From contig MQRK01217395.1 of the NCBI GenBank assembly GCA_001938485.1, positions 23,223 through 74,259 of the forward strand: a stretch of DNA of 51,037 nt, written 5' to 3'. Origin of the DNA: Girardia tigrina. Its lineage: Eukaryota. The translations under genes were made by a program, and so were the position numbers. Shown in pieces: positions 1 to 51,037 of the stretch (positions are counted from its first letter, which is position 1; each line of letters opens with the position of its first letter). The notes under the pieces are model-generated. The model was not told the origin of the DNA. It did no database searches and was given only the letters and a program-made list of their open reading frames with translations.

Positions 1-138
1 TTTTTTAGTAATGCGTCTAAAAGATATTAGTTGAGGCAATCCGAGTTGGCAGTTTAATTTACTTGGCTCAATTTTTTTTAAATCGCTTTTTAAATAGACT
101 GGGGTCCATTTGACCCCAAAGCACAGAGTGAAGGTTAA
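1..138. mobile_element. Probable end of a piggyBac-like non-autonomous element
   Basis: Subterminal palindrome ggggtc-cattt-gacccc, then ...aagg followed by TTAA (135-138). The other end is outside the window. Confidence 0.35.
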
Positions 139-495
139 TGAACGGTTATGAGGTTTGAAATATTAATTTTCAACTCTAAAATTCAAATCGTTTTATTTTC
201 AAAAGTTTTTGACAGTAAAATGTGTAAGTTTTCGAGTATCGTGTTGCTTCACTTTAAGGTGAATGAAATATTATGGGAAATACAAATTAATAATCAAACT
301 GAATGAACTAACATGATTAAAACACAATTAATGTCTCTGTAATCTTCTATCGTACTTTTAAAATGAACCAAAGCCGCTGTTTTAATATGGTGTGGTCTGC
401 CTGTGTTTGATAAAATAATAACTCCCGAGAAACGGGATGGAACATCAAGATGGAAAACGTGATAAAACATTACTAAAATTAATCCAATACAACAG

Positions 496-722
496 CCGCG
501 CAATTATCCGCCATGGCCAGTCAAACCGGTGTCGAGTTGACCCCGGCCGCTGCCATGGCAGCCGCAAGCTTAATGGCGGCCTGCAACCAGATGAATCATC
601 GGTCAAATGACCAGGCCAACTGGGGATTCGGTTCGAATCAGACTCAGACCGCCATGTATCAACCGAACAACGTTATCGATAACGGCAATTCGGTCGTTCT
701 CGTCACCAATTTAAATGCCGAG
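496..722 (+). CDS. PTBP: PTBP-family internal exon (linker and start of RRM3, ...SVVLVTNLNAE)
   Basis: Ends in the RRM3 RNP2-like VLVTNLN followed by the donor GAG|gtaata (723). Candidate acceptor aacag ends at 495, so the 5' boundary is less certain. Upstream exons are not visible in the window. Confidence 0.8.
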
Positions 723-948
723 GTAATACCGATAATTTACGATTAATTAATCACTAACAATTAATCCAATTTAAAAGAGGAATTATTACGGTTGAAAAAT
801 CAAAAATTTTTAATGTTTTTTTTCATTTAAATAAAAAACCAAAAAAAATCCTTAAAAAAATTAATATTATCATTTTGAAAAATATTTTTTTCAACCGTTT
901 TTTCTTTTTTTTTGTTGTTGTTTTTTTATAAAAAATGTTTAAAAACAG

Positions 949-1216
949 TTAACAATTAATTTTTTTTCACTTTTATGTTTGCGCTTCATTTGCCGCGGTT
1001 TTTTGTGGATGATGATATTCGAATTGTGTAATTTTCGAAAAATAATGTTTTTTGTGTCTCATCTAAATCGAACTAAAATTTCCATTGAAATTCACGTCCG
1101 TGTTTTCCGCTCCTCCTACTACTATTCATCCTCCTGCTCCTCGAAACCACCGTCATATCCTGTGTCTCCTCTCCTCTACACCGCCCGCACCTGTGTTGGT
1201 TGGTTGGTGATTTTAG
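949..1216 (+). promoter_or_regulatory. Extended 3' splice-site region: AG-exclusion zone, candidate distant branch point and CU-rich silencer
   Basis: No AG dinucleotide between 948 and 1215. gttaac/attaat at ~948-960 is followed by a U tract, and a C-rich island lies at ~1097-1195. Confidence 0.7.
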
Positions 1217-1250
1217 AAATCGAATCCAGATGCACTTTTTACACTTTTTG
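1217..1250 (+). CDS. PTBP: PTBP 34-nt exon (KSNPDALFTLF-G), equivalent to vertebrate PTBP1 exon 11 / PTBP2 exon 10
   Basis: ttttag|aaatcgaatccagatgcactttttacactttttg|gtaggt. Phase 0 in and phase 1 out join NLNAE exactly to GVYGDV and supply the PxxLFxLFG helix of RRM3. Confidence 0.92.
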
Positions 1251-1952
1251 GTAGGTTTGTTTTTTTTCATTTTTTTGTTTTTTTTATTTTTATTTTTGTT
1301 TTTTACTTTTATTAAAAAAAATTTTAATTTTTTTTGAAAAAATAAAACAAAAACAATTTTTTGTCTTATTTTCGTTTTTTTTAATTTGTTTGTTGGTTTT
1401 AGTTTGATTGGTTGTTATTTATAAATGATTTTTGTATGTCAAATTATCGTATTCTTATTTTTCAAAAAAACTAAAATTTCACTTGATATTTTATTGCCTC
1501 TTTTGAGGAATTGGGAAAATTTTGTATTCATTCTTATTGATTATATATGTTAATTGATTAATGTTTCGTTACTATTTTAATTTTTCAGGTGATTCTTCGA
1601 AGTCAAAAATCTTATGATAAAAGTGCATGAACCATAGAATTAATTTATTTATTGCTGTATATATAATGCTATTGTGTGTGTGGGGGGGGGGGAAATTAGA
1701 GGTTTTTTAGAAGAAAAACATTCTAAAATTAATGGAACTGAGTTTTAGAAGATTGAGATTTTAAGTCACTCTTATAACGTGTTATATCGACAGTGCTGGT
1801 AATAAAGATACATTCATATGCATTTCAGTTTAGGAAAAAACATCGCAGGAAAAACAGGAAAAATCATTTATAAATTCCTAATTATTAATATTTTTCAGTA
1901 ACAAAAAATCATTTTTATCAATTTAATTATGATAAAAAATATTTTATAATTT

Positions 1953-2517
1953 GGGTATAGTTCCGTATGGGCCCCTTCAAAAATAAGTGTTACAATATAG
2001 AAAAAAATATCAGCATTCCAGGAAAAATAATTTTAAAAAAATATTTAAAATGTCTTTAAGTCAAAAAATCTTAAAAAAATACGTAATCACTGACTTCACT
2101 GACTTGTGTATATTTTTAAATTAAACTTGTTTTTTGACTCATTATTTAAAACTATTTTTTATTTATTCTTATTTTTGCATAAAAAATAACTGCAAATAAT
2201 TTTGAAAAATATTCAATTTTAAATACAAAAAAAATTATATATAAAATATATTAAGCATACCTAAAAATATGAAACAAATCATTAAACATTTATTCCATTC
2301 TGAAATCGTGGTGCAAATATTTTCCAAATTCGAATAATTTCTAAAATAAGGCAGTGAAACCAACGATTACGTACTCAACGCCTTTATTTCCCATTGATAT
2401 TTTGTGACTTTAAAAACATTTTAAATAAATTTTTTAGTTATTTTTACTGGAATGCTGATAATTTTTTATATATTTTCGTACCTTTATTTTTACAGGGACC
2501 CGTATGGAACTATACCC
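1953..2517. mobile_element. MITE with long TIRs in the PTBP intron
   Basis: gggtatagttccgtatggg ... cccgtatggaactataccc. Inverted similarity continues inward (atcagcattccag / ctggaatgctgat). Confidence 0.75.
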
Positions 2518-2809
2518 TATAATGATTAAAGATTAAGTTAAAAAAATAAAACAAAAGAAAGTTAAAAAATTGCAAAATTTCAAGACTTATAATTAAAATT
2601 ATAATTTTTATATTTTAGTCATTTTGAATCATTTATTTTTTTAGATTTTTTATTTTCAATAATATCAATATTTAAAATTTTTTATAAAAAACTTATAATT
2701 TTTAGGTCATTTTATTTTTAAAATAAATTTTTCACGATTTTTTAATTATTTAAATAATTTATTCCAATACGAAAATAAGAATATATTAAAAAACCAACAC
2801 AAATTCAAA

Positions 2810-2927
2810 TATATATATATATATATCTATATATATATATATATATATATATNNNNNNNNNNNNNNNNNNNNNNNNNNNNNNNNNNNNNNNNNNNNNNNN
2901 NNTATATATATATATATATATATATAT
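2810..2927. repeat. (TA)n microsatellite spanning an assembly gap
   Basis: TA runs on both sides of 50 N. Confidence 0.9.
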
Positions 2928-3169
2928 TCGAATAAAAATATTTCACATGTTACAAAATTAATGTAAAGCAAAAAGTTACGATAATTAAGTATTATCACAA
3001 TTTTTTGTTTTTTCTGGAATGTTTTTTCAGGGTCCAATGTATCTCTTTACCCAAGGAAGTTGACACTCATTGTGTATTTTTTCCTTAGGTTTTTATTGAT
3101 CAAGAATCATTAGTTTATTGCTTTCCTTATCAATTAAATTAAAAACACAAGCATTTTAGAAAAAAGTAG

Positions 3170-3950
3170 GAAATTTCTCAAAAACGCAGGCTCATGACTA
3201 TTTAAGGCCGCAATTCTTTGAGCAATTGTTCACTGTAACAGATTTCCAGGTTTGAGCAACTCATAGTAAAACACTCCGTTTGCATTCAACCATATGCTTA
3301 ACAGCATCTTCTTTGGAATAATCAGTATGGGAGGAGAGATTGTTGCTTGGCCAGGGTCCACCCATGATCTTTTGCGTTCTGGATTCTCGTAATTCACCCA
3401 TTTTTCGTCACCAGTAGCAATTTCTCCAAATAAACGATTTTCACTAATGACGTACATAAAGCGAGATGCATAAACTCAATCTTTGAGCAATATTTACTAG
3501 AGATAGATGATGTGGCGCCCATCTTTCAGCCTTCAAGATTTACCCATAGTTTGCAATCTCTTTAGAATAGTGGATTGGTTTATTTCAAGTTGTATCGCCT
3601 GCTCACATGTGTTCTAGCCAGTATCATCCATAAGTTCTTAAAATTCGGTGTCCTTCATTTCTCTGGGTCGTACATCTATTTATCCTCGAGCACCATTTCT
3701 GAACTTATGGAACCAAAGCTTAACCGTCGAATAGACCACAACACTATCTTCCTATGTTTGATATATATTTTTATTCTTTGTTTCTGTAGCTTTTTTCTAT
3801 ATGTAATCATGAAAAGCATGCAATGGACGATATACAACTTGCTGGCCTCCATTATTAAACATTTTTTGAAAATGACATGAGTAAAGGAGATTTATTGAAC
3901 ATATAAAAAATTATATTAATTGGGGTCAAGAACTTTTGCATCATTCTAAT
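3170..3950 (-). mobile_element. Degenerate mariner transposon (5' TIR plus truncated transposase)
   Basis: IATGDEKWVNYENPERKRSWVDPGQ...GVFYYELLKPG is Mos1-like. TIR-like tattagaatgatgcaaaagttc on the minus strand at ~3930-3950. Confidence 0.85.
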
Positions 3951-5039
3951 AGTTCATTTCTATGAATTTCGTTCTTTTCAATAAAGTGAAACTACTTTTA
4001 ATAAATGTTTCCATCGATATTAGTTACATGAGACTTACATTTCTTTATTTTTTAGCATTTAAACTTCAAATTGATATTCTTATACATTGATAATGTATCT
4101 TTCATCATTATTTTATTACAGAAAGATATTTGGTTTTAATAAAAGTAATGGAAATAAAATTAAAATCCTTCTGAAAATAATAAAAGTGAATCTTCTGCGG
4201 AAAATAATTTAAAATATGTGAAAGAAAAATTTTTTAATTTTATGTACCATAATATGCCATTTTAAAAAATTTCGATTTAAAAATGGTGGCTGTTTTATAC
4301 CACAATACTTAAGAAAAATGGGTTCAGAATATGATATTTTTTGCAATTTTGGGATCGTAAAGTTCCTTATAGTTCGTGAAAAATGTGTTTGAAATAATAT
4401 TTTTTTCCTCAATCAAAGACCTATAACAATCTAATATGTCTATAAAACTTAGATTTCTGAATCTGTTTCGAGGTTCTTCACATGAGAGCGAAGTTGTGTG
4501 ATTTAAGTCTGTCGTTATTATTTTAATTATTAGTTTTGACGAATTCATTTATAATATATATGAATATAATACTCGGATGTATATATCACCATCAAATAAA
4601 AGGACATTGAATTAGAATTGATTGGTCCTTATTTACTATTTGATTCGATTGATGAAATTTGTCTTTATCACTTTACATTAAAAATGTTTCTATTGGAAAT
4701 GTTTAGGAAAATCCTCGATTATTTATGTCGGGAATCCACGCGGTAAATGAAATTATTGAAAAAAATCGAAATTGTATAATATTGCTCTGTAAAAATGTGG
4801 AATTACAAATATTTATGTTAAAGAGTTTTAAAAAATCAACATTGTACATGAGTGATCACAATCGTTGATCATCTTATTTGTATTGTAATTTATTTTGCTT
4901 TTTATTATGATTTTTTTAATAATTTTATTTTTATAATATATGAGATAACTATTTTTAATAAAATTTAACTTTATTGGTCATTATTCTATTTAAAAATATT
5001 TAATATTGCGATTGCTTTTCTTTTCTAATTTTGGATGTT

Positions 5040-5690
5040 TGGTTATAGTGTCTTATTAGCAGTGATACACAATACAACCTCTCATAATGTTAATCAAAAT
5101 TCTTCTGCAAAATAAAAAATTCATCGTTTGAAATTGAAGTTTTATCTTTGTAACATCTGTCTTGAACCAGAACCTTACTCAATTGTGAGTGTTCACTACT
5201 CCGAGTTTTGAGATGACGATTTATCTCCAATTACATTTGTAAACAAGATTAGTTTTTCCTAAATAGCCTGTTTTGGTTGTCACTGTAAGGTGATTTCTTA
5301 CATTGAATATTACGGACATATTTTAACATTATCGATAGTTTTATAAATGTTATTCGTAGATCTTCTAAAACCCGAATAAAGAATTTTTATAATTTTAACG
5401 GGTTCTCAAACATCATTCTTGGTTTTATAGTGGATTATATCTAGAGTGAATTCCATCTAGCATCAATTTAATACTTTTTTTGTTTATTCTGGTACATATT
5501 ATTATGTCAATGTTTTTTATGACTAACATTAAAAATATAAAAATTCCATATTCAGAAGATTTAAAAATAACATTTATAAAACTATTGATCAATAAAGATA
5601 TCGACAATTTAGTGAAAGCTAATCTTGTGTACAAATTTAATTATCACTGGTGTAAATACTTGTACATTAGAGTTTCCATAATCCTGCATG
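5040..5690. mobile_element. Penelope-like GIY-YIG endonuclease fragments in opposite orientations
   Basis: Minus strand: KTNLVYKCN...RHLKTRSSEH...FILQKNFD.HYERLYC. Plus strand 5520-5690: IKIPYS...KANLVYKFNY.WCKYLYI. Confidence 0.65.
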
Positions 5691-6084
5691 CTTTTTACAG
5701 AAGTGGATTGTAAGTTCAAGCCCTCCATACTATGCTGGCTAGCACCCTAACAAGGCAAGCTTTCGACACTAACCTTGAGAAGAGAGAGCTCTAGTTTCCC
5801 AGGGACACCGCGTGGAGGTATGTCCGACCAGCTTAGCACAGGTTATCAATGTAATAGGTCCCCATATTCAGCTGAGTACTATATACCGACTCAGGTTCTC
5901 ATACTCTATATGAGTCATTTATGACGGGTTAGTGCTGTATGATGCCGCCCTGGGGAACAGGCCTACATTGGACAGACAAATCGTCACCTCAAACCACGGA
6001 TTAGTGAACACATCATCGTAATAGTCAAGTAGATCGAGCGAGCCTTCCCCAACTGTAACGGATAACTGTATATTAAAAATAATA

Positions 6085-6460
6085 CTCAGCATTGGTGCAC
6101 AGGGTAGTGAATCATAGACTCTGCATCGGGTAAAAACCATTTGACAAATACAAAGTTTTCTGATACTTTCACACGGCTTCAGATGCAAGATTGCGAGCTT
6201 ACATTGGACAGGCACACTTCGGCTTCCCTCTGAGAAATGACCAATCATGTTCCTTTGTTCCCTGATTCTAGAGACTTGGCTGTTTAAACGCACTTTATGC
6301 AACTGGGAAATTGGAAATGAAATACTCCCTTATGCGTAATATTATCCAGCGTAAAATTCAGGATTACACTAGGAATTACTCTTTGACAGTCCTCATCAGT
6401 TACATCGACATACACTTGGCATATCATGTTCCGCGTTCTAGTTCAAAATTCCAGTACGTC
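6085..6460. repeat. Dispersed repeat, diverged copy of ~44830-45080 (probably retroelement-derived)
   Basis: Shares gcacagggtagtgaatcat and cacggctt..gatgca.gattg with 44845-44940. Stop-rich in all plausible frames. Confidence 0.5.
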
Positions 6461-6464
6461 TTTC

Positions 6465-6680
6465 TGTCAATAGTTTTATAAATGTTTTTTGTAGATCTTC
6501 TGAAACCTGAATAATGAATATTTATAATTTTAACGCGTTCCCAAACATCATTCTTGGTTTTATAGTGGATTTATTTAATTAATTAATCAATTAATTTTAG
6601 CATCAATTTAATATTTTTCTTTTTGTTTATTCATGCACATATTATTATGCAAATGTTTCTTATGACTAACGTTAAAGAAA
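6465..6680 (-). mobile_element. Second Penelope-like fragment, direct copy of ~5335-5530
   Basis: tagttttataaatg...gtagatcttct...aaacatcattcttggttttatagtggatt occurs at both sites. Confidence 0.7.
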
Positions 6681-7109
6681 CATTGCTATCTAGTCTTTCT
6701 TCCATCACCGAGTGGGCCTCCCATCTCTTTCAATGGTATTGAGCCGTAAGCTCTTTAGAGAGTCCACCACAATTAAAAAGCAATAACAGCTCCCCGATAG
6801 GCCTCCTACGAGGTTTTCAGCTTTCCACTTACAATGTCTTTTCGGACCTCCAGTAAAAACGACCAACCATGTTCGGATGTTCCATGATTTAGCATTCCTT
6901 GTGCCGTTCCCGTGGACAGTCAGTGAAGGGACAGTTTGAAATTTCCTTTTTCAGATAAATCCGATAAACGGAAATTTAGCACTTATAAGGAGATCATTTC
7001 CGAGAGATTCTTTGAAACATTCATATCGTCTACCACTCCAATCGCTATCACAACAGTCACCTGTTTTTCTTGAAGTCTCCTATTGATGCACTACCGACAC
7101 GGATAAAGG

Positions 7110-7270
7110 TTCTTGTCGAGTAATGTTCTTGAACACTGCAAATTTTGCAAAAAATCAATCATAAAAGATTGATTTTCTATTTTCGAGAAGAATTTCGATT
7201 ACCATTATGAGAGGTTGTATTGTGAATCAGACACTACAGCCCAATTGATTAACATTCAAAATGGGAACAG
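7110..7270 (+). mobile_element. Penelope-like endonuclease C-terminal fragment
   Basis: SNVLEHCKFC...FSIFEKNFDYHYERLYCES, matching the minus-strand copy at ~5060-5130. Confidence 0.6.
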
Positions 7271-7561
7271 CAAAGGGGCCTCAATATTTATCAAAAAAAT
7301 TGAACTTTAATATTATTTTCTTAAAAAATATTTTCCAAATATTATGAAAAAATTAGAAAACAAAACAAAGTCGCAGAAGATGATCGAAGATTGTGATCGC
7401 AACATGTTCAAAGTTGATTTTCGAAAAAACCGCTTTAAAAACTTCTAAAACCTTCAAATTATTGATTAATCTAGTGTAAATATATGTGTTATATCACTGA
7501 TTATTGATTATCGAGATTATTTTTATTCATCGAAAATTGTTATTGTGTTGTATTTCCAAAG

Positions 7562-8010
7562 GCGTTTACGGTGACGTCATGCGGGTGAAAGTGATGTTTA
7601 ATAAGAAAAACACGGCGCTCGTTCAGTTCGCCAATCACCAGCAGGCTGTGACTGCCATTAGAAATCTCGACGCGTGCTTTCTCTGGGGCAAGCAAATGCA
7701 TCTGCACGTGTCCAAGACCAATGTGATCCAGTTGCCGATGGAGGACGCCAATCACGGCTTGACGAAGGATTATTCCAACTCGACTCTGCATCGTTTCAAG
7801 AAGCCCAATTCGAAGAACTATCAGAATATATTTCCGCCGAGTCCCGTGTTACATTTGAGCAACATTCCTCCCACGACCTCGGAGGGCGAATTGTCGGAAA
7901 TGATTCGAAATGCCGGCTTCGATGTGAAGAAATTCAAGTTTCTACCGAACGATAAGAAGATGGCGCTGCTCGAGTTGAACTCGACCGAGGATGCGATCCA
8001 TGTCTTGATT
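7562..8010 (+). CDS. PTBP: PTBP exon encoding the rest of RRM3 and most of RRM4
   Basis: aaag|gcgtttacggtgac gives GVYGDVMRVKVMFNKKNTALVQF...LTKDYSNSTLHRFKKPNSKNYQNIFPPSPVLHLSNIP, hallmark PTB sequence. Donor att|gtattt at 8011. Confidence 0.95.
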
Positions 8011-8067
8011 GTATTTGAATTGCGTTTACGAATTTCTCGTTTATTGATTTCGTTTTTATCTTTTCAG

Positions 8068-8139
8068 GAATTTCACAATCATAAACTGTCGGACAAGAAT
8101 CATCTGCGAATAAGTTTTAGCAAAGCTGGGGCATTTTAA
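8068..8139 (+). CDS. PTBP: PTBP terminal exon (EFHNHKLSDKNHLRISFSKAGAF*)
   Basis: Acceptor ttttcag| ends at 8067. The HLRISFSK C-terminal motif of PTB RRM4 is followed by TAA, with AATAAA at 8166-8171. Confidence 0.92.
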   Translation, partial: EFHNHKLSDKNHLRISFSKAGAF

Positions 8140-10723
8140 TTTTACTTGTTGTTCATATTTAATTAAATAAATCATTTTAAGAATTCTTTTGTCTTTTGAT
8201 TTTATGCGATTAACAGATTAAAGCAATAATGTAATATATGTTTTAAGATGACGTTATAAAATAAAGCAAGCATTTACCAAAAAAATGGAGGTAAATAAGA
8301 TACTTTTAATATTACAGTGTACTATAATAACCGCAAACATCGATAAAATGCATTACAATCGGATGTCTTTCTACAAATTTGATTCATTATAGAATTATTT
8401 AAACTAAATCATACGTAATTAAAAACCAAAGATATTTGTAAATAATCAACTACAAACACGATTACATAAGATTTAGAAGTTAATATCGAATATTCGTCCA
8501 AAGCACGTTTTTAGCGTGCTATAAATATCGAGCAAAGTTGATTGGTTGAAGACTTGGTAAATAATAACAATGTGACTGAAATTATTAATTGTTTAAAGGT
8601 GGTAAAATGTTCAACACACTGTGAGCTAATTTCTTGAAACTATGCCATTTACAAATACATTACTCATTTTCTTAATCACTCATTGATCTTATGCAACTGA
8701 TTGCTGATTGGGTTTTCTACTGGCGCGTCTATTGGTCTGCGATTGAATTGGGATTGATCAATTTCTATTTGTCAATAAACATCTGATCCAATTTGTCAAT
8801 GCTTATCAACGGAAAACGGAAAACCTGAATAAAAATAATCGCTTCTACTCAAATGTTTAATTCATTTAAAATCGGATTAAATCAAAATTTAGAAAAAATT
8901 TATCAATCGATCTTTCAAGTTTTCCGTATAATTTGTTTTGGTCAAAATTATCCGAAAATCCATTTTTTAAAATTCAATGTCTTTTGGTTATATTGTGTTA
9001 GTAGAAATTTTATTTTTTTGTTATATTTCACATTATTTATTTATTTGTTTATAATGCGATTATATGATTAATATAATATATTTTTTTTATTAATAATTTA
9101 GAATAAATTATTTTTGTTTGATATTTTCGGTTTATTCATTTACAAATATTTCCCTTTGATTTAATGTTTATTTTGTTTTAAACGATAAATAAATTTTGAA
9201 AAAAATTTTTTTAAAGAGAAAAAAGAAATGTTAATGACGTACAGTATTGATTTTCAATTTATTGTGGATTTTATGAACCGAATGGTATCGATATCATTGA
9301 AATATTTAATTAAATTTTGATATCTAATTCGGTTTTTGTGTATGTCAAGTCAGAGATGTCTGAAAATTGGTTTGTGGGAATAAAACAATTATTGATTTCA
9401 CAAATTATCAAGTTACATAACATTAACGGGAAGATTAATCAAATGCAATATTATGATATTATTTTTTTAACAGTTTTTGATTAATTAAAACTTGTAATTA
9501 TTTAATAAATAAATCATATCTGAACTTTAAAGTTGATAATTTTTTTTCATATATTTTTAAAATTAATAAAAGTTTATTTTGTTTTTTTTTCTTGATAACG
9601 AAGGATGGGAAATAATTGTTTGATTATACATGATATTTTTGAAGTGGTTAGAAATAATCAATGGAACAGTGTTTCAACTACTGGATAAGGTCAGTAGATA
9701 ATTTATAAATTGGATTACTATTCATTATGTTGCCATCTAGGCCTCTTCACCAAGCGGGCTGCACATTTCTATATTTATAATTTTCAAGTGTTCCTTTTGG
9801 CATCATTACAAATATTTCACCAATAAAATTAAGTTTTCTAATTGTTCTTTTACAAATAAAAAACGAAAATAAATTATGAATTTCCAAAAATTGTTATTTA
9901 ATTTTTTTTTCAAAAAAATAATAATTTTTTAAGTACATTTTGTTTTCAAGTACAAATTTTCCGATGATTTATTATTATTCATAAAAAATATTATGACATG
10001 ATGTTTTTTAAAAAATAAAAGTATTAATAAACAAATTGAAAAAAATAATATTTTTCGAAAATAAAGTTATTTTAATTTTGTTAAAAAAATAATTTTTGTT
10101 TTTCAATTTAATTTTAGAATAAACAAAATTAATATTAAAAAAATTACAATAATAAAATATATTCTATTTATTTTTTGTTAAAAAAACTAATTATTATTCA
10201 TCGGTTATTGGATACATTGGATAATTTTCTTTTTTTTAAAATAATTTATGAAACTGATAAAATACAATTAATGTATATTTTTACCATTATCTACAAAAAT
10301 TATCTTTCAATCCTTAATTAAAATTTTTAATTTTGATTTTGTTTATTTACTTATTTAATGTTTAAATATAGATAAATAAGAAGAACGATTGATCATTAAG
10401 TTTTTGTAATTACTGATTATTTTTGTGATTGGCTTTATCTATTTACAAATTTGTCAAATATTATTTGAAAAACGAACACTTCTCTTGCTAGATCAACCGT
10501 TATCAATTTGTGGTTGTAAACTGTGTCGGGGGTCGAATGGTAATTTGCTAGGAGTTGTCCAAGACAATTGGATATTTGGGGTTTTGTCTACATAAGGCTT
10601 TTTATTGTACAAACGTTACTCTATTGGTTGTTACAGTAATTGTCACTTGACTTAGATGTTTCAGATGGTGAATTACATTATTAAAGGGTCGCAGCTATAA
10701 AAACGCTGAGAATATCTGTCCTG

Positions 10724-10983
10724 TAGTTGTGGTTTTCAACCAGGGGTCATTTGTCCCCCTATTGCGACATAGGCGAATTTGATATTCTGAAAGATAATCT
10801 TGGAACTAGATTAAATAAAAATGCAAAAATCCAAATATGATTAATTTTTGTTCATATTGTAAATATCTATATTGCTCACATAAAATTAGAACAACATATT
10901 GAAATTAATGACAACTATCATCCTGATTACTGGGGACACATTGTGTTAAAAGCAACTAAAAACAAAAATGTCGAGAAACACTG
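10724..10983. mobile_element. Degenerate hAT/Charlie-like MITE
   Basis: gtggttttcaacc... and ...gtcgagaaacactg resemble CAGTGKTTYTCAAC-type TIRs. No clean TSD. Confidence 0.4.
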
Positions 10984-12759
10984 TTCCATTATAAATTCAG
11001 TACGTCTTACATATTTGTTTATTGATTATTATAGGGATATTTTACTACGATGATCAATTTTGTGTTGGTGATTTGTTAAATGAAGGACAAGTAACAATTA
11101 AAAATCTAAACATAAATGAAGAAAAAATTGTATTTGGAAGTAGAATAAAAAATACTAATTTGATGTGTTCATTTGAAATTTTTAATTAAATATTATATAA
11201 ATTGGATAAATCAAATAATTGGTTAAGAGAATAATAACTAAGCAAGATTAATGATAATAATAAAATAAAAATCAATTCATTAATTATGTATTAATTGAAT
11301 AAGTATAAGTATATTACGTATAAGTATAAATCTTAGTTTAATGTATAAGCCTTTAAAGTAATATTTTAATTGTTAAATGCTAATAGAATTTGTAAACGTA
11401 TCAAAATATTAAACTGATACATATTGTTTTCAAATGATTAAATATCTCATGATTTTTAAGCCATTAACTTAAGAAAACAAATAACCGTAGTCAAATTCAT
11501 AGGAAAGATAATTAAAATTTAGTAAAATTATTAAAATTACTTCAGCCATTGCCACAAAGTTCAGAGTATTAAATTTTCTAAGAGATTTGTCAAATGAAGC
11601 TGAAAAAGTCGAGTTAATGGGAACTTTAGATTTGAGAGAGTTTAGGATATCTGTTTCGTTTTACTCTGTAAAATCACATATAATTAACTACCTTGATTAA
11701 ATGTTAAATTTAAATTTTGAGTACGATTTTGATGGTCATAAATAACTTTATTGTTTTAAAGAATGATGAAGATTTAAGGTATCTTTGCAAATTTATGAAA
11801 AATTTGGTAACTTGATCTTGGTTTGTTAGAAAAGAATTTTCAACTATTCAATAAAAAATCAATCAAAGTCACAAAACGATCAGAATTCTGATCAAGTAAC
11901 ACAAGCGGTATCAATACGTCGAATGTTTCAAGTTTTCAAAACGTATTATTTGATATTTCCTACTTATTTCTGTTTTATTTTCTTCGTAAGGGAAATGTGT
12001 TGAAAGGGAAAGCATTAACAAATAAATAGAGGTACTAATTTGTAATATAAATATCTGGATTTGTAATAAAGCAATGTCAAATGTTCTATTCTATACACAG
12101 TAGGCGAATAAACGAGGTATAAATACAATAATCATTGTTTAATCATTTATTTAATAAAAATATCTGAACATTTGTCAAGATTTGTATTGACAAAATTAAA
12201 ATTTAAGTTGGTGTAAATTTTGACTATCATATACTTTAATTTATTACTTAAAACCACTTCGAAAATGTAAAATTTCGATATTTAAAGAGATTTTAACCAA
12301 TATTAAATTAAATTCCAAAAAATGTAACGATTTTTGAATTGAAATTTATTTATTTAAACTAGCAAATCAAAAAAGTTTTTATATCCATTCTTTATGATGC
12401 CAGAACTCTACTTGACCAACAGATTTTTTAGTTATCTTTTATAGATCTGAAAACTACTATTTTTTGTTTTAATTAATAAGTAAAATAAGAATTTATTTAC
12501 CACCTTCAAAAAATAAATACAAGCTATGTATAAATAATTAAAATGAAATTAAATAAAAATGTAAATAAATTGAATAATATCAAAAAAATTTATGTCAGAA
12601 AAATAAACAAAGCCTTAAAAAATAAAAACAGAAGAAAATTAAAAATTAGATACAAGTATAAAAAGGAAAAGATTTAGATGCAAGGTGACACTTAAATTTT
12701 ATTGAACACCAAAAAAAAGTTCTTAAAGAAAAAAGTTATTATAGAATTTCTTAATTAAT

Positions 12760-12888
12760 TTTGGACTCGGATCTATCAGCTTTATAAATAAAAGCTGAAC
12801 CCTGATCGGAACACAATTGATCTTTGAACGATCATTCGCTTTATATTATTTATAAAGGAAGTTCAACTTTCCCGAACGAGAGTCCGAA
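12760..12888. other. Unassigned multi-stem structured element
   Basis: Closing stem tttggactc/gagtccgaa encloses gatc/gatc + tcagcttt/aaagctga, tgatc/gatca, and ttcg/cgaa with ctttata/tataaag inside. Confidence 0.45.
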
Positions 12889-13654
12889 TCTTTCATTTTA
12901 TTATATGAAGTGATTTCAAGTGCATTGACATATAATCTATATATTTAATTTGAACATATTTTTGTATACATAAAATAATTTGTGAAGAGACTAAGTGTCT
13001 CCAATTTATTTAAATAAATGTAAGGCTTTTTATTTAAACTGAATTACAATCTTTGTGAAATCTTAAAAATAAATTTTAATTAAAATAAATATATTAAAAA
13101 GAAATTACCTTGTTTTATTTATTTTTACATAAATTTATTAATATCACCTCTATACCCAAACATTAGTAACTATTTAAATCTTTTGTAAAGGGAAAATTTT
13201 ATGCAAAAAATTTTACAATTCAATTTAGCAATTAAATAGTTACTAATAACATAATAAATTTATTATAAAGCATGGAAGGAAAAAAACTAAAAGTAATTTA
13301 TTTACTAATATAATACAGTTTAAATATTTGTTAAAAATTGTAAAGCGTTTTTTGCAAAAAAATATTTTTTTGATTGACTAATTTGAATTTCTAATTTTCA
13401 CATAATTATTTATTGTCATCAAAAATGAGTAAATGTACAAAATTTGGAGAAAATTGATTAAGAAAAAGCCTTCAAAAATAGGTTTCTAAATTTCATGAAT
13501 ATAATATAATATAATAAATTACTTAATTAAGTTCAATAATTTTGCTTCCCATTAACGATATAATAATTAATTATTTAATATTTAAAGAAATTGGCATTTT
13601 AATTATTTACTAATAGGAATCAGTTTTTGTAAGTTAAAGAGGATTATTATTTGG

Positions 13655-14260
13655 TTACTACCTACACAAATTAAAGGGATAAATAGAAAATAAACTGTTT
13701 CGAAAAGCGTAGGTTAGAAAACTCATGTTAAATTAATTGGTTTATTGGCGATCAATTAACGGTAGTATAACAACATCGGTTCGCACCGGAGCTTACTGAC
13801 AGAAGCAATATTATAAATTTTTAATATTGCATACATTTTGTTTGTTAGATTAAATTAACAGAAAAGATGAGGTTAAAATAGGTGAAAGTTTTTATAATTC
13901 ATGACAAAAACTGTTCCGGTTCATTTTATAGTACAAAATGAAAAAAAACCCCAAAATAGTTCTATTCTGTTCTACCGGTTTTTTGGATAAAAGATTTATT
14001 TGATTTTTTAAAATCACCATTTTACCACATGAACTTTGTATTTTTTTTTCCAAAAAGTAAATTATAATTTTAAAATATTATTTCTAAATATTGAAGAAAA
14101 TTTAATTAAAATTATTATTAATACGGTCTTATGAACTAGGGGAATGTTAAATTAAAATTAAGGAATTTGCAGAATATTTCCGTGCGTGGGTCTCTTAACC
14201 TACGCTTTCTGACTTGGTTCATTTTTGTATTATTTTAGTTTCCTTTGTGTGGGTAGTTCA
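13655..14260. mobile_element. Old MITE with ~75-bp imperfect TIRs
   Basis: actacctacacaaa...aaagcgtaggttag is the inverse of ttaacctacgcttt...tttgtgtgggtagt. Confidence 0.6.
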
Positions 14261-16020
14261 CAGAAGCAAAAAATCTTTGTCAATATTTTCTTAATGATTG
14301 AAAGTAATAAAATAATAAACATTAAAAAAATACATAATCATGTGTTTATATACTCACTTCTAAACAAAAGGAAATCTTTCTTAGTGATAGTTAAAATATG
14401 AAATAGAAGTAAGGGATTTATTATATTTTTTTGTAATTATACATTATTTTTCGTTTCATAATACAAGTTAGATTTAATATTATTGTACGTGAAATATTTT
14501 CCTATATTTTTGTTTATTTTTTTTATACATCCTATCTCAACTCGAGAAGAATATTAATATCTTTTAAAATTAGGATAATTTTCCTTAAGATAGATTTTAT
14601 TTATGAAATGGTAAACTTCATGAAATTACATTTAAAAACAATATTTTTGGACTTTTAGCCCCCAAGCTAGGTTTCCCACGATTTTCGCGGGCCGCCTCCA
14701 TTTTTGTTTCTTTTTGCTGCCAATGTTGTGTTTTTGCCGTGTGGCGGTTCCATTCATGGGATTATTAATTCTTTCACCTAGTTCTAGCGTTTAATCAATA
14801 GATGGCAAATGCGATTACTTTTTTTGACATATGTCAAAAAATACGCAGCTGGAGGATTAATTTACAATAAACTTTTTATTCAAAAACGAAAATTTATATT
14901 TCTTATTGAAGAGAACACATAAAAGAATCTCACCAAAAGTACTTCTTCATTTATCTCTGCTTCTGTTGGTCTTGATAAATATTGTATTTTAATGCTCCAT
15001 GAAAATAATAAAGATGTAAAATCGACGTCTTTAACATCTTTTAAGTATACCTATTGTTTATTATTTATTAATTCCTTTTGGTTGTTTTGAAAGCAAAATA
15101 TAAATTTTTGATCACAAACGTTAACCTCCTCAATTATCAACTGTAGTAAAGTTATTTATAATCATAAATGTAACAATAATATGGCAAGTCAATATTTTTC
15201 TTCAACGATTTATTCAATCAGAACAGAAGAATATTTTACTTATTTATGAAAAAGTAATTTTAGTATAAAAAATTTTACATAACAAAAATTATATAAATAC
15301 ATATAATTTGCAAAAGGAGAGAGCATCTAAATACCTTATCAAAATGTGGTACTTACGTATTAACGCCACCGCGTCGAAAATTCTTCTAATGCGTCAATAT
15401 ACACCTAAAATCTTTGGGACAAATCATAGAATAAAAAACTATCAAAAATTATTTCTAAATTCTAAAAATCGAATAATTAAAAAAATCAATAAATAGTACT
15501 AAGAAAAAAAATGATTTTCATTCTATACGGAAAATATTTTTAAATTATCAAACATTAACTAAAAAATAATAAAAAAATAAAAGTTTAAAAATAAAATATA
15601 TTAAAATATAAGAATATATTAAAAAATAAAAATTAGAAATGGGGTCAAAAATCAGTAAACAACAAAGTAACAAGAAAACCACAAGACAACTTCGTGAATA
15701 TATGAACAAGTAATTTTGCCGTGGTGGCATTAATATGTAAGTACCCAAAATGTAATTTGACATATCAAATTATCATACGAATTTTTCTCAAAAAGAAACA
15801 TTACCATTGCAAATAATTCTTGTTCGAAATACAAATTTTAATATCAAATTATAAAAAATAATAAGTGGTAGATTTATTAAATATATTTACCAATTATTCA
15901 AATGCTAGTGGAAAACAGTTTGCAAATTTCTGACTCTCTAAATTCTGTAAAACAATAATTAATTACAAAATGTTATGCTCATATGTTTGATAGCAAATTA
16001 TAAATAACGGTACTAAAAAT

Positions 16021-16145
16021 TAGGGAGCGACGATGTATCGTTTAACGATGAGTCGATGCATCGAAAAACATTCATCGTTAAACGATGTATCGAAAGACTG
16101 CATCGACCATATTTAACGATGTACGATACGATGTATCGCTCCCTA
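16021..16145. mobile_element. 125-bp hAT MITE
   Basis: TIRs tagggagcga/tcgctcccta, perfect 8-bp TSD ctaaaaat (16013-16020, 16146-16153), internal cgatgtatcg repeats. Confidence 0.9.
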
Positions 16146-16347
16146 CTAAAAATATCAAAATAGTTCTTTTTTTAATGACACTGACTATACTTACTTCTTT
16201 TTACATCCTTTTACTTGATTTTTATGTCTTTTGAGGTATACTCTATGAGATTTATTGCAGATCAATTCAATGATTTTACGTAGAAAAAGTTATTGGAAGA
16301 AACACTAACGAGTTCTGAAACATTTGAAGATCGAAGACTCTAAATTT

Positions 16348-16560
16348 AGTCCAAGGACAAAAACCCCCGCGGACAAAAAACCCCAAATCCAAGAATTTGA
16401 ATCTGTGTACTTTTTTTCGGATTTTGTAACGGATGATCGACTAACTTTGAGTGCAGTATACTTTTTCACCCTAACCCTAACCATAACCAAAACTTTAACT
16501 CAAACACTAGGGTGTATTTTTCCGCAGGGGTTTTTGTCCGGGGGTTTTTGACCGGTTCCC
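16348..16560. mobile_element. Non-autonomous DNA element with 8-bp TSD
   Basis: ggacaaaaacccc repeats are inverted at the other end (ggggtttttgtcc). TSD ctaaattt at 16340-16347 and 16561-16568. Internal accctaaccctaacc. Confidence 0.75.
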
Positions 16561-16804
16561 CTAAATTTGTATCCAAATGCATGCTCAAAGACGAAACTGT
16601 GCAATTGCTTTAACGTAAATACAACAAATTTAAGACTGATTTTAAATTAATAATGATGATAAAAATAAACTTATTGTTAATTATTAATCTAAAGCTGCCT
16701 AGATAAATTATATTATTTAAGAGGTATAATAAATATATACATTGATTATGGTCATACATAACAATAATACCATATTACTATTGTTGTCTTTTGTTTTATT
16801 ATTA

Positions 16805-16877
16805 ATATATATATATATATATATATANNNNNNNNNNNNNNNNNNNNNNNNNNNNNNNNNNNNNNNNNNNNNNNNNN

Positions 16878-16927
<50 letters not shown>
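16805..16927. repeat. (TA)n microsatellite spanning an assembly gap
   Basis: TA runs around 50 N. Confidence 0.9.
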
Positions 16928-16933
<6 letters not shown>

Positions 16934-18371
16934 TGTGAATGTATACAAGCTCAAGCTGTACTTTTTCTCTATTTTTGTAACTTTCGTTTTACAAAGTATT
17001 AATCCAAAGTGTATTTATAATTATTTTTTCTTGGAAAATATATGACATTTATTTTAAATTTAAAGGAAAAAAATAATAGTATTGATGTTTTTTTCAGATT
17101 GTCATTGTTCAACCTCAACTATCCTCACAAAAAGATTCTCATATTAATAGTCTCAACGTTGATAATAAATTTATTCGAAAAAATGCATTTTTGTCACGTA
17201 AGTTGATATTTTTCAAATATTCTTTTAAAATCTCTTGAAATAGTGTGCTTACAGTCATAAACAGCGTCACGGAGTTTCTCAGAAGATTGTGGATCACAGA
17301 ACCAATTTTAATTTACATCAAAGCTTTGTCAGAATATTTAACGTAGGAATTTCCGGTTTTGTTAGTAGTCGACCTTATAGCAAGGACATCGTTCTTGAAA
17401 AACAGGACTATACAAGTACTTCAGGTAACAATCTTCTCATTGACTTTGTTTTCATATTTAGACTTTGTAAAAATTATAATTATTATAATTATTATTAATC
17501 AGAGTTATGAAATATTTTTGTGTTAAATCATTTTCATTGAAATTTAATAAAAAAAAATCAAATTTGCCACTTTCCATGTTATACAAATAGAATACAACTT
17601 TGCTAGTTTTTCATTAATTGAGGAAATACTGAGGAACTAGAAAGAAGTTTAAAAAGGCCTTCAAAATTTTTTTGGGACTTGAAATTTTAGAACTTATGAA
17701 TATTTTTATTATGTTTAATTGTTAAAAAACATTTTTACTATTTTTTTGTTGAGTATCTGTGGCCGAATGATGAGAGTGACTTACTTGATTTGTTGAACCG
17801 AGTGAATTTGAATATTTTAACAGCATATCAGTCCTATCCCACTCCCAAAACAAAAGAAATGACTCTGAGAAAAGAAGTTTTATTAACAAATAAATATTCG
17901 GACCGGAACACAGTCTTTAAGCTGTAACTAACATACATATAGGGAACTTCGATCCGACAAAGACCTGGATTAATCGGGCGTTACGTCACTTTAGATCCGA
18001 TAGAAATGTGAGCGCACATTGAGCTATAAACTGATGATATAGCTTTATGTACGATTATAACATAGGAGCGGCGGAGATCAAGATCACTCTTCAGAATTGT
18101 CAATTGGTCATTGAGAGAGAAGTCAACTGAAACGATAGCAACCGGCAGACGATGATTCGTTATCTGTTTAAGGTACGGAAAAATCCCTGACTGGAGTATC
18201 TGTGTCCCGAATGACCATGACAGTTAAGAACTCCGACGATTCTTGTGCGGGTCTCAGATCTGTTGGTATCATCTGCTAGAGTTATTCGAGAGACCGTAAA
18301 AATTAGATGGACAATCTGTTGGAATTCTTCGATGATAATTTGTTGACATGACGACTTCATCAACAGCATCG

Positions 18372-19081
18372 TTAGCATGTATTCACGATCTTTTTTCTTT
18401 CGCTCCATTTCTTTTGATGATGATCAAAACAATTTTTTACTAAAGTAAATAAATATACAGTGATTGCTCTCTAAATTGAACACTAATGTGAATTTTTATC
18501 ATGTGTTCAATTTAGGGAGCGTTCAATTTTTGGTGCGACTACTATATTGAATTTTTTAACTTGTATTCGTATATAATAACTTGTATTGTATATATAATTT
18601 TTTTGTGTAATTATGAATTTTTGAAAATTTCTTGTTGATTGCTGTGGATTATGAGTTGTGGGGTCACAACAGAATAAAATAATAATTGATAAAGTAAAGT
18701 TTTTCTTAATGCATGTGCTTTGAATTAAATTGGTATAATAAAAATTCATTTGTTAACACAATAGTAAAACTTATTGATGTGACCTGTGTCACCGATATCG
18801 GTCGCGTAAATTATCGCGTCCGTCCCGGTCAAATGTGTCGCCCACAGATTCCGACCACACTTCGGATCGGGAAATTCCGAATAAATCGGCAGGGATCGTT
18901 CTCTGTACTGGTCGACATTGAAACATCGGGGATCGTATTGGGCCGTTGCCAAGTTGTGGCGACGATTCGCGATCAGATATTTTCGATAATCCGGATCGAC
19001 GGATTCCCGTTCGAATTCCATCGGCAAACGACCGATAACAAATCGATAAAACCAAGGTAGATCATCCTGTTTTCCGAGCAT
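18372..19081 (-). CDS. Putative two-exon gene, ~121-aa protein of unknown function (exons 19081-18784 and 18439-18372)
   Basis: GC-elevated ORF from the ATG at 19081. Donor cag|gtcaca and acceptor tactttag| are phase compatible (…YATDIGDT-VKNCFDHHQKKWSERKKIVNTC*). Minus-strand AATAAA near 17880. Confidence 0.5.
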
Positions 19082-19731
19082 TTATTCTCTGGCATTTTTT
19101 ACATTTACCAAAACTAGGCGAAATGTCCAAATCGATCAATGTAATCGAAATAAAAATCCCAAACGATTTCAATCAATATATTTTTTCAATTCAAATAATT
19201 TTTGTACAACGTCAATTATTCAAACAATACCAAATTAAATTATTCACAGTTATTCGATAATTATTTTTTTGATCATTTTTTTAAATTTTTAATTGAATTA
19301 AAAATTTTCTAATATACGTCTGAATTTTTCTCAGCTCAAAAATTTCAGAGGTCGCAAATCCAATGAAGAATTTTTTTCAAAATTAAAAATCAAAAAATTA
19401 AATTAAATATCACTTAAAAAAAAACTCTTAATTGGTTGCTGCTGCTGATACGATTTAGTGAACACTACACTTATGATTTTCAAAATCCTTTTCATTTTCA
19501 TAATTTAAGTCATTTTTTATAATTGAGACCTCAATTTCTTTGTTGGAGTCTGAAAAACTTGAATATGTTTCTTTTTGCCTTTCCATAGTTCTCCTTATTT
19601 TTCTGAAAACACTTAAAAATGATTATTTTTTTCATTTTTCAAAAGGAATAAATAACTGTCGCATATTTTATTCTATTTTGTGTGATATGTTTCGTGTATT
19701 TTATAAATTAAAATGCGTATTTACCGTAATC

Positions 19732-19733
<2 letters not shown>

Positions 19734-19772
<39 letters not shown>
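19734..19772. repeat. (TAT)n microsatellite
   Basis: About 13 tandem tat units. Confidence 0.9.
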
Positions 19773-19773
<1 letters not shown>

Positions 19774-21519
19774 ACAATTTAAGATGATTAACAAAATAAA
19801 ATAAATATATTTAACTATTATTCAGATTTTATTTCTTATATCAATAAATACAATTCATGAATTTTTCTAGTACTAATTTGTAATATAATAAAATAAAAAG
19901 ATATTTAAAATATAAATAAAACTAAAGTAGAAACAAGTAAAAACAAAATAATATATTTTCGATTTATTGGACCCTGCACAAAATTTAGTTACAATATTTT
20001 TTTTGATATTTATATCAATAGTAGACATTTATCTAGTGCAAATTAAAAATATCTTTTCGGTAGAAAAAAATATATATTAAACCACTAAAAAAATATAAAA
20101 CAAATATGATTTCTGTAAGTAATACAACTAATTTCAGTCTAGACTATTTTCTATATTATATAATTATAAATTAACAAAATAATATTATTTCCAGTGTTTT
20201 ATTTAAAAAAATACAAAAAAATATAATATGAATTATATTATGAAAATTCAGTGAACCAATTTTTAAAAAAAATATTTTTCAGGTAGGTTCAATTTTGATA
20301 AAATTATATTATCTTTAAAGAAATGGGAAAATTCACAATGTTCCCTTAATTCAATTAAGAATATCTTCTAATTAGATAATAAATATTAAAAGTCCGATTT
20401 TTTTTTCACCGAATAAAAAGAAATTTGTAACAAAATAAATATTTATTTCTTTAATGACAAAAAATCATTATCACTTAATTATTTTTTATTTGAAAAAAAA
20501 TTTATAATTTTTTAATTTGCAAAAAAAATTGAAAATAATTTCATGAAAATTAAATAAAAAAAATAATAAAATAAATTAAAATTAAAATAATTTTTAATAA
20601 TATAAAATCTAATATAATTAACTGAAATTTATTTTTATTATTGAAAAAAAGAAATTTATAAATAAATTTCTTTTCCAGTCTTCGTTTTTTTTTCAAAAAA
20701 AAACTATAAATTAGTCTCAATGTCAACTAATTTTGATAATTATTACAATTTTTTTATTAAAGTACAAAATGAAAATTATTATTATAGTACATTTATAAAA
20801 TAAATTGGATGTTTCGAACACACTGGGGGCAATCGTTCATCACAGCGTTTTATTATGGAAATTGATTCTACAAATTTAAATATAAAAAACTAATATATTT
20901 GTAAAAATTAATTATCGTTAGATTATTAAGTAATATTATCATGGTCCAGATCATTGACTTCGTCGATGTTGTTCTTTATTTTCCCGAGACCTACCTGAAC
21001 ACAGTTAATTATTGAAAATTATCCATAGACTGTCTGCAAAAGACTTGTCAGTAACAGACAACATTGTTTTTTTCTGCCTGCCTATTTTACAATTACAACT
21101 GTTTCTGAATTTGGCACAGATGTTATCGTAGATGAATATTAGTATTGTTGCGAAAGTACTGATTAATAACTTCAAATACAATCATAAGACACCGTAGATA
21201 AAGGAATAAAAGTAAAAAGTCCACACAAACAAACTATATATTCGAAGAAGCGCTTCAAAGCAGACGAAATTATCTCTTTCACACAGTTTTTTTTCTTTTT
21301 CCTAGTGTGTCAAATCAAAAAGAAAATAAATCTGTTTGTTAGGAAAGCACATAAGCACACAGAAATGGGTACGGAAAAGGGTACGGACATAGACATAGGC
21401 ACGGACACACAGACGTACACAAACAGATTTTGGCAAAGTTTCAACTGAACTTTCTGCAGCTCAATTTAGTGCTAGGGAACTGATTGTGTTGTCAATGTTC
21501 TTCATTTTCGGAAAAAGAA

Positions 21520-21880
21520 ATCAATTCATCAGCCGGCTGGGCGTGTAGTGCTACCAGCAGCCGCGGAGATAGATAGAGATTCAATTGACTGACAAATGGT
21601 TGAGCAAGGTATCAATTTTCGTGTTTCACACAGTTGACATGGTGGAAAGCGGTTTGTTTCAATAGAAGCTGCATGGGTGGCCGCGACCATCTGACAACAA
21701 GTGTCAGACCCGATAATCGAGAAGAGGCCGCTTCTCACGATCCTAGACTGGATAAAACGATGTTGTACGGATATGATTTGGCTTAAGAAGGCGTGTGCTT
21801 CTTGAAATCAGAGGCAATGAAAGTATTGAGGGCCAATAATAGTCTTGTCTTTTAATTGCTGATGCTGGGATCATCAACAG
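21520..21880 (-). mobile_element. Highly degenerate Gypsy integrase remnant
   Basis: Minus strand reads FIASDFKK...HIRTTSFYP followed by a frameshifted (Q)S.GIVE, resembling the integrase TTAFHPQSNGIVER motif. Confidence 0.45.
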
Positions 21881-23769
21881 GCGAATATTATGATTAATAG
21901 GTCTATTTTCTGCAGCCAGTTTTACACAACTTCAATTGCTTATTACTTTTATTTTCATGATTTATAATTTATTTTCACTTTATATTTATTTATTTATATA
22001 TTATTATAATATTTTGATTTTAAAATATAATAATTATATAATTTTTTTTATTCAGTTATTTGGGAATTTATTGCCATTACCAATCAAACAGCCGTATTGC
22101 GTCAAAACAATACGAGAAAGTTTCTATGCTTTAACAGGAAAGGTCGACCGACTTTGAGGGTACTTTTTTGTTTTATAAACTAAAATAATCGACAAGAAAA
22201 GTTTTAAAAAATTAAGACCAGAAAATTATTATTTTAAAATTATTTTACAATAATCTATCAAAATGTATCAAAACATTAGAACGAATATCAATATTAAGAA
22301 TATGTAGATTTAATCTGAAAAGTTACAAAATTAAAAGGTAGTGTCATTTTGTTTCGTATTTCTTTGCGGAAATTAACAAAAATGAAAGATTATAAAACCT
22401 TCATAAAGGAAGGTCATTTTAGTTATTTTAGGTAAAATTGAGTCTTTCGTATATATATTATCTATCAATAATAATATAATAAATAGAATATAAACACGTT
22501 AATTACAAGAAATTAAAAATAATAAATATTTCCCAGGGTCATAAATTTTTTTCTTTAACTTAAAAATCACGTAAAAATCTTAATTAAAAACTGAATCTAT
22601 TAAAAGTTTGTATGAAACGAAGATTATTTTAAGTTTATAGAAAATAATTTGGAAAATAATTAATATTTTTGTTTATTACGTGTTTATTATATAACATTTA
22701 TAATTTAAAGAATCTTTCAATTAATTTTTGTTACTAAAACATGATGAAATTGTATATCACTCACGGAAAAACCGTGACAAAAATAGAAAATCGTAAAAAT
22801 AATTATATATATATATAACCGTATGTGACATTCTTGGTCTAAAAAGAAAAGCTATGCAAAGCATTATCCCTTATTTACAAAAATATAAAGTCTTCAGACA
22901 AAAATGTTAAATTATTTTTTTTAAATAAAATAAAACCCTTTAAAATAATATTTTTTGACAACAAAATTTCTTCATTTAATCGGATCTTACAGATTATTAT
23001 TTTATTGATCAGTTATTTTAATTCTAAAATTTTATAAAAAAATAATATATAAAAAATATAATATAAAAAATTATAACAAAAATTAATTTATTAAAATTAT
23101 GAGAAACGTCTGTCATAGTTTTCTTTTTACTCTTAGTTAATTATTAAAATTTATTGTTGGAAAATTTTTCAATAAATATTATAAATAATGAATAAATTTT
23201 CTATGTATATGTGACAAAAATATCGACATAAAAAGACATTATTATTATGGAAGCGTCAAATGCTTCGAATTGAACGGATATTGTTGAAACCAGCCGTTAG
23301 ACGGATTCTCAGCAATTAATTAATTTTTCGCATTAATTTATTTTTATTGATAAATTAGTTGATTTAATTAAAATTTTTAAGAAATTATTTTTTTCCAGAA
23401 TATTTTGTAATAACAACAATATTAAAATGAAAATATGTGTAAATTATGATTTTGTTAATTTAAAATTCTTAAAAAAATGTTGTAATTTTTTAATTAAAAT
23501 TAAGGAATTAATTAATCAAAAATTAATTCTCAAATGGGATTTTAATTTTTACTGAAAATTTATTATGATATTTTGATTTAAAGAATTTGTATTAATTTAA
23601 AAAATATTCTGTTGTTTAAAAAGATTAAATTGTAATATTTTTAAGCCAAAATAAAAGTTACGTCGTTTATTCTTTAATTATGTGACAATATAAAATTAAT
23701 GCGTGCTAAAAAATGATATTTGTTGTTAATTGATCAATTTTTAATATTGATCAATGTTAATTGATCAAT

Positions 23770-24660
23770 GCCGACCAAATGAATGAAAAAATCCAATTCT
23801 GGGAGTTTATCGAAGAGAATAACTGGTTCGGAATCAGCACGACGAGGCGCATCCAATGATACTCCGCCGCCGATTAATGCAGAAAAAGTGGCTGAATTGA
23901 TCGAGAAAAGTGTGAAATCAATTATGCTTCAGCTCCAACGTACTTTACAACGAGTCACTATCCATCGAGGAATGGCGCTTTTTACACAGCGCAAGGACTA
24001 ATAGTTTACCAACCAATTATAAGCCGAAAAAACCAAGACAACAATCAATGTGCAAGGCATGTGGTCAAGATATAGAAAACAGATCCATGTTCTATGTTGG
24101 TGTAAATCCAACAGCACTCTGATATAGGTGAGACATAATGCAAACACAGAAATCTTCACATATGCTTTTCTTGCAGAGAAACCAATTTTAAAAATCATCA
24201 TGAATAGAGAGTGTGATTGGTCTGTATCGGGAAGCCGGGTTGATTTACAAGTTTATAACCATGGAACCAAAGAACTCTGGCTTATAGATATAAAAACCCC
24301 TTATGATACAATCAAAGCATTTAAAGATGCCAGAGATAACACCAAAAAGAAATATAAAAGTCTGCTAACTGAATCAAAGGTGACTCATAAAGGATGAACT
24401 CTAATATTAAGAGCAATTGTTGTCGGCTGTTTAGGATCTTGGCCCGCCGATAATGACAACCTGCTTAAAAACAAATTACATCTTTCTAGTACAACTATAA
24501 AACATCTAACCAAAATGTGCATAGTGTCGAATATCAAATATTTCAACTCGACATGGCATAAACACAATACCAGTCAATATAACCCACTGATGTCAAATGC
24601 GGTAACAATAAATCTTACCGACACAGTCACGGCAGATGCATCAGTAGTCGGTTAATAACA
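23770..24660 (+). mobile_element. Non-LTR retrotransposon fragment with restriction-like endonuclease (NeSL/R2-group type)
   Basis: CKAC...HVLCWC zinc knuckle (frameshifted), RHN, RVDL..IDIKTPYD..K.KKY, then IVVGCLGSW and S..W..H past a TGA. No RT domain present. Confidence 0.8.
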
Positions 24661-26179
24661 TTAATCTCCAACACAAGTTAAAAATGCTCTACACAGCGAC
24701 CATAGCTTTGAGAATTCAATGTATATCCCAGGATATCTTTACGTATTTCAACTTGAAATTTTGTCTCAATTTTCTTCAAACTTGGCATACTTATTCATTT
24801 TTGATGACAATAAATTATATTGTGAAAATTTCATAAAAAAAAACTTTAAGGTCTCAGAATTGGGAAAAAACGGTTCCATCAGAGTTCTTGAACAATATTA
24901 ATTGAAAAGGATCTACTTATAAATTAAAAGTAGTTAATATTAATTTTTTTATTGTGCTTTCTCTAAATTATTTTTTTAATTAAAATTTTGATGGCAAAGT
25001 AGAGTTCTGTCTGCATAAAGAATGGATATAAAAAATTTAATTTTTTGATTTACTAGTTGCTATACATATTTTTTTGTCTTAAAATGTCGATTATAATAGC
25101 ATTGTGTTAGAAATGACTCAACGGATAATTCTGGAGTTCAATTTCTTAAAAATAAAAGAAAATAGACGCTTGAGAAGAAAATTTATTTAAAATTCAAATT
25201 TTCACAAAAATTATGATTCAGATAAACAAATTGTTTTTATCACAAATTCTTATTAGTTTTTATAGTGAACTGTTTTTATAAATATGAATATTGGATTTTA
25301 ATATATAGATATATTTATAAATATTAATATTTAATTTTTCTTTGGTCACTACAAATAGTTTTTATAATAGCCCGAGATTTTTAGGAATTTTTATGACTTT
25401 TTTCGTTTTTTTGATACAGATTTATTTTTTTTGTGCGAATTCATAACAATCATTTAAATTAGCGCTCGTTTACCGACACGAATAAATGAGTCTTTCTTAT
25501 CACCGAAAATAATGGCTTTTTCATGAAGTTTGGGTGTTTATTTCTATCATCCACTTTTGCATTTGTTTTTAATGAGATTTTTGATCGTTTAGATTGAGCA
25601 GCCTTTTATGTTGTTGTGGGTTGAGACTCAACACAATTTTTAAAAATAATATAAATTATCAAAAGTATTTTTTACGATGATAAGTATTGGTTTAACTTTT
25701 TATTGAAACTTCTTTTTATACCTTTTTTTAATTGATTAAGGAGTTAGTAATAGGTAATTAAAAAATAGGAGCTCAAAAGGTTAATATGACAAGTATGGAA
25801 CTCATCTTCTTTTCTGTTAGAAATAATAAGAATAAAATTTTTTGAGAGATGTTTTAAGTCAAGAAATCGATATGAATTTGTCTTTTTCTCTTGATTTAAA
25901 AATTTTATTCATAATAAAAACTTGATAATTCTCACCCTTATTTTATTCGTATTCATAAACAATGGTTTGGAGTTCTTCGATGTTTCGGTTATAATCTTAA
26001 TACACTTATTTCATCATCAATAAGTTTATAATTATTTGAATCTATATAATATTTTCCACTTTAAATTAACAATTTAAAAAGTTGTAGGACATTAGAAAGC
26101 TTTTTAAGTCATTAAATATAAATAAATATTTTATATAATTTTAATTAAGATTTTTGAAAATTGAATGTATTTATTTAAA

Positions 26180-26390
26180 CCAACCGCGTTGTATTGTCAG
26201 TCAACATAATAAGTCGAGAGGCCTATTTTTTCGGACTATTTAAAACCAACAATCGTGTAAGTGGATAGTTGTCAGAATTTAAGATTTTGGAAAATATTAC
26301 ATAGATAAACCCAAGAGTTACACTCCAAAATCGAGGTACTAAAGCACTTTGGAATAAGGTAAAATATAATTGTGAACTTGGCATATTATA
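26180..26390 (+). mobile_element. Degenerate Penelope-like endonuclease C-terminal remnant
   Basis: SQH...FGLFKTNN...EFKILE...LQNRG, immediately upstream of (TA)n and the hammerhead-bearing repeats. Confidence 0.4.
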
Positions 26391-26394
26391 ATGC

Positions 26395-26411
26395 TATATT
26401 ATAATTATATA

Positions 26412-26460
<49 letters not shown>

Positions 26461-26490
26461 TATAATTATAATTTTTATGTATATATATAT
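26395..26490. repeat. (TA)n microsatellite
   Basis: Visible TA run. Confidence 0.85.
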
Positions 26491-26527
26491 AGAAAATATA
26501 ATTTGATCAAAGCTTTTTTATATAATT

Positions 26528-26569
26528 ATTGGACATGTTTCGATGTTTATTTACATCATCATCAGCAAT
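26528..26569 (-). ncRNA. Minimal type I hammerhead ribozyme
   Basis: auug CUGAUGA U GAUGU-aaauaa-ACAUC GAAA CAUG UC^caau: intact core, 5-bp stem II, palindromic ACAUGU stem III, 4-bp stem I. Confidence 0.85.
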
Positions 26570-26875
26570 TTTCGGATATTTAGTATATGAATATTGAATT
26601 TGTTTTAATAATACAATTTTAATAGATACATTAACTTTAAAAGGTATATTCAGAATTAAATAATATTATTTAAGTCTTATTGGGTAATACTTGATATTGA
26701 AATACTTAAAATTTTTAATTAAAATATTTTTGCCATTATTCCCCAAAAATACTTTAATAAATAATAATATTTAATTCTGAATATACCTTTTAAAGTTAAT
26801 GTATCTATTAAAATTGTATTATTAAAACAAATTCAATATTCATATACTAAATATCCGAAAATTACTGATGATGAT

Positions 26876-27561
26876 TGTAGTGATCTTCTCAATCAACCAA
26901 AAAAATCCGATTCGAAAAATTGGATTAGAAATAAAAGGCCCGGATAAATCAAAAAAATAATAAAAACAATAACCTTATGAAAATTATTATGTTGTTGTTT
27001 AATCGTATTAATTGAAAAATAAAATATATTGCACAACATGGTCTCTTGTTCGATTTGATTCAATACAGACACTCTATGCTATTTTTAAACAACATTCTCG
27101 CCGCGGGCGTGAGTTTACCGCACGGTCCGTCTCACCAGACGTCGCTCTACTTCATGGTCGCTGTCTACTGCGATCCCACCGGTCCATTCCGACGGGTTCT
27201 AACCGTTCGCCTCAGGACACAGGTCGGTCCCTACCGATATTCAGACTTCGCGCCGGGTCTGCGCGCTCCGTCCCTGGTGGGTCAACCGATCGCCGAATCC
27301 ACCAGAACGCTCCCCTCGACAGACGGTATCGATTCAATTGATGTGCTGTCGGGGATTGAGATCCCCGCCCAACAGTCGATAGGGGGATCGATCGACGGTC
27401 CCGTTGATCCTTTCGGTGGGGCCAATCGACCGAACGAACCGATGATGGACTGGCTGCACCCACGACTCGTGTCGACTGACGAGACACTGGTTGGTCCGGC
27501 GTTGCTTCTCACGTTTGAATGGCTGGGAATCCGGCGACTTCCGTTGGATGTCAGACCCACA
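26876..27561. mobile_element. Solo LTR (686 bp)
   Basis: TGTAG...CCACA termini and a 5-bp TSD atgat/ataat (1 mismatch). Removing it restores the interrupted repeat. AT-rich then GC-rich layout resembles the LTR at 43405. Confidence 0.8.
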
Positions 27562-27657
27562 ATAATGTTTATAAACATCGAAACATGTCCGATAAATATA
27601 TAAAAAAAGCTTTAATCAAACTATATTTAATGAGTGATCTTCAACCAAATATATATA

Positions 27658-27888
27658 CAGTCTTTGAAAAAAGTTTATGGATTTTTCAATTTTTTTCATT
27701 TTTTTTGATACATCTGTTATTTTTACCGTCGAAATACGATTATAACTATCACAATGTTTATTATATTTCAAAATTATAAATGGCTTGTGGTAAGAAGGAA
27801 AATTTAAACAAGCAGTTTCAAAGAAGAGTTTTGGAAGATGTTTTCTTTTTCAAACATTTGAAAAATCCATAAATCTTTTCCAAAATTG
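27658..27888. mobile_element. Tc1/mariner-type MITE
   Basis: TA|cagtctttgaaaaaagtttatggatttttcaa ... ttgaaaaatccataaatcttttccaaaattg|TA. Confidence 0.7.
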
Positions 27889-28890
27889 TATATTTATATA
27901 ATTAAGCTTCAAACCACAACAAAAATATCTGGCAACAAAAAATCTCATTTTAAGAAGCAATTCTTTGCTACTATCTTTTAAAAGTAGAAAAATTTACAAT
28001 ATCCAATTTAAAATTTAATCTAGAAATTCCGAAAAAATTCCGAGTTTGTTCGCACGAAGTATTTCTCAAACTGATAATACTTAATTTTTTATTAATTTAA
28101 AAATTTTTTATAAACTTCAAATCTTTTGTCTTTCAGACTCGAGTGAAACCTAAACTCTGCAATCTCAACTTTCAATTTGACCAAGCGTCAGTCAAAATAT
28201 TACTAAAAGATAAATCCTGGTATGTTGGATTTTGTCAAAACGGTTTTCCTCTCACATATCGCAATAAAAATTCCAAATGCAATTCAAACAAATCTATTTT
28301 CTTTTCTTTCATGTTATATCAACCTCCACACCCATCTTGTCTGTCCAAGTGCAAAGGGTATCCTTCCCGATCCGCTTCCACATGTCCTACCTCTTGTCGA
28401 CATTCACTACTCAGTTCGAATCATGAAGTTCAAAAAGGTGTTTTATATCACAGTTCAGGTGCTAAAAAAATTTTAGAATTGTTCAAGAAAATTCGACAAA
28501 GATAATATATTTTTATTGAAGAACAATTCTACCTCCATAGAAAATATTTACGGTGCCTAGAAATATATCAAAATTAATTATTATATATTGGATGTTTGTT
28601 TATTTTAATCAAGATTTTGTGACTTGGACTTTTAATATCGATTTAGTACAAAATCATTTAATTTTTACATGAATAAATTATAAATATCATTTACACCTTT
28701 TATTTTAAATATAACTGATATTAATATTTTTTTGATGCTCTGAATTATTTTATGGCATGCATATCAGGAAAACGTTCTTTAAACTCGCAAACCCCTTAAA
28801 AGATTCGAGGATCATTTGCTCTTATAGTACTAAAATGTGTTTCGAAATTCAAACTTTAACAAGTGATCAAAACATTATCAGTTTATTTAA

Positions 28891-29122
28891 CCCATTAACG
28901 CCGAACGGGAACATTCGTGTCCAGCTAATAAAAATGGCTGTAAAAGTAAAGACATTGCATTTAGCTATGTTTCGTTGATAAGGTGTGTACTCTGAAGGTT
29001 CAGAACACATACGGAACATGTTTTGTTTCTCTGTCACCAGACATGCATGCGCAGTAGCCGGCTGACCTTGACCAAGAAAGGTCATGAAAAATTCATATTA
29101 CATAATTCTCGACATTAATGGG
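28891..29122. mobile_element. piggyBac-type MITE
   Basis: TTAA|cccattaacgccga ... tcgacattaatggg|TTAA. Confidence 0.85.
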
Positions 29123-30779
29123 TTAAGCTGGTTTATTTTTGAATTTCAAAAATAGTACCTCGTAGTTATAAAAGAAAGAGGTCCAAAATCAAATTAAATT
29201 CGTTGAGAACTGTTTCCTTTATAATCACATTACAATAAAGAGATAAATAAATAATTAGCTGAGAGTGGTTAATCAACAAAATTTATATTAATAAGTAACT
29301 AAAAACTGAAGGTTAAAAGAAGAAGTTTAGTCGATCACAAAACAGGAACACAGAATTTAGGAAGTTCAAAAATATTATGTTTCTTCTTTGATCTTGATGA
29401 GGTAATGAGATCGTCAAAATTGATGATTCATAATGAATACAAGTATGAAGTAAGTTGGATTATTCACTTCTTGATAATTGACCAATTGAATTTCTTCAAT
29501 CTTCTTTTAGTCTTTCGATTTAATTAATCGGATGTCAAGAATAGTAAGAGAATTTGTCAGAAAGAGAAAAAAAAGCAAAAAATCGATATAGCGATCGATA
29601 TTGCTATCCTGCATTTATCATATATTATACATATAATATAATTATGATTTCTGCTTGTGTGAAGTTCCCGATGATTAAATTGATTCGTTTAAACAACGAC
29701 GGGAAGTTTACCAATTGCCTGATTTCCGTAATGCCCCGACACATTTAAGTCATTATTTAGGATCTACCCTGAAGCATATGAATTTTAATACGGATTCGGG
29801 GGAAAGTCAGTCGCAATCCCGGATGCGGTTTCATAATGCCCGGAGTTTTTTGAATAGGAAATAATTGATTTAGGTGAGGCGGATTTTTAACCGAATTATA
29901 ATTACTGCTATTGGCCAGGATATGATAAAACTCTGGCGGAAAATTCATTCGTGAATGTGACATTTTTTATGAAATACAAAATTTAAGTTAAAGTTTCTTT
30001 TTACTTATTATAAAAAAATTAAATTAAAAGATTAATATTTAAAAAAATTGAAAAATTAAACACCCAATTCGAAACAATAAACAAAAAATTATAACTACGA
30101 TTTATAAATTAAATCAGAAACTTTCAAAGACGAAAATTTAAATCCCTCGTCATACATGACGAGTCTTTTTCTAGTAATATAATATGTATTAATAATAATA
30201 ATATGAGATTAAAAATAATTTTAATATAATAATAATAATTAATTGAATTATATAAATAAAAATAATAGTTTTTGTGCCAAAAAATGGTCACTACAGTTAG
30301 GAAGACCACACGACATTTGTACCCTTTGACTTTATCAAGTTCTATGAAGATTTCATTGAATGAATAATGAATTAATTTCTTTGATTAATCTAATGTTGAG
30401 GATTTTAAGAAACAAGATATTATTATTATTTTTATGCTCTAATTTTTAATGTGAACTCAGGGTCACAATAAATCTTCAAAGACTTTTGAAAAATGTAGAT
30501 GTATTATTTCTTTTTCCTATTTAGTAAGATTTCTTGAAACGATAATTTCAGAGTTTCAAACCTGGCTAAACCTTTTAAGTAGTTAAGACATAATTAGGGT
30601 ACAATAGGTTTAGAATACATTGTCAACAAAAGTTACTGATTCGCGTTGTCAATGTCAAATGTAACATGATGAGGCGAACAAACGAAAATTAAAAAAATCA
30701 TCAATAATTCAAGTTGATTGCAGGTTAAAATTTCGACTTAAAATAGTTCAAACGATGTGTGAAAAGTTTCATATCAAAT

Positions 30780-31990
30780 CGAGAAATCGATTTCCTAGAT
30801 AGGTTGCGAGAGACAGATGTGGTAATATTTTACAATGGAAAATATGCACAGAAGGATCGGAAAAACTACTGGGGTATTTTTCTTTTAGATGTAGAGAAAA
30901 AATACTGGACAGGATTATTGACAACAGGATCAACGCAATAGCAGAAAATTTACTGCATATGGGACTATTTGTATTACAGCTGAAACGAAAGAATCGTTGC
31001 TTTCACTATCTTACATCAAATACGAGAGAAAATGGGATAAAAAGGGCATCGTTATTTTCGTCGGCTTGGAGAAGATATTCAATAGTGTCCACCGAGAGTC
31101 TATCTGGGAATTTTTGTTAGAGACTAGGAATAAGAGGTAGAACGTTCGAGGTTATCAAGTCTTTCCAAGAGGGATTTAAGGGTTTCATAACGAAGGAAAT
31201 TTTTAAAATAGTCAATATAGTACCAAAAGGTTGTGTATTAGATACGGTCTTTCTTCGTAAATGATGCTCTGATCACATATTTTCGATTTTTGGATGAACC
31301 AATATACAGTTCAGCATTATATTGACTAGACTATTGTCATTATATGATCAAGTCAAGGAGAAAAAACGATTGGACGATATCGGTACCGGTGGGAAGATTC
31401 GAGCCGAGAAAGACGACAAAGGCGAAGTGAAATTTATGATACACGTCTAGAGTGAAAAGGAAGAAGATATTAATAAGATCCGAAAATGCGTGAAAATCCA
31501 GAGTGATGTCGACAATGAATTATTTGCGAATGGCCATCCAGAGTGATGGGATTAGATCTAATAGTGAGATAAAATTAGTGTTAGACGCAACAGTTCACAG
31601 TCACGTAACTGCACAAACTTTACTAACACCACCACCATTTCCGGTAGCAGAGCGTAGTTGCGGCGCTCTGGTGTTGGTTGTCCTGAATCTAGGTCACAGT
31701 GTCAGTCTCGGTTATTCTTATCTTCATGGAATACGTCTTCTGCATGTTTTTAAAATTTGAATATGTCTGTTGAATGTTTTCTCATATGAGAATAGGATGT
31801 TTACAAATTGCGAATGTCACCATGAATGTTGTAAAATACATGCACGAGCTTCAAGAAATGAGCTATACCTACAAAAAATTGGGTGCAGCACCGGGTTAAG
31901 GCCTATCCATCGGATTGTAATGAATGATGATGGCTTTAGAGAAAGGAGCAACGATCCCGGGTAGAGACACCTTCAATACACGCAAATTTT
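30780..31990 (+). mobile_element. Degenerate non-LTR (RTE-like) reverse transcriptase remnant
   Basis: FVGLEKIFNSVHRESIWE..LGI resembles FxDLEKAFDSVxRxxLW. Many stops and frameshifts. Confidence 0.55.
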
Positions 31991-33167
31991 TATTAAAACA
32001 TTAACAGGGAGACCATTGTCTAGGAGATCGAGACAAATGATACTGTTTAACTATAATTATCATATGACCTTTATTTATATTTTTTAAACTGTAACATTAG
32101 TATCAATTAGTATATTATTTGTATATATTATGATATTTAAATTTATTATCTCAGTTTATTATTTATATAAATTATTTTAAATCTTTACTTACATTCTGTA
32201 GAATGATACATATGATTATGTGTTTTACTGCTGTGTGATATTAAAATAGTTGTTTTAATATTCACTTTTTTAAAATTTATCGTGTAATCATTTTCATTGA
32301 CTAATAAATCGTTATGCTGTCTTCTCGCGTATTTTTGGTTCTAGTGTTCGAACCACATATTCGTAAAATTATATTATCATTATTATAATATTAAATTAAT
32401 TTATCATCATAACGACACTACGTTGTGATTAAAAATTAAATTTAAAAATTAAAAATCAATACATTTTATTAAACTTTACTACTTACTATAAATATTCATT
32501 CTCTCTATTTTGAAATTTACTCCAAAAATATTTTGTTCCTGAGAATACGAAACTAACACTAATAAAAGTCCGTTGTCCGATTTATTATCGCTACTATTGA
32601 ACCTGTTAACAATTTGATTTCAGAAAGATGATTATATTTTCTATCAAATTCTCACTGACCAAAATCAGTAATATCTTATGATATTAGTATTATGAAATCA
32701 GTAATATCTCTTACAACTTAAAGTTTTATCTGACGATTTTACTCAAATCTTAATCATTTTTTTGTAATCACTTGTAACAAAGACAGAACTTTGTATCCAC
32801 ACAAGTAACTAATTGTTTGTTATTAATTTCCTGAAACACACTTCATTTTTTTGTGATTTCATCATATGACACCTTTTTAATCCTTCCGTTGTTAGTTATA
32901 TAGTTTATAATCAAATTAAATTAAAATAATAGATCAATTCATTCATTTTATCACATTAAATTGTTGCAAAAAATGCAGGTTTTTGATTTTTTTTGTATTT
33001 ACTGCAATGCTATACGACTAAAGCATGTCTGATGTTATGAGCCATTCAAAAGCTTAATTTATACTCTTTCAGATATATTTGTCTAAAACTTATGATTGGG
33101 TTGTTCGGAAAGTCATTTCGTTTTTTATATTAAAGTAAAAGACAAATTTTTATGACGAATAAATATT

Positions 33168-34194
33168 TTATTGAAATACATATTGACCATTGTGGTCCAA
33201 TACCTTCTTCCATCTTCTTGGTAGTGACATGATTTCGCGTTCATAAAATATTTGTTCTTTGCTGCTATAAAACTTTTCCAAATGATTTTTAACATTTTCA
33301 TTTGATCCAAAAGCGTTACCATCTAAATAATTTTGTAGAGAACGGAACAAATAATAATCAAAAGGTGATAGGTCTGGAGAATATGGTGGGTGAGGCATGA
33401 TATTCCATCCAAGCTGTAAAAGCTTTTGGCGAGTTAGCTAACTTGTTTGAGGTCTGGCATTATCTTGGTGAAACACTACACCTTTTCTATTGATCAATTC
33501 TGGCCTTTTCTGTTTAAGGGATTCATTTAATTTGTCCAGCTGATGACCGTAGACGTCTGAATTGATCATAGTTTTGTCCGTAAGAAGCTCATAAATACGA
33601 TTCCTTTGAAATCCCACCAAACACATAGCATCACTTTTTTTTGATGAATGTCAGCTTTCGAAGTGTTTTGAGCAGGTTGATCTTTTTAACTCCAAGATCT
33701 CTTGCGTTTTACGTTATTTTAGACTATCCATTTCGCATCTTCAGTGACGATGCGCTTCAAAAATGGATCATTTTCTTGACGTTTGAGCAGCATATCGCAG
33801 ATGTCTAAACGACAGCATAAATTTTTTTCGGTAAGATTATGAGGAATCCATGTGTCGAGTTTTGATGTAAAACCTAGGCGTTTCAAATGATCATGGACGG
33901 TCGAAATAGATAAATGTAATGTCTGGGCAATTTCGCGAGTTGTTATTCGCGGGTTGAATCAATTAATGCCTTTATTATGTCTTCGTCGGGCTCAATGGGC
34001 CTTCCGGAACGTGAAGAATCTGCAACATCAAAATTTCTGGATCTAAATTTTTTAAATCAGTTTTGGCATTTGTGTTCTGTCAACAAATCTTCTCCATACA
34101 CTTCGCATAATTTTCTTCTTGCTTGTACAGCATTTTTACCTTTTCGGAAGTAAAAAAGTAATACATGTCGTAAATGTTGATTCTTGCTTTCCAT
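33168..34194 (-). pseudogene. Mariner transposase pseudogene
   Basis: MESKNQHLRHVLLFYFRKGKNAVQA..., WIPHNL, FHQDNARP, HPPYSPDLSPFDYYLF. Contains stops and frameshifts. Confidence 0.92.
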
Positions 34195-34734
34195 CTTTGA
34201 TAGGTCAAAAATCAAATATAAGTGTTTTTAATTATTCCAAAATTTTCCAAATCTAACCTTGATTACCAACTGCTAAAATAAATAATATAGTCATTGATTA
34301 TTAATATAAAAAATACATTTAAAACAAGTGTGGCGCTTCGATTTTCCTTGAATAATCAAATGATTTAAATTTTACAAATTTCAATAATGAAAATAACATT
34401 AAATTTTTTTTACTATTTTACTTAAAAAATTATTAATCAACTAATTTATTCGAAGCACATTTTCCTATAAAAAATTATTCAGAAATGCCTAAATTAGTTG
34501 GAAAAAAAATTTAAATCAAAAAAATAATTAAATCAACGAAAATAAAATTCAAATAAAAAAACGTTTTTTTGTTTGAATAAACAGAATTACCGAAAATGTC
34601 GAAGTCAAAAACTGTAGAACAACGAGGGATCTCAATCGCAAACGAATATTTTCATTTTAATAAATTTTGTAGCAGGGTTCTTTACCTTTTTTATTTCCCT
34701 CACACGAGAAGGGTGATCGAGCCCACCACATTAT

Positions 34735-34746
34735 TGGTGTCAGAAG
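34735..34746 (+). promoter_or_regulatory. Primer-binding site, tRNA-Leu-like
   Basis: tggtgtcagaag 4 nt after the 5' LTR, complementary to a tRNA 3' end ...CUUCUGACACCA. Confidence 0.75.
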
Positions 34747-35521
34747 CTATCAAGAACCCGATTCCGGCGACCAGAACTTCAATTGTGTCAAAAATCAACA
34801 CGAATTCGATTCCGGCGACCTCAACACTCATCTATTTCTCATCAGCAATGCCGATGACTCGATATGAGCCAACAATCGCCACCGATCGTTTCTCTGTGGA
34901 TGCCGACAGACAACCAGGTTGTCACAATCAATTCCTTCGATCTGGAAACTGCATTCTGGTTCATCAAATCAACCCTCAACTCTATTTACTGAGACTCCGG
35001 ATACCGACAGCCACTGCTAAACTTTCGACGCTTACTGACACAGCGGCTCTTCAGGTTTGTCCGATTGATTTTGGCATTTCTTCATTGAATACTAAATTAT
35101 CCGGAAATTGTGTCTTCGACATTTTATATAAATATTTTACTAATTTTTTCTATAATAATTCCTCTAATAATTACATTAATATTAAAAAATCTTTATACGT
35201 GATGGAATGGTTTGATTTTTCGGGGGGAATTGAGTGACTATAGATGCTTTTCTTTTTCTCTGCGTACAACACACATGGCATCACGTTCCCAACCGTTAGT
35301 TATCACATAAATATTTTCTTAAGCATGACATCGGGAACATGTGAATTATCTGTGGCGGTTACATCATCGATCAACGACACCATCCTCTTATTATCACACA
35401 TTCGCGGTTATCAAATCTGGTTGTCTTGGCACACAAAACCATTGCGTCCACACCTCACATGGCTTGGCTACGGTATACAGAATCAGTCCTACATAACTGT
35501 TAACGATACTATACCGGGGGG

Positions 35522-36455
35522 ATGAATGACTCAACGACACATTTACAAGACATCAACGCCATTTCACTACCACCAACACCGCCACCGTACTTTTTAGACA
35601 AAGACGGAACACCACAAGGTTGGTTAAGAATTCTGGAAATGAGGTTCCACATACAGCGAATCACTAGCCAAGTCGCCATGTTCCACCATTCATTATATGT
35701 GATTCCACCCGAACTTCTGCAATCTGTTTCACCACACATTACGACGATCGGCACACACGATAAACATTTTGAAGAATTAAAAAAACACATTCTCCGATGT
35801 TTTCAACCTTCAATCGATGAAATTTTTGCCACATACTTCAAATCACAACACATCGGTCACCAGAAACCATCTTACTTTTTAAACAAGATCGTGACAGACT
35901 TAGAAACTATACACCCAGGAATCACTAATGGACCTCATTTCGATCTACTTAAGCGTTTTTTTTCTGCGGTCACTTACACCACTGGCTCAAGCCGTTCTTG
36001 CTGGCACTAATGTCACCGATCTTACTGAACTTGCCAAAATTGCAGACAAGATCATGGCCACACAACCGACCGAATCAAACACATGTTTTGCTGTGAACAC
36101 ACAATAGTCACAATTAACCTCAACCACACCACCAGATACACTCTCTACATAAATTGAGGCATTACAGACACAAATGCAAACAATCACGACACAAATAACG
36201 GCACTCAGTGCCATGAGGTCACGAAAATCCCATCAGAGACGTCCAACAACAAGCCAAAATAGATCACCCAGTGCAAACGTGTGTTGGTATCATTCGAAGT
36301 TCGGTCGAGAGGCAAGGAAATGCCTGCCAGGATGCACCTGGAAGGACCAAACAAACGAATTTGAAATGGACACAGTCTGTGTTCATCACTCCCGTCTAGG
36401 GGATCAGGCGAAACGATGCGCGCCTGGCTGTACTTATAAGTCGTCAAAAAACTAG
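35522..36455 (+). pseudogene. gag: Gypsy gag (disrupted) with two CHCC motifs
   Basis: PPYF..GTPQGWLRILEMRF..ITSQ..MF; CWYHSKFGREARKCLPGC and CVHHSRLGDQAKRCAPGC. Frameshift near 35960 and stops near 36105 and 36150. Confidence 0.85.
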
Positions 36456-39400
36456 GTTCGTCTTCGGTCTTCGCAGCCGACACAGAAGACGATGATAAAA
36501 GCAGCGGAATTTTCGAGTGCGATGCTGCCGTTACCGCTCCGCACACTACCAGATTGACATTTTTAATGGATACGGGCTCCGCCATCTCAGTCCTGCCAAA
36601 AAGCGTGCAACCACAAACTCGACGCACAGTCTCACGTCTTCTGGCCGCCAATGGTTCAATCGTTCATACCTATGGTTCAGTCAGCATGTCATTTAACCTC
36701 ATCCCGCTGGACAAACTTTTCCAATAGACGTTCACGGTTGCCGACGTCACACAGCCGATTCTCGGGGCAGATTTCTTCGCCCACTTCGATTTGCCCGTAG
36801 ACTACAGGAACCGGAGACTTTTTCCACTTCAACAATCACACACCATCCAGAACTCCAGTGTATACGTTGTTGTCTAACCCCAATCAATTCATTGAGCTAA
36901 ACTTTCCCAACATCGTTGGTAACTCCACCGTGAGCTCATTCTCGGGTAGTTGCATATCAAACCACGTGATCATCACCAAGCCATGTGGACCCATACGACA
37001 ACGCTGCCGGGAACTATTTCAAGAACGACGAATTCTTGCCGAGAAAGAATTCTCTGAATTCGAAACTTCTGGCATTGTACGACGCTCCAGTTCACCGTGG
37101 ACAGCACCACTCCAGATCGTTCCCAAGAAGGATGGTTCCATCCAAATATGCGGCGACTACAGAGGGTTGAACCAGGTCACAACGCCTGATTCATACCCGA
37201 TGCCGTTAATCACCGACATTTTGCAACGTTTTGCGGGGTGCAAAATCTTCTCGTCACTCGATTNNNNNNNNNNNNNNNNNNNNNNNNNNNNNNNNNNNNN
37301 NNNNNNNNNNNNNTTGGCCAAGGCTTACCACCAAATACCAGTCGACGAAGCATCCATTCCAAAAACAGCCGTTGTCACACCATTTGGCCTTTTCGAATAT
37401 CTCCGAATGCCATTTGGCCTGCGCAACGCCTCACAGACATTCCAGCGCCACATCGACAGCGTGCTCCACGGTCTGTCAAACACAGTAGCATACGTCGACG
37501 ACATCGTCGTAGCTTCACCCGACGAAGACACACACCAGCAGCACCTGTCTGAAACACTTGCCAGCCTCAACGAGCACTAGCTCAAACTAAAACTTCAGAA
37601 ATGCAAATTCTTCCAGACACAGGTCACATTCCTAGGACACATTTTGTCAGCCGATGGCATCCGTCCTCTACCGGATCGAATCAAAGCCATAGCCGAGTTT
37701 CCCCGACCGGAAACAGTCACATCCATGCGCAGTTTTCTCGGCCTGGTTAATTATTGTCGCAGATTCATCCCACANNNNNNNNNNNNNNNNNNNNNNNNNN
37801 NNNNNNNNNNNNNNNNNNNNNNNNNNNNNNNNNNNNNNNNNNNNNNNNNNNNNNNNNNNNNNNNNNNNNNNNNNNNNNNNNNNNNNNNNNACTCCACAAC
37901 ACTCAGATACCCGGACGGATCACTGCCAATAACCTTGACGACTGATGCATCGAACATCGCGATCGGAGCGGTCTTGACACAGATACGCGGAAACACACCA
38001 GAGCCACTGGAATTCTACTTCAAGAAGCTATCACCAGCTCAAACCAGATATTCCACGTTCAATAGAGAGCTCTTGGGACTATTTCTCTCGGTGAAACACT
38101 TCGAAGATCTCCTTATCGGCAGATCTTCGACAATACTCACCGACCACAAACCGCTTCTGCAGATCTTCCAGATGAAGAATCCTTCACCACGTCAACAGCG
38201 GCAGATCAGTTACCTCTCACAATTCGACACTGACATCAAATTCATCGCCGGNNNNNNNNNNNNNNNNNNNNNNNNNNNNNNNNNNNNNNNNNNNNNNNNN
38301 NNNNNNNNNNNNNNNNNNNNNNNNNAAGAAATACTGGAACAGAACCCTCCTTCGGACAAGGACCTGGCCATCTTCAGGGAACGACCAACTGCACGTGGTC
38401 GCATCTACTTTGACACTTCCATCGCAGGATGTATACGTCCCGTTTTGGGCCCGCCCTCCGTTCTGTTGCATTCAAGGCAGTACACAACATAGCACACCCG
38501 GGTTCCAAGGGGACCTTCGAACTCTTGCGTACTAAGGTCATCTGGCCATATATGCGGCGAGATGTCAAGTTATGGTGCAAAAGCTGCCTATACTGCCAAG
38601 CCAACAATACGGGCAGACACACCAAACCACCAATACTCAACTTCCCAAGCAGCAGTCATTTTGACACCATTTACATGGACATTGTCGGTCCCTTACCATC
38701 GTGCAACGGATACTCCTATCTTCTGAACATCATTGACAAAAACACACGCTGGCCAGAAGCGTTTCCGATGCGAAATATCACCACGGAGTTAGTCGTCAAC
38801 ATTTTCGTTGACAACTGGATAGCATGATTTGGCGTTCCCAAACGACTCATAACTGATCAGGGACGTCAATTCGAATCCAACATATTCAATGACCTCCTCA
38901 ATAGACTAGGTACACAACAAATAAAAACAACAGCGTTCCATCCGCAGTCTAATGGCATCGTTGAAAGGTTTCATCGCACACTCAAGAATTTCTTAAGGAC
39001 TTTGGCCGCCGCTAAGGACTGGGTCAAACAACTTCCTCTCATTCTACTCGGGTGGAGGAACACTCCCAGCAGCCGCCACGGCTCCTCGCCGGCTCAAATG
39101 CTGTTCAATTCAAACACTTCACTTGTGAACGAATTATTCTTCAGTGACAGCCCCAGTAACGATGAACACTTGGAACAGGCACGAAGGTATTTCAAAAATT
39201 TAGATACTTCATCATCATCGCAAGACGCCTACAAGGTTTACGTTCCCAAGGACCTGAAAAACGCGAAATTCGTCTGGTTAATTCGAGAACACCCCAGCTC
39301 TCTACAAACCCGATACACCGGTCCCTACCGCATGCTTCACCTGGACGTGCAGAACAACACTGCGACCATCAACTACAACGGCACACGCCGCGTAGTTGAC

Positions 39401-39550
39401 ATATGCAAACTGAAGTCATGCATTCCCATTGAGGACGACTCAGTCGAGACGCACATAGCCCATGGTCTTACCCAAAAACACAAGACAGTTCGGTTCTCTA
39501 CATGGGTGCAATCATCCAATACCACCCTTCTCAGTCCTACAAAACCATAA
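36452..39550 (+). pseudogene. pol: Gypsy pol (PR-RT-RNaseH-IN), disrupted
   Basis: FLMDTGSAISVLP; SSPWTAPL..CGDYRGLN; YVDD; TTDASN..ELL..TDHKPL; H..AHPG..C..C; DIVGPLP; TDQG; NGIVERFHRTLK; YTGPY. Several stops, frameshifts and N gaps. Confidence 0.93.
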
Positions 39551-39578
39551 GAATCATTTCACCGTCTCCAACTTCTTC

Positions 39579-39590
39579 AGGGGGGGCTTT
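39579..39590 (+). promoter_or_regulatory. Polypurine tract
   Basis: agggggggcttt immediately before the 3' LTR. Confidence 0.8.
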
Positions 39591-40249
39591 TGTGGCGCTT
39601 CGATTTTCCTTGAATAATCAAATGATTTAAATTTTACAAATTTCAATAATGAAAATAACATTCAAATTTTTTACTATTTTACTTAAAAAATTATTAATCA
39701 ACTAATTTATTCGAAGCACATTTTCCTATAAAAAATTATTCAGAAATGCCTAAATTAGTTGGAAAAAAAATTTAAATCAAAAAAATAATTAAATCAACGA
39801 AAATAAAATTCAAATAAAAAAACGTTTTTTTGTTTGAATAAACAGAATTACCGAAAATGTCGAAGTCAAAAACTGTAGAACAACGAGGGATCTCAATCGC
39901 AAACGAATATTTTCATTTTAATAAATTTTGTAGCAGGGTTCTTTACCTTTTTTATTTCCCTCACACGAGAAGGGTGATCGAGCCCACTACAACAAGTATT
40001 AAAAAAACGAAATGACTTTCGGAACAACCCAATATAATGTTTCTTTTGTTAATAATTTCGATTTTAATTGCAGATGTCAAAACGTGATTTTTGCAACATT
40101 TACTTCTACGAGTTAGCTCGATAAAGGGGTACCTCGCGAATTGAACGGAAGTAAAAAAAATCATCGATTTGAGGTGTCTCCCGCACTTCTTCTGTGTTGT
40201 ATTTAAAATAAGCACTAAATATTATGTACTAAATATTATTCTTTTCCTA

Positions 40250-43200
40250 TCACAATCACTACAGGCGTCCCTATACACCGTTTCTCGACGACTCAGGGCA
40301 TCTCTCTGCGGTTGATAGACACCGATTTGACCCTCCAGCACTATAACTATTCACACGGGGGATATCATGACAATAATCTCTATTTAAACCGTCAATGGAC
40401 TCCTGAGGGTCATTACCACACACACAGAGCAACCAATGACATAATACTACGGATTTAAACTGCTCAGGTCCAACGTTACGCCAGAACAATATGGGATGAT
40501 TGCCAATACGATAATTGTTTTTCACATCCTTCTGAGGCGGAGTTACCCCAACCATGTTACCAATATCATTGATGACACATAACCATTACAATCACCTTCC
40601 ACAACTGAGATACATACCTTAACACTGCTGAAAATGCCTTTTTTTCTTGATGAGGACGGCTAATCGCGCACCTGGCTCGGATTGATGAATTTCCGTCTAA
40701 AACCTGCAAAAAGTCAACACTCGCGATTTCAAAATCTCACAGCCACACTACCGGTGGAACAGCTGCGGACCATGAACAGAGAGCTGTCGACAATCATGGC
40801 CCACGATCAGCCGTACGTTCAACTGCGCCAGCAACTGTTGAAGGTGAATTCCTAAACATTCGATTAATTTTTGTGCAGTATTTCATAGTTCAACCGATGG
40901 CAGATTTGAAGCCTACTCAATTTCTGCAAAAGACTATTTTTGAACTTACTACCGGACATTCACAGGATGATACTGCTTGTTTCCAACAACAAAAATAGCG
41001 GACAAGATTTCGAGCACAGTCGGACATTGAGTGGAGTACTGTTATTCGACCACACCGAAGACCACAGATACCCGTCAGACGGCCAGTTCAAGCGCTCAAG
41101 AGGGCTCACGTGAAACTGAACTTGCACTCTCAAAAGAACAGATAGCTGAGCATGACTGCCATCAGCCGAAATCACGAGAACCCTCATGAACACACCCTGG
41201 CACTCAGCAAGACTGTCACACAGGCATCACAGTCTCACTTAGCAATGTCATTTGATATTCGTCAACGTGATACGCTACCGTTACCACCAACGGTTTATTT
41301 AAATAAGGCCACATGACTGTGTTGCTTTCACCGTCGATTTTGCAATGCGATAAGGAAATGTCAACCAGGCTAAACCTTTAGCTGCAATCGCTCACAACTG
41401 TAGATCACGGATGTGTGTGTCTGGCACGCCTTATTCAGTGTCGACACCAGGATTTGCGCACCCGGGTTCGCACACTTTGACCCAAAAAACTAGTACGACC
41501 TCTCGTCCTCACAGCAAATGAGATGGTAGAAAACAACTGCTGCGACATCTTCACATCCGAGGCCCCAGTGAGAGCGCCCATCAATAGCGACCTTTGTTTC
41601 CTTATCGACACCGAATCCACCGTTTCCATTATTCCTGAGACGTTCACGTTAAGCTGGAAGCGACACCCGCAGTACCTTACAGCCTCTAACGGCACCACAG
41701 TCTACGCTAAGTACTGTCCAGCTCACAATTATGTTGCACCAATTGAGAAATCAGTTCACTTGGACATTCACCGTTGCCGGAGTGACACAACCAATCCTTG
41801 GGGTGAAATATCTTGGAACACTTCAGGATCTTGGTCACTTGCAGCACTCAAACTCTCGTGACCAAGGGGCATTGCAGAATTGACGAAAACTACCAACAGG
41901 AACCGGCAGTCACAATAACAATCACCACAGAACATTCAATCAACGCACTGGCTGCCAACACAACAATACAGATTCGCGAGAAACTTCTAGGCCTGCTGGA
42001 TGACGCAAATACTGACAAACCTACGGCTTGTGTGTCAACACACGTAATCACAACCACAAACTATGCTCAAGTTCATCAACCTCCTAGAAAACTGTCACAA
42101 GTAATCCGAACACAGGCCACAGAAGAATTCGGAAGATTGGAGGTAGCTGGAGTCGTCCAAAGCTCATCTCCTTAGGCCGCTAGACTTCAGGTAGTCAAAA
42201 AGAAGGATGGATCGCTAAGGATCTGCGGGGACTACCATGGAGTCAACAAGGCAGTGGCAGATTTAGCTNNNNNNNNNNNNNNNNNNNNNNNNNNCCCTGT
42301 TGGATTCTAAATGGCGCCCCTAGATGACTTTTATAAATGTGTAGTTTTGTGTACAAGAATTAGCTGCATTATGATTAAGTTTCATCCTTTACACTGAGAC
42401 AAGGTCTGTAATGCAGAAGAACTAAATGGATTTGTTTGGTATGTATTATTATCGTGTACACTGCAACATATTGCTGCTGATGCTTTGCTATTTGTAATAT
42501 AACCATGTCGTGTTGTTAGACATAGATGATGCAGTAGGCTAGCAGGCATAATATTTTTGGGCAGTGGAGAATACTACTGAGACTTAAGATTTCACTTTCC
42601 CCTTGCTGCTTGTACAAGTTTTGTCCGTCTATAAAGTCAAACGGGGGATAATACACTCCAGTTACACTCTACACTACAGCCATTTATTAATATTAAATAT
42701 ATCCGGCCGAAGTAAACCCAAATATTATTAAAAGTAGGTAATTATGACGGGTGAACAAAACTTCATTATTTTTAATAGTTATGTATTTTTTGGTGCTTTT
42801 TACCGCTGGAACAAGATAGCGGGGAGCGTAAAAATCGTGTATATTATAGTATTTACTCAATATTGAAATTAGTAGGGCTAGTACTACCTTTATCCTTTTT
42901 GGCGCCCCTGAAAGTTTTCTCGCCACCCACGCACCAAAATCTAAATCCGCTACTGCAACAAGGTCACTGTACCTAACTCATACCTCATGCCGTTGATAAC
43001 TGACACACTCCAGCGTTTTGCAGGGTGTACGGTATTCTCGTCACTTGACCTGAGCAAGGCGTAGAACCAGATCACAATGGACGAGGTACCATTCCCGAAA
43101 ACCGCCGTCACTACGTCATTCGGTCTATACAAGAGCCTGTGTATGCCGTTAGGGCTTCGAAAACATTCCAGAGGCTCATTGAAATAGTAACATTGACACA

Positions 43201-43911
43201 GCAACACTGCCATCACACCACCACAACACAACACATCACACACAAACAGACACACCAACCAAATCGAACATAAACAATACAACACTGCAACACACCGCTT
43301 TTCGAGGAATATTCATACTCGCACCCCTCCGATTTCTAGCAGCTCTCTCCAACGCCACACTCACCGTGCTCTGCAATCTTCGGTAGGGACTCAGGAGGGG
43401 ATTTTGTGAAAGGAAAATTAAAAAAAAACAATTTAAAAAAATTGTAACACTTAAATTAACTATTGTTTTAATAATAATTACGTAAAAGTGTAAAGGTTTA
43501 AATTTTTGAATGAAAAATAAATGTTTTAAATCGGAAATAAATGTCGACTCTCATATTTGTTATTTTTAATAATATAAAATGACAAACCACAACATCATGC
43601 GGGACCCACGAGATTGTACCGCTCAATATTAACTCTAACCGATCGGACTGAACCCGGTACCATCACTCCCTATCCGACGGTGTTCAACAGGTTGACATGA
43701 CCACACCAATCGGACCGACAGAAACTGGATGAACACGACGATCACGCTGCTTACTACCCAGTGACATAACGAACCAGTCAGACAGAACCACCACGAGTTG
43801 GTCGCGTGACCGACATACGATTAGTTTCGACCGGTAGTCACTGGAACCGATTGGTACACAACCACCATTGAACCGACAAGCTGATCTTTTCGGGCACCGA
43901 GTCCCGGCACA
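40250..43911 (+). mobile_element. Second, decayed and internally deleted Gypsy element of a related family, with 3' LTR (~43405-43911)
   Basis: gag remnant PFFLDEDG, protease FLIDTESTVSIIP, RT KKDGSLRICGDY..NKVT..SYLMPLITDTLQRFAGCTVFSSLDLSKA. PPT aggaggggga precedes TGTG at 43405. The LTR end is uncertain (43911 or 43934). Confidence 0.85.
42252..42955. mobile_element. hAT non-autonomous element inserted in the Gypsy RT
   Basis: TIRs cagtggcagatttag / ctaaatccgctactg and perfect 8-bp TSD caacaagg (42244-42251, 42956-42963). Removal restores DYHGVNKVTVPNSY. Confidence 0.9.
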
Positions 43912-44054
43912 TTAAAAAGATGCTTATTACCACAACTCGATCCGGTGGTCAGCATCTCAGATATATTTGTATTAGCATTTAGTATTACATTTTAAAACTT
44001 TCACAAGGATTTGGAAAAATGTCTTTCAGTAAATTTGATTATTGATAAATTTGT

Positions 44055-44125
44055 CATTCGATGAATTTTTTTTCGATGAATGTGTTTTCGATGAAAATGC
44101 TTTTGATGAAAATGTTTTTGATAAA
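44055..44125. repeat. ~15-bp tandem repeat (ttcgatgaa...), typical of DNA-transposon subtermini
   Basis: About 5 units of tt(c/t)gatgaa(a/t)... Confidence 0.6.
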
Positions 44126-44139
44126 CTTTCTTAAACCGG

Positions 44140-44580
44140 ATTGGTCACTGGTGTGTATTGAAGCCTTGTTATGTAAGTAGTACAAATCACTCGCTGCATT
44201 TTCTTCTAGGTTTTTGAATTTGTTGTACAAGATTTGTGTAGTACGCACTGTTTGGACTAACACTAGAGTCCATAAAATCTATGAGAATTACATCACTAGT
44301 ATCCAAAAAATGGAAAACATCAATAGTTTTTTGTGATGTTGATGCTCGCATCTTCCCTGAACTGGTCTCACTTGGCAGTTTCCACTTTTGTAATTCCCTT
44401 TTTGACTCAGGGATGTCTAGAGAGAGTGTTGTCTCAACTATTCTGATGATGTTGTGTAATAATCGGTCTCTAACAGACTGTAAAGTGTTAGAATTCTCTC
44501 TGCAACACTCAAATCGTCGAACTTGCATATCTGCAGTTAGTAGACGACAGCCACTAAAAGTCTTTCTAAAATCTCTATTT
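44140..44580 (-). mobile_element. Degenerate mariner transposase fragment
   Basis: ETTL...PESKRELQKWKLPSE...VILIDFM...NSAYY..L and LHNKASIH (cf. LHDNARPH). Confidence 0.65.
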
Positions 44581-44829
44581 AATTAAAACAACATGTAATT
44601 TTTCCTGTGTAATTATTTCCTGTGTAATTCTTTATTGTGTAACTTTATCCTGACATCTTTAAAAATGTAGGAGCTGGAAAAATTCAAGTCAATATGAATT
44701 ATTGTCTTAAATTGAGGGCAATATAAAATTGCTTTGTAGTCATAAATGATCGTTAGTCAGTTATACTTGGAAGTTATAGAATATAACAAACCTTTGTGTC
44801 AGATAACTGTGTATATGTAGTAAACTACG

Positions 44830-45500
44830 ATACTCAGCCTTGACGCACAGGGTAGTGAATCATGGACAAGGTATCGAAAGGAAATCTAAAAAAAATACCA
44901 GAGCTGATGATCCTCTTGCACGGCTTTGGATGCAGGATTGTGAACCTTTAGTGCATGGACACATTTTAGTTTGCATAAAAACAATGAACAATTATGATCC
45001 CTTGTAACATGGTTTTGAAGGGCGTTTGTTGTATAAGTTCACTTAGTACAACGTAGAAAGGAACATTCAAATATTCCTCTAACCGATATATTATTCAGTC
45101 GCAAAGTCAAAACCATGTTCGGGATCACTCCTTTATAACTATAGACAGCAGTACCAACAGACAATGAAACATCAATATATACGATCGGATTCAAAATACG
45201 TGGTTCATTAGAGAAGTCCTTAGATTCGGGTATAAATAGATTGATGGAAAAATGAAGTTTTTCCTATAAATAGTTGCACTATTTGTGGCTTCATATCTGC
45301 CATTGGCTTGTTTACGCTCTTAAAATTGTGAGGGGGGTAGAGGAAATTTTATTATTTATGCGAATCATGATGTCCAGCGTTGAGTTCAGAAATTTCAAAA
45401 ATTCCTTGAGCTGAAAGGCAAATAGATTATCGACCAGCTGCAGGACGTCTACAACGATGACTATCAATCTCAGAGTCTTTTAAAGAAATTCTCACTGGGG
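44830..45500. repeat. Dispersed repeat related to 6085-6460
   Basis: Shared motifs with the copy in the PTBP intron. No intact ORF. Confidence 0.45.
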
Positions 45501-45737
45501 AGGCACAAGTAATCTGGAATGGTTATGTGCCGAGATACTGAAAATTTTTATCTCTGATGACAAAAGTTATTTTTCCTTGTATTTTTATAATAGCTTTTCC
45601 AAAGTCAAAATATTTTTTATCAAGTGTTTTCAGATTTAAAAGAAGAAAATACACAAGTCACGCGACTCATATCATTTTGTTGGGTATTAAAAATCTTTAA
45701 TTTAAATATTTACGTTTCAAAACACAAATCTTTATTC

Positions 45738-45795
45738 TTTAATCTTTAATTCTTTAATCTTTAATATGTAATCTTTAATCTGTAATCTTTAATCT
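45738..45795. repeat. (TCTTTAA)n-like heptamer tandem repeat
   Basis: Repeated tctttaa/tgtaa units. Confidence 0.7.
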
Positions 45796-46599
45796 AACTC
45801 CAATTAATCAGAAAGGACTTCCAACATAAATATATAGACAATGAACACAAATTCTTTTATGAAACTTTATTTCAAATAACAAAAATTAACAAGTCAAAAA
45901 TAATAATAATAATTCAATTCTTGATGACAGAACACAAACACAAAACAATATTTCGTACGAGTTAACAGATTACAGCAAAAACTGTAAATCTCCAAAACGA
46001 ACAAATGTTTAGATTTAAATTAAACCTTTTTCTCCCATACGGGATACTTATGGTTTAAAAGAATAATATTTTAAAAGAATAAAATAAAAATAAAATGAAC
46101 TTTATATTTACGTTACTTGTTATATGAATTCTTGTAAGGCAAATTTTCAGCAAATATTTTTGGGCAAAAAAACTAACTTTGCTGCTGTTTATATAGTAGT
46201 TTTCATCAGCCTTGAAAATTGATAAAGTAAAACAAAGACCAAAATATTTATAATTTTTAATTTCAAGTTTTGTTAAGCTAAATATTATTTTATTTGAAAT
46301 TAATAATTTTACCAAAAGAATTATTTTACATTTTTTCTACATAAAATTTTGTCAAAAATGTTCATATATATTTTTGAAACCCTAACTATTTTATGAATAG
46401 TCCAACACGAGTTATATTACACAACACTTCAACACATGTTAATTTATAAAAAAATGGCAAAAGGTCCCTTTCTGAATAAATATTTGAGGTCGACTTTCTT
46501 TCTCGTTTTTCTTTCACTGACAAGAATTCTGTCACAGCAATGCGACGATCAAACTAGTAGGTCCCCTTTCAATTCATTGAGATTATCGTGCCAGAGTTC

Positions 46600-48720
46600 G
46601 CTGCCTCAGCTGAGGTGCTCATGCGATGGTTGAAACTTTCAAGTTGTATAAAGAAACAAGCCTCTCTAGAGGCACGCTGTAAGGAGTGAGTGCTATCGAA
46701 GACAATATTACTTTCAAAAGTACGCCGCTGCAGCGCTATAGAAAGGTTTTAAACTTAGTTAAGGTAAAGCGTTTATTGGTCATTACTCAGCAAAGTCATC
46801 AGTAAAGTACTGGATTTCTCCTGAAAACAAAAGTCGTGTTATTTTCACTCCTGCCATAATAATATTAGAGTTCTGCTGTTTGCAAGAGTTAATATGTCTT
46901 GGATTACTTCTTCCTGTTCCACATCAAAGCGCTCTCTAAGATAATTCTGTGTTGATTATACAACTTATTGTAGTTAACCTGTTAGTGTTAACAACTCTTA
47001 AAAAGAGTCTCTGTTTCCCGGGGCTGTAGTTTCTCTTCATCTCCACCAGGATAAAGGGCCTTGGATAAAAGGCCTAATTTACGATGTGCAAAGTCTCTAT
47101 TGCTTATTATCTCTGGTAGAATTAGGTTTCCACACTGTAACTGCTTTTGCAAATCACGAAATATTTCCAAAACATCAACTAAGAGACCGTTAAGCCAAAC
47201 TTGATGCGATTCATATGTCCATGTCTTCAAGTATCCCTATTCTGTTGCTCTCTCTGTTTTCGATTTGCCTTTCACTTCTAAAAACTTAGAAACTTCCTTG
47301 CAACCGTAAAAATTATGAAAATGGCTGTTTATAGGTTGATTATGTACTCCGAAAATTGAACTTCGTAATGATCAGGAAAATGTTTCGCCGTTGGTTGAAA
47401 TTGATGCAGGAGTTTCGTTGTCTTTTTAGACGTCCTGAAGAAGGTAGCTATAAACTTGGCATTTTAATCCAAATACACAGCTCCGATACACCTCCTTCAA
47501 TGCTTTTAAAGCTAGGTCTGCTCTGTTAACAGCGCACTAGTCAATAGATCAGGATGCAACCCGTTCTTCATAAGCTTCCAGAGCACCCTTCTTGATCCTG
47601 TATTAGCGCTTTCGCCATTTGTTGTAACACCAATCAGATTGAAATTTGGTATGACCATGGTCTTAAGGGAATGCTGAGAGGCTTCCAGCAGTCTAGGGGC
47701 TCCAATCTGTTGAGGTTGGTAAAGGCTATGAAAACGTTTTTTACTTCTCGCTCTTTTATTACTATTCTGCCAGACACGCACTTATTATCCATCATTTGCT
47801 GATTGATGATGCTATCAACTTGGACTGCATAAGCAACACAATCATGTAGCTCACGAGCAAGTTCCTTCTGAACTTCTCCAGCAACGATGAGTAGCATTTA
47901 TTGATAGCGGTTTGGTTCTCTCTAATGTCGTGTTGATGAGGAAGGTTGAAATTCCTAACCAATGGAGAAGTCATTTCATTCTCGTGAAGGCTGTTAATAA
48001 TTTTGGACCTTTTTACTTGAGCTAGATATCATAAGGGCCAGTTGTTGGCAGAAAGAGTAATTATCAGACTGTCACTGTAAACGTCCACGGTGAAGGAGAT
48101 AAGAAACTCCATAACTTCCGCAAGGTACCTTAACTAACACTTCAGTCAAGGGTGATGAAAGTTCTAAATTTTTCAGTGCAATTCTAAATCTACATGCTAC
48201 AGTGCTGCCTTATGGGAAATTGAATCAAGGTGATTTATGACAACATTTACTTTTACAGTTGTATCTGCAGGACAGCCATGAGCAAAGTAAACAGTGCAAT
48301 TGGGGGTAAATTTGCAAGCTACATTTACAAAGTTTTCACACGTTCTACATTTCCAATTTTGTGTTTTACGCTCTCTTCAGCAGGTGCAAACATATATGCT
48401 TCCAAACAGTCACTACTATATTCTACTTACCATTTTACACTCACTTTTCTGTGCTTGTTCCATTCTACAGTATTGTGAGAAGTGCGGATAATGGATTCTT
48501 CTGTTGTGAAGGAGCCAAGATGTGTATTTGTGGTTGAGTCTTCTGCTAGAATAGCGAAGGTTAAATCTTCTGTTGTGGTAAAAGCATCAGCTTATGATCA
48601 CAAAAAAGAAAGGTAATTTTAAAAATCAGTTTTCAAAAATTGCCCCCTGCCAGTCTATCACTTTTGCCTTGAACTAGAGCGGCATTTTTGGTCACGGGGG
48701 ACGGGGCAATTGCCCCAATC
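46600..48720 (-). mobile_element. Degenerate hAT transposase element (ZNF862/Tip100-like)
   Basis: AYAVQVDS..., LIGVTTNGESANTG (cf. TTDGxSANTG), LVDVLEIFRDLQKQLQ. Subterminal palindrome ggggcaattgcccc at ~48703-48716. Confidence 0.7.
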
Positions 48721-50529
48721 CAAATGTTCAAAAAAACCTTTGTTTACGCAAATTTGTTAATTAACAGAAAAAAACATTACCGATGATGAAAATTCAAAAA
48801 AAGAAAAAGAAAAACTGAACTTTAAAAAATGAATTGTTGACAATTAAAAAAGAAATTGTTATGCGAAAATTATATTAGGTAAAAAAGAGACAAATTGTAA
48901 AAAATGTGATTTATTTTATTCAATGAAAATAAGGGAAGTGAAAAATTTTGAATGTAAATATTGAATTGAAAATAAATGGCGTTCGAATGGAAATGATGTG
49001 TTTTTTATGAAAATGAGAGTTTAATTGAAAAGAAATCGGGCATAAAAGGAGAATTAGTAAATAAAGAGATAGAATTTTCGTCACGGATGGAAACAAGAGA
49101 AGTTGAATGAGACAGACGTCGACGGTATGATGATGATGATGAGCAAAAGAATAATGCTGAGATGCGTCGACCGTAAAACTTTTTGCGATTCTGATCACTA
49201 GTGAAAGGATATACGATCAATCCCCCCGACTCGAGGATAAGCCACTGTCTCCAGAGTGCGGCAGCCACAATTCCACTGCACACGCTCTGTTATCAGCCTT
49301 GGTCTATCTCAAGCAACAATTTTCAAATGGATTCGCACTTCCGATATGACCGGCAATCAGTTTTCATCGAAGAAAGAGTAGGAAGATCATCTGAAATTTC
49401 AGATGAAAACCTTAACTTATTGCTGAAAATTGAAGTTTTTTAACGCAGAATATGCATACGAGAGCTCTTACAACGTCTAAAAATTATCTCTTTCTCAAAT
49501 CATGACTATTACTTGTTGGTGTTTAAATAGTAACAATTTGACGGAAATCTGACTTTTATTTCATGTCAAGTCTAATGACTTATTTAACGTAACACGTATC
49601 TATACATATTTTGTCTGAGATGTTTCATGAATTTAAGATACTATTAGTTCCATTAACATTAATTCAATGATCAACTAATACATTCATCTGATACCATCCA
49701 TTAGTTTAATAACTTTGTGGCAGTTGGCTATGGGGCATATATAAGAACCATCACCACTCTGTCGTCGAGTGCGCGTTTTCAGATGTAGATTCTTTATATA
49801 TTTTTAATTCTTTCTACTCAGCGAATTCTTTATAGCAATAAAGAAATGTACAGCATACTCTTATGATACACGTTTGAAACATTTTTGGATAATCATTTCT
49901 TTATTCAATAAATCATTATTATCAGAGCCCCCAGATTATTGACCTTAAATCTTGAAAATTTGACCTAAAATCAATAAAAAATTGACTTTTATTGATTTTA
50001 TTGACACTTCAAATATTAAATAAAGCAATTACATCAGGTTTTATTGACTTAAAAAATTGACTATTCTATTTAATAATTACAAAATTAAAATCCCCAGAGT
50101 TTTTCTTTAACAAAGAATATCGGGATCAATCGACCCAAGAATTTGCAAACTTGAAATTATAAATATGTAAATAAAAAAAGACGAAAAACATTTCGTCCAG
50201 CGGAAATAACTTGAGTGACACAAATTCAAAACCAATTACGACATTTTTTTAACCGAGGGCAAACTTTCGAAAAGTCGTATAAAATTTATCTTTTTTGGTC
50301 AATAAATTTTATATCTAAATTTATGTCTTTCTCTTCTTTTTTGCATGTTGGAACCTCCATGGGAACTCCCACTTCAGGGAGTGACAACGAACGCAACAAG
50401 CCTCTTTCAGTTTTTGAGTTACATTGCCTTTGAATAGGTGTTTGAATTCTTTATCATTGCATAAGATTCTTCTTGAATTTAAGCACTCTCTATATTTTGC
50501 CAAGTCATCTCGTTGTCAAAAAGCCAGAG

Positions 50530-50940
50530 CATGTCATGAGCAACACGCTCTCTCATCAGTTGCTTCATCAGCCACAGATTTTGGGGTATCAGAAACCAGT
50601 TCAGAGTTTAAAACTCTTTTGCCTTCATTCAACCCCTTCCTCTTATTGTGCTCATAGAATAAAATATGTCTCTTGGCTAGAATTACTCTGGCCTGAGTCA
50701 ATCCAATCTGTTGGCAGCGTTTCCATTGAATAATATCTCGATTGCAGCTACCATTAGTAGTCAATATACTGCCAAGATAAGAAAATTCTTTCACCCATTC
50801 TATGATGGTCTCATCCCACTTACCTTGCAATATTCCCGTACCCTGAGTCGACCGTAAGGTATATGACTTTTATCTTAGCCGCACTTTTAGTCAATCCAAA
50901 TTCTGAAAATGTGTTCATCAGTATATTAGGGTGAGTCATA
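50530..50940 (-). mobile_element. Non-LTR retrotransposon RT C-terminal fragment
   Basis: IEWVKEFSYLGSILTTNGSCNRDI (F.YLG motif). Confidence 0.7.
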
Positions 50941-51037
50941 AGTTGTGGGGCACTTTTTATTAAAAATTAAAATGTTCATAAAACAACGCACAATAAAGAT
51001 TATGATTCGAAATAAAGTCCATTATGTTCAATACATT

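Follow-up and report, generated by a model that had tools for sequence, protein, structure and literature searches.

The 51,037-nt stretch of Girardia tigrina DNA analysed here (the window; the host genome is 1.43 Gb) carries a PTB gene in which a 34-nt exon follows an intron whose 3′ half is devoid of AG, and the question that this locus raises is what that half of the intron does. The intron very likely belongs to a PTB exon-11 feedback cassette, that is, one of unproductive splicing, and we think it probable that its AG-free half is PTB's own feedback switch, made up of a distant branch point and a C-rich patch. The principle is already established, autoregulation having been shown in human and C. 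elegans; a 34-nt ptbp cassette is on record for S. mediterranea.

Spliced protein alignment bounds the 34-nt exon at 1217-1250, between an exon ending at 722 and exons at 7562-8010 and 8068-8139, all on the plus strand. The upstream exon (496-722) encodes the RRM2-3 linker and the start of RRM3, ending in LVTNLNAE; besides the alignment, a contig start with a loose end at 496 and the 722-1217 joint support it. No exon preceding 496 was found in the contig, where an N gap sits at that place. The GT..AG intron of 494 nt (723-1216) is seen as a joint in all four sequence runs, which we presume to be RNA, with 28-30 letters on the short side. After the 34-nt exon (KSNPDALFTLF-G) come a downstream intron of 6,311 nt with transposon remnants inside it (1251-7561), the RRM3-RRM4 exon (7562-8010) and the last coding exon (8068-8139). 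Exon 7562-8010 encodes a product whose ten best protein matches, 57-63% identical, are PTBs of trematodes and cestodes. The original prediction had likened the 34-nt exon to PTBP1 exon 11, and the spliced alignment bears this out: size, phase and position are the same, making it the homologue of PTBP1 exon 11 and of ptb-1 exon 11.

The genome holds about four PTB paralogues. A published Smed-ptbp-2 primer encodes MEDANHG, the exact peptide of the window gene, with nucleotide mismatches at 4 of 22 positions, and the ptbp-1, -3 and -4 primers, as translated peptides, loosely resemble the loci L014, L015 and L016-L018. From these matches we read the window gene as the likely orthologue of Smed-ptbp-2. 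Its downstream intron contains a Mariner-type transposase remnant (PF01359; 3230-3850, minus strand) and, at about 1950-2520, a multi-copy element with opposite-strand joints. Further along the window, open frames at about 35200-43300 are broken by stops and N gaps; we take them to resemble the protease, reverse transcriptase and integrase of LTR retrotransposons. Two GC-richer open frames in the AT-rich DNA (18746-19081, minus strand, and 27016-27603) have no Pfam match and are possibly exons of another gene.

The AG-exclusion zone is exactly as predicted: the flanking AGs lie at 947-948 and 1215-1216, and none occurs in the 266 nt between them (949-1214). The elements placed at its 5′ edge, GTTAAC (948-953), ATTAAT (955-960) and a U8 tract (960-967), are all there. 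As an AG gap on the plus strand it is, narrowly, the longest in the window (268, then 267, 254 and 231). At least 266 AG-free nt lie upstream of 11 of the 8,024 AGs in 104 kb of the genome and of 3 of the 1,038 acceptor-like YAGs in the same 104 kb, test sites included. Control introns were defined by spliced alignment and comprise, besides 13 further introns of the PTB family, those 57 of 118 myosin introns whose flanks passed an identity filter. In the 16 of these 70 that are at least 200 nt long the AG-free zone measures 12-105 nt, none exceeding 105 nt. That the zone exceeds chance and is selected is supported.

AG is most clearly short in 949-1096, which has 0 where 5.8 are expected (P=0.0006); inside the C-rich patch the shortage is weak (0 against 2.3, P=0.07). 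The first part of the intron, 723-948, is likewise AG-poor (3 AG against 7 expected), so the precise 5′ limit of the zone carries less weight as evidence. Here a second long AG-free run of 167 nt with a strong U tract spans 780-948 and closes at the AG at 947-948, so that 780-1214 contains one single AG. This last upstream AG, with the U-rich tract 5′ of it, is a possible cryptic acceptor, from which the exon would be 302 nt long and open in frame. A coding use of it was considered and rejected: the frame of 949-1250 is open and meets a stop three codons into the next exon. Among 15 joints listed of 40, none uses AG 947-948.

Long zones also precede the paralogous 34-nt exons, with 276 AG-free nt in L014 (intron at 2135-2611, reverse strand; the same in L019) and 163 in L015 (intron at 2553-4727, reverse strand). 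The intron after the exon is 89 nt in L014 and 57 nt in L015. The fourth paralogue is divergent and lies on three near-identical contigs, L016, L017 and L018, in which its 34-nt exon was not found. Among 80 metagenome PTB loci, L134, from an unrelated animal, is the only one with both introns; its 230 AG-free nt are the longest of 314 gaps there, and it carries a canonical CU tract at the place equivalent to the patch. It is very improbable, in our view, that the zone is a vestige or a compositional accident before a now constitutive exon. Such a reading could appeal to the 267-nt AG gap elsewhere in the window, to the length of the next gap upstream (780-946) and to the fact that no skipped form of the window gene was seen in the stretch examined, which lacks the downstream exon, but a long zone recurs in three of three assessable paralogues and in L134, the composition falls outside all controls and a related species conserves the sequence without gaps.

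To locate the branch point we used a motif trained on the control introns, which is weak in that 1 of 40 shuffled sets did equally well. Between −12 and −35 the controls carry a weak TRAY signal (55 of 70, against 44 when shuffled; TGAY, 25 against 12). No TRA occurs in the test intron from −128 to −8, whereas 66 of the 70 controls contain one in the −12 to −35 region. The best proximal branch score of the test intron, −1.9, is lower than the top score of any control, the lowest of these being −0.29. The usual region lacks a branch-point-like motif, so the branch point probably lies farther from the acceptor than the usual 40 nt. The original prediction was to this extent right, but its site at 950-960 is one option among several. 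A952 and A959, which with the U8 tract make up 948-967, are the sole YTRAY matches in the zone and fall outside the top ten of the weak model, whose top scores go to A1012 and A1015 (1007-1016); A1066 and A1076, in two CTAAA motifs (1062-1077), remain as well. We give the use of 952 or 959 a slight edge over that of 1012 or 1015, and the latter a slight edge over a site in 1066-1094, none of the three being more likely than not. Since L014, L015 and L134 have good proximal candidates, at −29, −23 and −24, a long AG-free zone alone is no proof of a distant branch point. In human exon 11 a proximal candidate at −51 is unused, according to passages of PMC1431707. The cleanest branch-point candidate of the whole set is a TACTAAT at −145 in L015, barely inside its AG-free zone.

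Between these candidates and the acceptor lies a C-rich, A-poor patch of UCC repeats (1097-1195), and the three C-rich strings that had been picked out are present in it (1111-1122, 1131-1142 and 1165-1177). C makes up 43% of the patch and A 13%; in the remaining intron upstream C amounts to 9-14%. A density of 43 C per 100 nt ranks at the very top of 18,510 sequence windows. None of the 16 long controls comes near the final 120 nt of the intron (12% A, 37% C), their ranges being 20-53% A and 3-23% C. The patch has few C runs longer than two and stops 21 nt before the exon, the last 21 nt of the intron being without C; a UG-rich segment (1192-1209) replaces the usual A/U-rich acceptor flank, and this UG-rich, A-poor flank is common to the three paralogues. 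The patch is single copy in the genome, by a method that does not prove rarity, and a repeat origin was rejected on that ground. A structured RNA was also rejected (no excess folding, z=0.16), as was a known RNA family, two Rfam matches being far under the gathering score and neither of them on the patch.

A cross-species comparison had been proposed as a check of the patch, and for the 3′ half of the zone it could be made with one relative. Of the 144 positions in 1100-1243, 7 are changed in this related organism (run X10) and no gaps occur (about 95% identity; one species, one run). The segment is as conserved as coding exon, the exon pieces in the same run differing at 5 of 75 and 8 of 119 positions. 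In run X5, from a closer organism, introns differ at 11 of 226 and 12 of 295 positions against 3 of 227 for exon, about three to four times more. Scaled by this ratio, the neutral divergence for X10 would be 15-20% and the conservation has a P of 0.002 to 2e-5, becoming non-significant if the neutral divergence is 10% (P=0.09). The patch and the L014 intron share a series of words in the same order, TCCTCCTACT, TATTCA, ACCACC, CTGTGTCT, TACACCGC and TGTGTTG, though the chain is modest (P 0.006-0.057 across nine settings). No word chain was found between the patch and L015, and the best single local alignment with the L014 intron is non-significant, 95 and 225 of 500 shuffles being as good.

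The patch had been described as CU-rich. It is C-rich, and UCCU is enriched in the zone (8 against 2.5 expected; 0 of 500 shuffles), but the canonical UCUU, CUCU and UUCU are depleted (2 against 9 expected). YCUY/YUCY show no excess over composition (18 against 19.5). CYYCY is a PTB motif; it is enriched relative to the whole zone (10 against 4.1) but not within the patch, where 6.7 are expected (P=0.11). Human PTBP1 takes all pyrimidine triplets and many that contain G, and disfavours A (passages of PMC3907290). By composition the A-poor UCC-repeat patch is compatible with PTB as a candidate reader.

Enrichment of UCC repeats together with depletion of UCUU/CUCU would also suit an enhancer, in which the patch is a C-rich tract for poly(C)-binding proteins (PCBP/alphaCP, hnRNP K) that aids a weak acceptor. 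C-rich tracts bound by alphaCP drive mammalian cassette exon splicing (PMC4797308), and inclusion dominates the junctions seen for the window gene. We nevertheless consider an enhancer improbable, given the scarcity of C runs longer than two, the 21 nt without C before the exon and the canonical CU tract of L134, and given that PTB represses all tested homologues in the source passages; we infer that the patch may rather be a silencer.

MBNL had been put forward as a second reader. Five YGCY sites are indeed found where they were predicted, at 982, 991, 1108, 1135 and 1182, and MBNL is a major planarian splicing regulator (passages of PMC4978528), but the five compare with 4.17 expected (P=0.39) and the paralogues are also at chance level (4 against 3.5 and 2 against 0.9 expected). 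GCUUGC, given as the planarian MBNL-1 motif in passages of PMC4978528, is absent from the zone, and a change at 1136 in the relative of run X10 removes the site at 1135. MBNL is therefore unsupported as a reader, and a zone read jointly by PTB and MBNL through CU-rich and YGCY motifs is highly unlikely.

It is also quite unlikely, if slightly less so, that PTB plays a minor part and that the exon answers mainly to BRULI/CELF acting through UGU motifs, or to planarian proteins that bind YCAY or UGG. The UG-rich, A-poor acceptor flank of all three paralogues speaks for such factors, as do the counts of TGTG (5 against 2.1, P=0.05) and YCAY (8 against 4.7, P=0.03) in the zone, both uncorrected, and in neoblasts BRULI, which binds UGU, favours the retention of introns (passages of PMC4978528). 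However, UGU as such shows no enrichment (12 against 10.3), BRULI motifs are mostly downstream of regulated exons (passages of PMC4978528) and YCAY has no enrichment in the paralogues.

The consequences of failed splicing were followed in silico. Skipping of the 34-nt exon shifts the frame and leads to a TGA at 7586-7588, well 5′ of the last junction, which lies 422 nt downstream, while retention of intron 723-1216 leads to an in-frame TAA at 744-746. Past that stop, in the upstream half of the intron, an AATAAA at 830-835 is followed by A-rich sequence, a possible site of intronic polyadenylation or of oligo-dT priming. In the comparison with contigs of the runs, which covered a stretch without the downstream exon 7562-8010, the 722-1217 inclusion joint predominates among those seen. 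In run X1 the intron is covered by contigs over its full length, and in run X15 over most of it, at a depth above that of neighbouring introns. The depths of this intron, the spliced form and the downstream intron are 475, 5,489 and 84 in run X1 and 53, 516 and 11 in run X15, and those of the intron and the spliced form are 1,377 and 5,685 in run X10; contig depths cannot rank parts of a gene. The intron contigs extend less than 31 letters past the acceptor and were therefore not counted as bridging, and the gaps in cover at 881-1212 (X5) and 964-1046 (X10) prove nothing. The cover and the depths are a hint, no more, of retention of the upstream intron.

We inspected nine of the 80 metagenome PTB loci, chosen for an alignment that starts no earlier than the 34-nt exon. 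Seven of them (7 of the 80) join the flanking exons directly, exactly without the 34-nt exon; these contigs (L071, L080, L096, L107, L122, L124 and L130) represent several animal groups, and one is tapeworm-like, 85-90% identical to tapeworm PTBs. L125 keeps an AG-free piece of the upstream intron while its downstream intron is spliced out. L076, L077 and L105 are PTB genes in which neither end of the 34-nt exon borders an intron; as L076 sits in a 58 kb contig, its lineage may have lost the switch.

Several features of an exon-11-type cassette occur together here: a 34-nt exon at the homologous RRM3 place of a PTB gene, a long AG-exclusion zone, conserved upstream intronic sequence (in one relative) and skipping that ends in an early stop. 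The AG-free zone and the patch probably make splicing weaker. In the feedback that we favour, a branch point far upstream would have the conserved C-rich patch downstream of it and ahead of the acceptor, and PTB bound to the patch would block the acceptor. A blocked acceptor would lead to exon skipping or intron retention, and NMD would then degrade the mRNA, so that PTB would limit its own production. We infer that PTB is the reader, that it represses and that NMD follows, as well as where the branch point lies. Going further, at least three planarian paralogues might keep this ancient switch and have rebuilt a PTBP1/PTBP2-like cross-regulation tuned between neoblasts and differentiated cells, with the neoblast-enriched ptbp-2 relying on a non-canonical UCC repeat and mainly on upstream-intron retention over skipping, a scheme that we regard as speculative and unlikely as a whole.

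The cis-architecture of PTB feedback exons mapped in vertebrates, an AG-free zone with a conserved patch, is here extended to a flatworm and to three paralogues of one genome. Our literature search, with subscription papers and bioRxiv supplements outside its scope, found nothing on flatworm cis-elements of this intron, on AG exclusion in planarians or on planarian ptbp-2 RNAi. Planarian regeneration is blocked by ptbp RNAi (PMC4603911, PMC4978528; passages), and the level of Smed-ptbp-2 in neoblasts is raised about five-fold, so the element would be a defined handle on stem-cell splicing control.

Among the closest known systems is the S. mediterranea cassette SmeEX0004078 (34 nt, human match 'ptbp1'), described in PMC4978528. 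Like the window gene it combines a planarian PTB gene, a 34-nt exon and a long upstream intron (389 nt, against 494 nt). It is skipped more in differentiated cells than in neoblasts, with PSI values of 90.6 in X1 cells, 88.8 in X2 and 69.1 in Xins. Its downstream intron of 70 nt is closer to those of L014 and L015 than to the 6,311 nt of the window gene, and on these intron lengths SmeEX0004078 may belong to another paralogue. The C. elegans ptb-1 exon 11 is also a 34-nt cassette, of the same phase and position in RRM3, whose skipping gives an NMD isoform dependent on PTB-1, and the passages of PMC4876481 that describe it contain no AG-free zone or branch point; unlike C. elegans, the planarian has about four PTB paralogues, which could cross-regulate. 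In human PTBP1 and PTBP2, PTB-dependent skipping is coupled to NMD (passages of PMC1940037). Compared with these human genes the AG-free zone is shorter (266 nt, against 381 and 438 nt in human and 590 nt in Fugu; passages of PMC1431707 and PMC1940037), the planarian intron has no branch motif of TACTGAC grade and carries a UCC-repeat patch instead of UCUU/CUCU, and its background is AT-rich with weak splice signals. What the locus shares with PTBP1 exon 11 and PTBP2 exon 10, as described in the same passages, is a 34-nt RRM3 exon behind a long AG-exclusion zone, extended upstream conservation, and skipping that leads to a frameshift and an early stop.
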